A stretch of 64,000 nt of DNA, taken from Nitrososphaeria archaeon. Its GTDB lineage: Archaea; Thermoproteota; Nitrososphaeria; JACIWG01. This document shows, in pieces, positions 1-64,000 of this stretch; the first letter of the stretch is position 1, and each line of letters opens with the position of its first letter. The stretch lies in the NCBI GenBank assembly GCA_050011875.1, contig JBEKIG010000011.1, positions 92,019-156,018 of the forward strand, read 5' to 3'. The notes under the pieces were generated by a model. It was not told the origin of the DNA. It worked only from the letters and a program-made list of their open reading frames with translations, and searched no databases. The position numbers and the translations under genes are program-made.

Positions 1-134
1 TCCCATGCCAGTTTGAGTAGGAGGTCGAATGCCTGCCTGTGGCCTTGATCGACTAAACTGCCTCGATACTGTGATTTGAGCTCATTAACCGTTTCTTCAT
101 AAAGAGTGCGCGCGGAAGGCGTTATTCTACCCAT
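1..134 (-). CDS. small helical protein of the PolB2-operon type (arCOG07300-like), 3'-truncated by window edge
   Basis: Read by hand (not in ORF track): ATG at 134 gives MGRITPSARTLYEETVNELKSQYRGSLVDQGHRQAFDLLLKLAW..., open to the edge; start overlaps the stop of the upstream gene. Confidence 0.75.
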   Translation of the reverse strand, partial: MGRITPSARTLYEETVNELKSQYRGSLVDQGHRQAFDLLLKLAW

Positions 135-1278
135 GTTCGTCATCCCTCGTGGTTACATTGATCCTGTTCCTTATTGATTCAATGTCTTGAGCGAGCCTTT
201 TAGTTTCATCGTCTATGGTGAGGAAGCGGTTTTGGACGGACTCAATAAGTGCACGAGTGTCCACCGATGCTGTAAGGTTCAACCCATCCAAAAGTGTAAA
301 TTCCTTTAGGTTGCTTAATGCCTTCTGTTCCATATTCCAAGCTCCCTTAAGCAGAACATCAAACGCAGACCTGTGCCCAAGATCTAGGAAATCGTTCTGG
401 AAGAACCTTTTGAGGCGGTCCATCTGCTCACCGTAAAGTTGCTGGAAGGATGAAACGTTCCTTCCTGTCATTAGGTCTAAAGAACCGGCTTGACTTACAT
501 ATAGCACTATGGACTCTGGAGTCCTCTTATATGGATGCTTCACAAGCGTTACCTTATAGGATGATATTGGCCCATCGCAGAACTTTCTAAAATGAACTAA
601 GATTGAAGCTGCTTGCCTCATGTAGATCCCACCTAACGGCTTGGGAGCCAATACTTTACCTGTATCTATGGCATCAACGGTCATAACGAAGGCTACATGG
701 TTTTCAGATGCCGTCCTCCAAAGGTTGCCTACAACCTTCTTCAGAACCTCCTTGGACTCCTTAGGCTTCTTCGAGTTTACAAGGAAACGTGTGATGTTAT
801 GGACTGCGAGAAGCTTAATTTCCTTTTTTTCTCTTATCAAATCTGCAACCTCTTTTGACACAAACCATTGTCTTTCTTCATTAAATGCTGCCGCTACCTC
901 TACATTTTTGAAGACAAGGGAAGGATCTATACCCACATGCTTCGCTAGCATGCCGAGCCTTGATGGATCAATTAGAGTCTTGCCGACGTAGTAGTCGGTG
1001 TTGTTAAAGTAGACTGCTTTCGCATCAAGGCCACCTTTTTCGGCTGGCATAACACAGTTTACAAGAAGACGATGTATGAGGAGATCAAGTATCTCTGGCT
1101 CACCGTAGAACAGGTAGAAGGACCCTCCTTCAATTCCACCTATCAGGCTATCTAGGTCACCGGAGCCTGTCGTCAGCTTCAGCCTTTTCCTCTGCTCATC
1201 AAAGTCCTCCAGAGTGGTCTGAATAATTGGCATAGGTCTGTCGCCCATCCTGTGGTCGCCTCCAAGGAGAAGGTTCAC
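127..1278 (-). CDS. RadA/RecA-family paralog with degenerate Walker A, fused to a C-terminal arCOG07300-like domain
   Basis: LTTGSGDLDSLIGGIEGG RadA-type N-motif; FYGEPEILD replaces GxxxxGKT; KPLGG..M L2-like motif; C-terminal MTGRNVSSFQQLY...GHRSAFDVLLKGAW resembles the next gene. True start may be ATG 1248 or 1233. Confidence 0.8.
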   Translation of the reverse strand: MNLLLGGDHRMGDRPMPIIQTTLEDFDEQRKRLKLTTGSGDLDSLIGGIEGGSFYLFYGEPEILDLLIHRLLVNCVMPAEKGGLDAKAVYFNNTDYYVGKTLIDPSRLGMLAKHVGIDPSLVFKNVEVAAAFNEERQWFVSKEVADLIREKKEIKLLAVHNITRFLVNSKKPKESKEVLKKVVGNLWRTASENHVAFVMTVDAIDTGKVLAPKPLGGIYMRQAASILVHFRKFCDGPISSYKVTLVKHPYKRTPESIVLYVSQAGSLDLMTGRNVSSFQQLYGEQMDRLKRFFQNDFLDLGHRSAFDVLLKGAWNMEQKALSNLKEFTLLDGLNLTASVDTRALIESVQNRFLTIDDETKRLAQDIESIRNRINVTTRDDEHG

Positions 1279-1304
1279 TTCGACCTCTCCCCCCCTTAAG
1301 GTAT

Positions 1305-2297
1305 CTAACCTTCTCTGCCCTTCTTTGGCTCCGGATCCTCCACTCCCTTCTCCGATATTACAAAGCGATTTTCTGAATAGGGATGATAAGGACTGTCGAT
1401 AATTGTTGCAATCCTCTCTTGCCCAGCCTTCTTCAAGTAGACCCTGTACGTGCAGGCATGCCCTAAAATGTGTCCTCCAGCAGGCTTTGTAGGGTCCCCG
1501 AAGAACGTGTCCGGCTGTGCTTGAACCTGATTAGTAACTGCTACCGCCACGTTATAGATTTCAGCCATCCTGAGAAGGCGGTGCACGAGACCGTTCAGCT
1601 TCTGCTGTCTCTCAGCCAGCGTCCCTCTTCCCACGAACTCAGCTCTGTGCAAGGATATTATACTATCAACAATGACGAGCTTGACGTTGTACTGTTCGAT
1701 GTATTTTCCGAGCCTTTTGACCGCCAGCTCGAGGTGGCTGCTGTTGTAGACCTTGCAGATTATAACGTTCTTGAGAATTTGGATTGGGTCTAACCCTCTT
1801 GCTTCAGCTATCTGGTAAACCCTCTCTGGGCGGAAGGTGCTTTCAGTATCTATGAAGATCACATTTCCCCCGAATCCACCCTTCTCTATTGGAAGTTGTG
1901 CTGTCACGCAGAGGGTGTGGCAGAGCTGGCTCTTGCCGGAGCCAAATTCACCCCAAAACTCTGTGATAGCCTGAGTCTCAACACCCCCTATGAGCAGGCT
2001 GTCAAGGTTCTTCGAACCTGTCGTACACCTAATCATGGACTTTCTCTTCTCATAATTTTCTATTGCTGGAACGAACTCCTTATCGATTAAGCCGCTTTCC
2101 ATCAACGCCTTTTGAGCGACGAATATCATGGCACTCGCATTCTCCTTCGCACCACCGATCTTATCAGCCACTTCATCTGGTAGGGCGACTGCGAGATCGA
2201 GAACAGATTCTATCCCAGCGTCCTTAAGCTTCTTTTCAGTTGACGGCCCAATACCCTCCAAGTCGCGGAGCTCCATATCAAATACGGTTACAGACAT
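1305..2297 (-). CDS. radA: DNA repair and recombination protein RadA
   Basis: N-terminal HhH (LEGIGPSTEKKL), Walker A GEFGSGKS, IDTESTFRPER, Walker B LVIVDS, GRGTLAERQQ, TNQV, GGHILGH. Confidence 0.96.
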   Translation of the reverse strand: MSVTVFDMELRDLEGIGPSTEKKLKDAGIESVLDLAVALPDEVADKIGGAKENASAMIFVAQKALMESGLIDKEFVPAIENYEKRKSMIRCTTGSKNLDSLLIGGVETQAITEFWGEFGSGKSQLCHTLCVTAQLPIEKGGFGGNVIFIDTESTFRPERVYQIAEARGLDPIQILKNVIICKVYNSSHLELAVKRLGKYIEQYNVKLVIVDSIISLHRAEFVGRGTLAERQQKLNGLVHRLLRMAEIYNVAVAVTNQVQAQPDTFFGDPTKPAGGHILGHACTYRVYLKKAGQERIATIIDSPYHPYSENRFVISEKGVEDPEPKKGREG

Positions 2298-2383
2298 CTT
2301 TCTAACCCCTACAAAAAATATTCCATGGGACGATATTTATTGGATGAAGGACCTTAGGGGAGAGGGGAGGGTGGGTTTAATAC
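2295..2383 (-). promoter_or_regulatory. radA promoter/5'UTR, copy 1 of a duplicated element
   Basis: 36-bp core 2328-2363 (ggacgatatttattggatgaaggaccttaggggaga) matches 3443-3478 with one mismatch; similarity extends to the start codon. Confidence 0.75.
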
Positions 2384-2464
2384 AGCTTTTCTGGAATGTC
2401 ATATAATACACGAATAATCCCTCTCTGTAGATATTCTATTATCAGCTAAAGTATATTTTTCGGA

Positions 2465-2647
2465 TTATTCCTTGAACCACTGAAAATATAGGAAGAAGCC
2501 AACGAATATAATAAGTGTCAAAAGAAAGTATCTTTGGGCTTCAGTAATGTCCTGCATTTCATATAAAATTGTGTAGAACCAATAAGCTAACGCAACTACT
2601 ATAGTAACTCCTACACCCCTTTTTGCCCAATTATCTTTTTCAGTCAA
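2465..2647 (-). CDS. small hypothetical membrane protein (2 TM)
   Basis: 60 aa, two hydrophobic segments, GGAGG upstream of TTG. Confidence 0.6.
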   Translation of the reverse strand: MTEKDNWAKRGVGVTIVVALAYWFYTILYEMQDITEAQRYFLLTLIIFVGFFLYFQWFKE

Positions 2648-2666
2648 AATCCTGAACCTCCATCAT

Positions 2667-2852
2667 TTAGAACCTACCTTCCCCCAATACAAAAGAGATA
2701 ATGGGAATAGCAAGAATGAAAACAAATAGAATTGTGAAAATATCTGGGAGATTAGGAAGTAGAGGAAAAATCAGTAAAAATGCAAACAGAATCGCAAGTA
2801 GACTTAGCATTTTCCTTTTATTTACCCGATTTTTGGAAATTGTTTGACTCAT
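2667..2852 (-). CDS. small hypothetical membrane protein (2 TM)
   Basis: 61 aa, basic N-terminus then hydrophobic hairpin; tandem with previous ORF. Confidence 0.55.
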   Translation of the reverse strand: MSQTISKNRVNKRKMLSLLAILFAFLLIFPLLPNLPDIFTILFVFILAIPIISFVLGEGRF

Positions 2853-2923
2853 TCAAGTCGCAATATAATATTATATACATGCAACGTTGGAAAAACTTTT
2901 GTAGCATAGTACATGCAACATCG

Positions 2924-3355
2924 CTACTCCCTAACCACAAAAAGCGTTCTTCTAGTCATGGAGTATAGCAATGGACAGACTTTGCTATTCAATCTATAAA
3001 ATCGTCCATCCTTTTCGACGAAACCGAATTCGAGCAGCCTCTTCAAAATCCTATAGGCTGTTGTCCTATCACACCTTAATGTTTCTACTACATCTTTTAC
3101 CGTAAGATCCTTCGTCATAACCATCGTCCCAACTACGAGGATGGATTTCCACACCCTCTTTCTTCCATAAGAGGCAGCTTTTATCAGTATTTGAATTTCA
3201 TCCGTGAACTTTTTCATCTCGTATGATGGTGGGAGACGTGAATTGAGCTCCTCCCTCATAACTTTAGAAATGACTTTAGAAATCCTGCTACTTACCCTAT
3301 CGGATAAACTGTCTGCTAAACGGTCTACATCTATTTCCCCATTCACTTTCACCAT
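2924..3355 (-). CDS. winged-HTH transcriptional regulator (IclR/TrmB-like HTH at C-terminus)
   Basis: LTVKDVVETLRCDRTTAYRILKRLLEFGFVEKDGRFYRL is a classic wHTH. Confidence 0.8.
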   Translation of the reverse strand: MVKVNGEIDVDRLADSLSDRVSSRISKVISKVMREELNSRLPPSYEMKKFTDEIQILIKAASYGRKRVWKSILVVGTMVMTKDLTVKDVVETLRCDRTTAYRILKRLLEFGFVEKDGRFYRLNSKVCPLLYSMTRRTLFVVRE

Positions 3356-3361
3356 TTTCTA
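3326..3361. repeat. 36-bp exact direct repeat, copy 1 (covers the start of the wHTH gene)
   Basis: tacatctatttccccattcactttcaccattttcta is identical to 13837-13872. Confidence 0.95.
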
Positions 3362-3410
3362 ATTTCTAGAGGATGGGAGTGATACCTGTATCATCATTCA
3401 TGCTTATTGC

Positions 3411-3493
3411 CATCTTTCTGACCTCCACAAAAACATCCTAGAGGACGATATTAATTGGATGAAGGACCTTAGGGGAGAAGGTGGGGTTAACAC
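3411..3493 (-). promoter_or_regulatory. copy 2 of the radA-type promoter/5'UTR, upstream of the wHTH gene
   Basis: 3443-3478 matches 2328-2363 at 35/36; catctttct..acaaaaa context also shared. Confidence 0.75.
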
Positions 3494-3500
3494 CGTCTTT

Positions 3501-3785
3501 CTAAATATACTCCGACTCCTTGAAGAAACCGTATAGAACCCGGACTACGGGGTTGTCTAGGTTGATCTGGTACCTGAGGTGTATGGCCCTAAGCTCCTTT
3601 ACCCAGTTGATGTTGGTAAGGTGCCTGAGGTTCTCGTTCAGATCGCTTCGCTTTAGCCCTGTACCCTTTATGAGGGAATATTTGGTGAGGGATTCGTTAG
3701 GTTTCTTGGCCAACTCTGCCATAACCTTTATCCTGCCTATTGTTCCAAGGCCCTCCTCAATTTCTCTTTTACGATTGACGTACAT
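3501..3785 (-). CDS. small winged-HTH protein (ArsR-like)
   Basis: 94 aa; RIKVMAEL..LTKYSLIKGTGLKRSDLNENLRHL...WVKE..YQIN wHTH pattern; overlaps cdc6 stop. Confidence 0.8.
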   Translation of the reverse strand: MYVNRKREIEEGLGTIGRIKVMAELAKKPNESLTKYSLIKGTGLKRSDLNENLRHLTNINWVKELRAIHLRYQINLDNPVVRVLYGFFKESEYI

Positions 3786-4965
3786 TCAGCCCAGTCTCCA
3801 ACCGGTTGAACAAACTATCCAAGAAGAGTCCAAGGTTTTCTGTTGGCACACCGCTTATGCCTATCTCTTTGAGAGAACGTATTTCGATTATCCGCCTGTC
3901 GTGTAGGTCCTGAAGGTAGTCGTCAAGGTCCTCAGTTGGCTTAAGGTGCATGTCTTCACATATCATCCCACAATTGAGACGTATATCCCTCATTGAGGTG
4001 TAGGTCTTCCTCGTGTTTCTGAGCGATTTGACCACAGCGAGAAGTGCTATAAGGTGCTCCTTTTTGGGGAGGTTCAGAATATCTTCTTCTGTGATCGAAG
4101 GATGAGTTTCCCCGTGCACTCTGCGGACATGGTCTGGCAGAATCTGTTCAGCTCCCTGGTTCTCTGCTAGGTTACCTGAATATAGAAGTAGGTCAAGGGC
4201 ATATCTTAGGTCACCGTTCACAGGAGAGCTTACCGTTAAGTCTGCTACATATTCTAGAACTTCATCCGATACAACTCTCTGCTGAAAAGCCTCCTTGACT
4301 CTGTCAGCTAGGATGTCAACGATCTCAATGGAAGTATAGGAGGAGAACTCTATTGGAATCCTACCGAGTGTGCTAAGTTCGGCTCGATCAAGCCTTTCTT
4401 GGAAGTCCTTGCTTCTTGCAGTGAAGATAACACCTAACACGTTACATGGTTTTCCCAACTCAATTTCGTTGAGACGGGTTAGATCATAAACCACGCCAGT
4501 ATCCTTTGTACTCCTTATGAAGTAGTCAATTTCATCAAGTGAAATCAGCAGGTATCTTTTCCTCTCTCGAAGCTGTCGGAGCATCACCCGCAACATTTCT
4601 TCTGCACTCAGACTGGAGGAGTATACCTCAGGAGCCCCAGCTTCCAAAAGGTACCTGTACAGCACTACTCTGCTTCCGCCTTGAAGCTTCAGGTTAACGT
4701 AGACATGTCTAATATCACGCTTCAGTTTCGCAGCGTCCTGCTCAAACCTCTGACCGAACCGGAGAACGCTGCTCGTCTTTCCGGAGCCAGCTGGTCCAAC
4801 TATCTGAATAATCTTCAAGAGCGCTCTAGAAGGATCAGCCAAGGCTTCTCTGAAGGAATTGTAAAGGCTTTCAATCTGTTTCTCACGATGTGGCAAGATT
4901 AATGGTACATAGCGAGGAGACAGTTTCTCCCTATCCTTAAAGATCTTACTTTGAGCTCCTATCAA
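3769..4965 (-). CDS. cdc6: Cdc6/Orc1 family AAA+ ATPase (divergent paralog)
   Basis: IFKDREKLSPRYVP..LPHRE, Walker A GPAGSGKT, Walker B LDEID, GDLRYALDLL; start set at TTG 4965 behind GGTGG (ORF track extends to 5073). Confidence 0.92.
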   Translation of the reverse strand: MIGAQSKIFKDREKLSPRYVPLILPHREKQIESLYNSFREALADPSRALLKIIQIVGPAGSGKTSSVLRFGQRFEQDAAKLKRDIRHVYVNLKLQGGSRVVLYRYLLEAGAPEVYSSSLSAEEMLRVMLRQLRERKRYLLISLDEIDYFIRSTKDTGVVYDLTRLNEIELGKPCNVLGVIFTARSKDFQERLDRAELSTLGRIPIEFSSYTSIEIVDILADRVKEAFQQRVVSDEVLEYVADLTVSSPVNGDLRYALDLLLYSGNLAENQGAEQILPDHVRRVHGETHPSITEEDILNLPKKEHLIALLAVVKSLRNTRKTYTSMRDIRLNCGMICEDMHLKPTEDLDDYLQDLHDRRIIEIRSLKEIGISGVPTENLGLFLDSLFNRLETGLNVRQS

Positions 4966-5333
4966 ACCACCAACTAGTATACTATTCAAAGATAATATCT
5001 TTTTAAACACGACTATGTTGTGTAAAGTTCTTGGCTTCAATACACTGTTTTTCCTGCTCAGAGGTAGATCCATCCCACTTTTCCTTCGATTCCTTGAATG
5101 TTCACCCTACGCGGTGTTTTCAGTCGAAATGAGCCGAGAAATACTGTCAGAAACAAACATAAACAAAAAGCAAGAATCAATAGGCCAAGAGGGCTCATGG
5201 GCAAACACGCCAACTAAAAAAACTAGCTAACATTGCTTAAACACATATTTCCTTAGTCTTTCTCCTTCTGTCTTCTCAATTTTTACTTCTAAAACCAGTA
5301 AATGAATTCTTTCAATGCCATTACAAATGAAAG

Positions 5334-5897
5334 TTATTTTCCTCTCCACGACCCCCTACTTGTTACGCTCACGCGAAGCTTAGAGAAGTCTTCTCTGATC
5401 CTAACATCAAAACCCATTGAGTTCAAGAGTGTCAGCAAGAACCTCTTGACGAACTCTTTCGAAGATTCCGACAGCAGAACGAGGGTGAACTCCCTATCCG
5501 ATAGCTTAATTGTCTTAAAGAAATTGCAAGCCTCTAAACGTTCGAAGACGTTTTCTAAGGAGTTCCCTTTTGTAGCAAACTGTTCTGCGTGGGATTTCGC
5601 GATTTCTTCGTTATTTTGCCAGAAAACGTCCTTTTGAGAGGAAGTTTCGATCAGTTTAAGAAAGAGCAGCCAGTGGTCCATATCAAGAATTACATGTTCC
5701 CCGCTGGAAAGCATATCTAGGTAAATGCCCAGTTTATTGAGCGTCTTATCCCCTGCCATTTCTCTGTACTCTTTTAAGAACCTGATCGCTTTTCTCACTA
5801 GTTCGCTTTGGGAGATTTTAAGTTCGTCTTTCATCTCTTCAAGTAGTCTAGCTGTGTCTTCATCAAGTGCACATGTTACTCTAATAGGAACAGCCAT
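5334..5897 (-). CDS. CopG/ribbon-helix-helix regulator with C-terminal ligand-binding (V4R-like) domain
   Basis: RVTCALDEDTARLLEEM..ISQSELVRKAI RHH; GEHVILDMDHW motif. Confidence 0.8.
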   Translation of the reverse strand: MAVPIRVTCALDEDTARLLEEMKDELKISQSELVRKAIRFLKEYREMAGDKTLNKLGIYLDMLSSGEHVILDMDHWLLFLKLIETSSQKDVFWQNNEEIAKSHAEQFATKGNSLENVFERLEACNFFKTIKLSDREFTLVLLSESSKEFVKRFLLTLLNSMGFDVRIREDFSKLRVSVTSRGSWRGK

Positions 5898-6308
5898 ATA
5901 ATACCAACTCCATAGTGCGGAAGGCTACTAGAAAGTGAAGTGCGGGTAGGATTCATGCTTATGTGATCACGCTGATAGTTGTATTTCGTATTCCATCTTA
6001 CTCCTTGCCATCCTGTTGCACAATTGAATCTGAGAAATGGGAGTTCACGAACTCCATGCATATATTCTCTGCTCTCTTGAACGGAGTCGTTCTCCCTTCT
6101 TGCCATATTCAATGTCTCTTATTGAGCATTATTTAAGGTTATAGGAGATTTTCCGAGCAATATACATATGAAATGCTTAGAACTATGTCATAACGATAGA
6201 AAAAGTGGAAGCACGACATGTGGGGAGAATCTTAAACTGGCACCTTGCTATCGACTAGCTTATTGTAGCATTCCTCAAAACTGTGCAACCATTAAGAAAA
6301 TGCGCCAC

Positions 6309-6764
6309 TTATCCAGAGAAATTGTCGTAAAAGGAAGGATACGATTTGATGAGGACAAGATTAATGCGGAGCACATTCACGTAAGGGCTTCCGAAAATCC
6401 ATAAAGTACCCTCTTCATTTTGGTTAACTAGGGCAATCAGCGAATTGGCTGAGATACCGGTTGCATTACTTATTCGCGGTATCTGTGAGTAGGCATCTTG
6501 AATAGTGATATCCGGATCAACTCCTGAAGCAGAATCATTCCGTGCATGAAAGAAAATGGGCAAAGAAAAATTTTGAGAAATCAAGTTTGATCCAATCGCC
6601 CGTCCATTGACCTTCACAATCTCGCCGTTTGCTTGATACGGAAAAAATACTTGAGCTAGCGCGGTTATGAGAAGAGGGAAAAGCATACCACAAATTATCA
6701 GCGAAACAACTGCAAGAGTAACAATCGGTCTGAAACTCCATTTTTCCTTTTTTTCCAAACCCAT
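6309..6764 (-). CDS. kdpC: K+-transporting ATPase subunit C
   Basis: N-terminal TM, FPYQANG, GSNLISQNF, SASGVDPDIT, VNVLRIN. Confidence 0.93.
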   Translation of the reverse strand: MGLEKKEKWSFRPIVTLAVVSLIICGMLFPLLITALAQVFFPYQANGEIVKVNGRAIGSNLISQNFSLPIFFHARNDSASGVDPDITIQDAYSQIPRISNATGISANSLIALVNQNEEGTLWIFGSPYVNVLRINLVLIKSYPSFYDNFSG

Positions 6765-6776
6765 TTTCCATCATCC

Positions 6777-8957
6777 CTAAACGTGGAAAACTCCTGTGAG
6801 AAGCAGGTCGATCAGCTTAATTCCTACGAAAGGCACGATGACGCCGCCAACACCATAAATCAACGCATTCTTCAGGAAAAGGGTCATGGTATCGGTAGGC
6901 TTGAACTCGATGCCTCGCATCGCAAGAGGGATCAGCAATGGTATGATGATCGCATTAAATATCAATGCAGACAAGACAGCGCTCTTTAGCCCAAGATGGA
7001 GTATGTTCAACGCCTGAAGTTGGGGAATGGCAGCACCAAACAGAACAGGCATTATAGCGAAATATTTTGCAACATCATTAGCAATGCTGAAAGTAGTAAC
7101 AGCCCCACGGGTCATAAGCAATTGTTTCCCCAGCATGATGACGTCAATTACTTTTGCAGGATTAGATTCCAAATCAACCATGTTCGCAGCTTCTTTCGCT
7201 GCCTCAGTCCCAGAATTCATGGCCAGACCTACATCAGCAACCGAAAGGGCTGGAGCGTCATTAGTACCATCACCTATCATAGCTACAATAAGACCTTCAG
7301 CTTGCTCCTTTTTGGCGATGCTGAACTTGTTCTCAGGCTTCGCCTGGGCCACGTATTCATCGATTCCGACCTCATGCGCAATGCTCTTTGCGGTCAAAGG
7401 CTGATCTCCGGTAATCATAACCGGACGTATCCCCATGGTTTTGAGAGCTTCTATTTTCTCCCTAATGCCTTCCTTGAGAACATCCTTCAAGCGAATGACT
7501 CCGATGGCTTTGCCGTTCCGTGCGATGGCTATCGGTGTTTCCCCAGCCATTGAAATCTTCTCCACTAACGTGTCATAATTGGTAGGAACGGAAGGCAAAA
7601 GTTTCTTTATCGATTCCGGGGCACCCTTTATTATTTCGATTTCAGGTTCGGGAATAGAAGCAGCTGCTTTGGTTGCTGAGGAAGATTTTCTCCTGATTCG
7701 AAGCCTTTCGTCAATAGATTTGCCACCCTTCAGCAGCTTCATACCCAAGTGTTGAGTTATCTGCACTCCGCTGGTCCGCGTACTAGCTGAGAATGGCTGA
7801 ACTCTCGACGTTGACAGAGCATTTATTTCGTTGGGCACCCAGCCTCTTTCGTACGCGAGTCTAAGGATACTGCGCCCCTCAGGCGTATCGTCGTGCCAAG
7901 ACGAGAGAAAAGCTGCTTCACCTACATCACGTTCGGTAAATCCTTCAAGCGGTATAAATTCGATTGCCAGCCGGTTCCCTACAGTAATTGTGCCGGTTTT
8001 ATCCAGACATACAACATCCGTATCTCCTGCAGTCTCAATAGCCTTGCCTGACTTTGCAATAATCTTATGCTTGTACAAACGGGACATTCCTGACAACCCA
8101 ATTGCAGGCAATAATGCACCTATTGTTGTCGGCAGAAGGCAAACGTAAAGCGCTATGAGAACTGAAAGATCAGCATTAAGACGAAGCGTAACAGACATTC
8201 CAAGCAACGCCACTATTATTATAGTGAAAATCGCAGTTAGACCAATTAGAACGATAGTAACTGCTACTTCGTTGGGCGTTTTTGGTCTCTTCGAAGACTC
8301 GACCATCTTTATCATCTGATCGATGAAAGTATCACCAGGGTTCGTAGTCACCTTCGCCGTCAAAGTATCACTAACCACTCGTGAACCACCAATCAACGCG
8401 TCCCCAGGCGCTTTCCTTACTGGCGCGGATTCGCCCGTGACGAGTGATTCATCTATCATAGCAATTCCCTCAAGAACATGAGCGTCCAAGGGAACTACGT
8501 CACCTTTCTCGAGAGCTATCAGATCGTCCTTTCTGAGCTCAGTTGATTTCACAGTGATAACTTTTCTAGCCCAATCCTCGGTCAAGATTTTCTTGCTAAG
8601 CACTTCTGTTTCTAGCTTGCGTAAGCTTCCAGCCGTTTGTTTTGCCTGTTGCTCCGCAAGGGCATCCGACAGGGTACTAAACCAGACCGTAATAAGAAGG
8701 ATGGCGGCTATTTCAACGTAGAAGATTTGCAGACTTGGACTCGCAACGGGCATAAAGGCCTTAGGAACAATAGCCATTGCCGCCACGATGAAGAATGTTA
8801 TTTCGACGATCAGCATGACAGGATTCTTGACCAGCGACTTTGGACTTAGTCGGACTATTGAGTCAACCAGCACCTTTCTTGAAAAAGCCGATTTCAATCC
8901 TCCGGAAGCTGAATCTCTCTTCCGTGGTTCGATCTTAGAGGCATTACCCATAGCCAT
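6777..8957 (-). CDS. kdpB: K+-transporting ATPase subunit B (P-type)
   Basis: KNPVM, TGES, KTPNE, CLLPTTIG, DKTGT, GDGTNDAPAL, TRGAVTTFSIANDVAKYF. Confidence 0.97.
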   Translation of the reverse strand: MAMGNASKIEPRKRDSASGGLKSAFSRKVLVDSIVRLSPKSLVKNPVMLIVEITFFIVAAMAIVPKAFMPVASPSLQIFYVEIAAILLITVWFSTLSDALAEQQAKQTAGSLRKLETEVLSKKILTEDWARKVITVKSTELRKDDLIALEKGDVVPLDAHVLEGIAMIDESLVTGESAPVRKAPGDALIGGSRVVSDTLTAKVTTNPGDTFIDQMIKMVESSKRPKTPNEVAVTIVLIGLTAIFTIIIVALLGMSVTLRLNADLSVLIALYVCLLPTTIGALLPAIGLSGMSRLYKHKIIAKSGKAIETAGDTDVVCLDKTGTITVGNRLAIEFIPLEGFTERDVGEAAFLSSWHDDTPEGRSILRLAYERGWVPNEINALSTSRVQPFSASTRTSGVQITQHLGMKLLKGGKSIDERLRIRRKSSSATKAAASIPEPEIEIIKGAPESIKKLLPSVPTNYDTLVEKISMAGETPIAIARNGKAIGVIRLKDVLKEGIREKIEALKTMGIRPVMITGDQPLTAKSIAHEVGIDEYVAQAKPENKFSIAKKEQAEGLIVAMIGDGTNDAPALSVADVGLAMNSGTEAAKEAANMVDLESNPAKVIDVIMLGKQLLMTRGAVTTFSIANDVAKYFAIMPVLFGAAIPQLQALNILHLGLKSAVLSALIFNAIIIPLLIPLAMRGIEFKPTDTMTLFLKNALIYGVGGVIVPFVGIKLIDLLLTGVFHV

Positions 8958-10602
8958 TCACCAACCCTTTAAAGAATGACGAAATCGGCCCTAATGCCAA
9001 GAATGGGAAGAAAGTCAAAACAACCAGTATGATGATGCTTGCGACTAGGACTATAGTGAATATTGGGCTGTCAGTCCTTAGACCTGATGTACCGCCACGT
9101 TTTCTCCCAATCATTGAGCCCGAGAGCGCAAGAAGGATCATGATGGGAACATAACGCCCAATGAAAATAACTATGGCAGTGCTCAGGTTGAAGAAGAGAG
9201 TGTTTCCTGATGCCCCCAAGAAATCGGAACCGTTGTTTGCAGCAGCTGTCGTAAATTCATACAAAATTTGAGTGTATCCAGTAGAGCTACCGCTCACGCC
9301 GATAGCCGAAGCCGCACCTGAAGCATATGCGACAACAGTAGGGATCAGGATAATAATTGGGTGGATTAGAAAAGTTATCATAACAAGCAGCACATCTCGC
9401 CCAGTGATCTTAATTTCCAAGTATTCAGGCGTTCTACCGGACATGAGACCCACAATGAAGACAGTTATGATAATGAACATCACCATGTACATCATGCCAA
9501 CACCCTTTCCGCCAGGGATCGACTGAACGAACATGCCCATGAACGCCGAAACTATCACCAGCGGATGCATCGCCGACAACGAAGAGTTTACAGACCCAGT
9601 CGTAAAGGCAGTAGTTATGACAGTCCAAAAAGTGGACATGAAACCTCCAAACCTCGTTTCAATACCAGGCGCAACGAGTGGAATGCTCGGAAAGGAGGCT
9701 ATCGCTAAATTAACTCCGATAAGAATCAACGCACCCCACAAAAGAGGCCTAGATTCCCGTCTCTTACCAAGCAACTCTCCGAAAACAAAACACAAAGCAA
9801 AAGGAAGCAGCATCATCAATGCAATCTCAAATATGTCTGAGTAAGGGCTCGGATTCATGAATGGATAGGCAGCGTTCGCGCCATAGTACCCGCCGCCGTT
9901 GGTCCCCAACTGCATAATTGACGTAAGGCTCGCCACAGGCCCGATAAGGATCGATTGTGTGGTTCCTTCAACGGTTTTCACAGCAGAGTAGGCATTAAGA
10001 CTTTGGGGAACACCCATTGCGACAAGAATAACTGAAGCAATAATGCAAAGGGGCAAAAGGATTCTGGTGATGGTTCTAACAAAGTCAACAAAGAAGTTCC
10101 CCATATCTTTGGAACCTACGATGAAACCCCGTACCATGGCGATTCCCATGCATATGCCAGTCGCAGCAGAGATCCATTGAAGAAATTGAATGGCAGTCAT
10201 CTGACTAAAAATAGAAAGCGTGGTTTCACCATTGTAATGTTGAAGATTCGTGTTTGTGGCAAACGAGACAACCGTGTTAAGGGCCAAATCCCAACTTAGG
10301 CCAGGAAAGCCTTGAGGATTAAGAGGCAAGTGGCCTTGAAAAACTAAGATTAAAAAGCCAATTACCATTTGTGTGACGTTAAGCAGAAGGCCAGAAAGGA
10401 AGTACTGCTTCCAGCCCATCACCTGGTCAGGGTTCACACCGCCCATTTTGTAAATAAAGTTCTCAACAGGACTAAGTATCTTATCTAAACGGTTTGGAGA
10501 TCGGGTGTAGACTCGCGTTATGTACGGCGCAATCAGCTTCGCAAGAGCCACAGTCACGCCGAGTATCAATACTACTGCCAGAACTTGAACTGCATCTATC
10601 AA
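8944..10602 (-). CDS. kdpA: K+-transporting ATPase subunit A
   Basis: SFATNTNLQHY, LGTNGGG, GRTPEYL, ANNGS selectivity-filter motifs. Confidence 0.96.
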   Translation of the reverse strand: MIDAVQVLAVVLILGVTVALAKLIAPYITRVYTRSPNRLDKILSPVENFIYKMGGVNPDQVMGWKQYFLSGLLLNVTQMVIGFLILVFQGHLPLNPQGFPGLSWDLALNTVVSFATNTNLQHYNGETTLSIFSQMTAIQFLQWISAATGICMGIAMVRGFIVGSKDMGNFFVDFVRTITRILLPLCIIASVILVAMGVPQSLNAYSAVKTVEGTTQSILIGPVASLTSIMQLGTNGGGYYGANAAYPFMNPSPYSDIFEIALMMLLPFALCFVFGELLGKRRESRPLLWGALILIGVNLAIASFPSIPLVAPGIETRFGGFMSTFWTVITTAFTTGSVNSSLSAMHPLVIVSAFMGMFVQSIPGGKGVGMMYMVMFIIITVFIVGLMSGRTPEYLEIKITGRDVLLVMITFLIHPIIILIPTVVAYASGAASAIGVSGSSTGYTQILYEFTTAAANNGSDFLGASGNTLFFNLSTAIVIFIGRYVPIMILLALSGSMIGRKRGGTSGLRTDSPIFTIVLVASIIILVVLTFFPFLALGPISSFFKGLVNGYG

Positions 10603-10712
10603 TTATTCCCAAACTCCAAAGTCTAGCAAACCAGTTCACTATGGCTCCCTTCCTCCATTATAGCAGCGATATTGATCTTAACATTTTGATCTCCGCCTCA
10701 TTAATCAAGAAA

Positions 10713-11000
10713 TCAAACTAACGTTAACCGTGACATTTCCTCTACACATTTTGGCCCTTTATGAGCCTTGAGAACAATCGAGCTAACCGTGCTTTTGACA
10801 CCTTTAATCTTCATTATCTTATTCTTCAGGACGTCCCTGAACTCTTCTATGTCATCCGCGGAAACGAGAATAACAATGTCTTCTTCACCCGTTACCTCAT
10901 AAAGCTCTTCGAGATTTTCAGGCAGCTTTAAAGATGATATGACATTATCCATTTCAGTAGATTCCACGAAGATATCAACGAAAGCTAAGAGTTTTGGCAT
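10713..11000 (-). CDS. stand-alone Lrp/AsnC ligand-binding (RAM) domain protein, copy 1
   Basis: ELYEVTGEEDIV...KIKGVKSTVSSIV; no HTH; near-identical to 14373-14642. Confidence 0.9.
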   Translation of the reverse strand: MPKLLAFVDIFVESTEMDNVISSLKLPENLEELYEVTGEEDIVILVSADDIEEFRDVLKNKIMKIKGVKSTVSSIVLKAHKGPKCVEEMSRLTLV

Positions 11001-11032
11001 TTTAGGTCATCATCATTGTTTTTATTAGTATA

Positions 11033-11151
11033 TATGCTTTCATTCTTTTCTCCTCATTGATTTACTTTCCATCCCTTTTCGTTTGTGAGTTTTGGCATTT
11101 TAGTTCACTATCATTGCCATAATGGGCATATTGTACCCATATTTATCCTTT
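11033..11151. repeat. 119-bp exact direct repeat A, copy 1 (promoter, mini-ORF and truncated gene start)
   Basis: Identical to 11946-12064; imperfect similarity continues about 16 bp leftwards. Confidence 0.95.
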
Positions 11152-11719
11152 AATGTTTGGCGTGGTAGATTTGCTTTGGACGCTTGTGATAATAGGTTCT
11201 GTAGCTGTAATAACAATAAAGCTGCGTACCGAAATCAAAAATGATATTTGACCATGATAACTCATCATCTATTTGAGTTGGCCTCTAGCCAACACCAGTT
11301 TTTTAAAAAAAACCGCTTGGTAGATTTTAAAGAACAAAACTATGAAGGTAAACACCCTTTTCGGTTTTTTTCCCACAGCATGTCTTTCCTCAAATGATGC
11401 ATAGGGAATGCTTTTTGCATTCTTCTTTGAAAAAATCTTCTTCAATAATTTTTAATGATGATATGTTTCCATGACAGTACTGCAATGACCCTCAACTCAT
11501 GCATTTCTGGGAAAATCTTAGCCACCAAGATTTCCTTATACTTTGGCTAGCAACCAACTATGAATGGTTCTGTTCTGAAAAACGTAAGGCGCTAGAAGCC
11601 CACATATTTTAGAAAAATAGAAGTGGGATTGTCTGAGAATTTTCACAGAGACCCCAATTGTACTGGCTGAATCGGCTTGGGACTCGTTTGAAAGCTACTC
11701 CCAGATAACTGCTTGAAGG

Positions 11720-11956
11720 TTAAACAGGTGTTAGTACAATAGATGTTTCCGTGCGAATGACGTCTGGGTCTTTTTCGACTACCCTGTACACTATTTGGTT
11801 TATGTTCTCAAGGGCAGGGGCCTCAATAATCATGACTGCATCGTATTGGCCAAATATGGCATCTGCTGAGATCATTTCTTTGGTTTTCTCTTTTATTCTC
11901 TTGACTACTTCCAACGAGGTTCCAGGTTTTGTTCTTATTAGAATGTATGCTTTCAT
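11720..11956 (-). CDS. stand-alone Lrp/AsnC ligand-binding domain protein
   Basis: MKAYILIRTKPG...AIFGQYDAV...VIRTETSIV. Confidence 0.9.
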   Translation of the reverse strand: MKAYILIRTKPGTSLEVVKRIKEKTKEMISADAIFGQYDAVMIIEAPALENINQIVYRVVEKDPDVIRTETSIVLTPV

Positions 11957-12064
11957 TCTTTTCTCCTCATTGATTTACTTTCCATCCCTTTTCGTTTGTG
12001 AGTTTTGGCATTTTAGTTCACTATCATTGCCATAATGGGCATATTGTACCCATATTTATCCTTT
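11946..12064. repeat. 119-bp exact direct repeat A, copy 2
   Basis: Identical to 11033-11151. Confidence 0.95.
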
Positions 12065-12203
12065 GAATTGGTGAGCATAATAATGGAGGGAATTGTAATT
12101 TTCCTATTGGAAAAGATAGAGACAGATGAGGCGCTAGCTGCGAGATGCGCAGGAAGAATACCCTGCGTTTTCTTTCAAGAGGAAATTTTAGAGGCTAAAA
12201 AAG

Positions 12204-13766
12204 ATGGCAAGTGACACGACAAGTATTCAAAACCAGCAGCCCTCTAAGATGAAGAAGACCCTGAGCCTTGCAGGTTTAACGATTAATGCCATGGCTTTAA
12301 TAGCTCCAGGTGCGTTCTTGTGGATCACAATCCAGGTTCAGGCGGCTCAGAAAGACCCTGCCGGATTCTCAACAGCGTCCGACATATGGTTCGGGCTCTT
12401 AGTAGCTTTAATCTTATCATTTTTAACCGCTGCCTCGTATGCTTGGCTGTCCAAACGTTATCCAGAATCCGGCGCCGGAAGTTCATATTATTTTGCTCAA
12501 AGAGCCTGGCTTGATCGAGGCAGCAGCAACCGTTCAGCGCGCAACGCCAAATTCGCTGTAGGCTGGCTTTCCCACCTCTATTACTGGGTTTACCCAGGCG
12601 TGATGGTGGCATTCATGGCTGTCCTATTGTCATGGGTCTTACAGACACTAGGTTTCGCCGTTTCTCCATTCGCCCAGATAGCGATTGCATTTGCGTTTGC
12701 AACCGTAACCGGTTACATAGCCTACCGCGGAATACAGGGATCAACGAAGACAAACCTACTTCTCAACATTGTCCAGCTCACTATGCTGGTGGGGGTTACA
12801 ATAATGGCACTAGCCTATCGTTTCCTTAACCCCAATTTAAGCTTCGAGTTCTCCAACATCGGCAGCATAGTTATTCCCCACAACGCTAGCCACGTATTGT
12901 TTCAAGCAACTATCGCCATACTTGTATTGGTAGGATTTGAAACAGCCACAGCTTTGACAGCAGAAGCAAAAAACCCTAAGGATGTTCCAAGAGCAGTAGT
13001 CCTCTCACTCGCAATACAAGGAGCCTTTGCATACCTATTCGCATACTTCGGATTCCTAGCATGGATTTCTAAAGATGGGTTAGCGGCGGCTGCAGCATCA
13101 AGTGCTCCTTATGGAGACATGGTCCGCAATCTTGGAAACGTATTCTTTGGCGGAAACGGTTTCATTCTCATGATGATAGTCGCAGTAGTCGTTCTTGCGG
13201 CAATTCTCGGTACCACTCTCGCTTGCATGAACACAGGCGTGCGAGTTACCTATGCCATTAGCAGCGACACAGAAGTCCCTCGGCAGCTAAGCAAGATGAA
13301 CCCACAGTACGCCACTCCAGGAGTAGGGATCTGGGTGATGACTCTGATTTCAGCGATTATCGGTGCCTTCGGTGCCCTTTCCGTTATAAATTTAACAGCG
13401 ATTTGTTTACTTTCAAACGTTGGTACTTTCATACTCTACGGGCTGACGAATTTCGTGGCGATGCTTGCCTTTGCTAAAGAGCGCAGTTCAATCCTAAAAC
13501 GCCGAATAGTTCCCCTTCTTGGCCTTAGCGCAAACGTCCTGATGCTTGGCGTCGTCGTTTGGCTCGGTTTGCTTGGTGGGGGAGACTCAGCTTGGGAAGC
13601 GTTATTTGCACTGGCTGGCACAGCAATTTGGTTACTTCTAGGCTTGGTATACTTCCGGGTAAACTCGAGAACACAGTCCTCCCCATTGTTCCCATTCCCA
13701 GGCTTGGAGCCAACAAACGACAAGAAAACGAGATACACAACAAGGAAAGATCAAGGGGGATTTTGA
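12204..13766 (+). CDS. APC-superfamily amino acid/polyamine permease
   Basis: About 12 TM; MALIAPG, GSSYYF, VGFETATALTAEAKNP, RVTYA..P..L...NP.YATP. Confidence 0.9.
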   Translation: MASDTTSIQNQQPSKMKKTLSLAGLTINAMALIAPGAFLWITIQVQAAQKDPAGFSTASDIWFGLLVALILSFLTAASYAWLSKRYPESGAGSSYYFAQRAWLDRGSSNRSARNAKFAVGWLSHLYYWVYPGVMVAFMAVLLSWVLQTLGFAVSPFAQIAIAFAFATVTGYIAYRGIQGSTKTNLLLNIVQLTMLVGVTIMALAYRFLNPNLSFEFSNIGSIVIPHNASHVLFQATIAILVLVGFETATALTAEAKNPKDVPRAVVLSLAIQGAFAYLFAYFGFLAWISKDGLAAAAASSAPYGDMVRNLGNVFFGGNGFILMMIVAVVVLAAILGTTLACMNTGVRVTYAISSDTEVPRQLSKMNPQYATPGVGIWVMTLISAIIGAFGALSVINLTAICLLSNVGTFILYGLTNFVAMLAFAKERSSILKRRIVPLLGLSANVLMLGVVVWLGLLGGGDSAWEALFALAGTAIWLLLGLVYFRVNSRTQSSPLFPFPGLEPTNDKKTRYTTRKDQGGF

Positions 13767-13836
13767 TAGCCTTCGATAAACATCCTTATTCTTCTTTTGT
13801 TCGTGAAAACCATTACAATACGTTTCTTTTTTGGTG

Positions 13837-13872
13837 TACATCTATTTCCCCATTCACTTTCACCATTTTCTA
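13837..13872. repeat. 36-bp exact direct repeat, copy 2 (orphan copy of the wHTH gene start)
   Basis: Identical to 3326-3361. Confidence 0.95.
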
Positions 13873-14372
13873 CGCGTATATAAGAGTGGTCAGGAATAGC
13901 GCGCGCCTTCACGGGACAAAAAACCGTCGACAAGAGCACTAGCGCCGGTCAAACTACCTGTTGGTCATGCATGCCACATTGTTGCCCAAGATCGGTTCAT
14001 TAAGGATCTGGAACAGTTTATAATTGGAAAACCCTCTTAATACTTCACGATTGAAAAAGGAAAATAGTAAATTTAGGATTTCGCGCTCTTTTTCCCTAAA
14101 CTGTCCCAAATCTTTTGAGCAAAAAGTGTTACAGATGTTAACCTACAACATTGTTAGGCCTAATGAGTATATCCTGCAAATCCAAGGCAGTCTGTGCCCT
14201 AAATTCGTAAAGCTTGGCGTGCTGAACAAACTTGGCAGAGACATCCCGCAGTCGAAGTAGAACTGGTTGACTATGTGGTCAATAGCGCGCGCTGACTCAA
14301 ATCTTAAATCATCAAAGAATGCGACAGCAAAGGAGAAAAGAAACTTCCAAGAAATCAAGCTAACGTTGACCG

Positions 14373-14642
14373 TTATATTTCCTCTACACATTTTGGCCCT
14401 TTATGAGCCTTGAGAACAATCGAGCTAACCGTGCTTTTAACGCCTTTGATCTTCATTATTTTATTCTTCAGAACCTCCCTGAACTCTTCTATATCATCCG
14501 CGGAAACCAAAGTCACAATATCTTCTTCACCCGTTACCTCATAAAGCTCTTCGAGATTGTCAAGCAACTTCAAAGACGATACAACATCATCCATTTCAGT
14601 AGATTCCACGAAGATATCAACGAAAGCTAAGAGTTTTGGCAT
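14373..14642 (-). CDS. stand-alone Lrp/AsnC ligand-binding domain protein, copy 2
   Basis: Near-identical paralog of 10713-11000; a TCA>TAA change shortens it by 6 aa. Confidence 0.9.
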   Translation of the reverse strand: MPKLLAFVDIFVESTEMDDVVSSLKLLDNLEELYEVTGEEDIVTLVSADDIEEFREVLKNKIMKIKGVKSTVSSIVLKAHKGPKCVEEI

Positions 14643-15162
14643 TTTAGGTCATCATCATTGCAATAAAGGGCATATGGATCGATATTTATCCTTTCTAGAT
14701 ACTCTAAGTCTAGGAATTAACAATCTTGCGGCCAATGACTTGGAGATGGATGTTCATTGATTTATAGTTCCGAACCTTTTGGTTATTAATCCCCCTAGGC
14801 CCGCTTCTGCAAACTTCAGAAGAATACAACAAAGGGCTTGTTATGATGGGAAGAAACAAGTTTCTTATCACCATGGAAAATAACGGTGCAAGACAGAAGA
14901 TCATTAACATATGCGATATAGAAAGCCATTTCTCAAGGACGGGGACTTGCAAAACTTCCAAACGGCAAAGTTATAATGGTACCTCCAACTTAAGATGCAC
15001 AACGCTGTTTTATGTCTTTCAAGGGCACACTTTTTGGAAGGCTCCTACCTAAATTTTATGACCTCTGATTGTTTTTAAATACCTTTTATTTTTTGGAATT
15101 AGTGCAATTAATAGCCTTCTCTGAAACTAGTTTTAGGTAAAAAAAAGAGGGAAGCCTATAGA

Positions 15163-15987
15163 TCACTTTGCGTACGCTTCGACAAGGTCACGTGCTGTGA
15201 TGATACCTACTAGTGCATCGTCCTTCTTGATAGGTAATCTTCTTATGTGCTTTGATGTCATAACGTGAGCAGCTTCATGAACGCTTATTCCTGAAGAACC
15301 TGTAATAAGTGAGGATGGCGTTACTGAACTTAGCGGCACATCCAAAGTCTTATCCTTTGCCAAGAACGTGGTAAGTAGATCACGTTCTGTGAATATGCCA
15401 GTCGGTAGTCCTCTGGTAGTTACTATGACACTGCCAACGCGCCTCTGGCCCATCGCCTTAACCACACTAGCAACTGAAGTTCTCTCATCAAACTCTATAA
15501 TTTCTTTAGTCATAAAGTCATCGACCTTAAGCTGGGTTTCAGGTGCCTCAGGTAAACTTCGGATAAGATCTGATGCGGTCACCATTCCTACAAGTTTTCC
15601 GCATTCAAAAACAGCGAGTCTTCCTTTTTTCTCTATCATTATTTGAGCTGCCTCCTTTATCTGAATTGTTGGGCAGATAGAAATTAGAGGAAAGGACATA
15701 ACTTTCTCAACAGCGACTTCTTTCAAATCCATCCCAATCGATAAGACATTACTTAGTAAATCTCTTTCTGTAACTATAGCAACAGGTGTAGCATATTTTA
15801 TTACAATTAAGCTTCCTATATGTTTTTCACCCATAATCTTAGATGCTTCATGCATTGTGGATTCAGGAGTTGTTGTCATAACATCTCTGCTCATAATTTC
15901 ATCTACCCTTTGATATCTCTTGGACTCCTTGTAAGCTCGATCTAGGACGCTAGGATACTCCTTCCTAAGATCCTTACTCGATTCCAT
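15163..15987 (-). CDS. CBS-domain protein (two CBS pairs)
   Basis: Repeated VDEIMS / IGSLIV / GIFTERDLL / GIITARDL motifs. Confidence 0.92.
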   Translation of the reverse strand: MESSKDLRKEYPSVLDRAYKESKRYQRVDEIMSRDVMTTTPESTMHEASKIMGEKHIGSLIVIKYATPVAIVTERDLLSNVLSIGMDLKEVAVEKVMSFPLISICPTIQIKEAAQIMIEKKGRLAVFECGKLVGMVTASDLIRSLPEAPETQLKVDDFMTKEIIEFDERTSVASVVKAMGQRRVGSVIVTTRGLPTGIFTERDLLTTFLAKDKTLDVPLSSVTPSSLITGSSGISVHEAAHVMTSKHIRRLPIKKDDALVGIITARDLVEAYAK

Positions 15988-16299
15988 AACTTTTCTATAT
16001 TATTATAATTAACAAACTTAAAAAGATTTAATACATTTTTCACCTGAAAGAAGAAACATTGGTTTTACAAAAAAGAACAAAGGCAAATAGTGGACGAAGT
16101 GCTTGACCTTACAGGATTAAAATCCTTAGAATATCGTTTATCTATATAATTAGCTCTTTTGTTATATTAGACCCAAGATAACCCTAGGATAAGGAGATAA
16201 ATTGACAGGGGACAGTCAATAATCCAATAACCCTTTTTCTTATTACAGGCATACAACACTCTTGGAAGATTATTAAGCAATTTATCTATACCGACATAC

Positions 16300-17046
16300 A
16301 TGGAAAGTTTAACAACAGATAAAAACTCTTACGCTGTGGGAGATACGATTTACTGGACGGCTTCAGGTTTAATAGTTGGAGAACTTTATACAATTCGTAT
16401 TGGTTTGCCGAGTGCAACTGCACCGCCTTACTCGATTGTTGCTGACTCTTGGACTGCGACAATAACTTCACAAACAGGCCTTATTCCTGTTATAAGCACC
16501 ATGCAGGGAGTAGCTTCACTCACGTTAGCCATAACCATCGATCAATCCCCAATTGAAACGCTTAAGCTTAATATTACTGTTAATCCAGCACCTACGCCTA
16601 CACCTCCTTCGCCGTTATCGGCTCAACTTCTGACTATAATTTCGCGCATAAGAGTTCTAGTAAAACCTGCTGGAGAGACTCCATATATGGTGAATCTTTT
16701 GGTTGACCCTCAAACAATACTTTTCGAGACAGAATCAAGCACTACTTCAGATTGGTTTGGCTCATCTTGCATTATAGGTATGGAGGATAGAGGTTTACCC
16801 TACGATAATCTAGGACATGGAGAGTGCACATTCAGAATCTGGTGGGCTAAAAGCCCAAATACAGAAAACTACACGGGGTATATGTGGTTCATAGAAATGT
16901 GGCCTGGCGGAGTAGATCCAAAAACATGTGAAATATTTGAGCCTTTAAAGAACACTTGGACAGATGTTCTCGATTATGCTCCTGGAGCGACAATATGGGC
17001 TGTCTACAAGGAAGTTCATCCTGACGGGCACATTATGAACCCCTAA
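16300..17046 (+). CDS. hypothetical protein (Ig/MG2-like N-domain, Pro-Thr linker, Trp-rich C-domain)
   Basis: 248-aa ORF; TDKNSYAVGDTI start, PAPTPTPPSP linker. Confidence 0.6.
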   Translation: MESLTTDKNSYAVGDTIYWTASGLIVGELYTIRIGLPSATAPPYSIVADSWTATITSQTGLIPVISTMQGVASLTLAITIDQSPIETLKLNITVNPAPTPTPPSPLSAQLLTIISRIRVLVKPAGETPYMVNLLVDPQTILFETESSTTSDWFGSSCIIGMEDRGLPYDNLGHGECTFRIWWAKSPNTENYTGYMWFIEMWPGGVDPKTCEIFEPLKNTWTDVLDYAPGATIWAVYKEVHPDGHIMNP

Positions 17047-17264
17047 AATCTACTTATGCTTTTTAACATAATTCCGAATCAAGAGCATGCGAGACGACAC
17101 TATCTTCACAAGGTAATCTAATCCAGTCATACAATATATAGAAGAATAAAACGGAACAAGAGACTCAAAGTCAAATAGACCATATAAGATGGAGAACGTT
17201 ATCTTGACAATCTCCATTCTGTAGACAGTAACAGTTTTATAGTTCGACGACAAAATTATAGAAT

Positions 17265-18029
17265 ATGATACGAAAAATAGTGCGATATGGTTGGATTCGA
17301 GATATTCCTGACCAACGGGACTATCTATATGCTGCGCCCCCCGAATTCCTTCTGAAGCTTCCATCTAGTGTTGATTTGCGACCACAGTGTCCGCCTGTAT
17401 ATGACCAAGGACAACTTGGAAGCTGTACCGCCAACGCTATTGCGGCTGATTTGGAATTCGACCAGATGAAGGAGAAGCAAGCGCAGATCTTTGTGCCATC
17501 ACGACTGTTCATCTATTATAACGAGCGTGTGATGGAAGGAACTGTAGCTTCAGATTCAGGCGCGCAAATCCGGGACGGAATTAAAAGTGTTGCAAAACAA
17601 GGGGCTTGTCCAGAAAATCTCTGGCCATACGATATCACGAAATTTGCCGTTAAGCCTCCCCAACAATGCTACCAGCAAGCTCTGAAGTATAAGGCGGTCC
17701 AATACCAGAGAATCACGCAGATATCTAACCAGCTAAAAGGATGCCTAGCTTCCGGGTACCCATTTGTCTTCGGCTTTACTGTCTACGAGAGCTTCGAAAG
17801 CCCGCAAGTCGCCCAGACAGGCCATGCTCCCATGCCTTCACCTACGGAAACGGTTGTGGGGGGACATGCTGTGATGGCTGTTGGCTACGATGACTCACAG
17901 AACTGGTTTATTATGAGGAACTCTTGGGGAGAAGGATGGGGTATGAAAGGTTACTTCACTCTGCCGTACGCATACTTGATCGACCAAAATCTAGCTAGCG
18001 ACTTCTGGACAATTCGTACGGTATTGTAA
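17265..18029 (+). CDS. papain-like cysteine peptidase (family C1A)
   Basis: DQGQLGSCTANA (Gln/Cys), GGHAVMAVGY (His), RNSWG..WG.KGY (Asn). Confidence 0.95.
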   Translation: MIRKIVRYGWIRDIPDQRDYLYAAPPEFLLKLPSSVDLRPQCPPVYDQGQLGSCTANAIAADLEFDQMKEKQAQIFVPSRLFIYYNERVMEGTVASDSGAQIRDGIKSVAKQGACPENLWPYDITKFAVKPPQQCYQQALKYKAVQYQRITQISNQLKGCLASGYPFVFGFTVYESFESPQVAQTGHAPMPSPTETVVGGHAVMAVGYDDSQNWFIMRNSWGEGWGMKGYFTLPYAYLIDQNLASDFWTIRTVL

Positions 18030-18089
18030 AATCGGGTCGATCTGGAAGAATATAACGCCTAGTTACAAAAATCCGGACAATATAGCGTC

Positions 18090-18392
18090 GTGTGCAGAAT
18101 GACAGCAGCAACACAGGAGCTTGAGGTGAAGCTGGGAAACCAATTCTTAATCGAATTACCGTCCAACCGAACCACCGGGTATAGGTGGGAGGCCCATTAC
18201 GACGGAACACTTCTAGAACTTTCAGCCTCAAAATATAAATGCGATTCGCAGAAACCAGGGAGCGGCGGAACGGAGTCCTTCAGATTCAAAGCTAGCAGAA
18301 AGGGAAGAGCGCTCATTAAGATGCTCTACAAGAGACCTTGGGAGGAGATGGTGGCAAGAGAAATCCTGTACGAGGTCACAATAAAAGATTAG
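18090..18392 (+). CDS. chagasin-family (I42) cysteine peptidase inhibitor
   Basis: SNRTTGYRW, PGSGG, YKRPWE binding-loop motifs. Confidence 0.92.
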   Translation: MCRMTAATQELEVKLGNQFLIELPSNRTTGYRWEAHYDGTLLELSASKYKCDSQKPGSGGTESFRFKASRKGRALIKMLYKRPWEEMVAREILYEVTIKD

Positions 18393-18607
18393 AATAAGCC
18401 ACTGTACTAAGCTAGGAATTCAGCCTGATTGAGGAAAAATTCATGAAGTCTTACTTGTGTATGTGATTTGGGGACTTGATGTTCTCTCATCTTTCTGGTG
18501 AACTTAATTCATTTTCTAATTCATTTTCAAACTTCCAGTCAATATTGACATCAACTGAAATAGCATGAAAAATTGGCTTCTAAAAAAATGAGAAGGCTTT
18601 AGGCTCC

Positions 18608-18946
18608 TTACTGTTCTTCAGTGAGGTCCATAAGCTGTTTTTTATTTAGGCCGACTCCTGGCTGAGCGTCCAATCTTTTGTGCACTTTGCCTTTTTTGAA
18701 CAGGATCACAGTTGGATAATAGTCGATGGCGAATTCTTCGCAGACATCGGGTTTGTCATCGATGACGACGCTCAGGCACTCTTCGGGGTTGCTTTTTGAG
18801 TATTCTTCGAAGATCGGCAGAAACCGCTGCGAAAATGGGCACCAGGTTGCGTAGAAGAGAACACACGTTTTTTCTTTTCGTTCGATTTCGCTTTGGATTG
18901 GACTTTTTTGCTTGTTGCCTGATTTGCGTCTTTGGGCTTTACTCAT
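18608..18946 (-). CDS. thioredoxin-fold protein, CxxS type
   Basis: FYATWCPFS, YPTVILFKKG. Confidence 0.88.
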   Translation of the reverse strand: MSKAQRRKSGNKQKSPIQSEIERKEKTCVLFYATWCPFSQRFLPIFEEYSKSNPEECLSVVIDDKPDVCEEFAIDYYPTVILFKKGKVHKRLDAQPGVGLNKKQLMDLTEEQ

Positions 18947-19023
18947 GATTTTTCACCTTTGTTTAGATCTGCTTGAGCGAAATAATTGGGTTTTTATTTG
19001 TGACTTGTTTTGGCCTGTCTTAT

Positions 19024-19497
19024 TTACAGTAGACCGATCTGCTTCATTAGGCCTACTAGGTCATAGAACAGCCGTTCTTCTAGGATTTCACCGTTTTTCC
19101 AGTGTGCAACTGTGCAGAATTCAACTTTGAATTTTTTGTTGGTTGGGGGAATAGTTTTGCTGTCTGCAGTTTTCATGGGGCCTTTCATTGTTCCTGTAAA
19201 GTCTGCTATGCTGCACGTCCAGTCATCTTGACCAAATGCGATTTTGTAGGGGTTGTTGATTAGGTGGTTGTCTGGAAAGGTCTTGAAGAATTCCACAGCT
19301 TCCAGGTCATGGCTATGCCGCCCTCTTGTAGGTTCGGGCTGACCAGGCCAGTAGACGGCGACGTTTTCGGTGTGACGTTTCCTGAAGGTCTCCCAAAGGG
19401 GACTTCCAGGGCCTGCATTCCATGCGTCGTCTAGCGTCTTCATCAACTGAAGGTTTTCTTTTACACTCATATCGTTTACCTTAATCTCTGTTTTCAC
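19024..19497 (-). CDS. SnoaL-like ester cyclase / NTF2-fold protein
   Basis: DDAWN, TFPD, GTMKGP, IPPTNKKFKV, EERLFYD. Confidence 0.88.
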   Translation of the reverse strand: MKTEIKVNDMSVKENLQLMKTLDDAWNAGPGSPLWETFRKRHTENVAVYWPGQPEPTRGRHSHDLEAVEFFKTFPDNHLINNPYKIAFGQDDWTCSIADFTGTMKGPMKTADSKTIPPTNKKFKVEFCTVAHWKNGEILEERLFYDLVGLMKQIGLL

Positions 19498-19997
19498 ATT
19501 TAATATTAATAAACTTATGACGAAAGCTTTCCTTCACTTCGACTCTATGAGGCTCGGGATAAGAAGCTTCGACTGGCCGCTTTTTAGTACTTATAACATA
19601 GATTATAGATCAGAAGAAAGTCCAAATGATAGAAAAATAGATAAAAATAACAAGGCCTTAATCAGTCAGAAAGCATATTTAAGTCCGATGCGTGACAGAT
19701 CGAAAGTTATAAGCCTTTTAATCTACACTGCCGATCGTAGATAAAGATGCCTCTATCTATAAAAGAAGCCTATGACTCCCAAATTATTTTAACAGAAATG
19801 GTTCGTATCACACGGAAAATATGCGCCTTTTTTCAGCAAATCCAGTCCCAACAGAAGTTGAATTTCTGTAAGACTATAAAGTTGATGCGGGGGTAGGTAT
19901 AGAGGTTTTCTTCTTTTCTTTTGCGTTATGAGTAGCCTAGGTTATATAGTGGAAATCCTTTACCAAAAGACGTTAAAAGAGAAAAAGGTGTTTATGA

Positions 19998-20462
19998 ATG
20001 AGTAAGATAAAGGTCCTTTTCCTCTGTAATCATAATTCAGCACGCTCACAGATGGCTGAGGGCTTGCTGAGGCATCTCTACGGTGATAGGTACGAGGTCT
20101 TCAGTGCGGGTGCGACTCCGACGCGAGTTAACCCCTTAACCATCAAGGTTATGGCTGAAATAGGGGTGGACATTTCAAAGCACCGCTCCAAGAGCGTCGA
20201 AGAGTTCCGAGATAAAGACATCGACCTAGTCGTATCAGTGTGTGAAAGCAGCGTGAAAGTGATCTGCCCCTTCTGTTCCTCACCAATAGTTGGTGATAGA
20301 CCTGAGATAGTCGGCGAAATATTGCCAAGAGCGAAACACTATCTTCACCGCCCTTTCAGTGACCCATCAGAGGCGGAGGGGAGCAATGAAGAGAAGCTTA
20401 CGGCCTTCCGCCGTACTAGAGACGATATTAGGAAGTGGATACTCGACTACTTCACGATTTAA
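19998..20462 (+). CDS. arsC: arsenate reductase, LMW-PTP/thioredoxin type
   Basis: FLCNHNSARSQMAEG, SVC..CP, FSDP. Confidence 0.9.
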   Translation: MSKIKVLFLCNHNSARSQMAEGLLRHLYGDRYEVFSAGATPTRVNPLTIKVMAEIGVDISKHRSKSVEEFRDKDIDLVVSVCESSVKVICPFCSSPIVGDRPEIVGEILPRAKHYLHRPFSDPSEAEGSNEEKLTAFRRTRDDIRKWILDYFTI

Positions 20463-20742
20463 AGGAACAAGAATGTATTGTATAACGTCTGATGTATATA
20501 TTCTCTCGCTCTCTTTAACCGTAATTATATTATGACAAGAACTTAAATTAAGATAAACTAAGGATTTATCTACGTTCCAAAATTCCAAGCTTGAATGTTT
20601 AATTTCCATACAACACCTAATAATGTATGATATTGAAGAGCTAGATGAAGTCTAAAGTCTGTCGATATCAACATAGAAGAATTCCTAGTTTAAAGGATTA
20701 AATATATCTGAGATAATATTATTCAGTTAAAGGGGCAGAAAA

Positions 20743-21351
20743 GTGGCAATCTCAAAAGATGGAAAATTGGACTTGCTATCTGATAAGAACAGCGTTTTGG
20801 TCCTAGTAGACTATCAGCCTTCAATGTTTAAGAGTGTTAGCTCTGGAAACAAAACTGTAATCAAAAGTGCTGCAATCTGCGCAGCAAAAGCTGCAAGCAT
20901 CTTAGGAGTTCCAGTTGTTTTGTCATCGATCAATCCTAAATCAATGGGAGATTTCATTCCAGAAATTGCCAAGCTGTTTCCAGGGCAGGAAGTGTTTGCG
21001 CGGAAGATTCCAAGTTTTGACGCTTTTGAAGACGAGAGGACTTGGAATGCTGTCAAGAAAGTTGGTAGAAGGAAAATAGTTGTTTCAGGATTGTGGACAA
21101 GCATGTGCTTCACATACACCGCCCTCCATGCTTTAAGAGAAGGATACGAAGTTTATGGTTTAATCGACGCTGCAGGTGATTCTACACCGGACGCACATAA
21201 ATATGGTGTCGAGAGAATGCTGCAGGCTGGAGTTATCCCAATTACCGTTGAATCACTGGTATCAGAATGGATGCACGACTGGGGAAATCCAAAAGCAGGC
21301 GAGCTTGTTAAAGAAGTTTATTCAAAGTATGGTGCAATGATTGGGATTTGA
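20743..21351 (+). CDS. isochorismatase-family cysteine hydrolase (YcaC-like)
   Basis: LVDYQP, SGLWTSMC, DAAG. Confidence 0.9.
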   Translation: MAISKDGKLDLLSDKNSVLVLVDYQPSMFKSVSSGNKTVIKSAAICAAKAASILGVPVVLSSINPKSMGDFIPEIAKLFPGQEVFARKIPSFDAFEDERTWNAVKKVGRRKIVVSGLWTSMCFTYTALHALREGYEVYGLIDAAGDSTPDAHKYGVERMLQAGVIPITVESLVSEWMHDWGNPKAGELVKEVYSKYGAMIGI

Positions 21352-21390
21352 CCTGCTTCTTAAGCTAAAATCTGTCCACGGGTGAAATGA

Positions 21391-21798
21391 ATGACCTTTG
21401 TGAAAGCTGCAAAAACTGTCGATGTTCCCACTGGTAAAATGAAGCATGTGGAAGTTGAAGGAAAAGAGATAATGATTGCTAACGTTGAAGGCAAATTCTA
21501 CGCAGCCAGCGACAGGTGCGGTCACATGAACGCGCGGCTTTCGATGGGCATACTGAACAAGACGATTGTTATATGCTCTTACCACTTTTCGAGGTTTGAC
21601 TTAACTACTGGAAGACTGGTTTCGGGACCGGTTCCAACGTCGACGTCTAGCATTTTGGGTAGCCTACCCGAAAATGTCAAGAAGATGGCAGAGCAGATGC
21701 AGAAGCGGACGGAGGAACTCCAGAGTGCCATTAAAACTTATGATCTGCAAACCTATCAAGTAAAAGTTGAGGGTGAAGACATACTCATAAATGCCTAA
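21391..21798 (+). CDS. Rieske [2Fe-2S] ferredoxin
   Basis: CGH...CSYH..RFDLTTG. Confidence 0.9.
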   Translation: MTFVKAAKTVDVPTGKMKHVEVEGKEIMIANVEGKFYAASDRCGHMNARLSMGILNKTIVICSYHFSRFDLTTGRLVSGPVPTSTSSILGSLPENVKKMAEQMQKRTEELQSAIKTYDLQTYQVKVEGEDILINA

Positions 21799-21871
21799 GG
21801 GTAGTGTCTCCTAGTTAATATCGAAAAACACTTAAACGGAAGCGTGCGCGATTTCATTTGATCATCAATAT

Positions 21872-22678
21872 TTACAAAGGCAAAGCTCCTATGAAGTGAC
21901 CGATCAAGAATCCGGCAAGACCTGCGGTCAGCCCGATTACCGCCATCTGCAAGCCGATCCTCCATAGAGAGCCCACGGTGGTCTTCGCTTCGTAGACCCC
22001 GATGAAGAAGAGGGCGACGCCGCTTAAAATCACTGACGCTTCCGTTCCAGTGAGAATATTTCTTCCAACGAAAAGGTATGGTATCAGAGGTATGAAAGAC
22101 CCAAATACGGTGGATGATCCGACAACTAAGGCACTGCGCCTCGCTTCAAACTTGTCAACAGGCGCAAGATTGAGTTCGTACACCATCATTAATTCGAGCA
22201 TCGCCTTTGGGTTCTTAGCTATACTTTCCGTAAGATCTTCAAGTTCTTTCCCTTCATAGCCCCAACCTCTGAAGATCTGCCTCACCTCTTCCAGTTCGAT
22301 TTCTGGGACATCTTTCATCTCTTGACCTTCTCTATCCGCTTCCTTTAGATAGACTCGTCGCCTCGCAGCGGTGGAGGTGTAGGCGACAGCTCCCATCGAA
22401 ATGGACTCGGCCCCAAGAGCGGCCAGAGCAGCAACGAAGAAAATTCGGATGTCGACTGTTGCCGCAGTCAACCCTAGGAGAATACCCAATACGTTTACTA
22501 GACCATCCTGACTTCCAAGGATAAAGTTGGAGAGGAGAGTGGGGCGCGAGTGTCTTTCACCCATGACTTTGGCACGTACAGTCTTCGTTGGATTTGTGTT
22601 TTCTAAATTCCTTTTAATGTTTTGCAGATATTCGCCGGCGGAATTCAATCGTGTTTCCTCCAATAGTTTCTTGGCCAA
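21872..22678 (-). CDS. VIT1/CCC1 Fe/Mn exporter
   Basis: ILGSQDGLV, AESISMG, IPLIPY; true start probably internal (MGERHS). Confidence 0.9.
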   Translation of the reverse strand: MAKKLLEETRLNSAGEYLQNIKRNLENTNPTKTVRAKVMGERHSRPTLLSNFILGSQDGLVNVLGILLGLTAATVDIRIFFVAALAALGAESISMGAVAYTSTAARRRVYLKEADREGQEMKDVPEIELEEVRQIFRGWGYEGKELEDLTESIAKNPKAMLELMMVYELNLAPVDKFEARRSALVVGSSTVFGSFIPLIPYLFVGRNILTGTEASVILSGVALFFIGVYEAKTTVGSLWRIGLQMAVIGLTAGLAGFLIGHFIGALPL

Positions 22679-23291
22679 GAATTACTTAAGATTTGCTGAA
22701 ATAGAGGTTACATCCACATCCATTTTCATCACCTGATAGAATATAATGATTAGTTCAGGTCTTAAGACTTTAGCGCGCTGCATTTTAGGGGCAGTTTTTA
22801 GAATAATCCAGGATTGCATTAAGGCCCCCGTTGATCAGGGAAACCATTCAAACAATGGATGTTGGGATCATCCACTTTTTCATTTTCGCACAGGCCATTG
22901 CTTCAGGCGTTTTGTACAGCCAAACGGCGCTCGCGCGCGCTTCGCTACTTTGGAATGTACTGCTGGAAAAATGTCAATAAGAAACTCTCGTTTGACCCAG
23001 CCACAAAGCCTCAGACGTATCCTTACAACGAGAAGAACTACTATGCAAATGCATCCAACAACCTGCACCAGTGGAAAAAACACGGAGACTGTTTTGTTTC
23101 GACATATTCTTTCTATATATTATATGGATGTTAAAGTAGACTTAAGGTTTTAATCTTTTATTCAGATATACCTATTTTGGATAAACAAGATAGAACATTG
23201 AATTTTCCTCAAATTCGAAACAAGATTAAATCAGCCACTAGCTTGGGATTGAAGTTATTAATTAGGAGTAATTATTTTGGTTGGTCCCATT

Positions 23292-23720
23292 TTATAGTTC
23301 ACTTTTTTCAACAGCTTTTGTAATCTGGTCTCTTAATGCGTCTCGGACATTTCGAAATACCTTTAGAATTTCTTCTTCAGTGCCGACAACTTCTGATGGA
23401 TCCTGAAAATTCCAATAAATAAATCTTTTAGCTCCTGGAAAGTGAGGGCACATCTCTTTTGATTCGTCACATACTGTAACCACTACCTCGATGCCTTTTC
23501 CAATGAACTCAATGAAGGATTTAGCTTTGTTATCTAAGATGTCTATCCCGATTTCAGCCATGACTTTAATGGCGTATGGATTAACTTTTGTCGGAGTAAG
23601 ACCCGCACTATAGGCCACAAATCTATCCCCAAACAGATGGTTTAGTAGACCTTCCGCCATCTGAGACCTAGCAGAATTATGAACACAAAGGAAGAGAACC
23701 TTTCTTTTAACAGGTGGCAT
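23292..23720 (-). CDS. arsC: arsenate reductase, LMW-PTP/thioredoxin type (second paralog)
   Basis: FLCVHNSARSQMAEG, TVCD...CP, FQDP. Confidence 0.92.
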   Translation of the reverse strand: MPPVKRKVLFLCVHNSARSQMAEGLLNHLFGDRFVAYSAGLTPTKVNPYAIKVMAEIGIDILDNKAKSFIEFIGKGIEVVVTVCDESKEMCPHFPGAKRFIYWNFQDPSEVVGTEEEILKVFRNVRDALRDQITKAVEKSEL

Positions 23721-23734
23721 AAAGATTGACTCTT

Positions 23735-24058
23735 CTAAATTATCTGCTCAATAGCATGTCCCGAAAGACTTTCGGTCACTTCAGGTGACACAGTATCAAT
23801 TATATTGAACACCCTCCTGTCTGTAATCGAATAAAATCTCCGAGTCCCATCCTTTCTATCCTTTAGCAGTCCAGAGTCTTTTAGAATCTTCAGGTGGCGT
23901 GAAACTATAGGCTGAGGCATTTTAATATATGGGATTATCTCGCATACACATTTCTCTCCATTTCTCAAATACTCAATAATTTTAAGCCTGATAGGATCAG
24001 AAAGGGCATAAAATATTTTAGCCCTAAATCTGTCCAAACCATCCTTCTGCATTGGCAT
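23735..24058 (-). CDS. arsR: ArsR/SmtB metalloregulator
   Basis: ALSDPIRLKI, EKCVCEI, SRHLKILK. Confidence 0.92.
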   Translation of the reverse strand: MPMQKDGLDRFRAKIFYALSDPIRLKIIEYLRNGEKCVCEIIPYIKMPQPIVSRHLKILKDSGLLKDRKDGTRRFYSITDRRVFNIIDTVSPEVTESLSGHAIEQII

Positions 24059-24073
24059 ACATATAGTGAATTA

Positions 24074-24097
24074 ATCACAATATTTAAATATTGTGAT
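24074..24097. promoter_or_regulatory. perfect 24-bp palindrome, probable ArsR operator over a divergent TATA box
   Basis: atcacaatatttaaatattgtgat is self-complementary, contains TTTAAATA on both strands and lies between arsR and acr3. Confidence 0.85.
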
Positions 24098-24115
24098 AGT
24101 TACGGTCTGAATACG

Positions 24116-24249
24116 GTGCATAATGAGAGAGGCATAACTGTTGCAGTATTTGGTCCTGAACCCCCTTGTGCACCACCTACATGGTTATTGCTTGGGCAGG
24201 TCGCGTATTCTTTGGGTTACTGTACGGTCTTTTAGGTGGTTCTCCATAA
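24116..24249 (+). pseudogene. deletion scar: N-terminus of a small thioredoxin-like gene joined to the 3' end of a membrane-protein gene
   Basis: GTG 24116 gives ..ITVAVFGPEPPCA; a shifted frame then reads TYMVIAWAGRVFFGLLYGLLGGSP*. Confidence 0.5.
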
Positions 24250-24260
24250 GGTGAATTCTT

Positions 24261-25214
24261 TTGGAAAAAGATGAAAAAAAGAAGCTATCTTTTCTCAGTC
24301 GATTTCTCACGCTCTGGATATTCTTGGCCATGATACTAGGTGTTGGCCTAGGATATGTCTTCCCAAAGATCTCTGAAATAATAGGTTCAGTAAGTGTTGG
24401 AACTACTTCAATTCCTATCGCAGTTGGGCTGATCTGGATGATGTTCCCTCCCCTAGCAAAGGTCAGATACGAGGAACTGGGGAAGGTTGTTACAGCCAAA
24501 GGCTCGAAGAAGATGCTTTCAACTTCGCTGATTTTAAATTGGCTAATTGGACCTCTTTTAATGTTCTCATTGGCATGGATATTTTTGGCAAATTATCCAG
24601 CTTTCAGAAATGGAATAATTCTCGTAGGTTTGGCAAGGTGCATCGCCATGGTCATCGTCTGGAACGACTTGGCTGGAGGGGACAGCGAGTGGGCTGCGAT
24701 ACTTGTTGCCTTGAACTCCATCTTCCAGGAGTCTGTAGCGATATACTTGGGGATACCGTTCTTCGGCGGCATGTTGGCAAGATACTACTTTCTGAAGACG
24801 AAGGGTAGGGAATGGTACGACCATAAACTGATGCCGAAGCTGAGCCCGACTTCTTTGTTCGCACTTCTTTTCACGATAGTGGTCATGTTCTCACTTAAGG
24901 GAGAATATATCGTGACACTACCACTTGATGTTGTGAGGATAGCGATACCATTGATAGCCTATTTCATTACAATGTTTCTAATATCATTCATCTTAGGTTA
25001 CTACTTGAAGCTAAACTACAAAAGGACTACTTCACTTGCCTTCACTGCAGCAAGTAATAATTTCGAATTAGCTATTGCTGTAGCAGTCGCAGTTTTTAGT
25101 TTATCCTCACAAGAAGCTTTTGCAACAGTGATAGGGCCCTTGATAGAAGTGCCTGTCATGATAGGCTTGGTGAATGTAGCTATCTGGGCAAAAAGACGTG
25201 TATTTTCTGAATAA
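24261..25214 (+). CDS. acr3: Acr3 arsenite efflux permease with apparent in-frame internal deletion
   Basis: [48 protein letters not shown]; ALNSIFQ runs directly into [10 protein letters not shown]. Confidence 0.9.
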
Positions 25215-25562
25215 CAGACCCATTTTTTAAGGCCCCTAAGACAATACAATATACTTAAAAATGGAGGAGGAAATCAGTTGGATAGAACATTTATGGAGAC
25301 TCATAGAGACTCTAAGAAAGCTGAATGCAATACAATATGTAACGCTTAAGCATAAATAAAATTAGGTATCTGCACTTAATTATGGTCGGAAACCACCGGG
25401 CCCGCACCCAATTCTTCTCTGTTCATTATCTACCAGTAAATTAATGCTGAAATCCCACCCATAGCACTATAATTTAATTTCATCAACATACTCTATGTTC
25501 AACTCTTTTCTGACTAAAACTCGATAATATCTTTCCATTCCATATCTGAACTTTTCTTTAAA

Positions 25563-25800
25563 CTAAAGCACTATCGAATTCTCATCTTCTGCGAATTCAA
25601 AGCAATCTGCAAATATTCTATCAATCTGATCGATGATACCCTTTGATTTAGATGGAAATATCTCCTTTATCTTTATAGCATATCCACCAGATCGCACATT
25701 AACCTTAATGTTAGAAGCTTTATCATAACTTTCCATCAGATCGTTTACCAATAATTTAAGTCGCATCTCACTGTCTTTTGAGAAATTTGTGATATCGATT
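25563..25800 (-). pseudogene. 3' remnant of a type IIG/Eco57I-like restriction-modification gene
   Basis: PSKSKGIIDQIDRIFADCFEFAEDE resembles the SK.IIDEID..L...YGF..EE tail of these enzymes; no upstream body. Confidence 0.55.
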
Positions 25801-26027
25801 CGTTCAGTCCTCTCATAAATTAACTAAGAAAGACTTTCTATCTTTAACGGGACAAAAACGGTAGACCAGTTAATAGAATCGTAAAACGTATTTAGATCTG
25901 CTTGAACACTCCACGTAAAAATTCGAGAAACGGGAATGCTTTCTTCACATCTGAATTTGCCCGCATCTATCTATCATTCAACAAACTTTACTGAATTGGT
26001 TAATGGCATAGCTGAACAAAATAATAG

Positions 26028-26354
26028 TTTGAGCCAGAAAATTCTAAGGTTATTAAATCTGGCTCAAGCAAAAAAAATCGGAAACGCTAACTCCAAACAT
26101 TCCACTTGCTGGCTCAGACAGATCCCTCGGTACAATATTTAACATCAACACGCTCCCATGCAGAACGCATTTAAATTGAGCCAACGGGAAATAGTTAACG
26201 TTAGCGTTTTGTTTTAAAACGTGTTGAGCCAAACCAAATTTAGATAATTATTTTTTGGCTCACACTAAAATATCATTAAATATCTTTGATATGGATCAGT
26301 AAACAGTCGCAGCGCTAATGAAACCCATAAAGCTGTTGCTGGCCAAGTTGAGCC
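26028..26354. repeat. cluster of seven TGAGCC(A) motifs, including two inverted pairs
   Basis: Forward at 26030, 26177, 26225, 26349; reverse at 26060-66, 26110-16, 26256-62; AT-rich non-coding context. Confidence 0.8.
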
Positions 26355-26820
26355 TGAAACCTATTAAGTCCGTGCGGACACACCTAATTTACATACTTAA
26401 AAACAAAAATTAACGTACTGATTATATTCATTGACATGGTTAACTTGTCGTTGAAGATCTTATTTGGTTACCTGATTAATCTAATAATAGGAAAGTGTTT
26501 CTTGAATACCAATTGCAATAAGATACCACTTATGATGAAGTAATGGCAGACTGTAGGAGATGCCATAAAGAGGAATATAGAAAAGTTAAGTAACTTTTAA
26601 AAAATTAAGTTACATTACGTCACACAAAAGAATGTTTTGTAATATAGTAAAATCAATGACAAACAATATCTTTTGACACCATGCCTATTCTTATCAGAAC
26701 TGTCAAGAAGCGCATATACTTTAGTTCTCTTCTGCCTTTTCCTCTCGGACAGCACCTCTGTTATTTAAAATCTATTGTATATCACTATTTTTTAGATATA
26801 GAAATATATTTGTTAGTACC

Positions 26821-26842
26821 AAAAGGACACTTATGTCCTTTT
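26821..26842. repeat. 9-bp perfect inverted repeat aaaaggaca-ctta-tgtcctttt
   Basis: Seen directly; half-site aggacactta recurs at 26951-26960. Confidence 0.7.
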
Positions 26843-27038
26843 TTGCAGGATATAACTTCAAATTATCCTGATCATTTGTCAAATAAAAATAATGAGTGGG
26901 GGAACTTCATAGCGATAATGTTTAGTTCGAGGTTTAATGATACCTAAGGCAGGACACTTAACATTCGAGCAGGATTGGATTTTGGGCACAAAGTTAACAT
27001 CAAGTTTTTGGGGGTTTGTGCTCATGCCCAGAAAACCA

Positions 27039-29513
27039 TCAAAACTCAAGGTCAACTTGTCTGAGTTCTTCGATTATCCTTTTCACGCCTTTGTTGTTTA
27101 CTGCAGCTTCCTTTAACCGTTTCTCGTTTAGATCTTCCTTTTCTTCAACGTCCACGAATGATGACATAGTTTCCTGTTCTTCTATGATCCTCCCCCTTTC
27201 ACTCGCCTGCGCCACTTCAACCTTTTTCCCTATCAGCGAGAAGATGCTTTCTATTTCGTCAGGTAACACAGCGGTAGGGACTTCTAGTGCGCGGTTATAA
27301 TTCTTCACAGGGAACATACTGTTAAGTTTGTTCAGCAGGTGCTCGGCAAGCTTCTTTGCGCCCCCTTCCATTCGCAGCATGCTATCTATTTCGACACGTT
27401 TCTTCGCTAAGTATTCAAGACTAATTCCATGTGAGGAGAAATAAGCCTCCCACTTGGGATTCATGCGATTATATATGCTTTTTATAGTTCTACTGACATC
27501 TACCTGCGCCTTTTGTGAAAGTGCCTCCTCAACATCGCTAAGTGTGAAACCGAATTCTTTGATCATCTTTGGGTCAACTCCAATCCGCTGGACAGCTTGT
27601 GTAATCTCCTTAGCCTTCATCGAAATCAGGATACCTGGCGCATCGTAATCGGTCAGTATGGCGATGCCTGCACCGCTTTCTGAAGCTCCTGAAGCCACCC
27701 TGTTGGAGTACTCCTGCAGGAATCCCCGTGAGTTGATGATGCCGATGCCGTATAGTTCCAAAAAGGGTGAGACAGCCTCGGCTACGCCCTCCTTTTCGAT
27801 GATCAAGATGACGACACCCTTCTTTATCAGGCTATCGATCTGCTTGAAGGAGATGGGGTAATGGACCCCAAGAAAGAAGAACTGTGACCTTTCAGAGGCG
27901 ATGATCCCAAGCTCATCACGCGAAACACCCAGCCTTATACACTCGCTAGAAATCGCACTTGTGATATACTTTCTATCAGCTTCGACGCCGTTCTCCCGGA
28001 ATATTGGCTGAAGGTCATACCAGACTGAACTCTGCGTTTTGCGATCAGTCTCCAGAAGAGTAGGATCCCGTTCGACCGCCTGCTTTCTTTCGCACAAGTA
28101 GTTTCGCAGGATACCGATTTGCGGGACGGATGAATTCGTCCCCTTAAGGCGCGCCATCTTACCCTTAAACCCCTTGAAATATTTCGCCATGAAATCTTCC
28201 AGACCATCAACATACTCCTCGGCATCGAATCTGTTCTTTCCTATCCCCTGCCAAGCTGGGAAAGGTGTTATTACGTGAACCACCAACACCCCTTGTTCAA
28301 CATGGTACTCATCGAGTGGGCCGTAAATCCCGTGCCAACCCGCGTCGTCTTTGTTTGGGCGTACACGACTAAAATAGCAATCCGCAAACGGATTATCTAG
28401 CGTAGGGGTACCGTTGACTCCAGTAATTATTTCCGTGTCACCATCATGTTTAATGCCGAAAGCGAATTCAACCACATAAGGGATTGTCCTCCCTTCGGTT
28501 GATATAGAATCCGTCTCAATCGCATATCTGAACGTGTTCGGGTAGATGTCGTAGAGGTCTATCAACCCCTTTTTTAATGCCTTCCTGCCGATCGCCCCAA
28601 GGGAGGACGGCGAAGTCGGTGGGCTTACAGAATGAAAAAGGTTATAGATTTCTTTGATTATGTTTTCATCGTTGACAGTAAGTTGGCCATCTATCGGAAA
28701 CCCGAACAGCTCCCCAAACTCCCCCATTGACATCCCCTCACTTGCGGCAGTGACCACTAAATCACGGATGGCATTATAATCGTACCACGACGCGTTTGTA
28801 TGGCCGCTGTACAACCGAGTGCAACCCCCCCTTGGCGCAATTTCTTCCTCCCCGTTGAACCAGAATTCCACATTTGGATTAAAAAGGGCGATTTTCCTAA
28901 CAATTTCCAGAAGCTTGTCTTCTTCGTCCTCCGAAAGCGGCGGCAAGTTTGAGGTAACTGTCGTTCGGCGCTTAACGCCCTCCCCAACCTTTACAACCTC
29001 CGGTGTAATTGAATTTTGTGAAACGCCTCTCCAGTAAATTTCAAACTTGCCCTTTCCGGTTTCAATTGTAAGCGACTTAAAATCCGTTGGCTCCAACTTC
29101 TCGAATGCAAGGGCATAAGGGATGCCTACGACATACTTCAGCCCACCGCCAAGCGCGCCGCGCTTTGTTAAAAGCACCCACTTTTTTGTACTTGACATCA
29201 GCTTCGGGTCTACGGCACGCTTTATTTCTTCAATGTTGAAACTGTGGCTATGAGGCGAAGTCGGGTTAGAGACTGAAATAAACGTGCGACCACCTTCAAC
29301 CTTAATTTCAATCAAAACTAAACCTTTTGCTTCGTCTAAAGCGTTATCCAGAAGTTCCTTCGCCACAATCGCTGGCAGATCATCACGGGTTACACCCAGA
29401 TGGTTAAGGATTGAATTTAGCCTCACAAATTCCAATGTGCGCGGCGCTGATAACATAGGCCCAGACTTGTCATCGCTTCCTGACAAGCGTTTGACTTTGA
29501 TTTTTTTCGACAA
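27039..29513 (-). CDS. single-chain type IIB topoisomerase-like protein (TopoVI-B GHKL + TopoVI-A Toprim fusion; Topo VIII-like)
   Basis: KELLDNALD (N-box), KRGALGGGLK (G2), GVGKRRTTV-position G3-like strand; SSVWYDL (candidate catalytic Tyr), IIEKEG, SRGF, LTDYDAPG (DxD), VEIDS. Confidence 0.82.
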   Translation of the reverse strand: MSKKIKVKRLSGSDDKSGPMLSAPRTLEFVRLNSILNHLGVTRDDLPAIVAKELLDNALDEAKGLVLIEIKVEGGRTFISVSNPTSPHSHSFNIEEIKRAVDPKLMSSTKKWVLLTKRGALGGGLKYVVGIPYALAFEKLEPTDFKSLTIETGKGKFEIYWRGVSQNSITPEVVKVGEGVKRRTTVTSNLPPLSEDEEDKLLEIVRKIALFNPNVEFWFNGEEEIAPRGGCTRLYSGHTNASWYDYNAIRDLVVTAASEGMSMGEFGELFGFPIDGQLTVNDENIIKEIYNLFHSVSPPTSPSSLGAIGRKALKKGLIDLYDIYPNTFRYAIETDSISTEGRTIPYVVEFAFGIKHDGDTEIITGVNGTPTLDNPFADCYFSRVRPNKDDAGWHGIYGPLDEYHVEQGVLVVHVITPFPAWQGIGKNRFDAEEYVDGLEDFMAKYFKGFKGKMARLKGTNSSVPQIGILRNYLCERKQAVERDPTLLETDRKTQSSVWYDLQPIFRENGVEADRKYITSAISSECIRLGVSRDELGIIASERSQFFFLGVHYPISFKQIDSLIKKGVVILIIEKEGVAEAVSPFLELYGIGIINSRGFLQEYSNRVASGASESGAGIAILTDYDAPGILISMKAKEITQAVQRIGVDPKMIKEFGFTLSDVEEALSQKAQVDVSRTIKSIYNRMNPKWEAYFSSHGISLEYLAKKRVEIDSMLRMEGGAKKLAEHLLNKLNSMFPVKNYNRALEVPTAVLPDEIESIFSLIGKKVEVAQASERGRIIEEQETMSSFVDVEEKEDLNEKRLKEAAVNNKGVKRIIEELRQVDLEF

Positions 29514-29580
29514 ATTTATATCATCATATTATGTATATATTGTCCGGGAAATGAAATTTACAGGGTTAGGTGGACAGAAA

Positions 29581-30501
29581 ATGTCCTCAAAAAATTCCAT
29601 CATGGGAAAGATAGTAGACTCTTTAAAGCAAGGTTGTCAGAGTCGGGAAGATGTGATGAAGATAATAAGTGGAAATATACCAAGTTTGTCCGCCGAAACT
29701 CTTAGGAAAAGATGTGGACGCTATATAACAACTCTAACGGCATTAGGCCTAATCGAGGAAAGAGGGGGCAAATACTGCTGGTTTACGTATGAAAATATTT
29801 TTGAATACCATGAGGATTACGAAGCAAAGGTAAAACATTCCCGTGACCTGATACCGGCTCTAGAAAGTATAGCTGGAATTGTCAGAGGCAAATATTCACT
29901 GGACGTGAATATAGAGCGTGCTTTTCATATGAATCAAGACATGCTTAAAACTTATGCCAAAGAACATTTACGACATTATCCAGAAATTTGGAAAATATTT
30001 GAGAATTACGAAGCAAAAAGAAAAGAGGCAGAAAAGAGGATCGAAGCGTTTAACGATGACCTTAAACGTAAATTAAACAGCACTTTAAATCAAAAGTCAA
30101 AGTGGGCCAAGGGTGGAATAAGGTTAACCGACAACAAAGACATACCAAGCATACCCGATCTGATATACGGTTACATCATGAGCGAACAGGCCGCAGACTC
30201 TGTCAACATTAAATGTGAGACAGGGGAAATATCGTTCAGTGGGTACCTAGTTGCGAGGGGAAATAACCCTAAACATCTCAAAGAATTTCTTAAAAAAGAA
30301 ATCTCAGACAGGTCAAATATTCAGAAAGTTGACGCAATCAAAAGATCTTCCAAGGAGTCCCTTAAAATCCAGGAAACAATAAGACCTAAGGTAGAAGAAC
30401 TTGCTATGAAAATAGCGTGGGGAGAACCCTTACTGGGTGAGTGTACAGGATGCCCGAAAGGTTATTTTGTGAAAAAGCAGCAAGCTTCTGTAAAACCATA
30501 G
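29581..30501 (+). CDS. hypothetical protein with N-terminal wHTH, coiled coil and C-terminal CxxC
   Basis: Start placed at ATG 29581 (MSSKNS); RYITTLTALGLIEERGGKY wing; LGECTGCP. Confidence 0.65.
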   Translation: MSSKNSIMGKIVDSLKQGCQSREDVMKIISGNIPSLSAETLRKRCGRYITTLTALGLIEERGGKYCWFTYENIFEYHEDYEAKVKHSRDLIPALESIAGIVRGKYSLDVNIERAFHMNQDMLKTYAKEHLRHYPEIWKIFENYEAKRKEAEKRIEAFNDDLKRKLNSTLNQKSKWAKGGIRLTDNKDIPSIPDLIYGYIMSEQAADSVNIKCETGEISFSGYLVARGNNPKHLKEFLKKEISDRSNIQKVDAIKRSSKESLKIQETIRPKVEELAMKIAWGEPLLGECTGCPKGYFVKKQQASVKP

Positions 30502-30895
30502 TTTTCATTGAGGTTTCTAGCGCGAAATATAAATCCTTTGTCAAGTTGCCATCAATGATAAAATAGCTCTAGAAGCTTTGGATAAAGTTATTCCAAACAT
30601 AAAAAAATGATAGATTAGACAGAGATTTTAGTTTGGGATAAATTAAATATCGAGATCTAACATAAACCTATCTTGACAAACAATATCCCTTCAAGGATAA
30701 GCGGATGCAACTTGTCAATTTATTAAAAAAGTCTCTGCAAACTAATTCTTTATCTATTGGAAAGCATAATTCAGCCAGTGTCAACAGTTGGGCAAAATGA
30801 TTTCTTTAAGGCCCCTTTTTCTTATGCCGTAGGCTTCAAAGATACCTGACCATTATTCTACCCGTTCCGGTAATCTGTGATTTACACGGGTTTTT

Positions 30896-31285
30896 TTAAA
30901 ACATCCAGTCCTGGATTTTCAGCAGGCCAGGCCTCGCAACATCAGCCTTTCCGTCTTCGTCAACTATTATAAGCCCTACAGGGAGCTTTATGGCACTTAT
31001 TACCGGCTCGAGCTTGCTTAAGAAGGGGTAGTCGTGCGGAGCTGCAATATAAGTCGGAACTTTGTTCCAGACACAATTCTCAAGGCAGTGGCCTAGCTTC
31101 GTATAATATTCCTCCGAGTCTTCATCACATAAAACCTGAATATGACAGGATTGCTTATAGTTAGTACTATAGCTGTCTTCAATATCGTAGACCCCTATTT
31201 CTCCTCGATCAGCCCTGACAACTTTGTTGGGGAATAAATTGTTGAACAGCTTTGAAACTGCCTGTGAAATCTCTTCTTCACGCAT
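30896..31285 (-). CDS. hypothetical protein, possibly degenerate PD-(D/E)xK nuclease fold
   Basis: MREEEI...YDI...HIQV...LGHCL...TYIAAP...VGLIIVD pattern; no E-x-K. Confidence 0.55.
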   Translation of the reverse strand: MREEEISQAVSKLFNNLFPNKVVRADRGEIGVYDIEDSYSTNYKQSCHIQVLCDEDSEEYYTKLGHCLENCVWNKVPTYIAAPHDYPFLSKLEPVISAIKLPVGLIIVDEDGKADVARPGLLKIQDWMF

Positions 31286-31447
31286 GTTAAGTCACCCTAA
31301 CAACACCATAATACAGGAGGAAACAAGATAAAACCATTGCACATTAATAGCTTAGCAGGTATTTAATCTTTTATCAGCCTTTAGGGTGAAAAAAATTGGA
31401 TTAACGCAAAAAAATGTAATAATAAGAAAAAAAGTGGTTGGAAATCG

Positions 31448-32902
31448 CTATCTCTGCAGCGTCTTAACAAGTTCCTTCTTGTGGCTGTATATCTTCATGC
31501 TCAGGGGCATCTGCCCGATTGCGAAGTGTGTCGCACACCCAAAGCAGGGGTCGTAAGCCCTAAAAGCCATCTCCACTTTATTTAAAATCCCCTGATCCGC
31601 CACGCCTCCGTGAATCAAGCCCTTAGCAGCATCCCTTATAGACATGCATATCGCTGGATAATTGTTCGTTGTGGCCACTATCATGTTAACATCCTTGATC
31701 AGCGCATCCTTGTCTAGAACGTAGTGATGGAACAATGTTCCTCTTGCCGCTTCAACGACGCCCACGCCTTCGCCTGGTTCCCCCGGTTTGTTCCTTACGC
31801 TCTTGCTTGTAATCTCCGGGTCCCTGCTCAGCTCCAGCGCTCTCTCGGTTGCGTATAAAAGCTCGATCAATCTCGCCCAATGGAAGACTAATGTTCCGTG
31901 CACGGGCTTGCATCCAAAGGTCTTGTACATCTCCTCATACTCGGCCTGAGCTAAAGGCGTTGCCATACCATTTGACGCATTAAGTCGACCGAGAGGCCCA
32001 ACGCGGTAGATCCCACTGCCTTCTCCGCAGGTCAAGCCCTTCCAGCCCACCTTCTTAAGGTACGGGAATTTCGCGTAGGTCCATTGATCAACGTGTTCGC
32101 CGACATTCGTTAAGTAATCCTCAGGCTCAAACTTCAAGAATTCATTACCTTTCGGGTCGACAACCCTGATCCTTCCATCATAGAAGTTGACCTTATTGTT
32201 CTCGTCAACCGTCCCCATGTAGTATGTCCTCGTCGTGTAGGCGTCGCTCTTAATCATGTCTACATACTCGCTGTTCCCAAGGACAACATCGTGGAACAGC
32301 TTCAGCGTGAACTTTGCAAACTCCAGGGATGAAGCAGCCATCTTTTCGATTTCAGCCCTCTTTTCTTCACTTAAGGGCTTGGATATTCCTCCAGGTAGAC
32401 CGCAGACAGGGTGGGTTGCCTTCCCGCCTAAAATCTCGGTTATCTTCTGCCCATATGCCCTGTGCTTAATAACCTCCTTTGCAACGTCCATGCCGACCTT
32501 CTCGATCACCCCCAGTATGTTTCTCTTGCCCGGTGGCGCGTCAGGGCCAACAATAAAGTCTGGGCCTCCGAGGTAGTAGAAATGCAGGATATGATCGTAA
32601 ATAATGTAACCGGAATACATGAGTTCTCTGAGCTTCTTGGCTGCAGGAGGGGGCTCAACGTTGAACGCAGCATCCAAAGCTTTCGTCGCTGCTATGTGAT
32701 GGGCTGTTGGGCAGACTCCGCATATTCTAGAAGTCAGAATCGGCATGAGCTCAGCCCTTCTTCCGACACAGAACTGCTCAAATCCCCTGAGCTCCGGAAC
32801 CTTCAAGTAGGCGTCCTCCACTTCGCCTGCATCGTTGAGGAATATCGAAATGTTCCCGTGACCTTCAAGCCTTGTTATAGGGTCTATAACCACTTCCTTC
32901 AT
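31448..32902 (-). CDS. mvhA: [NiFe] hydrogenase large subunit, group 3c type
   Basis: TRLEGH, RGFE, RICGVC, EAARGTLFHHY, RAYDPCFGCATH plus cleavable tail. Confidence 0.93.
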   Translation of the reverse strand: MKEVVIDPITRLEGHGNISIFLNDAGEVEDAYLKVPELRGFEQFCVGRRAELMPILTSRICGVCPTAHHIAATKALDAAFNVEPPPAAKKLRELMYSGYIIYDHILHFYYLGGPDFIVGPDAPPGKRNILGVIEKVGMDVAKEVIKHRAYGQKITEILGGKATHPVCGLPGGISKPLSEEKRAEIEKMAASSLEFAKFTLKLFHDVVLGNSEYVDMIKSDAYTTRTYYMGTVDENNKVNFYDGRIRVVDPKGNEFLKFEPEDYLTNVGEHVDQWTYAKFPYLKKVGWKGLTCGEGSGIYRVGPLGRLNASNGMATPLAQAEYEEMYKTFGCKPVHGTLVFHWARLIELLYATERALELSRDPEITSKSVRNKPGEPGEGVGVVEAARGTLFHHYVLDKDALIKDVNMIVATTNNYPAICMSIRDAAKGLIHGGVADQGILNKVEMAFRAYDPCFGCATHFAIGQMPLSMKIYSHKKELVKTLQR

Positions 32903-33885
32903 TCCTTAACCACCTTTCTCCTCAATATCGATGCCGGCAGAGAGTACATGTAAAATGTGCCAACAGGGTCCTTGATCTGGCTCATGAGCTTATCAACGTC
33001 TTCCTGAGTCAGGTGCTCTCTTTCATCCTCTAAGCCGAGAATGGACGCTACAGCACTGATCATGGCCGAACCCTGCTCCGGTGAATTTGGAGGTGGACCA
33101 CCACATCCCGTACAAGGCATGTCAACGGATAGGCATTGAGCCCCACATCCGCTGCGGGTTCCAGGTCCCATGCAGATGATCCCCTGCTCGAGCAGACACT
33201 TCTCCGGTTCAGGAACTTTTTCGTAAACACGATAGATCCTTGAAATATTCTTGCTCTCCTTCTTCCTTGGGCACTCGTCGCATACGGACTTAAGAGGTGC
33301 GAGGACCGAACCCTTAGGCGGCAACTGCCCTTTCGCTATGGCATCGAGAGCGTCTGATATTAGCTTGACTGGAGGTGGGCAACCGGGCAAGTAATAGTCC
33401 ACTTCAACGGTCTGGCCCAGAGTCCTGACAGTGTTATATAACTTTGGAAGGCTGAGCACTCCTTCATTCACAACAGTTCGAGTTTGTGGGACAACTCCGT
33501 CAAGATTTAGAGTAGATTTATTCTCCAAATAGACTTTATTTAAGATATCTTTGCGTTCATATAGATTCGCCAGTCCAGGTACGCATCCTTCTTGGGCGCA
33601 GGAGCCGAAAGCCACGAGCGTCTTAGACTTCTTCCTCAAGAGCTCAGCCATGTGTTTTTGCTCTTCGGTTCTCACTGAACCGTTGAAGAAGCAGATGTCA
33701 ACGTATTTGTCTGGCATCGCTTCAACATCACTGTACTTGACGTCTATTGCGACAGGCCAGAAGACTATATCTGCCATCGCCACTACATCAAGTATCTTCT
33801 CGTTTAAGTCGAGCACCGCAATTTCGCATCCACCGCAGCTGGCAGCCCAGTAGAAGGCCACCTTCAGTTTCTCGTCGGCCATCAC
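32899..33885 (-). CDS. mvhG: [NiFe] hydrogenase small subunit
   Basis: SCGGC, GSCA, PGCPP, VCDEC, CLLEQGIICMGP, PCTGCGG. Confidence 0.93.
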   Translation of the reverse strand: MMADEKLKVAFYWAASCGGCEIAVLDLNEKILDVVAMADIVFWPVAIDVKYSDVEAMPDKYVDICFFNGSVRTEEQKHMAELLRKKSKTLVAFGSCAQEGCVPGLANLYERKDILNKVYLENKSTLNLDGVVPQTRTVVNEGVLSLPKLYNTVRTLGQTVEVDYYLPGCPPPVKLISDALDAIAKGQLPPKGSVLAPLKSVCDECPRKKESKNISRIYRVYEKVPEPEKCLLEQGIICMGPGTRSGCGAQCLSVDMPCTGCGGPPPNSPEQGSAMISAVASILGLEDEREHLTQEDVDKLMSQIKDPVGTFYMYSLPASILRRKVVKE

Positions 33886-34772
33886 TTATCAGCTTGACCT
33901 ATATCGCTGAGTATTTTAGACGCGTTAACCCTCAAATCGCTTAAAGCGAGCTCTTCAGGTGTCAAGCCCATCGCTAAACCAAGCAGCTGGGGATAGTGCA
34001 GCACCGGAATACCATAAACTTCGCTGAACATTTTCTCTATGCGCACTTCGTTCGTGTCGTACATTATGTGACAGAAGGGGCAGACGGTTATCAGGGCCTG
34101 AGCACCCACGGCCTTTACGTGGCTCAACTTGTCTCTTGCGAGTTGTAATGCGATTTTGTCGTTCACACCCACGCTCGGCGCGCCACAGCATTCTGTTTCA
34201 TCCATGTAGTCCAAGCACGTTGCTCCCGTTGCTTCAATCAAAGACTTGAGCACCATCGGATTCTCCGGATCATCAAACCCGACATACTCCTTGGGTCTAA
34301 CGATGTGGCAGCCGTTATGCTCTGCAACCTTCAACATCGTAAGCGGCTTAACTACCGAATTCTTTATCTTCTCCAAGCCTACGTCTTCGATCAAGACCTG
34401 CATAAGATGTTTCGCTTCTACCGTTCCATTAAATTCAAGCCCAGCCTCATTCAAGTGTCTATTAATTTCCTCTCGCAACCCTCCATCTTCCTTCAGCATC
34501 CTGCCAACTTTCTTGAGCGTTCCAGCGCAGCCTGGGCATAAAGTTATTATGTTCAGACCCTTCTGCTCAGCTAACGCCAGGTTTCTCGCAGCCAGTATAA
34601 GCATCATTTCGTGGCTAACGGGGTCCAGTGGTAGACCGCAGCAGTTGAACTCGGGCATTTCAACCAGTTCAACACCTAACTTTGTAAGGGTCTTCCTAGC
34701 TGAAATTTCGAAGGCTGCAACCCTATACGGAATCGCGCATCCTAGGAACATAAGGTACTTGTTCTCTGCCAT
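33882..34772 (-). CDS. hdrB: heterodisulfide reductase subunit B
   Basis: FLGC, CCG twice, CPGC, HNGCH, CPFC, PVLHYPQLLGLA. Confidence 0.95.
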   Translation of the reverse strand: MAENKYLMFLGCAIPYRVAAFEISARKTLTKLGVELVEMPEFNCCGLPLDPVSHEMMLILAARNLALAEQKGLNIITLCPGCAGTLKKVGRMLKEDGGLREEINRHLNEAGLEFNGTVEAKHLMQVLIEDVGLEKIKNSVVKPLTMLKVAEHNGCHIVRPKEYVGFDDPENPMVLKSLIEATGATCLDYMDETECCGAPSVGVNDKIALQLARDKLSHVKAVGAQALITVCPFCHIMYDTNEVRIEKMFSEVYGIPVLHYPQLLGLAMGLTPEELALSDLRVNASKILSDIGQADK

Positions 34773-34775
34773 CTC

Positions 34776-35300
34776 CTAAACCACTTTCTTCTCCATATGT
34801 TTGAGAAAACCTACACCGTTAAGCGACTTGCGAATGCTCTCAGGGTTGCCTTTTGGCAACGGGGGCAGCCCTAGAGACTCCCGCTTTTTCAACCGCAGTT
34901 CTGGGATCCTGTAAGCGTAACCTGACTCTAGCACGCTTGCACACTGTTCCTTGAACACTTGGGGTACAACCCCCTCCTCTACAGCCAAGTTTCTCAGTAC
35001 GCGTATAACGCTTGCGACTTCGACGTCCTGTGGGCAGCGGTCTGTGCACGTAAAGCATGAGGCGCACAACCATAGTGTATCGCTCTTTAACACCCTGTAC
35101 TTCAATCCAAGTTGCGCCATACGTATTATCTGCCCAGGCCTGTAGATATCACTAAATCTTGCGACCGGACAGTCTGAAGTGCATGTTCCACACTGGAAAC
35201 AGCGCATCAGCTTTTCTCCTCCGTGCATCCTGGAGATTTCATACTTGAACTTGGGATCGATCTCAGATGCCTTAACAACCTTCTTTTCTGTTTCGTTCAT
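34776..35300 (-). CDS. hdrC: heterodisulfide reductase subunit C
   Basis: CFQCGTCTSDCP, WLCASCFTCTDRCP. Confidence 0.95.
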   Translation of the reverse strand: MNETEKKVVKASEIDPKFKYEISRMHGGEKLMRCFQCGTCTSDCPVARFSDIYRPGQIIRMAQLGLKYRVLKSDTLWLCASCFTCTDRCPQDVEVASVIRVLRNLAVEEGVVPQVFKEQCASVLESGYAYRIPELRLKKRESLGLPPLPKGNPESIRKSLNGVGFLKHMEKKVV

Positions 35301-35707
35301 TATTCATTAACCTCTTTAACCATAATTGGGTTTGGCCCCATCTCTTTGATCTTTTCCACCATGTCTTTGACTACAACTGCAAACTTATCCCCTTCACTGG
35401 CCGAAATCCATTCTAGCCTCAGCCTTTCAGGCTCAATTCCTAATTCTTTGAGAACCCTCTTTAGGAGCATGATTCTTCTCAACGCCTTAAAGTTTCCACT
35501 GATGTAGTGGCAGTCAGATGGTAAATGGCAACCGGCAACAAGCACTCCGTCCGCACCATCCCTGAAGGCTTCGAGAATGAATGACGGCTCTATCCTCCCA
35601 CTGCACATAACACGCACGATCCTAATGTTAGGAGGATACTGAATCCTACTAACACCAGCAAGGTCAGCGCCAGCATAACTACACCAGTTACACAGGAAAC
35701 CAATAAT
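35300..35707 (-). CDS. mvhD: hydrogenase Fe-S subunit MvhD; reading frame intact from IIGFLCNWC but no start codon
   Basis: Frame reads [38 protein letters not shown]; an in-frame TAG lies just upstream and the frame overlaps the hdrA read-through. Confidence 0.85.
35589..35707. repeat. 119-bp exact direct repeat B, copy 1 (mvhD 5' part)
   Basis: Identical to 39353-39471. Confidence 0.95.
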
Positions 35708-38700
35708 ACCTCCAATAATGCCGCTCTAACCTGCGCCATAATCTCTTCGGTTGTAAAGTGCCCCATGGTGATGGCTTTAGTTGGACACGCTGCACCACAT
35801 GCACCACAGCCCTTGCACAGGGCTTCAACCACATGCGCGACAGCCTTACCTTCTTTATCTTCCATTTCGATTGCCTTATACGGGCAAAGGCTTTCACAGA
35901 TCCTGCATCCACCGCAGAGATCTTCATCCACGTTCGCCACGATTCCTTCCATCTCAAGCGACTCTTTCGAAAGTATGGTTGTCGCCCTTGCCGCAGCAGC
36001 GCAGGCTTGAGAGATACTTTCATCAACGTACTTGGGAGAATGCGCCATTCCGCAGAGGAATACACCTTCGGTTGCAAAGTCCACCGGCCTTAGTTTCATG
36101 TGGGCCTCTAAGAAGAAGCCATCCTTCGTCAACGGCACCTTTAGCATTTCTGCCAGCTTTCTATTGCCTGAATCAGCTATGGTAGCCGCGCTCAATACTA
36201 CGATGTCTGGTTCGACTTCGATTTCTTCCCCTAGTGTTGGTTCCAAAAACATAACACCTAGTTTTCCACCGTCATTTTCAACTTTAGGTTTTCTTGCGTC
36301 ACTGTAGTTTACAAATAGAACTCCCTTCATAGCTGCTTCTCGGTAATAGTCTTCCTTGAAACCGTAGGCTCTCATATCTTTGTAAAGGATGTAAACTTCA
36401 GTTTCTGGGCTTACTTCTTTGATTTTTATAGCATTCTTTACTGCTTGGCCACAGCAGATCCTTGAGCAGTTGGGGTTCTCTTCATTTCTGGCTCCGACGC
36501 ATTGAATCATAACAGCGCACTTTGCATTGAAAGCGCCTCCGGTGAGCCTATCCTCAAGTTCGTGCTGTGTTAGGACCCTAGGGTCCGTCCCGTAGAGGTA
36601 TTCCGTCGGCTTGTATTCGACGGCTCCGGTAGCAACTATTACAACACCGTGCAAGATTTCCACTTCTTTCCCGTTTTCCTGCTTCACCTTTGATCTATAA
36701 TTGCCTACGAACCCATATACGTCAACGACTTCTGCACCGGTGTAGACGTGTATCTTCCTATTTTCGGTGACGCCCCTGATCAGTTCTCCGAGTTTTTCTT
36801 TAGGATCGACCTTTTCTCCCAGCATGTAATGGATCTTCCTAAGGTGACCGCCCAGTTCCTTCTCCTTCTCTACAAGGTTCACTTCAAATCCCTGCTCTGC
36901 GAGTTTCAATGCAGCAGTCATGCCTGAGACTCCGCCCCCTATAACTAGGCCGACCGGTGTAACGCTTACACGTGGTTTCTGTAACGGCTTCAGCAGTACT
37001 GCTTTTGCAGCGATCGACCGCACAAGATCCTTGGCCTTCTCGGTTGCCTCTCTAGGCTGGTGCATGTGCACCCAGCTACACTGGTCACGTATGTTGGTCA
37101 TTTCAAAAAGGTAGGGGTTCAGTCCAGCTTCCTGCACCGTTTCCCTGAACAATGGCTCGTGAGTCCTAGGCGTACACGAAGCCACGATAACACGGTTCAA
37201 ATTGTTGGCTTTGATCTTCTCTGCAATAAGTTTCTGTGTGTCCTGGGAGCATGTGTAAAGGTTAGCTTCCGCGTAGACCACGTTAGGAAGCCCTTTAGCG
37301 TATTCAACTACTTCAGGAACGTTGACCACTCCACCGATATTTATTCCGCAGTGGCACACGAACACGCCTACACGCGGTTCTTCCCCACTTACATCCCTCT
37401 CCGGTGGGTACTCTTTTTTGGCTACTAGAGTTCCCCTCTCACCTGCGATTTCGTCCATCGCCATGGCGGCTGCGCCGCTTGCCTGTGCGACGCTTTCTGG
37501 GATATCCTTCGGACCGCTGAATGCACCACAGACGAATATGCCTTTCTTAGACGTTTCCATCGGCGAGAAGATTTCTGTTTCACAGAAGTTGTACCTGTTA
37601 AGCTTTATTCCCAAGACCCCAGCAAGCCCCGCAAAATTCTTCGGAGGCTGCATCCCTGTCACCAGCACGATTAAGTCAAAATCTTCTGTTCTCGGATTAT
37701 TATCTTCAACATAGTTTATGAAGATGTTGTTTGTATTCGGGTCCTCTGTTACGCTAGCAACCCTAGACCTAACAAATCTTACCCCATATTCCTCTTCTGC
37801 ACGATTCCTGTAGGCATCAAATTCCTTACCGTAGGAGCGCATGTCCATATAAAAAATGGATGCGTCAAGCTTTGTCGGCGTGTGCTCTTTAGCTATCACC
37901 GCCTCCTTTATGCCGTACATACAGCACGCTGCGGAGCAGTAGTTGTTACCTAGTTGGTAGTCCCGCGAACCAACGCACTGAATGAAAGCGATCTTCTTAG
38001 GAATTTCGCCGTCCGAAGGCCTGAGCACAAGCCCACCATATGGTCCTGATGCGCTCAGGATTCGCTCGAATTCTATGCTTGTCACGACATTCGGGTACCG
38101 GCCAAACCCATATTCACTCTTCAGTTTAGCGTCGAAGGTTTCAAATCCTGGTGCAAGAATTACCGAACCAACCTCTAACGTGGTCTCGCTGTCTTCCTGT
38201 TCATAATCGATAGCCTGAGCTTTACAGATTTCAGAGCAGGTTCCGCAGCCGATGCACTTTTCGCGGTCAATAGTGTACTTTAAGGGAACAGCCTGAGGGT
38301 ATTCGATGTAAATCGCGCTTCTCGTTCCAAGGCCTTCGTTGAAAGCGTCAACCACTTCAACTGGACACTTCTGTGCGCAGAGTCCACAGCCGTTGCATTT
38401 CTCTTCGATCACGCGCCTGCTCTTCCTTCGAATTCCCACTTTGAAGTTTCCTGACTCTCCGCTAAGGCCTGTTATTTCTGCATTTGTCAGAATTATGATG
38501 TTCGAGTGCCTTCCCGTTGCAACAAGCTTTGGTGAGAGGATGCACATCGAACAGTCGTTCGTTGGGAAGGTCTTGTCAAGCTGGGCCATCACTCCGCCTA
38601 TGCTTGGGCCCTGGTCAACCAGGTAAACTCTAAAACTCGAATCCGCTAGATCGAGGCTTGCCTGGATTCCAGCCACTCCTCCTCCTACTACAAGAACTGC

Positions 38701-38721
38701 ACCAACCTTCTTATCTGTCAT
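35590..38721 (-). CDS. hdrA: large tandem HdrA (two FAD domains, inserted and C-terminal ferredoxins)
   Basis: [58 protein letters not shown]; last ~35 aa are out-of-frame mvhD sequence. Confidence 0.93.
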
Positions 38722-41154
38722 CTACTCAACCTCCAACGCTTTATAGAGTGGTGTCTGGTCTTCAATTGAATCCACGGCTATCATGTTCTTCCTGCGCATG
38801 TTAACGACCTCCCTAAGAACCTCAGCAGGTTTCATATGGACGGCTGCTGCCAGATCCTTAACCGATTTAGGTTTATTTCGTGTGAGAATGTGAATCTTTT
38901 GACGAACATATTCGGATAAAACCATATCGTTGAGTAAGGAATCGAATTCCTCCTGCGGAATCTTTTCTTCGTAAACGTTATTCTTCTCAGTTAGCTCCCT
39001 TTCTCTTCCAACGATAACCCTTAACCTGAAATTAGCAGCCGCATTCTTCGCTGCCTTAAGGTTCAGCAGAATATCCTGGCTCTTCGCCGACACGGGTGAA
39101 GGACCCAATTTCCTGATACGTTCTGTGAATTCGGTCACCAGCATGGCGAACCTCTGTCCTTCCGACGCTGAAACCCATTCTAGTTCCAGGCGTTCAGGCT
39201 CCAGCCCAGTCAGCGCCAAGAGCTTTTTAGCCAAGATGATCTTCCTCTCTTCGTACAGGTTTCCCTCGACATAGTGGCAGTCTCCGGGGTGGCATCCCAG
39301 AACCAGTACGCCGTCAGCTCCCCTGATCAGAACCTCGAGGGGAATTGTCGGATCTATCCTCCCACTGCACATAACACGCACGATCCTAATGTTAGGAGGA
39401 TACTGAATCCTACTAACACCAGCAAGGTCAGCGCCAGCATAACTACACCAGTTACACAGGAAACCAATAATGGCTGTGGCCTCAGCCAACACCTGCGCGT
39501 CACTGAAGTGCCGCATGGTTATTGCTTTTTCGGGGCAGCTGGCGGCGCAAACCCCGCAACCCTTGCAGAGCACATCATTAACCCAAGCAACCCCCTTCTC
39601 ATCCTTCTGTATGGCGCTGTAGGGGCACATTTTGATACACGTTCCGCAGCCCGTGCAAGCCTCCCCCTTCACTGAGGCCGTTATGGCTTCGGTTGTTACA
39701 CGCTTAAGAGCCATCGGGATACCTGCCCTCGAAGCTGCCGCGTACGCTTGGGCGACGCTTTCTGGAATAGTCTTAGGGCTGTGTGCTGTTCCGCAGACAA
39801 ATATTCCGTCGGTGGCAAAGTCCACCGGCCTAAGCTTAACGTGGGCTTCAAAGAAGAATCCGTCTGCTCCAAGTGGAACCTTAAGAATTTTGGAGAGCTC
39901 CCTGCTTCCCTCGGACTGGATCAGCGGAGTCGATAAAACGATGAGGTCGGGTTGAAGTTCAAGGGTTTCGTTGACGGAGATATCGTGAACCCTTACGATG
40001 ATCCTTCCGTCTTCTTCCGAGAAGACTTCCGGAGGTTCTTCCTTTTCGAATCTTATAAATTGGACGAAGCTCTCTCTCGCCTGCTTATACTGTCCCTCAA
40101 ATTCACGGCCGTAGGCCTGCATGTCCCTGTAGAGTACGGTGACTTCGGCCTCTGGATACGTTTCTTTGATCTTTAAAGCATTCTTAAGTGCGACTGCGCA
40201 ACAGATCCTTGAACAATAGTTTATTCCACCATCTTTTTCTTCCCTCGCGCCCACACACTGGATCATTATAACGTTCTTCGGCTCAGGCAGCGCCCCTTCT
40301 TTCAGAAGACGCTCCAACTCCAATTGTGTGATAACTCCCTTGTTTTCTCCGTACAGATACATTCCCTTAGGCTTGAGGACATCCGCTCCCGTCGCGACTA
40401 CAATGGTTCCTGCGTCAAGATTTTCTTCTTTACCATTGTTATCTATTGTTACCTTAAAGTTGCCTATGAAGCCCTCATTACGTTTTACTGTTGATGATGT
40501 GTAGGTCTTTATGTTGGGATTTGAGCGGACGGCCTGTAGATAAACTTCTAAAATTTCACCCGCATCTTTTTCGCTCGGATATAGGCTGTAAAGCTCCCGA
40601 AGTTTTCCACCCAGCTCAGGTTCCTTTTCTATCAGGTGAACCTTGAAGCACTGGTTTGCTAGGCTTAACGACGCTGTCATTCCCGCAACTCCACCGCCTA
40701 TCACAAGCGCCAAAGGCTGAACGTCAATTTCAGGCTCGCTTTGAGGCTCAAGCAAGGCTGCTTTGGCCACGCACATCTTGACAATCTCTTTGGCTTTTTC
40801 TGTGGCTTTCTGAGACTCCTTCGCGTGCACCCAGCTGCATTGCTCCCTTATGTTCGCCATTTGAAATAGGTACTTGTTCAGCCCAGCTTCTTCGCACGCG
40901 CTCCTAAAGAGCGGTTCGTGAGTTCTCGGCGTGCATGAAGCAACAACTACACGGTTAAGTTCGTATTTCTTGATAGCTTCTTTAAGTTTCCCCAGCCCTT
41001 CAGACGAGCACGTGTAAAGGTTTCCCTCCGCGTGTACGACATCTGTTAAGGTCTTTGCGTATTCGACGACGTCAGGAACGTTCACTACTGCTCCGATGTT
41101 GACTCCACAGTAGCATACGAAAACTCCTATTCGGCACTTCGTCTTCTCGCTCAC
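38722..41154 (-). CDS. hdrA: HdrA C-terminal half fused to MvhD and a C-terminal wHTH
   Basis: [29 protein letters not shown], 2x[4Fe-4S], then [21 protein letters not shown], then SVKDLAAAVHMKPAEVLREV. Confidence 0.9.
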   Translation of the reverse strand: MSEKTKCRIGVFVCYCGVNIGAVVNVPDVVEYAKTLTDVVHAEGNLYTCSSEGLGKLKEAIKKYELNRVVVASCTPRTHEPLFRSACEEAGLNKYLFQMANIREQCSWVHAKESQKATEKAKEIVKMCVAKAALLEPQSEPEIDVQPLALVIGGGVAGMTASLSLANQCFKVHLIEKEPELGGKLRELYSLYPSEKDAGEILEVYLQAVRSNPNIKTYTSSTVKRNEGFIGNFKVTIDNNGKEENLDAGTIVVATGADVLKPKGMYLYGENKGVITQLELERLLKEGALPEPKNVIMIQCVGAREEKDGGINYCSRICCAVALKNALKIKETYPEAEVTVLYRDMQAYGREFEGQYKQARESFVQFIRFEKEEPPEVFSEEDGRIIVRVHDISVNETLELQPDLIVLSTPLIQSEGSRELSKILKVPLGADGFFFEAHVKLRPVDFATDGIFVCGTAHSPKTIPESVAQAYAAASRAGIPMALKRVTTEAITASVKGEACTGCGTCIKMCPYSAIQKDEKGVAWVNDVLCKGCGVCAASCPEKAITMRHFSDAQVLAEATAIIGFLCNWCSYAGADLAGVSRIQYPPNIRIVRVMCSGRIDPTIPLEVLIRGADGVLVLGCHPGDCHYVEGNLYEERKIILAKKLLALTGLEPERLELEWVSASEGQRFAMLVTEFTERIRKLGPSPVSAKSQDILLNLKAAKNAAANFRLRVIVGRERELTEKNNVYEEKIPQEEFDSLLNDMVLSEYVRQKIHILTRNKPKSVKDLAAAVHMKPAEVLREVVNMRRKNMIAVDSIEDQTPLYKALEVE
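39353..39471. repeat. 119-bp exact direct repeat B, copy 2
   Basis: Identical to 35589-35707. Confidence 0.95.
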
Positions 41155-42467
41155 GATATCGCCTCCTTAATCGTTTGTGCTATCGTTTCCGATGCACGAG
41201 CCGCTGCGCCGCTTGCCTGTGCGACGCTTTCTGGAATATCCTTCGGGGATTGGCAGTACCCGCATACGTATATGCCAGGGACGTTTGTGTCAATTGGTGC
41301 AGTAAGCGGTTCCCATGACTTAAAGAACCCGTATTCGTCAAGGTCCAGCCCCATCGTCTTGGCAATAACTTTGTTGTCTTCCTTAGGCACCAGCGCAGGA
41401 CACAGCACAACCAGATCGGTCTCCAAAACCTTCATCTTACTTGATGAAAGCTCTTCGTAGTGAATCTGCAGATTTTTTGTTAAGGGGTCTTCGTTTATTC
41501 CACCAGGATGAGCTTTGACGTATTTGATTCCATATTCCCTTCTTGCTCTATCGACAAATTCCTGAAAACCCTTTCCAACAGCTCTCATATCAATAAACAT
41601 GATGTAAACATCCGTTTCTGGAGCGTGATCCTTTATCAGTATGGATTCCTTTGTCGCGTAGACGCAGCATACGCTCGAACAGAACGGAAACTCTCCGTGC
41701 TGGCTTCTTGAGCCAACACACTGGACGAAAACAACGCTTTTAGGCTCCTTCCCATCGGACGGCCTAACAAGGTGGCCGCCCGTTGGTCCTGAAGCGCATA
41801 TAATTCTTTCAAATTCCATGGAATGTACGACGTTCTTGAACCTGCCGTAGCCGTATTCATTCATGGTAGATGGGTTGAAGACGTCGAAACCGGTTGCGAG
41901 TATTATAGATGATACGTTTATCGTTTTTTCTTCAGGCTGCTGTTCATAGTTTATAGCCTTCGAGGGACAGAATTTCTGGCAGACCCTGCAAACGCCCTTA
42001 GTGAAGTACAGACAGTGTTCCGGGTCGATTGTCGCAACCAAGGGTACAGCCTGCTTGAACAGCATGTACACCGCCTTCCTGTTCCCAAGTCCCATGTCAA
42101 ATTCGTTTGGAACCTTCACAGGACACTTCTCCATGCAGGTGCCGCATCCCGTGCATTTTTCAGATTCCACGTAGCTGGCTTTCTTTAGAATTTTGACATT
42201 GAAGTCTCCTGCTTTACCCCCAACTTCTTTAACCTCAGAGTAGGTTAATAACGCGATGTTTGGGTGCCTGTAGCATTCGATCATCTTTGGCGCAAGTATA
42301 CAGATCGAGCAGTCCAGTGTTGGGAAGGTTTTGTCAAGCTGAGCCATGCGTCCACCTATGCTAGGCAGTTTTTCGACTAGGTAGACTTTGGTTCCGCGGT
42401 TAGCAAGGTCCAATGAAGCCTGGATGCCCGCTATACCGCCTCCGACTACAAGAACCGAATTCGACAT
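41151..42467 (-). CDS. hdrA: HdrA N-terminal half (FAD domain with inserted ferredoxin)
   Basis: [50 protein letters not shown]. Confidence 0.92.
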   Translation of the reverse strand: MSNSVLVVGGGIAGIQASLDLANRGTKVYLVEKLPSIGGRMAQLDKTFPTLDCSICILAPKMIECYRHPNIALLTYSEVKEVGGKAGDFNVKILKKASYVESEKCTGCGTCMEKCPVKVPNEFDMGLGNRKAVYMLFKQAVPLVATIDPEHCLYFTKGVCRVCQKFCPSKAINYEQQPEEKTINVSSIILATGFDVFNPSTMNEYGYGRFKNVVHSMEFERIICASGPTGGHLVRPSDGKEPKSVVFVQCVGSRSQHGEFPFCSSVCCVYATKESILIKDHAPETDVYIMFIDMRAVGKGFQEFVDRARREYGIKYVKAHPGGINEDPLTKNLQIHYEELSSSKMKVLETDLVVLCPALVPKEDNKVIAKTMGLDLDEYGFFKSWEPLTAPIDTNVPGIYVCGYCQSPKDIPESVAQASGAAARASETIAQTIKEAIS

Positions 42468-42643
42468 CAGTTCGAACGCCCTTTTTCCGTTTGTCTGAGT
42501 GATTGTTTAGGGGTAAATAATCTTTGTGTTTGTAAGACATTATTAATGCATTTAAGACCTTCTTCACCTAATGTTACGTGAACGCTAAACGTTTCCGTCA
42601 TTAAGATGAAGGCCTTCTTTCCTTTTAAATTAGTGCAAGACAG

Positions 42644-43984
42644 CTACATTCTTCTCATGGCAATCTCTGCTGCCAAAACCATGGGTTCCCAGGTTTCACA
42701 TACTGAAGGAGCGTAGCAGGTATCAGCTTTCATCAGCTCTTGGACCGTCATATTGTTCTGGATGGCCAGCGAAAGAGCGTTGACACGTTGGGTTACTTCT
42801 TCGCCGCCGACAATTTCTCCGCCGACAATCATTTTGGTTTCTTTTTCAACTATGAGCTTCACTTTCAATGGAAATGCTCCGGGGTAATAAAGTGCCTTTG
42901 TGTGGCCGCTAATTTTGCCGACGACAACTTCGAACCCTAATTTAGAGGCCCAAAATTCTGTTAGGCCAGTCGCCCCCACCTCGAAGTCGAACATTTTGGA
43001 GACCCATGAGAAAAGTGTTCCAGGAAAGATCGAATATCCTCCCGCAGCGTTTATGCCAGCTACCTTACCCTCTCTGACAGCTGTTGACCCAAGCAGAGGA
43101 AGAGCCGGTCTGTGAGTAACCATATGGGTTGTTTCAGCACAGTCTCCGACAGCGTAAACGTCTTCTGCGCTAGTCTGCATCCGAATATTCGTCTTTACGC
43201 CACCTGTTTCACCGATGACCAATCCCGCTTTTTTGGCTAGCTCAACGTTGGGCCTGACCCCTGCGGCGTTTATGACAATATCGGCAGCGACCTCTTCACC
43301 CCCGACCGATACAGCCCGCACCCTGTCTGCTCCAAGAATCGCTCCCGCTGGCTTTCCTAAAATAATTCCGATACCGTTCCCTTCAAGGCTTTTTTGGATC
43401 TCCTCTGACATGTCCCGGTCAAGAAGCCTTGGAAGAATCGAGGGAAGCATTTCGACGATCGTGGACTTTATTCCCTTTTCCTTGAAAGCGTCAGCAGCTT
43501 CTAGGCCGACGAGGCCAGATCCTATGACAGCAGCCGATTTAGCGGTCTTCATAGCATTTACCAACTTTTCGCCGTCACTCAGAGTATGAAGGTTAAAGAC
43601 GCCTTCTTTGTTCATCCCCTCTATCGGAAGACTGAAGGGTGCTGCGCCTGTGGCTAGAATTAGGCTATCGTACTGGAGCGTTTCCTGTTTTCCGTCTTTC
43701 GCTTCGATTTCGACTTTCTTTGCCTTCGTATCGAGGTTTGTGGCCGTCACCTCTAAGCGTAAATTAAACTTCATCATCTTGTAGAATGTAGGAGGATAAA
43801 CGACCAGGTTCTCAAATGCTGGTATATGGCCGCTGAGCACGAAGGGAAGACCGCACCTAGAGTATGCTCCAACATTTTCTCTGGTTACAAGAGTTATCTC
43901 AGCTTCCCTGTCGGTTTTTCGAGCCGCCACAGCCGAATCAACGCCTGAGGCGTTGGCGCCTATGATGACTATTTTCTTAGGCAT
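42644..43984 (-). CDS. FAD-dependent pyridine nucleotide-disulfide oxidoreductase (CoA-disulfide reductase/NADH oxidase family)
   Basis: IIGANASG, YSRCGLP (single redox Cys), IGSGLVGLE, YAVGDC, CYAP. Confidence 0.9.
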   Translation of the reverse strand: MPKKIVIIGANASGVDSAVAARKTDREAEITLVTRENVGAYSRCGLPFVLSGHIPAFENLVVYPPTFYKMMKFNLRLEVTATNLDTKAKKVEIEAKDGKQETLQYDSLILATGAAPFSLPIEGMNKEGVFNLHTLSDGEKLVNAMKTAKSAAVIGSGLVGLEAADAFKEKGIKSTIVEMLPSILPRLLDRDMSEEIQKSLEGNGIGIILGKPAGAILGADRVRAVSVGGEEVAADIVINAAGVRPNVELAKKAGLVIGETGGVKTNIRMQTSAEDVYAVGDCAETTHMVTHRPALPLLGSTAVREGKVAGINAAGGYSIFPGTLFSWVSKMFDFEVGATGLTEFWASKLGFEVVVGKISGHTKALYYPGAFPLKVKLIVEKETKMIVGGEIVGGEEVTQRVNALSLAIQNNMTVQELMKADTCYAPSVCETWEPMVLAAEIAMRRM

Positions 43985-43990
43985 TTCCGC

Positions 43991-44407
43991 TTATCCTTCC
44001 CTAGCAATTTCCTTATGCCATTCCAGAGACTTTTCGAAGTCCATCAGCGTCCCAAGATCTTTAACGAGTTCGCTTGGGGACACGAGCAGGATCCATCCTT
44101 CACCGTAGGGATCTTCGTTAAGCTTTTCTGGGTTTTTACCCACTTCTTTGTTTACTTCCTCAATCTTTCCACTGACCGGTGCCACAAGTTCTGATACGGT
44201 CTTCACCGATTCAACCGTGCCGAAGGACTCCCCTTTTTTTATTTCGGCCCCTGCGCTAGGAAGCTCAGCGAACACTATATCCCGTAACTGCTTTTGCGCG
44301 TAATCTGTAACACCGATTCTGACCTTACCGTCTTCAACCTTGACCCACATCCAATCCTTTGAATAATACAGGTCTTTGGCTACTTCAAAATCACCGACTT
44401 TAACCAA
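43991..44407 (-). CDS. gcvH: glycine cleavage H-protein-like lipoyl carrier
   Basis: GVTDYAQ, VESVKTVSE (lipoyl Lys), NEDPYGEGW. Confidence 0.93.
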   Translation of the reverse strand: MVKVGDFEVAKDLYYSKDWMWVKVEDGKVRIGVTDYAQKQLRDIVFAELPSAGAEIKKGESFGTVESVKTVSELVAPVSGKIEEVNKEVGKNPEKLNEDPYGEGWILLVSPSELVKDLGTLMDFEKSLEWHKEIAREG

Positions 44408-44561
44408 GCTTTTACACCAAACATGGTATCTTTTCGGACACGTTTAAGAATTACGCAGCATTGTAAAAAAATCTAATATATCATGTGAATGAAATAATGT
44501 TCAACAAGGAACCCCATAACATAGAAAGGTTAATATTCCCACTTCGGGTATATTAACAAAA

Positions 44562-44813
44562 ATGCCTCTTACTTTTGTATTGATAAACGCTGATCTAGGA
44601 ACTGAAGAAGAAATAGTAAAGGAACTTAGGAAGATCGAGGAAGTTAAGGAAGCATATTTCGTCTACGGCCCGTACGATATATTGGTCAAGGTTCAGGCAG
44701 ATAAACTAGATAGGGTGAAGGAGGTAATTTCTTCAACTATCAGACGATTAGACCATGTGCGCTCCACTCTAACAATGATCGCTGTCGAAGGGACCAGTGG
44801 TAGTCTTCAATAG
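44562..44813 (+). CDS. stand-alone Lrp/AsnC ligand-binding domain protein
   Basis: FVLIN, VYGPYDILVKV, VRSTLTMI. Confidence 0.9.
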   Translation: MPLTFVLINADLGTEEEIVKELRKIEEVKEAYFVYGPYDILVKVQADKLDRVKEVISSTIRRLDHVRSTLTMIAVEGTSGSLQ

Positions 44814-45040
44814 ATAGCTTGACGTGAAAGTTCCACTTTCTTATTCACAGCCATAATCGTCTAACACACTTTTTTAATTCAGAGTTCTAGACCACGCATC
44901 TTATAATCAACTTTAGGTATAGCTGAAACTGATCTGAAATTGAAATATACGCGACTTGGTTTTTTAAACATTGACGTAGAAAGCTAACTTGAATAGTCGT
45001 TTAGCAAACTTTTTAAGAGGTATTGAAAGAGGTTTTTATT

Positions 45041-46153
45041 ATGTCAGCAAATAGTAGAACGATTTTTGTAATAGTCATCGTTATTGCTATTTTAATCGCA
45101 GGTAGCATTATCTCTTTAGGACTACTATTTGGAAGAAAGACCACAACCGTCACTAAAACTATTACATATTCTAATCCAACACAGACCTATGCTGCGACGA
45201 CAACGACAACAACCACAATAGCAGCTCTTACTGAGACCATCACACAAACAAATGCCTCGAACGCGGTCAATGCGTCCCAGATATTTGCTGAAGCTGATCC
45301 AAGTGTCGTTACCGTCATAGCATACGATAGCCAACTTAACCCACTGGATTTGGGATCCGGTTTTCTGTACGACAACCAAGGTGATTTTATAACCAACGAT
45401 CACGTTGTTTCGAATGGAACATACTTTGTAATCCAAACCTACGATGACCAATGGATAAATGCAACCTTAAAGGGCACAGATGCATACGCAGATTTAGCTG
45501 TACTTCAAGCGAACGTGCCCGTATCACTTCCACCGCTAAAGTTCGCCTCGTCAGTTACAGTCGGCGAGCCAGCTTTCGCAATAGGAAGCCCCTACGGATT
45601 TGAGGGAAGCATTACAGCCGGAATAGTAAGTCAGGTTAATCGCACCGGAATAGAAATTATACCGATGCTGCAGACCGACGCCGCGTTAAACCCAGGTAAT
45701 TCGGGTGGGCCTCTGCTAAATTCCGCAGGAGAAGTCTTGGGTATAAATACCGCTGGTATAAACGCTTCCCAGTCAGTTGGATTCGCTATTCCATACAATT
45801 TAGTGGAAATGGAGGTTCCAACGCTGATCAAAACAGGCACTTACAGCCATCCACTTATAGGAATCTATGGAAGCTACCTTGACCCAATATCAGCCAAATC
45901 TTATAATCTGCCGAGCAATCTTACATATGGTTTCTATATAATTTCCATCGTTCCGGGTTCTTCGGCGTCAAGAAGCAGTCTAAGGGCAGGAGACGTGATT
46001 ATAAAAATCGACAACTACGTCATACGCAAAGACCCTGATATCAACTATTTAATGACGTACGTATACTCACCGAACCAGAGCGTGACTATCACCGTCATCA
46101 GGAACGGCAATCAGGTCCAAGTTCAATTGACACTGGGTGTATATAATCTGTAA
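45041..46153 (+). CDS. membrane-anchored HtrA/DegS serine protease with PDZ domain
   Basis: N-terminal TM, Thr-rich stalk, TNDHVV, DLAVL, NPGNSGGPL, PDZ. Confidence 0.93.
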   Translation: MSANSRTIFVIVIVIAILIAGSIISLGLLFGRKTTTVTKTITYSNPTQTYAATTTTTTTIAALTETITQTNASNAVNASQIFAEADPSVVTVIAYDSQLNPLDLGSGFLYDNQGDFITNDHVVSNGTYFVIQTYDDQWINATLKGTDAYADLAVLQANVPVSLPPLKFASSVTVGEPAFAIGSPYGFEGSITAGIVSQVNRTGIEIIPMLQTDAALNPGNSGGPLLNSAGEVLGINTAGINASQSVGFAIPYNLVEMEVPTLIKTGTYSHPLIGIYGSYLDPISAKSYNLPSNLTYGFYIISIVPGSSASRSSLRAGDVIIKIDNYVIRKDPDINYLMTYVYSPNQSVTITVIRNGNQVQVQLTLGVYNL

Positions 46154-46530
46154 ATATTCTAACCGATAAAACGCTAAAAGATTCTGATATAAAATTACAC
46201 AGACAAAGAACCGCTATTACCTTATTCAATTTACTATGCTACACAGAAACAAATTATCTGTCTCAAAATGTAACGATAGGACCTACGCTTTAGCTCCTCA
46301 GAAAAGTAATCAGCTGATAGACAAATATAATCTCTAAAAGTGGAAAGATAGGGATTAATTAGTAACAGTTCCCTTTTTAGACGTTTGTCAAACAAAGAAT
46401 GCTCTAGCAGGAATAAAGAGGAACCCATTAGTTGTGGCATCTAATTTGTACAAAAATATGCTGACATGGATGCTGAAATCATCCGCTCTGCAGCATTATT
46501 ATTACGTTACATTTTTCCTGGTCGTAACTA

Positions 46531-47739
46531 TCAACTAGGAGGAGGCCGAGTAGCTAAAGTCAAAGGGATATTCATCACTTGGCCATTACGGAGAATGTTA
46601 ATTTCGATCGTTTGACTAGGAAAAGTATATTGTTCAAGATATGATGATAGATCATCGCCATTTAATATACGAGTACCATTTATGCCTATGATCAAATCTC
46701 CTCCGAGAACAACATTACTTCCCATGATTTGCACTACTTGATTTCCAACATGCAAACCCACCTGTTCTGCGGGGCTTCCACTTGTAATGCTTTGAATTAG
46801 ACACCCATAAGTTACATTAACACCCATCGCTTGAGCTATATAATAACTCATGTCAGTAGTATTAACCCCCATCCATGAGTGATCGGTATAACTTCCAGTG
46901 TTTGCCAAGGAGCTCACCTCTTTAAGAATAGTAGAGGAGGGGATAGCAAGCCCAAGCCCCTGTGATCCACTGACCGTAGCGGTAGTAATACCAATCACCT
47001 GCCCCAAATAGTTAAGGAGCGGACCCCCAGAATTGCCGGGATTAATCGCCGCACTTATCTGGATCACATCTGCAATAGAATAGCCTCCAGTCGTTCCCTC
47101 AGTTATCGTTCGACCTAGCTGACTTATGATCCCTGTCGTTACCGAACCGCTAAGACCGTATGGGTTCCCTATAGCTATGACAGAATCGCCAACTTGCAAA
47201 TCAGTCGAGCTGACAACTGGAATGGCTTTTAATTCAGAATTAGAAGCCGCTGCTGAAAGAACAGCAAGGTCAGCATAAGGATCAGAGCCTAAGACAGTGG
47301 CGGCATACATATTGCCATCAGTGAAGGTTACAGTAATGTTAAACGCACCGTCTATCACATGGAAGTTAGTGATTATTACCATTCTCCCCGTTAGGTTATA
47401 CACGAAACCTGAACCCTGCACTTCCTCATATAGGGTTCCAAAAAAGGATTGTGCTGTTACAATGCCGGTAATTATTACTACAGAATTCTTTACAGACTGA
47501 TAAAGTTGTGGGATAGAAATGTTTCCCCCTGTCTGATAGGTAATATAAGTCGTATTCGAATTAGGCTGTGAAGTTTGGGTCTCGAGTTGGAGAGATTGCA
47601 CTTCCTGTCGTAACTGGTTAACCTGATTTGAAAACGTCAAGTTACCAAACCCTTCGCCGATAGCAATGCCGAAAATTAACACAATGATCAATAGGGTTAT
47701 CCAATATCGGTTGTGCCAAATGAGAGATTCGCTTTTCAA
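46531..47739 (-). CDS. membrane-anchored HtrA/DegS serine protease with PDZ domain (second paralog)
   Basis: TNFHVI, DLAVL, NPGNSGGPL, GGDLI. Confidence 0.93.
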   Translation of the reverse strand: MKSESLIWHNRYWITLLIIVLIFGIAIGEGFGNLTFSNQVNQLRQEVQSLQLETQTSQPNSNTTYITYQTGGNISIPQLYQSVKNSVVIITGIVTAQSFFGTLYEEVQGSGFVYNLTGRMVIITNFHVIDGAFNITVTFTDGNMYAATVLGSDPYADLAVLSAAASNSELKAIPVVSSTDLQVGDSVIAIGNPYGLSGSVTTGIISQLGRTITEGTTGGYSIADVIQISAAINPGNSGGPLLNYLGQVIGITTATVSGSQGLGLAIPSSTILKEVSSLANTGSYTDHSWMGVNTTDMSYYIAQAMGVNVTYGCLIQSITSGSPAEQVGLHVGNQVVQIMGSNVVLGGDLIIGINGTRILNGDDLSSYLEQYTFPSQTIEINILRNGQVMNIPLTLATRPPPS

Positions 47740-48109
47740 TCTGTGTCACCTGACTTCTTGCCTTGTAAACAGCAATTAGGAAGCATGGAGGTTAAGGCTG
47801 TCACCACAGCTATGTTTTTGAACCTCGCATCCCTAACTTCCCTAATGATTCTTAGATTATTCAATCAGTTCCACTGTTTTTCGATTTTCCATGCATTATA
47901 AAACAGTTTTTCAGAATTAGGCCCGAATTTAAACCCAATCTAGCAGGCTATGCGTCTGTCAAAAAAAGCCTTTAACTTAATAGACCTTCTTCATGGTCGT
48001 GAACAATCTAGTGGCTTTAGCTATTATAGACGAAAGCACTTTTCGTACTAGCGCAATCCAAATAAACACGGTAAACTGTGGAGTAATCGTCGTATCCGGA
48101 CCGATACAA

Positions 48110-48430
48110 ATGTCCACAAATGAGAATCCTTTAAGGTACGTGCTTGGATGGTTGATTACGGGTACGAGGGGCGGTACGAACCGTGCCAAAATAATTAAAA
48201 CGTTAAGGGAGAACCCGAAGAATGCAAATCAATTAGCTATTTTGCTTAAAGTGGACTATAGGACAGTAAGGCATCATCTTGAAGTTCTCCAAAGGAATCG
48301 GCTAATCATTTCCGTAGGGGACAGATACGGCGCAACATATTTCTTGTCTCCAGCAATGGAAGCGAACTACGCTTTGTTTGAAGAGATTATGAACAAATTC
48401 TGGGAAAAGGAAAAAAGGGAGGAAAAATAG
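48110..48430 (+). CDS. ArsR-like winged-HTH regulator
   Basis: WLITGTRGG.NRAKII, NANQLA..L..DYRTVRHHL; start at ATG 48110. Confidence 0.88.
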   Translation: MSTNENPLRYVLGWLITGTRGGTNRAKIIKTLRENPKNANQLAILLKVDYRTVRHHLEVLQRNRLIISVGDRYGATYFLSPAMEANYALFEEIMNKFWEKEKREEK

Positions 48431-48440
48431 GTGGAATGAC

Positions 48441-48866
48441 GTGAACAGGAACGCTAAAATCCAAATAATATTTATAACTTTGATAGCGGTGGCAGTGCTT
48501 GCAACTTTTTGGGCCAGTATGAATCTTTTTCAACCGCCTTTTGGGGAACGGGAACCCAGGGAGCCTGTTACCGGTGATATAGAATTATATTACACCGTCA
48601 CAACAGTTATTTCCACGATTAACTTCGCTTTATTATTGATTTTATTAATCACGTACTTTGATATGTATTTAAAGACGAAGTCTGAATTTTTGATAGGATT
48701 GATGATATTCGCATTAGTGATGCTTCTCAACGCTCTTACTTCTAATCAATTTATAACCCAAATTTTCGGTTTCCGAGCGTTCGGCCTTGGCCCTTTTGCA
48801 CTTTTACCGGATTTGTTCACCTTCATTGCTTTAGTAATCCTTCTTTACCTCACATTCAAATATTAA
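48441..48866 (+). CDS. hypothetical membrane protein (about 4 TM)
   Basis: Hydrophobic ORF 10 bp after the regulator, with GGTGG upstream. Confidence 0.75.
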   Translation: MNRNAKIQIIFITLIAVAVLATFWASMNLFQPPFGEREPREPVTGDIELYYTVTTVISTINFALLLILLITYFDMYLKTKSEFLIGLMIFALVMLLNALTSNQFITQIFGFRAFGLGPFALLPDLFTFIALVILLYLTFKY

Positions 48867-49025
48867 GAAAGCCATCGATATTTCCTTTCACTTTCATTAT
48901 AAAAAGCAGACAGATCCAAGTTCAGATGAAACTTGGAGTTACAGATATTTACGTAAAAGGCTTCATACTCTTAACTAAATCCTTAATCTACTCCGCCGAA
49001 ACAAAAACGACCTTTTAGCGTTTTA

Positions 49026-49769
49026 TCAGATTTTCATTTTTTGGAAGGCGTATGTGCCTGTTGCGATAAAGATACAGTCTAAAACTGCGAGCACTACTGC
49101 ATCAAGGTAAACTGGAAAGTAGTTTGCACCTATTATTACACCACGTAAGCCGTCAACCGCATACGTCATAGGGTCTATGTAGGCGAAGGGGACAAGATAC
49201 GATGGCAGCTTATCGAATGGGAAAAGAGTTAGCAGGAACATAGGGAACACCACGAAGCTGGTTATCAGCTGGAAACCTTCCGGAGACTCCATCCTCGAAC
49301 CCATAATCAAGCCTATACTCACCAATATCGTGGTAGTCAAGAACATGAACCCGAACGTCAGAGGAATTGACAGCGGAGTATAATTGACTCCAATAAAAAC
49401 CCCTAAAATTAGGACTAGGGTTGCCTGAATAATTGAGTCGGTGGAGCCTCCTACTATCTTTCCGATGAACATGGAAAGCCTAGAGATCGGTGCGACAAGG
49501 ACTTCTTTGAGGAAGTCTACCTTTCTGTCCCATACGATGTAGAGGCCAAAAAAGATTGAAGTAAAGAGGAGGACCATCCCGACGATCGCGGGAAAGATAA
49601 AGACCTCGCCTCCCACAGTACCGAATCCGCCTATGTTTCCCAGGCCGCCGCCGAAGATCAGAAGAAAGAACAGGGGGTTGATGACCGAAGCTACGATCCT
49701 CGACTTCTCCCTAGAGAATACCCTAATCTCCCTGTACCACATCGCGTAGATTGCCTTTAGAGCGCCCAT
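49026..49769 (-). CDS. ABC-2 type exporter permease
   Basis: WDRKVDFLKEVLVAPISR, DPMTYAVDGLR; start at ATG 49769. Confidence 0.9.
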   Translation of the reverse strand: MGALKAIYAMWYREIRVFSREKSRIVASVINPLFFLLIFGGGLGNIGGFGTVGGEVFIFPAIVGMVLLFTSIFFGLYIVWDRKVDFLKEVLVAPISRLSMFIGKIVGGSTDSIIQATLVLILGVFIGVNYTPLSIPLTFGFMFLTTTILVSIGLIMGSRMESPEGFQLITSFVVFPMFLLTLFPFDKLPSYLVPFAYIDPMTYAVDGLRGVIIGANYFPVYLDAVVLAVLDCIFIATGTYAFQKMKI

Positions 49770-49771
49770 TT

Positions 49772-50752
49772 CTATCTCCCCCTCGTCTGGGCGCTCATCA
49801 TCCTCTCGGCCCAACCGCCTTCAGCTCCAGAATCTTCCATCTCACCACCGGTATAATGCAGGAAGACATCGTTCAGCGTAGGCTCGCGAACGTAGACGGA
49901 ATCTACCTTTCCGATAGCTTCGAGAATCGTTGTCAGATGCCTTCTTGCGCCTTCAACGGTTATCGAAACCGTTCCGTCAACCATTTCGACCTTCTTCACA
50001 AAATCCAGCTTCCTTATCGCTTCGATGTTCGGTTCAGGCGACTTTATCCGTATGATGTCGCCTCCGATTATCTTCTTCAAGTTCCCTGGTGTGTCGAGGG
50101 CTACGATCTTCCCCTTATCTATGATCGCTATCCTGTTACAGAGGAGGTCGGCTTCCTCCATGTAGTGGGTTGTTAAAACTATCGTAACATTTTTTTCGTT
50201 AGCAAGCTTTCTGATGTACTGCCAGATACGCTCGCGGGCCTGCGGGTCAAGCCCCAGAGTGGGCTCATCCAAAAAGAGTACAGCAGGCTGATGCAAAAGC
50301 CCCCTAGCGATTTCCAGCCTCCTCCTCATACCGCCCGAATAGTTTTTCACCAGCTCCTTCTTCCTATCCTCCAGATCAACCAGCTTCAAAACTTCACCTA
50401 TTTTTGACTCCACGACCTCATCTGGCACGTCGTAGAGCATGGCGTGAAGCTTAAGATTTTCGTATCCGGTCAGAATATCGTCCGAAGAAGGATCCTGGAA
50501 GACTATGCCGATCGATTTTCTCACTTTGTCCTGTTCTTTTCTAATGTCGTATCCGTTGACTAGCGCGGTTCCAGCGGTCGGCTGAATCAGAGTAGTCAAC
50601 ATCATAAGTATGGTCGTCTTTCCCGCGCCGTTCGGCCCCAGTAAACCGAAGACTTCGCCATGCTCTATCTTCAGGCTAAGATCATCTACGGCTTTGACGC
50701 CATTAAATTTCTTGGTCAAATTTAAGGTCTCAATCGCGGATTTTGAGCTCAA
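49772..50752 (-). CDS. ABC exporter ATP-binding protein (DrrA-like)
   Basis: GPNGAGKT, YSGGMRRR, LDEPT, TTHY. Confidence 0.95.
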   Translation of the reverse strand: MSSKSAIETLNLTKKFNGVKAVDDLSLKIEHGEVFGLLGPNGAGKTTILMMLTTLIQPTAGTALVNGYDIRKEQDKVRKSIGIVFQDPSSDDILTGYENLKLHAMLYDVPDEVVESKIGEVLKLVDLEDRKKELVKNYSGGMRRRLEIARGLLHQPAVLFLDEPTLGLDPQARERIWQYIRKLANEKNVTIVLTTHYMEEADLLCNRIAIIDKGKIVALDTPGNLKKIIGGDIIRIKSPEPNIEAIRKLDFVKKVEMVDGTVSITVEGARRHLTTILEAIGKVDSVYVREPTLNDVFLHYTGGEMEDSGAEGGWAERMMSAQTRGR

Positions 50753-51016
50753 AAGGCTTTCACTTAAGTTTCCCCAATATTGGGAGGAATATAAAGCTGT
50801 ATGGTTTTTTCTACAAGTTATAAACCAGATGATGTCGATGATTCCAAGGACGTGTAATCGATGGAACTTACAACCAGGGACCCCTTTCCCGAGATTTTAG
50901 GATAGAGATCAGAGAAGCACGTCGAAGATTACGAACTTGGTCAACTACGTCAGCATGTATCACTTTGTAATCCAATATCGAACTAATCGTTAATAAAAAA
51001 AAGATATTATTTACCG

Positions 51017-51586
51017 TCACTTGATATCTTTGCCTATTGAGAAGGCTTGTCCGATACAAGAGCCGACCCCATAGTAGGATCTGTTTCCCGTATCAAAGAG
51101 CAGTTGCTTGATCTTCTCCATGTCAGGAAGCCCTTTACTGTTCAGCACTGATGAGTCAGCCTTGACATCCAAGATCTCACAGACGAACTTAGTGTGCAAG
51201 CCAATTTCAATCGTGTGAATAACCTTGCATTCCAGAACCATCTGGCATTCTTCAACGTACGGTGCGTCGGTGATGTCGCTTTTTACCGGAGTTAGTTTAA
51301 GAGAGGAGAATTTGTCGACATCTCTCCCCGAAGCGATGCCGGCGTAGTCCGATTCTCTGATATAGGCCTCTGAAGGAATGTTTGCAGTCAAAGCCTTCCT
51401 CTCAACGATGTTGCCATAGGTGTATGTAGCCTTCCTTAGAGACACTGCTACACACGGAGGTTTAGAGCAGCAGATGCCGACCCAAGCGGCCGCCATAAGG
51501 TTAGGCTTCCCTTCCTTGTCATAGGTCCCAATCAACCAGACAGGTGTAAGAGATGCTAGGGTTCTTGCGCCCAAAGACTTTTTCAT
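51017..51586 (-). CDS. flavin reductase-like (flavoredoxin) protein
   Basis: PVWLIGTYD.EGKPN, SGRDVDKF, LECKV; start at ATG 51586 (MKKSLG). Confidence 0.88.
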   Translation of the reverse strand: MKKSLGARTLASLTPVWLIGTYDKEGKPNLMAAAWVGICCSKPPCVAVSLRKATYTYGNIVERKALTANIPSEAYIRESDYAGIASGRDVDKFSSLKLTPVKSDITDAPYVEECQMVLECKVIHTIEIGLHTKFVCEILDVKADSSVLNSKGLPDMEKIKQLLFDTGNRSYYGVGSCIGQAFSIGKDIK

Positions 51587-51764
51587 GGAAAACACCACTT
51601 CGGTGTATGGATTAAAGTTTTTCCCATAGTGGCAAAGAGAGCTAAAGGAATGCTCTATTTCTGTAAACATATGAAAATAAAGTGTTAACAAATCAATAAG
51701 ATTATCGATCTTGTCAATATATGAGCTGTCTTGTTTTTTCTTAAATTCACAGATTGTAAACGAA

Positions 51765-52229
51765 TCAACTTTGGGCTGCTGTGAGCGCGGCTGCATTAAT
51801 ACAGTATCTCTTGTATGTAGGCGGTGGACCGTCTTCGAACACGTGCCCCAAGTGCGCATTACACCTTGCACAGGATACTTCTATCCTGTTCATCCCATAG
51901 CTTGTGTCCTTTCTTGTGACGATATTCATTTCCGATACTGGTTTGTAGAAACTGGGCCAACCTGTTCCTGACTCGAATTTGGTGTCCAAACTAAAGAGAT
52001 CTGTGCCGCAGCAGACGCAACGGTATAATCCCTCCCCTTTGGGTATTTCGCATTTGGCGCTGAAGGGGCTTTCCGTGTCGTGTAACCTCGTGATCTTATA
52101 CTGTTGTAGGGTGAGCTGCCGTTTCCATTCCTCATCTGTCTTCTCTATTATATCGACTTCCTCGATTTCATTCTTTGTTTTGTTATAGATCTTAACCTTT
52201 TTAGCGTTTGTTGAAACCCGATCCGACAT
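51765..52229 (-). CDS. msrB: peptide methionine-(R)-sulfoxide reductase
   Basis: CVCC, KFESGTGWPSF, CARC.AHLGHVF.DGP, RYCIN. Confidence 0.96.
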   Translation of the reverse strand: MSDRVSTNAKKVKIYNKTKNEIEEVDIIEKTDEEWKRQLTLQQYKITRLHDTESPFSAKCEIPKGEGLYRCVCCGTDLFSLDTKFESGTGWPSFYKPVSEMNIVTRKDTSYGMNRIEVSCARCNAHLGHVFEDGPPPTYKRYCINAAALTAAQS

Positions 52230-52507
52230 ATCCCTTCACATTTCGTTTATTACTGGAATTATATATATACATTTCCCGAACATTTCTTGGTTATTGCAAT
52301 TGTAGGACTTTTTATAAACGATCAATTGCAGCGTCCTAAAGGGTTGGGATTTACCTTTCGGAAAACAATGAGCTTGCGATGGGAGATAAAAGATATCATA
52401 TTCTATAATAAGACTTACCATCAAATCAAGATTAATTACTGGCTGGTTTGAGAAAATATTTATATAGACTAGAATTTGTCGTCCTTAAAAGAGAAAGTGA
52501 TATAGAC

Positions 52508-53536
52508 ATGTCCGCAACACAAATTGAAACCCAAACGTCTCCGACAATCGTAAAGGTCGAGAACCTATCAAAAGTATTTGGCGAATTGAAAGCAGTTGAC
52601 AACGTTAGCTTCGAAATCAAAGAGGGGGAAATTTTCGGTTTTCTAGGACCTAACGGAGCAGGGAAAACAACCACTATAAACATATTGACCACCCTTTTAA
52701 AACCTTCTTCAGGAAAAGCGGAAGTCTGCGGGTACGATATATTCAAGAAAGCGAACGAAGTTCGAAGAAACGTCGGAGTCGTACCTCAAGAATACACAGC
52801 CGACGAAGATATGACGGGAATTAATAACATCCTTCTTTGCTCAGACCTCTACGGCATACCCAGAAGTGACGCAAAACGACATGCAGAAGAGCTGCTTAAG
52901 CTTGTGGAACTTCAAGACGCCGCAAAGAGGAAGGTAAGCACCTACTCAGGAGGAATGCGAAGGAGGCTAGAACTCGCCTGCGGCTTGATCAATTACCCAA
53001 AACTACTATTCCTAGATGAACCTACTCTCGGTCTGGACGTTCAAACACGCACCGCAGTCTGGAAATACATCAAAACATTGAAAGAGGAATACCACATGAC
53101 CCTTTTCATGACAACCCACTATCTCGAAGAAGCTGACCACCTATGTGACAGAATAGCCATAATCGATCACGGCCACATAATAAAAGTTGGCTCACCAGAA
53201 GAACTGAAGGAAAGCATCGGCGGAGACGTAATCGTAGTAAACGTTGAAGAACTGGAACCTGATATTTCACCGGATATCGCCAAGATAAAATTAGTCAAAG
53301 ACGTAAAAAAGAACGCGGAAATCTACCGAATAAAGGTGGAACTTGGAGAAGAAGCCTCACCGCAGATCATGGACCTAATAAGATCTAAAGGGCTGCATGT
53401 AACAAAAATTTCGTTAACAAAACCAACCTTGGATGAGGTATATCTAGAATTAACTGGACGAACCTTGAGGGAAGAAGAAGTCGACAAACTCCAAGCGTTT
53501 CGTCAACGCGCAACAATTAGACGTGCAAGATCCTGA
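52508..53536 (+). CDS. ABC exporter ATP-binding protein (DrrA-like), second paralog
   Basis: GPNGAGKT, YSGGMRRR, LDEPT; start at ATG 52508. Confidence 0.94.
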   Translation: MSATQIETQTSPTIVKVENLSKVFGELKAVDNVSFEIKEGEIFGFLGPNGAGKTTTINILTTLLKPSSGKAEVCGYDIFKKANEVRRNVGVVPQEYTADEDMTGINNILLCSDLYGIPRSDAKRHAEELLKLVELQDAAKRKVSTYSGGMRRRLELACGLINYPKLLFLDEPTLGLDVQTRTAVWKYIKTLKEEYHMTLFMTTHYLEEADHLCDRIAIIDHGHIIKVGSPEELKESIGGDVIVVNVEELEPDISPDIAKIKLVKDVKKNAEIYRIKVELGEEASPQIMDLIRSKGLHVTKISLTKPTLDEVYLELTGRTLREEEVDKLQAFRQRATIRRARS

Positions 53537-53548
53537 AGGTGAGAAAGC

Positions 53549-54487
53549 ATGGAAAAAACAGAACTAAACGAACAAACATCCTCAGAAAACTCCTCAGTCC
53601 AACAAAAACAAAACGAAGAGAACCTCGCAAGAGAGCAACAACCATTCAGAACTCGACCCAAAATGAGCACAAGTCCCTTGCACGGATTATGGGCACTAAC
53701 CAACAGAGACCTAAGAAAATGGTACACCAACCCAATACAACTCTTTGTGTCGCTAATTCAACCAATTGTCTGGCTTGGCTTGTTCGGCAAAGCTTTGAAC
53801 TTTGGGACCTTCATAGCCGGTTCAGGAGCCTCCCAAGCGCAACAGGACCTAATTTTGAAGAACTTTTTCGGAACAACAAGCTACTTCTCATTCTTGGCAT
53901 GCGGAATGCTCGCTTTCATCGTCCTCTTCACTTCCGCGTTCAGCGGAATGTCAGTAGTCTTCGACCGCAGATTCGGTTTCCTAAACAAAGCTCTGAGCAC
54001 ACCAGTTGCACGCGGATCAATTGTGATGGGCAAAATCCTGCAAAGTGTCGTCAGATCTTTGGTACAATCAGCCATAGTTCTAGTGATTGCAGTAGTTCTC
54101 GGGATGGATACAACACATTTCACACCTCTAGGAATCGCTGGCACATTCCTCATCATCTTCCTCATGGGCACCGGGTTATCCGCGCTGTTCACGATGCTCG
54201 CGCTAAGATCAGGTGATTGGCAAACACAAATGGCAATCATAAACCTACTCAACATGCCACTACTATTCGCAAGTAACGCGTTGTTTCCGGCAAAAATAAT
54301 GCCAACTTGGCTTCAAGACGTCGTAAAACTTAACCCCGTCAGCTACGCAATTGACGCAGCAAGACAGTTGTTGATTGGAGCGACAGGCATGACTAGCCTC
54401 TTAGTCGACTTCTCGGTTATGATGGGATTCGCGATAATATTATCTGCAATAGGAATAGTTCTCTCCTGGAGACTACTTTCAAAGTAG
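53549..54487 (+). CDS. ABC-2 type exporter permease
   Basis: FDRRFGFL..ALSTPVAR, NPVSYAIDAAR. Confidence 0.92.
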   Translation: MEKTELNEQTSSENSSVQQKQNEENLAREQQPFRTRPKMSTSPLHGLWALTNRDLRKWYTNPIQLFVSLIQPIVWLGLFGKALNFGTFIAGSGASQAQQDLILKNFFGTTSYFSFLACGMLAFIVLFTSAFSGMSVVFDRRFGFLNKALSTPVARGSIVMGKILQSVVRSLVQSAIVLVIAVVLGMDTTHFTPLGIAGTFLIIFLMGTGLSALFTMLALRSGDWQTQMAIINLLNMPLLFASNALFPAKIMPTWLQDVVKLNPVSYAIDAARQLLIGATGMTSLLVDFSVMMGFAIILSAIGIVLSWRLLSK

Positions 54488-54541
54488 TCTCTTGGCGCGC
54501 GCTCTTAGTAAAGCAGTCTTAAAAATAGGAGATGGTTTGAA

Positions 54542-55255
54542 ATGAATGATATTTTAAAGGTTGTTAAGGAAAGGCACTCTGATAGGGTTCCTTTCGATCC
54601 GAATCGCCAAGTGGCAAAAGAAAACCTGAAACAGATTCTAGAAGCTGGGCGTTGGGCGCCTACTGCGCATAACATGCAGAACTTCGACATCGTCGTAGTT
54701 GACGAAAAAGAGGTTCTGGAGAAAATAGGGAATATCAAATCGCGCATTTCAGAAGTGTTCATCCGCGAGAACTATGAACAACTCTCATTCTCAAAAGAGG
54801 AGTTGCTTAAAAAAAAGACTGGAATCTTGGGTACCATGTTTCCGCAATCATGGGTGGACCCCTCGAAAATGGCAGAAATTGCCCGTGAGAGCGTGCCTAT
54901 GCCGCTGACCCAGACCATCCGAGGCAGCCCCTTACTCCTGGTAGTGGTTTATGACCCACGGAAGAGGGCACCTGCTTCCGAAGGCGATGTCTTGGGTTTC
55001 ATGAGCCTCGGGTGCGTTATGGAGAATATGTGGCTAATGGCGCAGTCTCTGGGAATTAGCCTACAGGTTCTCAGTGCCTTAGCCGCGCCTCCCGTAGAAA
55101 AACAGGTGAAGCAAATTCTCAACGTTCCCGAACCCCTAAAGATTGCCTTCACTTGCCGCCTAGGATATCCCACAGGGTCAACCAAATACCTGAGAATACG
55201 CCGCGATATAGCGGATTTCGTACACAACAATAAGTTCGGAAACAAGGGCATTTGA
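54542..55255 (+). CDS. nitroreductase family protein
   Basis: RHSDR, WAPTAHNMQ, ENMWLMAQSLG, LGYP. Confidence 0.92.
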   Translation: MNDILKVVKERHSDRVPFDPNRQVAKENLKQILEAGRWAPTAHNMQNFDIVVVDEKEVLEKIGNIKSRISEVFIRENYEQLSFSKEELLKKKTGILGTMFPQSWVDPSKMAEIARESVPMPLTQTIRGSPLLLVVVYDPRKRAPASEGDVLGFMSLGCVMENMWLMAQSLGISLQVLSALAAPPVEKQVKQILNVPEPLKIAFTCRLGYPTGSTKYLRIRRDIADFVHNNKFGNKGI

Positions 55256-55478
55256 CAGCCAGGATTTTACTCGACCAAAATAAGCCACCTCTTTCTTGAA
55301 GTGGGCGCAGGCCAAGTTCGAAAAGTAAATTGATTTAGATTTAAATCAATGAACTTTATACATGGATTTTCGCGTTAGATTTTGGTCCTATGTCTATATC
55401 TAAGGATTTTCATGCGGAATTTAAATGTGGGTTAGTCAATGCTTTTTGCTTTTGCGGTTTCAAATTCTAGTCGCAAGG

Positions 55479-56570
55479 TCAGCCTGTGGACCTTGCAAGG
55501 GATTTCACCCACTCTCTCTTCTCCCACAGGGCACATCCGTGAACTTCCTCAAGTTGTCCATGGCTTTCCCTGATCGTCCTCAGCATCTTCGACTGCAAGG
55601 CCTCCTTAAGTGAGACGTTGTTGATGTTCGTGTCCGAATAGGGTATGAACGGGCAAGGTTCCACGTTGCCTTCAGTGCTTATATGGATAAAGCCTCGTCC
55701 AGCGGAGAGGCAGCCGCCTATTTCTTCCTCATCCCAGGGTAGTGCAACGAACACCGCCTGATACTTCTTGCGGAACAAGTCTCTTCTTCTGACCAGCTCA
55801 AGTCTCTGAGTTTCGATGAGAACCCAACCTTCGGTACCCTCTTGGACAGGAGTGTACTCAACGAGCATGAAGAGACGACATCCTGCGTCAACGAGTTTCT
55901 TCACGAAATCCCCATCGGTTACCTCATCGAAATTGTTTCTGGTCAGGGTCAGCGATGGCCCCCAGAACGCACCGTTTTCCTCCAGTTTGGCAATCGACCC
56001 TTGAAGCATCCCGTAGACTCTCTTCCCTCTACGTTCGTCCGTGTCTGTCTGGTAGCCTTCCAGGCTGAGCATGGGTACAACGTTTCTTTTCTCATTTATT
56101 TTGCTAAGAACGGTATCGTTTATCATTAAGCCGTTCGTGAACATGAGAAACATTATTTCAGGATAACTCTTCGGAATGTCCAATACGTTGGGCCTCATAA
56201 GCGGCTCTCCGCCTCCTAAAACGATGAAGGAGACGCCTAGTTCTTTTGCTTCAGCTATGACCTTCCTGAGCCTTTCGTCGCTGATGTCATTGCCGGCTCC
56301 TTGACGAAGGGCCTGGTGATAGCATCCTTTGCAGTGGAGATTACATTTGCTCGTTACACTGAAGACGAGTATCGGTGGGACGTGGAGGCCTATCCTTTCC
56401 CAGTCTTTTCTAGTCTTGGCAGCGCGCCTTTGCCAATTAAGAGTTTTAAGGAAGAAAACTGCCTGCAAAGGGTTTGCGACAGCGGCCCGTAGGGCGTCTT
56501 TAAAGAAGACTCTTAATGTTCTGTTCAAGGTTCTGCTGAAGTCAACGCTTTCCGATTGAGTGAGAGTCAT
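55479..56570 (-). CDS. radical SAM / SPASM-domain protein
   Basis: CNLHCKGC, GGEPL, FTNG, GCLSAGRG..HIS..GNVEPCPF. Confidence 0.92.
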   Translation of the reverse strand: MTLTQSESVDFSRTLNRTLRVFFKDALRAAVANPLQAVFFLKTLNWQRRAAKTRKDWERIGLHVPPILVFSVTSKCNLHCKGCYHQALRQGAGNDISDERLRKVIAEAKELGVSFIVLGGGEPLMRPNVLDIPKSYPEIMFLMFTNGLMINDTVLSKINEKRNVVPMLSLEGYQTDTDERRGKRVYGMLQGSIAKLEENGAFWGPSLTLTRNNFDEVTDGDFVKKLVDAGCRLFMLVEYTPVQEGTEGWVLIETQRLELVRRRDLFRKKYQAVFVALPWDEEEIGGCLSAGRGFIHISTEGNVEPCPFIPYSDTNINNVSLKEALQSKMLRTIRESHGQLEEVHGCALWEKREWVKSLARSTG

Positions 56571-56717
56571 TACACTACCCTTCAGACTTGTAATTGAATA
56601 TAAGGTTTGTTAATTAACTTGAACCGTAAATAAGGTTTGCTTAGATGAACTTTTCGGGAACAACCTTATCCTTTTTAGAAGATAATAATTAAATAAGCAA
56701 AATTGCTATAATCTTGC

Positions 56718-57119
56718 ATGAAACCTAAAGTGACCACAATAAATCAAAAGGTAATGATAAAAGCATCGCCTGAGGAGGTATACCTAGCATTCGTTAACCC
56801 TGAAAAGCATTCATCGTTTACCGGCAGCAAGGCAACAGGTACACCAAAGGTTGGGGGGAAGTTCACATCCTGGGACGGCTACATTTTTGGAACCAACCTG
56901 GAACTGGAAAAGGGTAAGAAGATAGTGCAGGAGTGGAAGACGACAGAATGGCCACCCAACTACCCGCCGTCAACGTTCAAACTAACCTTCAAAAAGACTA
57001 AGGAAGGGACGGAAATAACGATGGTTCACTCGAACGTGCCCACAGAGCAGACAGAAGACTTAAGGCAGGGGTGGATCGATTTCTACTGGGAGCCTTTAAA
57101 AAAGTACTTTAAGAAATAG
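56718..57119 (+). CDS. SRPBCC/AHSA1 domain protein
   Basis: ASPEEVY, KIVQEW, GW..FYWEPLK. Confidence 0.9.
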   Translation: MKPKVTTINQKVMIKASPEEVYLAFVNPEKHSSFTGSKATGTPKVGGKFTSWDGYIFGTNLELEKGKKIVQEWKTTEWPPNYPPSTFKLTFKKTKEGTEITMVHSNVPTEQTEDLRQGWIDFYWEPLKKYFKK

Positions 57120-57330
57120 GCATCTATTATATTTGAATACCCTAGACTCCACTTCAAAATCCGCATAAAGATGATCTATTTCTGTTCACATCAACTAATA
57201 ATTTAATAGCGGAGGTCCTGACGAAAGAAAGTGCCTAAACGCCCCCGATAAGCAACCCTGATGTAAGAGCACCTATTATCTTCTATATTCAACACAAGAT
57301 TTTTAAGATGATGATGAAAGGAAGATTCTG

Positions 57331-58470
57331 ATGAATAGCCTACCATCTCTTGAAATTGTAGAAAATTCTGAAGACCTTTCTATTCCATCAGGGCGCCTAG
57401 AAAAGGCCTATGAAATTCTATTAGATGCAGTCAAAAAGGGGGCTGTTATGGGAGCCGCAGTACAGGTGGGAAGAGAAGCCCGCTTCCTCAATCCAAGAGT
57501 TTTTGGGAAACGAGGTCTTGATCCTGACAGCCCAGCGGTAGAGCAGGACACTATCTTTCTTGTAGCATCTGTTACCAAACCTGTAGTCGCCACAGCTGTT
57601 ATGATGCTAATTGAGCGCGGTGAATTGAGCCTTGATGACCTTGTATCGAAAATAGTGCCAGAATTCTCGGGAAGATGGAAGGAAAAGGTTTTAGTGCGGG
57701 ATCTTCTAACACACACCAGCGGCCTGCCTGACATGCTGCCTGAGAACAGGGAGCTCAGGATAAGACACGCGAGCCTCAACGAATTCCTGGAAAAGATCTA
57801 CACCACACCGCTGCTCTTCGAGCCGGAGACAAACCTCAGCTACTCGAGCACCGGCATAGCGGTGTTGGGTGAAATAGTTAAGCGTCTAAGCGGGAAATCT
57901 CTTCCCGAATTCTTGGACAAAGAGCTGTTCAAACCTTTGGGGATGAGCGATACGTCCCTAGGTATAGACTGGTACAAAGTTGACCGAGTCAGTCAGGTAT
58001 ACATCAAACCCGATAACCCCAATGGAGGCCCAAACGACGATTACAACTGGAACAGCGCCTATTGGCGGAGTTTGAGTACTCCATGGGGAGGAATGTTCTC
58101 AACGGTCTCAGATCTGTCGAAGTTGTTACTGATGTTCCTTAATGAAGGCAAAATTGGCGGTCAGATGATCATCAGTCCAAGAACGGTTAAGCTGATGACA
58201 AGTAACCAAACTAATTCGATGCCTCACATTCCAGATGATGTGAAGGTATCCTATTCATGGGGGCTAGGATGGACGCTGAAAAGCCCTCATAACTCATGGT
58301 TTGGAGATCTCGTTTCCCCAGCTACCTTTGGACACTTGGGGGCGACCGGCTGCTTGGCCTGGGCTGATCCTGAGGAACGTCTTACATGCGCTTTATTGAC
58401 TAACGGAAGCACCGAAGTTTACAGACTCCTGAGTATGTTCTCTAACTCTCTGGTCGCTTCCGTATTCTAG
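57331..58470 (+). CDS. serine hydrolase, beta-lactamase (class C-like) family
   Basis: ASVTK (SxxK), LLTHTSGL, YSS, FGHLG. Confidence 0.92.
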   Translation: MNSLPSLEIVENSEDLSIPSGRLEKAYEILLDAVKKGAVMGAAVQVGREARFLNPRVFGKRGLDPDSPAVEQDTIFLVASVTKPVVATAVMMLIERGELSLDDLVSKIVPEFSGRWKEKVLVRDLLTHTSGLPDMLPENRELRIRHASLNEFLEKIYTTPLLFEPETNLSYSSTGIAVLGEIVKRLSGKSLPEFLDKELFKPLGMSDTSLGIDWYKVDRVSQVYIKPDNPNGGPNDDYNWNSAYWRSLSTPWGGMFSTVSDLSKLLLMFLNEGKIGGQMIISPRTVKLMTSNQTNSMPHIPDDVKVSYSWGLGWTLKSPHNSWFGDLVSPATFGHLGATGCLAWADPEERLTCALLTNGSTEVYRLLSMFSNSLVASVF

Positions 58471-58624
58471 AGGAAATCTAAACCGTTTCCAACACTTTCT
58501 AACAATTTATTACTTTTATACCTAGAAAGGTCTGAAGGTAATCGCTTCTTCTCTCCGATAAACTCTTCTTTATAATGCGTATGCCTTTACTACATGGTTC
58601 TACGAACGGATTGAGTCCACAGCT

Positions 58625-58900
58625 CTATTTGTTTTCCTTTTTAGTCCTTAACTTATGATCTCTGTACTTAACGAATCCATCTGCTGCAGTCTTATTAATT
58701 TTTTTGAGCGATCCAACCACCATGTTTGATAGCTCCTCTGCTGTGATTTCAGTTTCATACCCTAAATCCCAGGAAACCGCCTTAGCTACTCGCTCAGCTT
58801 CTTCAGCGGTTGCACCAGCCCTTTTAACACCAGTAGCGATCTTAGATTCTACGAACTCTTCGACTTTTCCGTCCCCCTTCTTTACCTTAACCAAACACAT
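58625..58900 (-). CDS. stand-alone ATP-cone domain protein
   Basis: VKKGDGKVEEF..SKI, ITAEEL...V...L. Confidence 0.8.
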   Translation of the reverse strand: MCLVKVKKGDGKVEEFVESKIATGVKRAGATAEEAERVAKAVSWDLGYETEITAEELSNMVVGSLKKINKTAADGFVKYRDHKLRTKKENK

Positions 58901-59073
58901 CAGATTATTTAATATGGTAAAGGTTATCACATATAAGTTTATAGTATAATTGTGCATTGAATTCTTTTACATGAAGTTATGATCTTTTTTAAATGATAAC
59001 TGTATGTCCAGGAAATAGGGGCGAACAAATTTGACTAACTTTAAATACCTCAGGCACACTCTTTTTTAATAAG

Positions 59074-59289
59074 GTGGGAACAATGTTGGAAATACCACAT
59101 CCTTGCTTTAGCGAGTTCCCCAATCAATGTGCAGAATGCCCGAATTACAGCGAAACACGTCACGATTTAACTCTGCAACTCTTTTTGCAGGCGATTAGCG
59201 CTGGCATGCCGTATCCGCGGCAATACACGAGATTAGTCACCAAAGAATGCAAACTATATCACAAGCGCAAGGTCGAATATTTAGAATAA
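59074..59289 (+). CDS. small Cys-containing hypothetical protein
   Basis: 71 aa, C..CAEC...C; TTTAAATA upstream. Confidence 0.5.
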   Translation: MGTMLEIPHPCFSEFPNQCAECPNYSETRHDLTLQLFLQAISAGMPYPRQYTRLVTKECKLYHKRKVEYLE

Positions 59290-59450
59290 TTGGAGGGAAC
59301 GCGCTGTTGGATTAAGATTCCTAACCAGTAGTTTATTGACTTTCTTGGAAGGCCCATCTTATATGCCCTTCTTATTATCCCTTTTTAACTTCTTGGCAAC
59401 TTCTGCACCGGTTGCAAACCTTAAGTAGCTGAACTGATAAAAAATAGACG

Positions 59451-60329
59451 ATGTCAGATTCTCTTGAGCTATTGACAGAATCTAAGGCGGAACTTGGGGA
59501 AGGGCCAAGCTGGGATAGCAGGAATAATATGCTTTACTGGGTTGATATTCAGGGGGGAAACGTCCATATGTACAAACCCAATATTAGCGAGGATACCATC
59601 ATCCATACAGGTAGCTATGTGAGCTCGGTAGTTCCAAGGATGTCCGGCGGCGTATTGATTACACTTCAACATGGGTTTTATTCGTTAGACCTAAAGACCC
59701 ATAGTGTTACACTCATAAGGGAAGTTGAAGGAGATTTGGTTGATAACAGGTTTAATGACGGCAAATGTGATGCCTATGGGAGGTTTTGGGCAGGGACGAT
59801 GAGCATCGGTGGGTTGAGTTCGAAGGGAGCCCTCTACTATCTCTCAAGCGATCATTCGGTGACGAAGGCCCTGTCGGGCGTAAGCATTTCTAATGGACTC
59901 GGCTGGAGCCCTGATAACGGCACCATGTACTATATTGATACACCAACGCGCCGAGTTGCGGCTTTTGACTTCAACCTTAAAACTGGTGAAATTAACAATA
60001 AGCGAACTGCAGTTGATTTTTCAGATCAAGAAGGTAATCCGGACGGAATGGCAGTCGATAGGGAAGGCATGATATGGGTGGCGCACTGGGGAGGCTCAAA
60101 GGTTTCAAGATGGAATCCTCTAACAGGCAAGACCTTGGACCAAATAATTGTTCCTACGATGTATGTAACTTCCTGTTGCTTCGGAGGTAAAAATCTCGAT
60201 GAGTTATATATAACTACTGCAAGAACTGGGCCGGACCCACTAGCCCTCTCAAAATACCCACATTCGGGTCATTTATTCAGGGCAAAAGTCGAAATAGAAG
60301 GACTACCCACATATTCTTTTAACGGATAA
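59451..60329 (+). CDS. SMP-30/gluconolactonase (regucalcin) family protein
   Basis: LGEGPSW, RFNDGKCD..GRFW.GTM, SNGLGWSPD, PDGM.VD. Confidence 0.94.
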   Translation: MSDSLELLTESKAELGEGPSWDSRNNMLYWVDIQGGNVHMYKPNISEDTIIHTGSYVSSVVPRMSGGVLITLQHGFYSLDLKTHSVTLIREVEGDLVDNRFNDGKCDAYGRFWAGTMSIGGLSSKGALYYLSSDHSVTKALSGVSISNGLGWSPDNGTMYYIDTPTRRVAAFDFNLKTGEINNKRTAVDFSDQEGNPDGMAVDREGMIWVAHWGGSKVSRWNPLTGKTLDQIIVPTMYVTSCCFGGKNLDELYITTARTGPDPLALSKYPHSGHLFRAKVEIEGLPTYSFNG

Positions 60330-60511
60330 CGTTCACATTACTGACATGGATTGAACATATGATAAAGCGAGTGTAATCGTGCACATGATTTAATGTGGCT
60401 AATTTTTTATTTCATCAATAGCGTAGAATTAAATTTTAAACTTGAACAAACCTACACTACCCTCGATATCATATTATCCACTTTCAATCTATCTGGTTAA
60501 CGACTATGTCA

Positions 60512-61222
60512 TCATCGAGCTCTCTGATTACCTATTGGACAAACCTTCAAACATACACCACAGGTTGGTTTAGTATTCAAGTACTGGGAGCACGCAAACT
60601 TATTTATTTTATAAGGTGAGTTTTGATCCTTTTCTTCCAAGGCTTTAGATGGGCAGGAAAGGATGCACAAATTATTGCATGAGGAGCAGAAGTCCTCTGA
60701 GAGCAGGCTGTCAGGCTCTATTTCAGCGTTTGTAACAACGGCTGTCAACCTAACTCTTGGGCCGAACTCCGGTGTAATGAGCAGACCATTCCTCCCAAAC
60801 TCGCCTAAACCTGCCTGCACGGCCATATGCTTAAGCGACAGTAGGCCTATAAGGTATCTCTGGTCGACTCCGCCAGTAGACGCCATCTGGTGATATGCCT
60901 TGAAGCCCTTTCTTTCGAGAAATCTGGCCATTGAATACCCTATCCTATCCAGCTCCTGTGAAATGAAGTTGCTGTGTCCCCTAAACATGTCCTGTCTAGG
61001 TGAGACGCCAACTGAGTCATCTCCGACTGGTAGGATATCCGTCTGCGCGTCGAGCATCTTGATCGCGAGGACGATGACCGATTTAGCATCGGGGAGGACA
61101 TCACGCGGACGATGACCCTTGGGGGCATCTTCAAGCCTGTCTACAGATGTAACTGCAAAGAGGTCAGCGCCAAGCCTTGTTGAAAGATTTCGTAGATCAT
61201 TTTTCAAACTCAATTCTTCCAC
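60512..61222 (-). CDS. QueG/reductive-dehalogenase-like Fe-S (cobalamin-fold) protein
   Basis: KHMAVQAGLGEFGRN, PEFGPRVRL, CSSCNNLC..SCP, CGVCLKVCP. Confidence 0.85.
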   Translation of the reverse strand: MEELSLKNDLRNLSTRLGADLFAVTSVDRLEDAPKGHRPRDVLPDAKSVIVLAIKMLDAQTDILPVGDDSVGVSPRQDMFRGHSNFISQELDRIGYSMARFLERKGFKAYHQMASTGGVDQRYLIGLLSLKHMAVQAGLGEFGRNGLLITPEFGPRVRLTAVVTNAEIEPDSLLSEDFCSSCNNLCILSCPSKALEEKDQNSPYKINKFACSQYLNTKPTCGVCLKVCPIGNQRAR

Positions 61223-61454
61223 ACCTGACTGCGTTTTGGTTCAAACGCACAAGATAAAGCTTTTGAAAAAACATTAATTTTATGCCCCTATCGTAAAAAT
61301 TATAGATTCTAACATCTGCTATTTATACAACATCTTAATGTCTTCTACCAGGAAACGATGCATTAAACATGTTATTGATTTGATTTAATCTTCCCACATA
61401 GGAGATAAAGATGGTTAGCTCAGGCCTTCTTTAGAATTTGTTTCAATTCGGCAC

Positions 61455-61799
61455 TTACTTTCGTCGTGATATTTTACGAGGTGGCTTATGGATCTTTAAG
61501 GACCGCTTCTCCTGTAGGTCCCTTTCTCTGACATAATTCCAGTATTCAGCCGGTGTTTTCACTTTTTCTGTTGCATTAAGTTCGAATATCTGGACAATTT
61601 CCTTTACCCTATCGTTGAAAACAGCTTGCAGGCAGTTTGGAATATGCTCCTTGTAGTATCTGTGCACTGCGACACATTTATTACAGTCACCGTGCCATTC
61701 GCATTCTATTTTTTGGCAGCTGCACTTCAAGTTATCCGGATCGTCTACGACAGAACGTATTTCTTTGACTAACTCGTAGAACTGCTCTTTTGTCATCAT
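61455..61799 (-). CDS. small Cys/His-rich metal-binding hypothetical protein
   Basis: CSC...CEWHGDC..CV..H......PNC; start at ATG 61799. Confidence 0.75.
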   Translation of the reverse strand: MMTKEQFYELVKEIRSVVDDPDNLKCSCQKIECEWHGDCNKCVAVHRYYKEHIPNCLQAVFNDRVKEIVQIFELNATEKVKTPAEYWNYVRERDLQEKRSLKIHKPPRKISRRK

Positions 61800-62115
61800 T
61801 ATAGTTCCTTTCCATTCTTTTTTAGTCCCATATAACGAAATCAAGGGTTTCAATATAAAAACATATGATCCCACCTTATTTGAATACGTTTTAAAAAATG
61901 GGATCTTTTACAACCCTGTCTATTTACAATGATATGTAGCTGAACCTTAAATTTACACGAACACAACTAACAGCCCTCATGAGACCACAGGCTAGGGATA
62001 TCGACTTACCGCGTGCATATGCAAGGGATTATTCAAAGCCTCAGCCGTAGCATGTCCCATTTAACGGACGTGCACTAAAAATACTTAATAGAAAGTATCA
62101 GCATATTTATTTAAA

Positions 62116-62481
62116 GTGAATAGATTGATAGTAATAGAAGGTAAGAAAGCTAAAACCGAAAAAGTTTCTACAGCCATCTTTACAGGCACTGTGGAAAGGA
62201 CCGACCTTATTGACTCCGCCACGGGCTCAAATGAATATCAGGCGGCGATAGTGACTTTTCCACCTGGAACAAGAACCAAGCTCCACATCCACGACCACGA
62301 GCAGATACTGTACATCTTACGAGGCAAAGGTATAGTGGCTGATAAAAAGGGAGAGAGGGTGGTGACGGAAGGCGATACTATATTCATACCAGCCGGAGAG
62401 AACCACTGGCACGGCGCAGCCAAGGATTCTTGGTTTTCACACCTCTTTGTTTACTCAGCTAAAACAAAAACAACTTTTTAG
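62116..62481 (+). CDS. cupin domain protein
   Basis: HIHDHEQ..Y...GKG, GD..FIPAGE.HWHGA. Confidence 0.92.
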   Translation: MNRLIVIEGKKAKTEKVSTAIFTGTVERTDLIDSATGSNEYQAAIVTFPPGTRTKLHIHDHEQILYILRGKGIVADKKGERVVTEGDTIFIPAGENHWHGAAKDSWFSHLFVYSAKTKTTF

Positions 62482-62591
62482 CGCTTATGAGCAGCTTTAG
62501 TAAAATTGTCTAGTAAGTGGCTATTGGTAGTATATTTCCAGCGGCAGCCTTCAATAGCATAATCTATGCTTACTTTTTTTAACCCTTCTGG

Positions 62592-63079
62592 TTAAAGAAG
62601 CTTTTCCATAATTAATTCATCATAGAATCTACCGTCAATAAGTAATTCCTTTTCCAGTCGACCTATAATTTTAAACCCACTTTTCTGATACAACTTTACA
62701 GCGGCCTTTTGTTCAGGGTTTACGGTCAATTTGATTTTCACGACATCCTTGCTCTTTTGAATCTCTTCCAATGCGCTATCAATCAGTTTACTACCACTCC
62801 TTGACCTCTATATCCTTCGGTTACGTATACACCGTATATGTTATAGATGTGTTTTGCCTTGATTTTATCACCTTGGACAAATACGATTATTCCGACCAGT
62901 TTATCTTTCGACAGGGCGAACAAAACGTTGCCTATCCTTTCCCTCCATTCCTCTTCGGAGATATTCTTTTCTTCATCGTAGGAGCTCCCGAAAGCGATCG
63001 GTTCCTTTTTAAGGGCTTCTAATCGCAGGTCTCGATACACCATCCATCTATCTTCTTCAAGTTTCTTGACAGCAATCAC
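62592..63079 (-). pseudogene. GNAT N-acetyltransferase with 1-nt frameshift
   Basis: YRGQGV then a shifted frame continues SKLIDSALEE..LTVNPEQKAAVKLYQKSGF..ELIMEKLL* ending at 62592. Confidence 0.85.
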
Positions 63080-63181
63080 TAAGTGACACCTAACACTGTC
63101 AAATGAAGTAGGTTAAGATGATTCCTTCTGAGTCTGAGTTTCAGTCAAAGTTTGACCTTATGTCTCAATCGTGGTTACAGG

Positions 63182-64000
63182 TTAAGCAACAGTAGAAGTA
63201 ACCGTAACAGTCGTAGTTGAAGTCGCAGTTGAAGTTGGTTGCGTAGTAGTTGGAGTCACAGTAGAACCACTAGAAGTTGAAGTAACTGTTGAAGTCATAT
63301 TAGTTGGCTGCGTAAAAGTTAGGATGATTTCTCCGCTAACCGTTTTGCCAGATATGGAGGAAAAGCTGTTGTCCAAGATTAGGTAGTAGCTTTGGCCCGC
63401 TGGAAGCGGAAGGCTGATGTTTGCTGAAGAAACCTGGCCACTATCATAGTAAACACTTGTAGTGTTACCGTTATACCAGTTATCGTATTGGGTGGTGTTC
63501 ATGATATAAACCTCGACGTCGTTTCCTAATCCACCTGAAGCATTGAAATTACCGGTCACGGTCACATTCATTGCACCGGCTGTAACGTTAAACGGAGCAT
63601 AATCAAAATAGCCCGCATCCACGGATGTTGAACCATTAAAAAGGTAAACCGTAAAAGCAGTTACGATATTATTCCCATACGTGGTAGTGGTTGAATAGGT
63701 AATCAAGGAGGTTGTATTCTCAGGTGAAGTTACACTACTTGTACCACTAGGGATTAGGGGGACCAAGAATAAAATCGCAAAAACTGCGACCAACACGACC
63801 ACAATCAGTATGTTCCTCAAGCGATGCGACTTGCGCGGACTTTGGGGATTGTTTGAGCCGTAGGACCATCCTGACCCTGGCTGAGTTGCAGGCTGCTGTA
63901 TTGCAGGTGTGACCTTTAGGTCTTGGCCGCAGTAGGGACATATCGTCATGTAAGGCTGTAATTCTTTACCACAATGTGGGCATGTGGTTGTTGTATTAGA
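63182..64000 (-). CDS. double zinc-ribbon + TM + extracellular beta-sandwich (GOLD/PPC-like) + Thr/Ser tail; 5'-truncated by window edge
   Basis: Frame open to the edge: TCPHCGKE..ICPYCG, TM ILIVVVLVAVFAILF, YYLILDNSFS, T/S-rich C-terminus. Confidence 0.8.
   Translation of the reverse strand, partial: SNTTTTCPHCGKELQPYMTICPYCGQDLKVTPAIQQPATQPGSGWSYGSNNPQSPRKSHRLRNILIVVVLVAVFAILFLVPLIPSGTSSVTSPENTTSLITYSTTTTYGNNIVTAFTVYLFNGSTSVDAGYFDYAPFNVTAGAMNVTVTGNFNASGGLGNDVEVYIMNTTQYDNWYNGNTTSVYYDSGQVSSANISLPLPAGQSYYLILDNSFSSISGKTVSGEIILTFTQPTNMTSTVTSTSSGSTVTPTTTQPTSTATSTTTVTVTSTVA

What the first reader, a model, noticed from the sequence alone, without database searches (positions are those of the whole stretch)
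1..4965. Candidate self-contained archaeal SOS/mutasome-like regulon: cdc6 - wHTH - wHTH - radA - dead RadA - PolB2-operon partner
Seen: all genes are on the minus strand, with overlapping cdc6/wHTH and deadRadA/small-gene junctions and a shared promoter element. Known: archaeal PolB2 operons typically carry an inactivated RadA-like ATPase and a small helical protein (arCOG07300) and have been compared to bacterial ImuAB-DnaE2. In Sulfolobales the non-initiator Orc1-2 controls the damage response, including Dpo2. Archaea lack LexA. Inference: the putative sensor (Cdc6 paralog), two regulators, the recombinase and the mutasome accessories are physically linked in one damage-inducible locus.
Basis: partly seen in the sequence, partly recalled or inferred. 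Interest (0 to 1): 0.8.

Follow-up and report, generated by a model that had tools for sequence, protein, structure and literature searches.

The report
Archaeal PolB2 mutasome locus with regulators
This stretch of a soil or peat archaeon's genome holds a known error-prone DNA polymerase gene cluster, here joined to its own extra recombinase gene, a non-replicative Cdc6-like protein with a small DNA-binding partner, and a shared C-rich promoter signal, which together look like a small dedicated DNA-damage circuit.

Summary
All the genes lie on the minus strand, two junctions overlap by 17 nt, and a roughly 98-nt promoter segment is duplicated. The predicted polB2 sits immediately left of position 1.

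The locus is the known PolB2–iRadA–PPB2 operon. Its enrichment for orc1/cdc6 neighbours is already in print (PMC4104785, PMC11791011). The organism is a Nitrososphaeria MAG, not Bathyarchaeia.

Four points I did not find in the texts I read:
- **radA2.** The radA here is a second, ATPase-competent paralog. It sits directly upstream of iRadA in 27 of 42 informative PolB2 loci and separates from housekeeping RadA in a tree.
- **cdc6X.** The Cdc6 gene belongs to a distinct non-initiator clade and is nearly always followed by an ArsR-fold wHTH gene. Of 29 genomes that carry it, 28 also have PolB2 and/or a second RadA.
- **C-box.** A conserved box of the form CCCCCCTCCCCCC lies upstream of the TATA box of these operons. 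In one complete genome it marks both the unlinked radA2 and the PolB2-like operon. It is missing where cdc6X is missing.
- **Frameshift.** polB2 in this strain carries a 1-nt frameshift.

Regulation and damage induction are inferred, not shown. This is a new variant of a known kind.

The parts
3769..5073 (-). cdc6X: a non-initiator Orc1/Cdc6 paralog (AAA+ domain, lid, weak C-terminal winged helix). Its likely true start is near 4965.
   Evidence: Pfam Cdc6_lid 74 bits, Cdc6_C 17.9 bits (below its cut-off), NCBIfam TIGR02928 201 bits. Walker A, Walker B and the sensor-2 Arg are conserved in 21 orthologs. Separate clade with SH-aLRT 100. PDB scores.
3501..3785 (-). wHTH94: a small ArsR/SmtB-fold winged-helix protein. 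It is the constant downstream partner of cdc6X and overlaps it by 17 nt.
   Evidence: Follows cdc6X in 14 of 17 PolB2-neighbour loci and in every relative checked. AF2 model pLDDT 93; Foldseek matches to SmtB/CzrA/ArsR at TM 0.72-0.77.
3411..3503 (-). Copy 2 of the duplicated radA2 promoter and leader. It holds a degenerate C-box (about 3472-3486), a TATA-like AATTAATAT (about 3447-3455), a Shine-Dalgarno site and an ATG (3411-3413) that opens a 15-codon leader ORF (3366-3413) ending 10 nt before wHTH143.
   Evidence: Both copies are also present in the same-genus genome G001. Only one copy is present in G003.
2924..3355 (-). wHTH143: a TrmB/IclR/Lrs14-like HTH protein, part of a genus-specific insert.
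   Evidence: Pfam TrmB 32 bits. NCBIfam Sta1 28 bits and Lrs14 20 bits, both far below their cut-offs. Found only in G000 and G001 among the loci examined.
2465..2852 (-). Two small hydrophobic ORFs (61 and 60 aa). They lie in the same insert, in a stretch of low G+C (0.34).
   Evidence: 85-87% identical in G001, where neighbouring genes are 95-98% identical. No Pfam hit.
2295..2393 (-). radA2 promoter and leader, copy 1: C-box CCCACCCTCCCCTCTCCCC (2357-2375), TATA-like AATAAATAT (2333-2341), Shine-Dalgarno site, ATG at 2295-2297.
   Evidence: The C-box is conserved upstream of the first operon gene in 20 of 45 loci by script, plus L149 and L162 by inspection, where about 0.5 would be expected.
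1305..2297 (-). radA2: a full-length, ATPase-competent RadA paralog and first gene of the operon.
   Evidence: NF003301 405 bits. P-loop, Walker B and FxxA motifs present. The second RadA of this genome. Groups with the PolB2-linked RadA genes.
127..1278 (-). iRadA::PPB2 fusion: a RadA core without the N-terminal domain and without Walker A/B, carrying a C-terminal PPB2-like domain (residues about 272-380) whose arm motif is degenerate (MTGRNVSS).
   Evidence: Rad51 66 bits. 34% identity between its C-terminus and the stand-alone PPB2. Alignment A4.
1..143 (-). PPB2 (arCOG07300-type), 120 aa. Only its first 47 codons lie in the window; the rest, and polB2, lie left of position 1 (L004 13781-14143 and about 11630-13800).
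   Evidence: N-terminal MGRITPS arm motif. Three-helix model at pLDDT 69.5. polB2: PF00136 115 bits; DxD and D(R) motifs intact; ExoI and ExoII acidic residues replaced. 1-nt frameshift.

Best explanation
The left end of the window is a Nitrososphaeria version of the archaeal PolB2 translesion 'mutasome' locus. One transcription unit, radA2 - iRadA::PPB2 - PPB2 - polB2, starts from a promoter with a C-rich box (here CCCACCCTCCCCTCTCCCC, elsewhere CCCCCCTCCCCCC) about 15-20 nt upstream of the TATA box.

By homology, PolB2 is exonuclease-dead with an intact polymerase site. It works with iRadA and a PPB2 trimer as a lesion-bypass or extender polymerase.

radA2 is a dedicated, active RadA paralog that travels with this operon. 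It most likely forms the ssDNA filament on which the complex is loaded or switched on, in the way RecA serves Pol V. This step is inferred.

Upstream, a second unit encodes cdc6X, a non-initiator Orc1/Cdc6 AAA+ protein, and an ArsR-fold winged-helix partner. These are most likely the dedicated transcription regulators acting at the C-box, in the way Orc1-2 acts at the DDRE of Sulfolobales damage genes. This step is also inferred.

In this genus a cassette (wHTH143 plus two small membrane proteins) was inserted between the two units. It was wired to the same control by duplication of the radA2 promoter and leader. In this strain polB2 itself carries a 1-nt frameshift near its 5' end.
For: Gene identities.

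radA2 is a distinct co-inherited paralog:
- In the first sample of 41 relatives, only PolB2-bearing genomes have two RadA genes.
- 30 PolB2-linked RadA genes sit on one side of a branch and 29 housekeeping RadA genes on the other (1 label change, SH-aLRT 90).
- An active RadA lies directly upstream of iRadA in 27 of 42 loci that have room to show it.
- All 30 keep GxxxxGK[ST] and the Walker B motif.

cdc6X:
- A clade of 22 with SH-aLRT 100, apart from Orc1-1.
- Adjacent to PolB2 in 17 of 57 loci, in co-directional, divergent and convergent arrangements.
- 28 of 29 cdc6X-positive genomes among 201 also have PolB2(-like) and/or a second RadA. The exception, G008, has a cdc6X broken by stops.

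C-box:
- Present in 20 of 45 loci on the operon strand, from 30 nt inside to 220 nt upstream of the approximate start of the first operon gene (observed 18-170 nt upstream). There are 70 hits on both strands in 859 kb, so about 0.5 would be expected in those windows. Two more loci were added by inspection.
- In G000 the only real gene with such a box upstream is radA2.
- In the complete genome G183, 2 of the 4 exact CCCCCTCCCCC sites are the promoters of the unlinked radA2 and of the iRadA-like/PolB2-like operon.
- Three genomes of genus g43 have a radA2-like gene but lack both cdc6X and the C-box.

wHTH94 has an ArsR/SmtB fold.

Literature: Orc1-2 binds ANTTTC and controls dpo2 (PMC6061795, passages read). 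The PolB2/iRadA/PPB2 complex models and the orc1/cdc6 enrichment are in PMC11791011 (sections 3.1-3.3 and 4 read).
Against: - No expression, binding or damage data exist for any of these organisms. No RNA holder was listed.
- G012 has the C-box and the operon but no cdc6X ortholog, only a divergent Cdc6 paralog with a weak wHTH match beside it.
- 7 of 27 PolB2 genomes showed no cdc6X, although several of these are only 73-88% complete.
- No C-box was seen in front of the cdc6X genes whose upstream regions were inspected, where they are unlinked or co-directional: L079, L081, L082 and the window itself.
- The seven Caldarchaeales-type loci use a different upstream element.
- wHTH94-like genes follow other, non-PolB2-linked Cdc6 paralogs too, so the pair is a general module and could serve replication origins.
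- Timinskas et al. report a poor model score for PolB2 with active RadA (section 3.3.2).
- polB2 is frameshifted in this strain.
Confidence: 0.6

Rival explanations
1. cdc6X and wHTH94 are not transcription factors. They are a loading or initiation module: with RadA2 they start recombination-dependent, origin-independent replication or fork restart, and the PolB2 complex does the first synthesis.
For: - Makarova et al. proposed a role in alternative initiation or origin regulation for the PolB2 - inactive RadA - arCOG07300 - arORC2 neighbourhood (PMC4104785, passages).
- cdc6X keeps a complete AAA+ site.
- An active recombinase is co-inherited.
- Cdc6-plus-small-wHTH pairs also occur for other paralog clades, which may serve secondary origins.
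Against: - No ORB-like repeats lie next to cdc6X.
- A conserved box placed just upstream of TATA at two unlinked promoters in G183 is what a transcription factor site looks like.
- The variable orientation of cdc6X relative to the operon is typical of regulator-target pairs.
- The ArsR fold of the partner is a classical repressor fold.
Confidence: 0.2
2. The cluster is a horizontally moving gene island whose parts are linked only by co-transfer. cdc6X is an element-type Cdc6 with no control over the polymerase genes.
For: - PolB2 has a patchy distribution: 36 of 201 genomes in the class.
- RadA2 and cdc6X from Nitrososphaeria group with Bathyarchaeia, Geothermarchaeota and Brockarchaeota copies.
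- PMC11791011 infers frequent transfer of PolB2 within archaea.
Against: - No tRNA gene flanks the cluster (the only one in L004, tRNA-Lys at 705-780, lies about 11 kb beyond polB2), and no repeats flank it.
- cdc6X stays in the genome when it is unlinked: 180 kb away in G003, and on other contigs in G010 and G035.
- The C-box tracks cdc6X presence inside one family.
Confidence: 0.08
3. In this particular strain the module is decaying. The frameshift removes the N-terminal 66 residues of PolB2 or abolishes it, so the locus no longer makes a working mutasome.
For: - There is a 1-nt deletion in a T-run after about codon 43 of the full-length frame.
- Contigs of two runs, X1 and X2, agree with the window at depths 7.9 and 36. 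A related soil strain (X4) has the extra base, as do G001 and G003.
Against: - X1 and X2 may be the source of the assembly, so they are not independent of it.
- Contigs hide minority variants.
- The remaining 660 codons are intact and 96% identical to G001, and all other genes are intact.
- Re-initiation at the internal ATG, or frameshifting during translation, is not excluded.
Confidence: 0.15

Closest known systems
Archaeal PolB2 (Dpo2) mutasome operon: PolB2 - iRadA - PPB2/arCOG07300 (Makarova 2014, PMC4104785; Timinskas 2025, PMC11791011)
   Same: - All three genes are present in the order iRadA-PPB2-PolB2.
- iRadA lacks the N-terminal domain and the ATPase motifs.
- PPB2 has the MGR(I)T arm and three helices.
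- PolB2 has lost its exonuclease residues, keeps the D(R) loop motif and has an intact DxD, as described for some TACK members.
- iRadA-PPB2 fusions, PPB2 duplication and an orc1/cdc6 neighbour are all described there.
   Different: - An active RadA paralog is the first gene of the operon. This is not mentioned in the sections I read, and the supplements were not visible.
- A fusion and a separate PPB2 occur together in one operon. Among the 57 loci this is seen only in L107 and L108.
- A conserved C-box promoter.
- An obligate ArsR-fold partner of the Cdc6 gene.
- A frameshift in polB2 of this strain.
Orc1-2 damage-response regulator of Sulfolobales (Sun 2018, PMC6061795)
   Same: A non-initiator Orc1/Cdc6 paralog functionally tied to the PolB2/Dpo2 genes, with a short conserved promoter element in front of the target genes.
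   Different: - cdc6X is not shown to be an Orc1-2 ortholog: 96 bits to A. pernix ORC2 against 199-211 bits to Orc1-1-type and P. aerophilum Cdc6 structures.
- The element is a C-run, not ANTTTC.
- The apparent regulon is tiny (radA2 and the PolB2 operon) rather than global.
- It comes with a separate wHTH gene.
- There are no experimental data.
Bacterial SOS mutasomes: LexA - RecA - UmuD'2C (Pol V) and ImuA-ImuB-DnaE2
   Same: An error-prone polymerase with a RecA-family accessory, a small subunit and a linked regulator. An inactive RecA-like protein (ImuA in bacteria, iRadA here) sits beside an active recombinase.
   Different: The polymerase families are unrelated (B versus Y or C). No LexA-type self-cleaving repressor is present. 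The regulator candidates are an AAA+ Cdc6 and an ArsR-fold protein. The parallel is functional only.
Sta1 activation of the radA paralogue sso0777 in S. solfataricus (PMC2175319; title and abstract seen in the listing)
   Same: A small wHTH protein linked to damage-inducible expression of a RadA paralog.
   Different: wHTH143 matches the Sta1 model at only 28 bits (cut-off 80), over the HTH alone. wHTH94 does not match it. sso0777 is an aRadC-type paralog, not a full-length RadA.

Membership tests
PolB2 (family B DNA polymerase, group B2) | Family-B polymerase domain | tested here: met
   PF00136 115 bits; PF03104 44 bits over a fragment only. PDB PolB hits at 1e-44.
PolB2 (family B DNA polymerase, group B2) | Proofreading exonuclease active site lost | tested here: met
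   ExoI FDIE reads FDIN in G001 and FGIN in the window's genome. The ExoII Asp reads Ala, in the alignment to 5mdn.
PolB2 (family B DNA polymerase, group B2) | Conserved D(K/R) loop motif and operon with iRadA and PPB2 | tested here: met
   R285 and D286 of the RDRGG motif are invariant in 7 orthologs. Gene order shown.
PolB2 (family B DNA polymerase, group B2) | Replacement of the first Asp of DxD (most members; an intact DxD is reported for some TACK members) | tested here: not met
   YADTDS; D430 and D432 are invariant. This fits the DxD-intact TACK subgroup described in PMC11791011 section 3.1.
iRadA (inactivated RadA of PolB2 operons) | Rad51/RadA core without the N-terminal domain and without ATPase residues | tested here: met
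   The Rad51 match covers residues 31-232. Walker A reads GEPEILDL and Walker B reads LLAVHN.
PPB2 / arCOG07300 | Small three-helix protein with a conserved N-terminal MGRT arm, next to iRadA and PolB2 | tested here: met
   MGRITPS motif at the N-terminus; alignment of 15 sequences. Helices 8-24, 30-53 and 59-109 at pLDDT 69.5. The trimer state was not tested, and no arCOG library was available.
RadA recombinase (arCOG00417-type, active) | Full length with HhH N-terminal domain, FxxA motif, Walker A and Walker B | tested here: met
   NF003301 405 bits, above the cut-off of 259; HHH_5 27 bits. Motifs. Activity itself was not tested.
Orc1-1 type replication initiator | Groups with origin-linked single-copy initiators and shows high similarity to solved Orc1-1 | tested here: not met
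   104-110 bits to 2qby_A and 2v1u, against 350 and 328 bits for the C10 gene. Separate clade. No repeats upstream.
Orc1-2 clade (Sulfolobales damage regulator) | Orthology with Orc1-2 / A. pernix ORC2 | tested here: inconclusive
   The profile scores only 96 bits to 1w5s. No Sulfolobales Orc1-2 sequence could be placed in the tree. That 1w5s represents this clade is recalled, not tested.
Orc1-2 clade (Sulfolobales damage regulator) | Binds the ANTTTC element and is induced by DNA damage | not testable with these tools
   Needs binding and expression experiments. The conserved element here is a C-run instead.
ArsR/SmtB-type winged-helix regulators | a1-a2-a3-aR-b-b-a5 fold | tested here: met
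   Model pLDDT 93; TM 0.72-0.77 to SmtB, CzrA and ArsR. Sequence matches are weak, with a best E-value of 5.6e-5 among 17 orthologs. Metal or redox ligand residues were not examined.

The most novel reading that the evidence does not exclude
A portable, self-contained SOS-like circuit of Thermoproteota, including the family with large soil-type genomes (f12). It would consist of:
- a Cdc6-family AAA+ protein and its ArsR-fold partner, which read a G/C-run operator. The G-run is itself a preferred site of oxidative damage, so it might help sense damage;
- a private regulon switched by them, made of an error-prone PolB2 complex and its own RecA-like activator, RadA2.

On this reading the archaeal mutasome is PolB2-iRadA-PPB2 working on a RadA2 filament, the functional counterpart of LexA/RecA/UmuD'2C.
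Probability: 0.22. Interest if true: 0.85.

Novelty: new variant of a known kind. Interest (0 to 1): 0.6.

Why it matters
How archaea outside Sulfolobales control damage tolerance is open, and the make-up of the PolB2 holoenzyme is known only from models. This locus family offers three concrete handles:
- a dedicated active RadA paralog that co-inherits with PolB2, which suggests that a recombinase filament is part of the machine;
- a discrete Cdc6 subfamily with an obligate small winged-helix partner;
- a short, highly specific promoter box that marks the target genes even when they are unlinked.

Together they make the 'Cdc6 paralog as archaeal LexA analogue' idea testable in vitro with a few proteins and a 60-bp DNA. 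The test could be done in lineages that include abundant soil and peat archaea. If the circuit is real, it bears on induced mutagenesis and genome stability in these organisms.

Tried and rejected
- **Complex prediction** for cdc6X (alignment A2) with wHTH94 (alignment A3) gave no verdict: score 0.00 in two runs, and the controls were not folded. This is no evidence either way.
- **The look-up of sequencing runs** listed no RNA holder. This is no evidence on expression.
- **Sigma-70 promoter and terminator scan** gave counts at shuffle level, and it is not suited to archaea.
- **Genome-wide search for further copies of the 98-nt element** found only the two local copies.
- **Genome-wide C-box scan of G000** found 56 C-rich sites, but only radA2 among real genes has one upstream under my filters. 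Those filters may be too strict.
- **Search for ORB-like repeats** upstream of cdc6X found nothing useful.
- **RHH187 (5334-5897)** is not part of the cluster, because it is absent beside cdc6X in G001.
- **Literature searches.** 'RadA2' plus archaea and 'PolB2' plus 'iRadA' found no description of an active RadA gene inside PolB2 operons. A search for the clade of P. aerophilum Cdc6 found no paper. Supplementary Table S1 and data file 1 of PMC11791011 may list RadA neighbours, but I could not see them.
- **ANTTTC-like sequences.** I considered CACTTTCG in seven closely related Caldarchaeales-type loci and GAAAGT in genus g43. I rejected them as evidence because the motif is short and those loci are close kin.
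- **Fold search of the PPB2 model** was not done because its confidence was moderate.
- **Rows dropped.** Identical sequences were merged in the trees. The broken cdc6X of G008 (L084) was left out of the Cdc6 tree and of alignment A2. N-terminal ORF extensions were trimmed to the first Met near the start of the alignment.
- **Class tallies** include one unpublished genome, G131, as one of 201. It has a single RadA match, and no other claim rests on it.

Full report
**What is there.**

The window is contig C11:92019-156018 of a 2.64-Mb, 119-contig assembly. On the minus strand of 1-5073 lie, in the order of transcription:
- a Cdc6 paralog (3769-5073);
- a 94-aa ORF overlapping it by 17 nt (3501-3785);
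- a 143-aa HTH protein (2924-3355);
- two small hydrophobic ORFs (2667-2852 and 2465-2647);
- a full-length radA (1305-2297);
- a RadA-like gene (127-1278);
- a small ORF, overlapping the RadA-like gene by 17 nt, that leaves the window.

I fetched the contig to the left as L004. There the small ORF is completed to 120 aa and is followed by a family-B polymerase. Related public records are titled Nitrososphaeria, and the holders of the stretch are peat and soil metagenomes. The organism is not a Bathyarchaeon.

**Gene identities.**

*Polymerase.* It has PF00136 (115 bits), an intact YADTDS, invariant R285 and D286 in the RDRGG loop motif and an invariant motif-A Asp across seven orthologs. ExoI reads F(D/G)IN instead of FDIE, and the ExoII Asp is Ala. 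It is therefore an exonuclease-dead, polymerase-competent PolB2 of the DxD-intact kind that Timinskas et al. describe for some TACK archaea (PMC11791011 section 3.1).

*RadA-like gene.* It matches Rad51 at 66 bits over its core only. Walker A is GEPEILDL where RadA has GEFGSGKS, and the Walker B Asp is lost. Its C-terminal 110 residues are 34% identical to the 120-aa protein. It is therefore an iRadA::PPB2 fusion followed by a separate PPB2.

*PPB2.* The separate PPB2 starts with MGRITPS, the 'MGRT' arm. The fused copy reads MTGRNVSS. This matches the published remark that only one of two PPB2 copies keeps the arm (section 3.3.1). The PPB2 model has three helices at pLDDT 69.5. Among 57 PolB2 loci, a fusion together with a separate PPB2 is seen only in L107 and L108, the two closest relatives.

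**The radA is an extra paralog.**

The genome has a second full-length RadA on contig C4, 50% identical to the window's. Among 41 relatives every genome has a RadA. Only G000, G001, G002, G010, G012, G035 and G038 have two or more, and all seven carry PolB2.

In 57 PolB2 loci from species-representative genomes, 48 show an iRadA and 42 of those have at least 1.2 kb of sequence upstream. In 27 of the 42, an active-type RadA sits directly upstream.

In a tree of 59 RadA sequences, the 30 PolB2-linked ones and the 29 housekeeping ones of the class fall on opposite sides of one branch (1 label change, SH-aLRT 90). Nitrososphaeria radA2 groups with Bathyarchaeia, Geothermarchaeota and Brockarchaeota radA2. 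The tree has no outgroup, and the housekeeping set comes from one class only, so the order of events is open.

All 30 keep GxxxxGK[ST] and the Walker B motif, and most keep FxxA. One position separates the groups: Leu in radA2 and Gln in housekeeping RadA at residue 189.

I found no description of such a gene in the main text of PMC11791011 or PMC4104785, nor with two searches. The supplements were closed.

**The Cdc6 is a dedicated non-initiator.**

The gene on C10 scores 350 bits to S. solfataricus Orc1-1 and 328 bits to A. pernix ORC1. The window's gene scores 104 and 110 bits to these and 122 bits to P. aerophilum Cdc6.

In a tree of 44 Cdc6 sequences, the window's gene, the 17 other PolB2-neighbour Cdc6 genes and 4 unlinked orthologs form one clade (SH-aLRT 100, stem 0.75). 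That clade is apart from the clade holding the C10 gene and the single Cdc6 of families f5 and f6. The refutation criterion 'Cdc6 groups with initiators' is not met.

Orthology with Sulfolobales Orc1-2 is not shown. The clade profile scores 96 bits to A. pernix ORC2, against 199 to Sso Orc1-1 and 211 to P. aerophilum Cdc6. I could not place named Orc1-2 sequences in the tree.

The AAA+ motifs are conserved. No ORB-like repeats flank the gene.

**Its partner.**

The 94-aa gene follows cdc6X in every relative checked and in 14 of the 17 PolB2-neighbour loci, usually overlapping it. Its model (pLDDT 93) has the ArsR/SmtB fold, at TM 0.72-0.77.

Weaker homologs of it follow the other non-Orc1-1 Cdc6 paralog clades, but not the Orc1-1 genes. 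'Cdc6 paralog plus small wHTH' is therefore a general two-gene module in this class.

**Co-occurrence.**

Among 201 genomes of the class (G000 plus a drawn sample of 200):
- 36 have a PolB2 match at E <= 1e-60. Of these, 27 are at 37% identity or more and 9 at 28-33%.
- 29 have cdc6X.
- Of those 29, 28 also have PolB2(-like) and/or a second RadA. The exception, G008, has a cdc6X interrupted by stops.

The reverse does not hold. Seven of the 27 PolB2 genomes show no cdc6X, some of them incomplete. Six genomes of genus g43 have a radA2-like gene without cdc6X. Related genomes are not independent, so I give counts and no test.

cdc6X is adjacent to the operon in 17 of 57 loci, in co-directional, divergent and convergent arrangements. 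It is unlinked in G003 (180 kb away), G010 and G035.

The enrichment of orc1/cdc6 near polB2 is published (PMC4104785; PMC11791011 section 3.1).

**The promoter box.**

Upstream of the first operon gene (radA2, or iRadA where there is no radA2) most lineages have a C-run such as ACCCCCCTCCCCCC. About 15-20 nt further on comes a TATA box.

I scored it strictly as a 12-nt window with at least 10 C and no G. On the operon strand, from 30 nt inside to 220 nt upstream of the approximate gene start, it occurs in 20 of 45 loci with a defined first gene, observed 18-170 nt upstream. All 859 kb of these loci hold 70 hits on both strands, so about 0.5 would be expected in those windows. L149, L162, G002 and G010 add further cases. 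Nine of the ten PolB2 genomes among the 41 relatives have it.

In G000 the only real gene with such a box upstream is radA2, plus its degenerate duplicate.

The strongest evidence comes from family f12. In the complete 2.8-Mb genome G183 the exact 11-mer CCCCCTCCCCC occurs four times. Two of these are the promoters of a stand-alone radA2 and of an unlinked iRadA-like/PolB2-like operon, and cdc6X-wHTH94 lies about 6 kb from radA2. G199 and G121 show the same box before radA2.

Three genomes of genus g43 have the radA2-like gene, but no cdc6X at E <= 1e-60 and no C-box. That contrast within one family is what ties the box to cdc6X/wHTH94.

Against it stand three observations:
- G012 has the box without a cdc6X ortholog, only a divergent Cdc6-wHTH pair.
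- No box was seen in front of the cdc6X genes whose upstream regions were inspected (L079, L081, L082 and the window itself).
- Seven closely related Caldarchaeales-type loci have another upstream element.

**The duplicated promoter.**

Window 2295-2393 holds the C-box, TATA, Shine-Dalgarno site and ATG of radA2. It is repeated at 3411-3503, directly after the wHTH94 stop. There the inherited ATG opens a 15-codon ORF that ends 10 nt before wHTH143.

G001 has both copies and G003 has one. wHTH143 and the two membrane ORFs occur only in G000 and G001 and include a 0.34-G+C stretch.

The simplest reading is a genus-specific insertion of a three-gene cassette that took over a copy of the radA2 promoter. 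On that reading the cassette is co-regulated with the operon. The 'second wHTH regulator' of the finding is therefore not a conserved part of the system. Its weak match to the Sta1 and Lrs14 models (28 and 20 bits, against cut-offs of 80 and 90) is only a lead.

**Mechanism and its status.**

*Shown by sequence:* the gene set, the operon structure, the paralogy of radA2 and cdc6X, their co-inheritance, the fold of wHTH94, and the conserved box and its distribution.

*Inferred from published work on relatives:* PolB2-iRadA-PPB2 form a translesion complex, and a Cdc6 paralog can be a damage regulator (PMC11791011; PMC6061795).

*Inferred here:* cdc6X and/or wHTH94 act at the C-box, whose position upstream of TATA fits activation or repression equally well. 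RadA2 provides the filament for the complex.

Timinskas et al. found poor model scores for PolB2 with active RadA. Any RadA2 contact would therefore go through iRadA or DNA, not through the PolB2 motif. My single complex job gave no verdict.

**The frameshift.**

Orthologs have a conserved N-terminal stretch of about 66 residues (GW(I/L)LDVY...) that is missing from the 660-aa ORF. In G000 this stretch is coded in another frame, and one T of a T-run is missing after about codon 43. Contigs of runs X1 and X2 agree with G000 but may be its source. A related soil strain in X4 has the extra base at exactly that place. polB2 of this strain is thus truncated, re-initiated or frameshifted. The rest of the locus is intact.

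**Verdict.**

It is wrong or unproven in several details: the taxon, 'the' recombinase, Orc1-2 membership, the second wHTH and damage induction.

The core idea is already in print, so this is a new variant of a known kind. The added findings, radA2, the cdc6X-ArsR-fold pair and the C-box, make the regulatory hypothesis directly testable.

Noticed in passing
L004 13671/13672 (about 330 nt left of window position 1): polB2 of this strain lacks one T of a T-run, which shifts the frame after about codon 43. G001, G003 and a related soil strain (run X4) have the full run. Contigs of X1 and X2 agree with the window.
   Followed up: yes
L036 8610-10331 (G003): In the sister genus a 573-aa ORF with an OB-like N-terminus, a CxxC...CxxxC cluster and a weak PAZ match (18 bits, below the cut-off) is inserted between radA2 and iRadA. 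It ends exactly where iRadA starts.
   Followed up: partly
L040 / L152 (G005), PolB2 ORF of 898 aa: This PolB2 is split into two matching parts by an in-frame insert of about 170 residues, between query residues 384 and 383. It is possibly a mini-intein. This locus has no radA2 and no C-box.
   Followed up: no
G000 contig C43 1889-3274 (4-kb contig): A third, divergent RadA-like ORF of 462 aa with a Cys-rich insert after the P-loop. Because the contig is short, it may belong to a mobile element or be contamination.
   Followed up: no
G121 C25:36245 and G199 C7:17783 (L172, L171): Further exact C-boxes with a TATA box lie upstream of small ORFs of unknown function (114 aa with a CxxC, and 93 aa). 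These are possible extra members of the regulon in family f12.
   Followed up: partly
L086-L100, L105 (relatives): Every non-Orc1-1 Cdc6 paralog clade of the class is followed by a small wHTH94-like gene. The Orc1-1-type genes are not.
   Followed up: partly
window 5334-5897 (-): A 187-aa protein with an N-terminal ribbon-helix-helix (PF01402, 33 bits) and a weak aCcr1-family match (19 bits, cut-off 60). No counterpart was found in the 6.4 kb fetched upstream of cdc6X in G001.
   Followed up: partly
window 6309-10602 (-): By their sequences these look like a kdpC-kdpB-kdpA-type potassium-transport ATPase operon. This was recalled from the motifs and not run against a library.
   Followed up: no
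L137, L138, L140, L143-L146: Seven closely related Caldarchaeales-type radA2 operons share CACTTTCGCCGAGGGGTCTTAAGCTATTT upstream instead of a C-box. The sequence contains an ANTTTC-like hexamer.
   Followed up: no

Follow-up and report, generated by a model that had tools for sequence, protein, structure and literature searches.

Type IIB topoisomerases comprise topoisomerase (Topo) VI, meiotic Spo11 with its partners, Topo VIII and Mini-A; these enzymes are few and poorly understood, and their origin is unclear. The closest described relative of the protein reported here is Topo VIII (Gadelle et al. 2014, PMC4117785; Takahashi et al. 2019/2020, PMC7671362). According to PMC7671362, the N-box, G1 box (DxGxG) and G2 box (GxxGxG or GxxGxA) of Topo VIII are conserved in 93% of sequences, the catalytic tyrosine lies in an R/HxxY/F/M-Y motif for which RxxMY and HxxY/FY variants are reported alongside two types of G2, and an arginine three residues after this tyrosine is 'conserved in every sequence'. 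The archaeal Topo VIII listed there number only four, all from Euryarchaeota, and a 2021 review (PMC8185306) reported no archaeal Topo VIII or Mini-A as then characterised; its Table 1 includes two thaumarchaeal representatives without an extra type IIB enzyme marked. Among the matches listed in our full-text literature search, that review was the only one in which Topo VIII occurs together with Thaumarchaeota or Nitrososphaeria terms, and the passages retrieved from a survey of thaumarchaeal mobile elements (PMC6563490) mention only type IA topoisomerases. Here we describe a protein from a Nitrososphaeria archaeon that belongs to what is apparently a large, undescribed sister branch of Topo VIII on mobile DNA of soil archaea.

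The gene lies in a 64,000-nucleotide stretch of contig JBEKIG010000011.1 (hereafter the window), in an open reading frame on the minus strand at 27039..29513 (stop codon 27039-27041) that encodes 824 amino acids when read from its TTG codon and whose product we refer to as P0001. A first-pass annotation had given the protein this full length and named no strand; the reading frame stands, but its product is probably 805 residues long, from the ATG of M20 (29454..29456, minus strand), a start conserved with the close orthologs P0003 and P0004, which begin at most 4 residues from it. DNA homology to the copy in another genome of the same genus (G001) stops at 29459-29465, around the M20 start. 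Upstream of this ATG, at about 29522-29548, the sequence is AT-rich and TATA-like. The 824-codon frame is intact, and comparison with the G001 ortholog gave a dN/dS of 0.17 for the whole gene at a dS of 0.43, falling to 0.12 across the GHKL part, values that suggest a functional gene under purifying selection.

When P0001 was searched alone, Pfam returned no family at E<=1, and NCBIfam and PDB phmmer searches returned only MutL (E ~0.01); its homology is visible only via profiles, relatives and structure. NCBIfam is without a curated Topo VIII model, and both Topo VIII and members of the family described here give only sub-threshold Top6A/Top6B matches in it. A profile of 11 homologs (A1) matched Topo VI-B structures at E 9.8e-15, from GHKL to transducer and through residue ~467, and a 65-row profile (A3) did so at E 9.5e-29, a similarity far beyond chance. 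The Topo VI profile match on which the first-pass annotation had made its reading depend is absent from Pfam for P0001 alone and present for the profiles of its homologs. Profile and predicted structure together assign residues 12-459 to a Topo VI-B fold (GHKL, H2TH and transducer): VIA-align superposed residues 17-452 of the full model on 1mx0_B (Z 25.9, rmsd 4.3, 372 aligned) and matched MutL at Z 20.9, while Foldseek matched 2hkj at 3.5e-17. A GHKL/Bergerat ATPase-like domain occupies residues ~24-225 (28839..29444, minus strand), followed by H2TH and transducer at residues ~226-460 (28134..28838, minus strand) with a long linker helix at the end; Pfam Topo-VIb_trans was matched by 5 of 11 homologs.

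The motifs that had been read from the sequence alone, namely an N-box, an RGALG G2, a tyrosine and Toprim EK and DYD residues, are all present in P0001, as is the replacement of the usual DNGxG at G1. The N-box (residues 50-61, VAKELLDNALDE; 29331..29366, minus strand) reads KELLDNALD and carries the general-base Glu53 and Mg-binding Asn57; of the 56 family rows, 45 keep this E and 50 keep this N, most others having a gap there. The G2 box at the end of the ATP lid (residues 116-126, TKRGALGGGLK, GxxGxG type; 29136..29168, minus strand) has its RGALGGG at residues 118-124, and model pLDDT falls below 50 over residues 107-122. The switch lysine K426 (GKNRFD; 28236..28238, minus strand) aligns with GKESI of S. 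shibatae Topo VI-B and is invariant across the 56 family and 15 canonical Topo VIII rows. In the degenerate G1 box (residues 78-95, FISVSNPTSPHSHSFNIE; 29229..29282, minus strand), P0001 has ISVSNPTSPHSHSF where relatives have xVxDNGxG, so that Asn83 stands for the adenine-contacting Asp and the glycines are gone. Across 56 full-length family rows, the Asp position is N in 31, D in 11, G in 4, another residue in 3 and a gap in 7, whereas it is D in 15/15 canonical Topo VIII rows. Because the catalytic Glu, the Mg-binding Asn, the G2 loop and the switch Lys persist under purifying selection, we expect nucleotide dependence to be altered, weakened or non-ATP rather than the ATP domain to be dead.

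The same pocket could mean that P0001 is a repurposed DNA breaker (for defence, addiction or a Spo11-like role) whose ATP site is disabled by Asn83 and whose B-half serves as a regulatory or dimerising scaffold. Loss of the G1 Asp and glycines fits this idea, as do two precedents from the Topo VIII papers: the published A. degensii Topo VIII only linearised plasmid DNA (PMC4117785, PMC7671362), and the ATP site is degenerate in the Topo VI-B-like proteins that partner Spo11 in eukaryotes (PMC7671362). However, E53, N57, the G2 loop and K426 are kept, and the lowest dN/dS falls in the GHKL part, which is unexpected for a mere scaffold. Weighing these points with the genomic neighbours and the likeness to known nucleases (below), we consider this repurposing highly unlikely.

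The remainder of the chain is predicted to contain a complete cleavage core. Residues 462-733 adopt a Topo VI-A/Spo11 fold (5Y-CAP plus Toprim) in the predicted structure, and the C-terminal half, folded separately, reached a pLDDT of 93.8. In a wide VIA search of 48,161 chains, this half matched Top6A 1d3y_B (Z 16.2, rmsd 4.5, 249 aligned), and the same search gave 2zbk_A at Z 14.7, 2q2e_A at 14.3 and Spo11 8uru_A at 11.7; Foldseek matched 1d3y_B at 3e-6. Structure prediction, which had been suggested as a check, thus finds both halves of a type IIB enzyme in one polypeptide, the B-half resembling Topo VI-B and the A-half Top6A/Spo11. No Top6A chain was among the best 60 matches listed for the A3 profile against the PDB at E<=10, so that the A-half is assigned from structure prediction, profile-profile comparison and relatives.

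Within this core, the winged-helix 5Y-CAP spans residues ~463-540 (27894..28127, minus strand), residue 1 of the C-terminal model aligning to 1d3y from residue 71 onward. The predicted catalytic tyrosine, Y499 in TQSSVWYDLQP (28017..28019, minus strand), falls in the column of RxLFYxxRP of published Topo VIII, is Y in 56/56 family and 15/15 canonical Topo VIII rows, and is preceded by an aromatic residue, W498. Four residues before it, P0001 has Ser (S495), where the 56 family rows have S in 28, Q in 16, N in 5, D in 5 and R in 2, against R in all 15 canonical rows; three residues after it, P0001 has Q502, where 44/56 family and 15/15 canonical rows have R. The Toprim domain (residues ~541-733; 27315..27893, minus strand), delimited by alignments, profile-profile comparison and structure, contains the acidic E573 (IEKEG; 27795..27797, minus strand) and D622/D624 in LTDYDAPG (27642..27650, minus strand), with E573, D622, D624 and G627 each found in 56/56 family rows, as well as an NSRGF motif at residues 594-598 (within Toprim, minus strand) that is invariant in the family. 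Following the motif definitions of PMC7671362, RVEIDSM (residues 706-712; 27378..27398, minus strand) is the T2BI-box equivalent; compared with RVELNAM of Topo VIII it shares R, V, E and M and differs by L to I, N to D and A to S, and the T2BI residue is D in 49/56 family rows versus N in 13/15 canonical Topo VIII rows. Given the missing consensus at N83, S495 and Q502 and the long stem of its subclade (below), loss or change of activity in P0001 is possible.

Beyond the Toprim domain, secondary structure of the model shows a C-terminal extension of three long helices (residues 734-824; 27042..27314, minus strand), and the VIA search gave no structural match beyond residue ~273 of the C-half model. 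This tail dominates the predicted C-half homodimer, whose interface (fragment residues 266-363) consists mainly of family-specific C-terminal helices that are absent in solved Top6A. The dimer scored an ipSAE of 0.77 against 0.00 for the best control, with contacts agreeing by at least 76% between runs and partner pLDDT of at least 82. In calibration, 20 of 30 proteins solved as pairs reached this mark, as did 1 of 23 solved as single chains; these counts apply only approximately, as an alignment of our own was used. As Top6A dimers are solved, this pass may partly reflect likeness to known structures.

To place P0001 among described enzymes, we compared it with plasmids, profiles and trees. 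A tblastn search of 72,556 plasmids returned three records only, pBASL58, pMPPla107 and an H. jeotgali plasmid (83-86% query cover, 21-24% identity), each of which PMC7671362 reports as carrying Topo VIII. In hhalign comparisons, the A-half matched canonical Topo VIII best (99.5%, E 5e-23), then Mini-A (97.2%, E 4e-11) and Top6A (92.7%, E 4e-7), and the earlier description of the protein as Topo VIII-like is borne out by both searches. In a 'quick' tree search of 107 A-domain rows with SH-aLRT as the only support measure, and with published Topo VIII represented by 3 of 82 sequences plus 12 metagenomic rows assigned by motif, P0001 fell in an 83-row family clade (SH-aLRT 98) apart from Top6A (100), Mini-A with own726 (99) and canonical Topo VIII (15 rows, 99), the last of which holds the three published sequences. 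By contrast, a B-half tree of the same kind did not separate family from canonical Topo VIII, the groups interleaving with canonical rows nested among family rows, and the term 'distinct clade' thus holds for the A-half only. The clade is sampled in Nitrososphaeria/Thermoproteota MAGs and metagenomes and is marked by TQxxΦΩY without Arg at -4, by NSRGF and by R[VI]EIDS. Within it, P0001 belongs to a three-member subclade on a long stem (1.03), whose members are 82-86% identical and all share the odd residues of the N83/S495/Q502 type.

P0001 may instead be a plain divergent Topo VIII as published, with no separate subfamily and with motif differences that amount to ordinary drift. Its architecture is the same, its best plasmid and A-half matches are Topo VIII, canonical rows nest within the family in the B-half tree, RVEIDSM is close to RVELNAM, and PMC7671362 already describes variation near the tyrosine (RxxMY, HxxY/FY) and two G2 types. 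Nevertheless, the A-domain tree keeps the 83 family rows apart from the 15 canonical ones, and the two sets differ at three positions: Arg at -4 (15/15 canonical versus 2/56 family rows), Asp at G1 (15/15 versus 11/56) and the T2BI residue (N in 13/15 versus D in 49/56). The archaeal members listed in that paper are, moreover, four and all euryarchaeal. Ordinary drift therefore strikes us as unlikely, though it is the strongest of the competing accounts, and the sequences favour P0001 as a Topo VIII-like member of a new subfamily, one set apart on 3 of 82 published sequences and of which the full lists of 82 Topo VIII and 23 Mini-A could include members.

The distribution of the gene is patchy and non-syntenic. 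Of 41 related genomes, 2 carry it, as against Top6A in 31/31, and the two copies (window and G001) share 86% protein identity, versus 99% for Top6A, and sit at different loci. In the window, the gene lies in a variable segment of ~4.65 kb (26004..30654) that is absent at the same site in G001, where an unrelated 1.8-kb filler is found; homology to the G001 site covers 25393-26003 and returns from 30655 on. We found no integrase or replication gene in this segment, which is without mobility genes of its own, no island signal in base composition (the gene has 47-49% GC, like its neighbours) and, with 0 genes in a tRNA scan of the window, no tRNA attachment site. AT-rich non-coding DNA lies beside the segment at 25.2-27.0 kb. 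A 14-nt perfect direct repeat, TGACAAACAATATC, has its left copy at 26657..26670 and its right copy at 30674..30687 (both plus strand), the latter 20 bp inside the resumption of G001 homology, and is single-copy at the G001 site; since chance yields such a repeat in 122/1000 first-order Markov simulations (~12%), it is only a weak hint of an att site. The divergently transcribed 307-aa ORF at 29578..30501 (plus strand), to which no family could be assigned, is the sole neighbour shared with the G001 ortholog locus (pairwise E 3e-7; jackhmmer 1e-28 to 3e-30). None of the other 22 related loci had it as a neighbour, and it was rejected as a conserved operon partner because it recurs only at that ortholog; no gene emerged as a conserved partner when the loci were compared.

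Nitrososphaeria relatives of P0001 lie beside mobile-element genes: tyrosine integrases (cluster 4 in four loci, plus L027), D5/DUF5906 primase-helicases (three loci), Y-family polymerases (four loci) and a DDE transposase. A scan of IMG/VR gave 27 pattern matches, none of them confirmed, and phages gave no match. The earlier suggestion that the gene is element-borne is supported for the family and partly so for the P0001 copy. The G001 copy adjoins a type IIG restriction-modification protein and a HerA-like ATPase. One relative adjoins a SIR2_2 protein and another an SMC-like AAA_23 protein. These neighbours would suit the repurposed breaker considered above, but none of the loci offers it a conserved partner gene. 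In one MAG, many copies are split into 2-3 ORFs.

These split copies, the want of mobility genes in the segment, the AT-rich DNA adjoining it, the consensus residues lost at N83, S495 and Q502 and the long branch of the subclade could also be signs of decay, with P0001 a non-functional remnant of a degraded integrated element. Such decay is hard to reconcile with an intact 824-codon frame, a dN/dS of 0.17 at a dS of 0.43, cleavage residues that are all intact, odd residues common to three subclade members that are 82-86% identical, and a confident C-half fold compatible with a functional protein; we regard it as extremely improbable.

Collectively, these data make it reasonably probable that P0001 is a homodimeric single-chain type IIB topoisomerase, from a clade nearest to published Topo VIII and distinct in its cleavage half, carried as cargo of mobile DNA. 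The architecture, residues, clade, patchy non-syntenic distribution and mobile-element surroundings of relatives are observed; how the enzyme would cut DNA, pass strands, use nucleotides and act in the cell is inferred, as follows. A Topo VI-B-like clamp (residues ~24-460) would be fused via the transducer helix to the Top6A/Spo11-like core and then to the helical dimerisation tail. In the dimer, two Tyr499, each with a Toprim-bound Mg2+, would make a transient double-strand break with 5'-phosphotyrosyl links, through which the B-halves would gate a second duplex, resulting in relaxation or decatenation. As cargo of mobile DNA, the gene would be accessory to the host Topo VI, its likely job being topology or resolution of element DNA.

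A more far-reaching reading would join three observations, and we put it forward tentatively, as a doubtful proposition. With a conserved Asn for the adenine-reading Asp, the clamp would use a different nucleotide (GTP or another 6-oxo purine, for example) or would need no ATP for closure. The family-specific C-terminal bundle would form a third protein interface of the dimer, below the DNA gate; to our knowledge, type IIB enzymes lack one there. Finally, the same genome also encodes a Mini-A-type enzyme fused to a B-half that groups with the P0001 clade; on this reading, B and A modules would have been shuffled among mobile type IIB enzymes, and the 'Mini-B' sought by Takahashi et al. would be identified.

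A populous branch on thaumarchaeal mobile DNA, with an intact cleavage core and a systematically altered nucleotide pocket, provides a natural experiment on the extent to which DNA-gate chemistry can be separated from ATP. It adds data for rooting the type IIB family and points to small single-chain enzymes fit for structural work. For annotation, it accounts for a group of ~800-aa 'hypothetical proteins' encoded by Nitrososphaeria, which could be used as markers of integrated elements.

Compared with Topo VI (Top6A2B2; PDB 2zbk, 2q2e, 1d3y, 1mx0), P0001 has the same fold in both halves (Z ~24-26 for the B-half and ~14-16 for the A-half) and the same kind of catalytic residues. Unlike Topo VI, which consists of two subunits, is chromosomal and is universal in the relatives (31/31 genomes), P0001 is a fused chain that has neither separate A and B genes nor the B-binding N-terminus of a full-length 5Y-CAP, as it is without roughly the first 70 Top6A residues; it further differs in its C-terminal helical tail and in its Asn at G1. 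Canonical Top6B (548 aa) and Top6A (360 aa) are encoded in tandem on another contig of the same genome. With Mini-A (stand-alone viral Top6A-like proteins; phrog_6247; Takahashi et al.), P0001 shares a short 5Y-CAP and Toprim core, the family T2BI E-[IL]-D-[SA]-x-L resembles the Mini-A ELDAL, and short family members match phrog_6247 weakly (E 2e-5 to 8e-3). Mini-A proteins, however, have no B-half, ~300 aa, RxxY/FY and a Trp in xWELDAL, whereas P0001 has a B-half, no Arg at -4 and RVEIDSM; in the A-domain tree, three phage Mini-A sequences fall into a separate clade, and PHROGs and phage tblastn searches with the C-half of P0001 gave no match.

JetD of Wadjet and MksG (PDB 7til, 8b7f) have a similar Toprim fold, MksG 8b7f_B aligning at Z 15.0 (rmsd 2.6, 161 aligned), and 4 of 11 homologs match Pfam DUF2399, likenesses of which the first is what a repurposed breaker would show. 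The overlap is nonetheless limited to Toprim, where Top6A/Spo11 structures also cover the 5Y-CAP, and these Toprim nucleases act with SMC-like JetABC/MksBEF and are without the GHKL half, whereas P0001 has that half and a 5Y-CAP with an invariant Tyr. PADLOC gave no match for P0001, P0005 or P0010 and matched P0006 to JetD at E 0.007 only, and no SMC-like gene lies beside the P0001 gene in the window. The JetD-like defence nuclease that had been offered as an alternative is not borne out by these comparisons.

Topo VIII is the system that P0001 resembles most, and it gives the best sequence and profile match. Like Topo VIII, P0001 is an extra type IIB enzyme, probably on mobile DNA, with fused B and A halves in a chain of ~800 aa, and P0001 shares with Topo VIII the N-box, G2, the switch Lys, an aromatic-preceded Tyr, Toprim E and DxDxxG, and a T2BI that opens with R-V-E. 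P0001 departs from it in having Asn for Asp in its G1 box, no R/HxxY/F/M-Y, Gln for the 'always conserved' +3 Arg, and an A-half placed outside the published Topo VIII group. At the level of the family, RxxY/FY is replaced by TQxxΦΩY, RVELNAM by R[VI]EIDS[VI]L and HDxDxxG by LTDxDxxG, invariant NSRGF is a family feature, and its hosts belong to Nitrososphaeria/Thermoproteota, in contrast to the euryarchaeal origin of the four published archaeal Topo VIII.

On the minus strand of the window, positions 27039-29513 form a single open frame of 824 codons with a TTG start, and the plus strand of the same interval contains many stops. Every motif listed by the first-pass annotation is present in the frame of this protein, P0001: the N-box KELLDNALD (E53, N57), the G2 motif RGALGGG (residues 118-124), a WY dipeptide within TQSSVWYDLQP (Y499) and the Toprim motifs IEKEG (E573) and LTDYDAPG (D622, D624). 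At the G1 position P0001 has ISVSNPTSPHSHSF, whereas its homologs have xVxDNGxG there. Because the N-termini of its two closest homologs, P0003 (86% identity) and P0004 (82%), lie no more than 4 residues from Met20, DNA likeness to the copy in the same-genus sister genome G001 ends at 29459-29465, and a TATA-like AT stretch is found immediately upstream of that point, the true start is probably the ATG at 29454-29456 (M20), which gives a protein of 805 aa.

Searched alone, P0001 matched no Pfam family at E<=1 and only MutL (E about 0.01) in NCBIfam and the PDB. A word-indexed search with 8000 candidates scored returned 18 relatives at E<=1e-3, and a profile of 11 relatives matched the Topo VI-B structures 1z59, 1mx0 and 2zbk at about 1e-14, without a break between the N-box and the switch-lysine motif, across the H2TH and transducer regions; a 65-row profile brought the Topo VI-B match to 9.5e-29. 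Individually, five of 11 homologs hit Pfam HATPase_c, five Topo-VIb_trans, four DUF2399 and two Toprim. The best Foldseek matches of the full-chain AlphaFold model (pLDDT 75.2) were all Topo VI-B, with 2hkj at the top (3.5e-17), and VIA-align placed model residues 17-452 on 1mx0_B (Z 25.9, rmsd 4.3, 372 aligned), compared to Z 20.9 for MutL and about 18-21 for GyrB/Topo II ATPase regions.

Residues 462-824, the Top6A/Spo11-like A-half, were folded separately with the 65-row alignment and gave a model of pLDDT 93.8. Foldseek ranked Top6A first (1d3y_B, 3e-6), ahead of M. mazei Topo VI-A and yeast Spo11. A second, Foldseek-independent search of 48,161 chains recovered the Top6A structures 1d3y_B (Z 16.2, rmsd 4.5, 249 aligned, model 1-272 to chain 71-364), 2zbk_A (Z 14.7) and 2q2e_A (Z 14.3), Spo11 (8uru_A, Z 11.7) and, over the Toprim part only, the MksG nuclease (8b7f_B, Z 15.0, 161 aligned), with no unrelated fold above about Z 8. 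Profile-profile comparison of the A-half gave matches to canonical Topo VIII (99.5%, E 5e-23, 256 columns), Mini-A (97.2%, E 4e-11, 116 columns) and Top6A (92.7%, E 4e-7, 134 columns), the last placing IEKEG opposite VEKGG and LTDYDAPG opposite LTDADPYG. The C-terminal 90 residues are modeled as three long helices and found no structural match in the A-half model searches.

Co-folding two copies of the C-half gave an ipSAE of 0.77 (runs 0.77, 0.74 and 0.77; best control 0.00), with at least 76% contact agreement between runs and a partner pLDDT of at least 82. These values pass the test. In calibration, 20 of 30 proteins with structures solved as pairs attained its threshold, and so did 1 of 23 with structures solved as single chains; both counts are only rough here, where a custom alignment was supplied. 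Confident contacts involve mostly the C-terminal helices (fragment 266-363, protein residues 727-824) together with fragment 83-129. Part of this result may stem from likeness to known structures, Top6A dimers being solved; as a prediction, it supports a homodimeric C-half.

How P0001 relates to published Topo VIII was addressed at the level of plasmids, motifs and trees. A tblastn search of 72,556 plasmids with P0001 returned exactly three records (83-86% query cover, 21-24% identity), namely Pseudomonas sp. Leaf58 pBASL58, P. amygdali pMPPla107 and one Halalkalicoccus jeotgali plasmid, all of which appear as Topo VIII carriers in Takahashi et al. (PMC7671362). An exhaustive profile search yielded 3841 cluster representatives at E<=1e-3, of which 861 reached E<=1e-30. 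The 68 top hits of 750-1150 aa and the three plasmid proteins were put into one alignment. In it, 12 of the 68 hits show the published Topo VIII signatures (RxL[FYW]YxxRP, HDxDxxG, RVELNA); the remaining 56, P0001 included, have TQxx[VIL][FYW]Y, LTDxDxxG, an invariant NSRGF and R[VI]EIDS[VI]L. Four residues before the Tyr (-4), 2 of 56 rows of the P0001 family have Arg, against all 15 canonical Topo VIII rows, and the fifth T2BI residue is Asp in 49 of 56 family rows and Asn in 13 of 15 canonical rows.

The residues expected to carry out cleavage are all intact in P0001, and Y499, E573, D622, D624, G627 and K426 are invariant across the 56 family and 15 canonical rows. The Arg at +3 from the Tyr is kept in 44 of 56 family rows and lost in P0001 (Q502), P0003 and P0004. 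On the ATPase side, P0001 keeps Glu53 (general base), Asn57 (Mg-binding), the switch Lys and the G2 glycine loop, whose form is GxxGxG here and GxxGxA in 40 of 56 family rows. In GHKL ATPases the G1 Asp reads adenine N6; in P0001 it is replaced by Asn83, and the G1 glycines are gone. This column is Asp in only 11 of 56 family rows (Asn 31, Gly 4, other 3, gap 7), whereas it is Asp in 15 of 15 canonical Topo VIII rows; P0006 is one family member of the DNG type. As 31 of 56 family rows share the Asn, Asn83 is no private accident. Relative to the G001 ortholog (dS 0.43), dN/dS is 0.12 for the GHKL part, the lowest in the protein, and 0.17 for the whole gene. Given the recurrence of Asn and this low dN/dS, we infer from sequence that the nucleotide pocket is changed but probably functional. 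P0001 most likely works like a Topo VIII, and the first-pass annotation was right in its main interpretation, a Topo VIII-like single-chain topoisomerase with a non-standard ATP site.

Both halves were placed in trees. The A-half tree (107 rows, 360 columns; IQ-TREE, LG+C20 PMSF, quick search, SH-aLRT only) sets four groups apart, comprising Top6A (5 rows, SH-aLRT 100), phage Mini-A with a second fusion protein of the own genome (4 rows, 99), published and motif-canonical Topo VIII (15 rows, 99) and the P0001 family (83 rows, 98). This tree does not order Mini-A, Topo VIII and the P0001 family relative to one another. Hits lacking at least 250 residues of the C-half were left out of this tree, as were six short proteins matching the N-half or middle region and not the C-terminal half. 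P0001, P0003 and P0004 form a trio with support of 100 on a long stem (1.03). In the B-half tree (70 rows, quick search), all fused enzymes stand apart from Top6B (100), and canonical Topo VIII is interleaved with members of the P0001 family. Published Topo VIII is represented in both trees by 3 of 82 sequences. Members consisting of an A-half only (about 270-430 aa; among them L031:3398-4624, P0085, P0092 and P0109) are nested among fused forms in the A-half tree. The L031 gene abuts a tyrosine integrase, and the 3.4 kb upstream of it showed no B-half; among the short A-half-only database proteins, some may be fragments or split forms.

The own genome, G000 (2.64 Mb, 119 contigs), has canonical Topo VI genes on another contig, a pair encoding Top6B (548 aa) and Top6A (360 aa). 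Top6A is present in all 31 genomes searched (G000 and 30 relatives) and is 99% identical between G000 and G001. A third type IIB gene lies outside the window on contig C4 (L046:193-2373, plus strand) and encodes a 726-aa single chain. Its C-half matches Mini-A (phrog_6247, E 1.4e-61) and carries LRQVFY, IEKEA, GDFDPPG and the Mini-A signature VWEVDAL, and its GHKL/Topo VI-B-like N-half, with KELTDNALD, SDDGKP and RGVLGNA, groups with family members P0049 and P0050 in the B-half tree (SH-aLRT 100). This protein may represent the fused 'Mini-B' form that eluded Takahashi et al. and may point to B/A module shuffling.

The P0001 gene was found in 2 of 41 genomes, G000 and G001, the only one of the relatives that shares its genus. 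The two copies share 86% protein and 87% DNA identity, compared to 93-97% for flanking host DNA, and they lie at different sites. Alignment to the G001 locus, where the ortholog is accompanied by a type IIG restriction-modification protein and a HerA-like ATPase, is confined to window 26946-29465. At the site that P0001 occupies in the window, homology to G001 extends to 26003 and resumes at 30655, with an unrelated 1.8-kb stretch in between in G001. Apart from AT-rich non-coding DNA, the corresponding window segment of roughly 4.65 kb contains only the P0001 gene and a divergent 307-aa ORF. No family could be assigned to this ORF, a distant homolog of which sits at the equivalent position beside the G001 copy. 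A 14-nt perfect direct repeat flanks 4017 bp around the P0001 gene; the right copy falls 20 bp inward of the homology breakpoint, and in G001 the sequence is present once. As a repeat of this kind appeared in 122 of 1000 simulations, we regard it as a hint only. A tRNA scan found no tRNA genes in the window, and no compositional island was detected there.

Several further observations concern this region. Window 30445-30538, comprising the last codons of the 307-aa ORF and downstream DNA, matches L010:18339-18432, 6.3 kb from the G001 gene copy, over 94 bp at 94.7% identity, which suggests that elements have recombined or that a second copy of the ORF has left a remnant. In G001, the variable site (L045 about 17900-18013, equivalent to window about 30,600-30,673) has about seven imperfect TCTGAC(A)-type short repeats directly upstream of the conserved 14-mer, and these may represent an array of iterons or arm sites in a different inserted element. 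An arsenic-resistance cluster (ArsC, ArsR, ACR3; 23292-25214) adjoins the variable segment and matches two separate G001 places (C19 and C2) at 93-96% identity, and window 19-23 kb has its matches on further G001 contigs, so that all of 19-31 kb is a mosaic when compared with G001. Elsewhere, an HdrA-MvhD fusion gene (35300-38721, minus strand) is broken by one frameshift near 35,700, such that its 1043-aa ORF ends in an out-of-frame tail and the MvhD-like part continues in another frame as a 105-aa ORF (35300-35617). Either a sequencing error or a genuine break may underlie the frameshift, and a paralog (38722-41154) is intact.

A scan of 185,579 species, each represented by a single genome, yielded 23 confirmed loci, all in Nitrososphaeria or Thermoproteota MAGs by record titles, and IMG/VR gave no confirmed match. 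Eight of the 23 (L012, L016, L018, L020, L024, L025, L027 and L028) belong to one Nitrososphaerales MAG, where several copies are broken into 2-3 ORFs, through either decay or assembly error. The copies in this MAG adjoin integrase, primase-helicase, Y-family polymerase and transposase genes, and the set looks like a multi-copy mobile element or family of elements. Recurrent neighbors of the family genes include tyrosine integrases (cluster 4 in four loci and one at L027), D5/DUF5906-type primase-helicases (three loci), a DUF72-Y-family polymerase fusion (four loci), a DDE transposase and several small ORFs without known function.

The literature we searched, which did not extend to the supplements of PMC7671362, contained no description of the P0001 clade. 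The four archaeal Topo VIII given by Takahashi et al. are all euryarchaeal (PMC7671362). The portions of a 2021 review that we drew on state that no archaeal Topo VIII or Mini-A had so far been characterized, and its table shows two thaumarchaeal representatives with no extra type IIB enzyme marked (PMC8185306); a survey of thaumarchaeal mobile elements mentions, in the part consulted, type IA topoisomerases only (PMC6563490).

Set against known systems, the main predicted interface of P0001 sits in a segment that Top6A does not have, and the neighbors of its relatives agree with the mobile-element habitat reported for Topo VIII. P0001 lacks several published defining motifs of Topo VIII, and its cleavage half groups in a populous clade apart from it. 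We therefore consider it to represent a new subfamily of Topo VIII-like enzymes and not a plain member, a claim that, given the interleaving in the B-half tree, applies to the cleavage half only.
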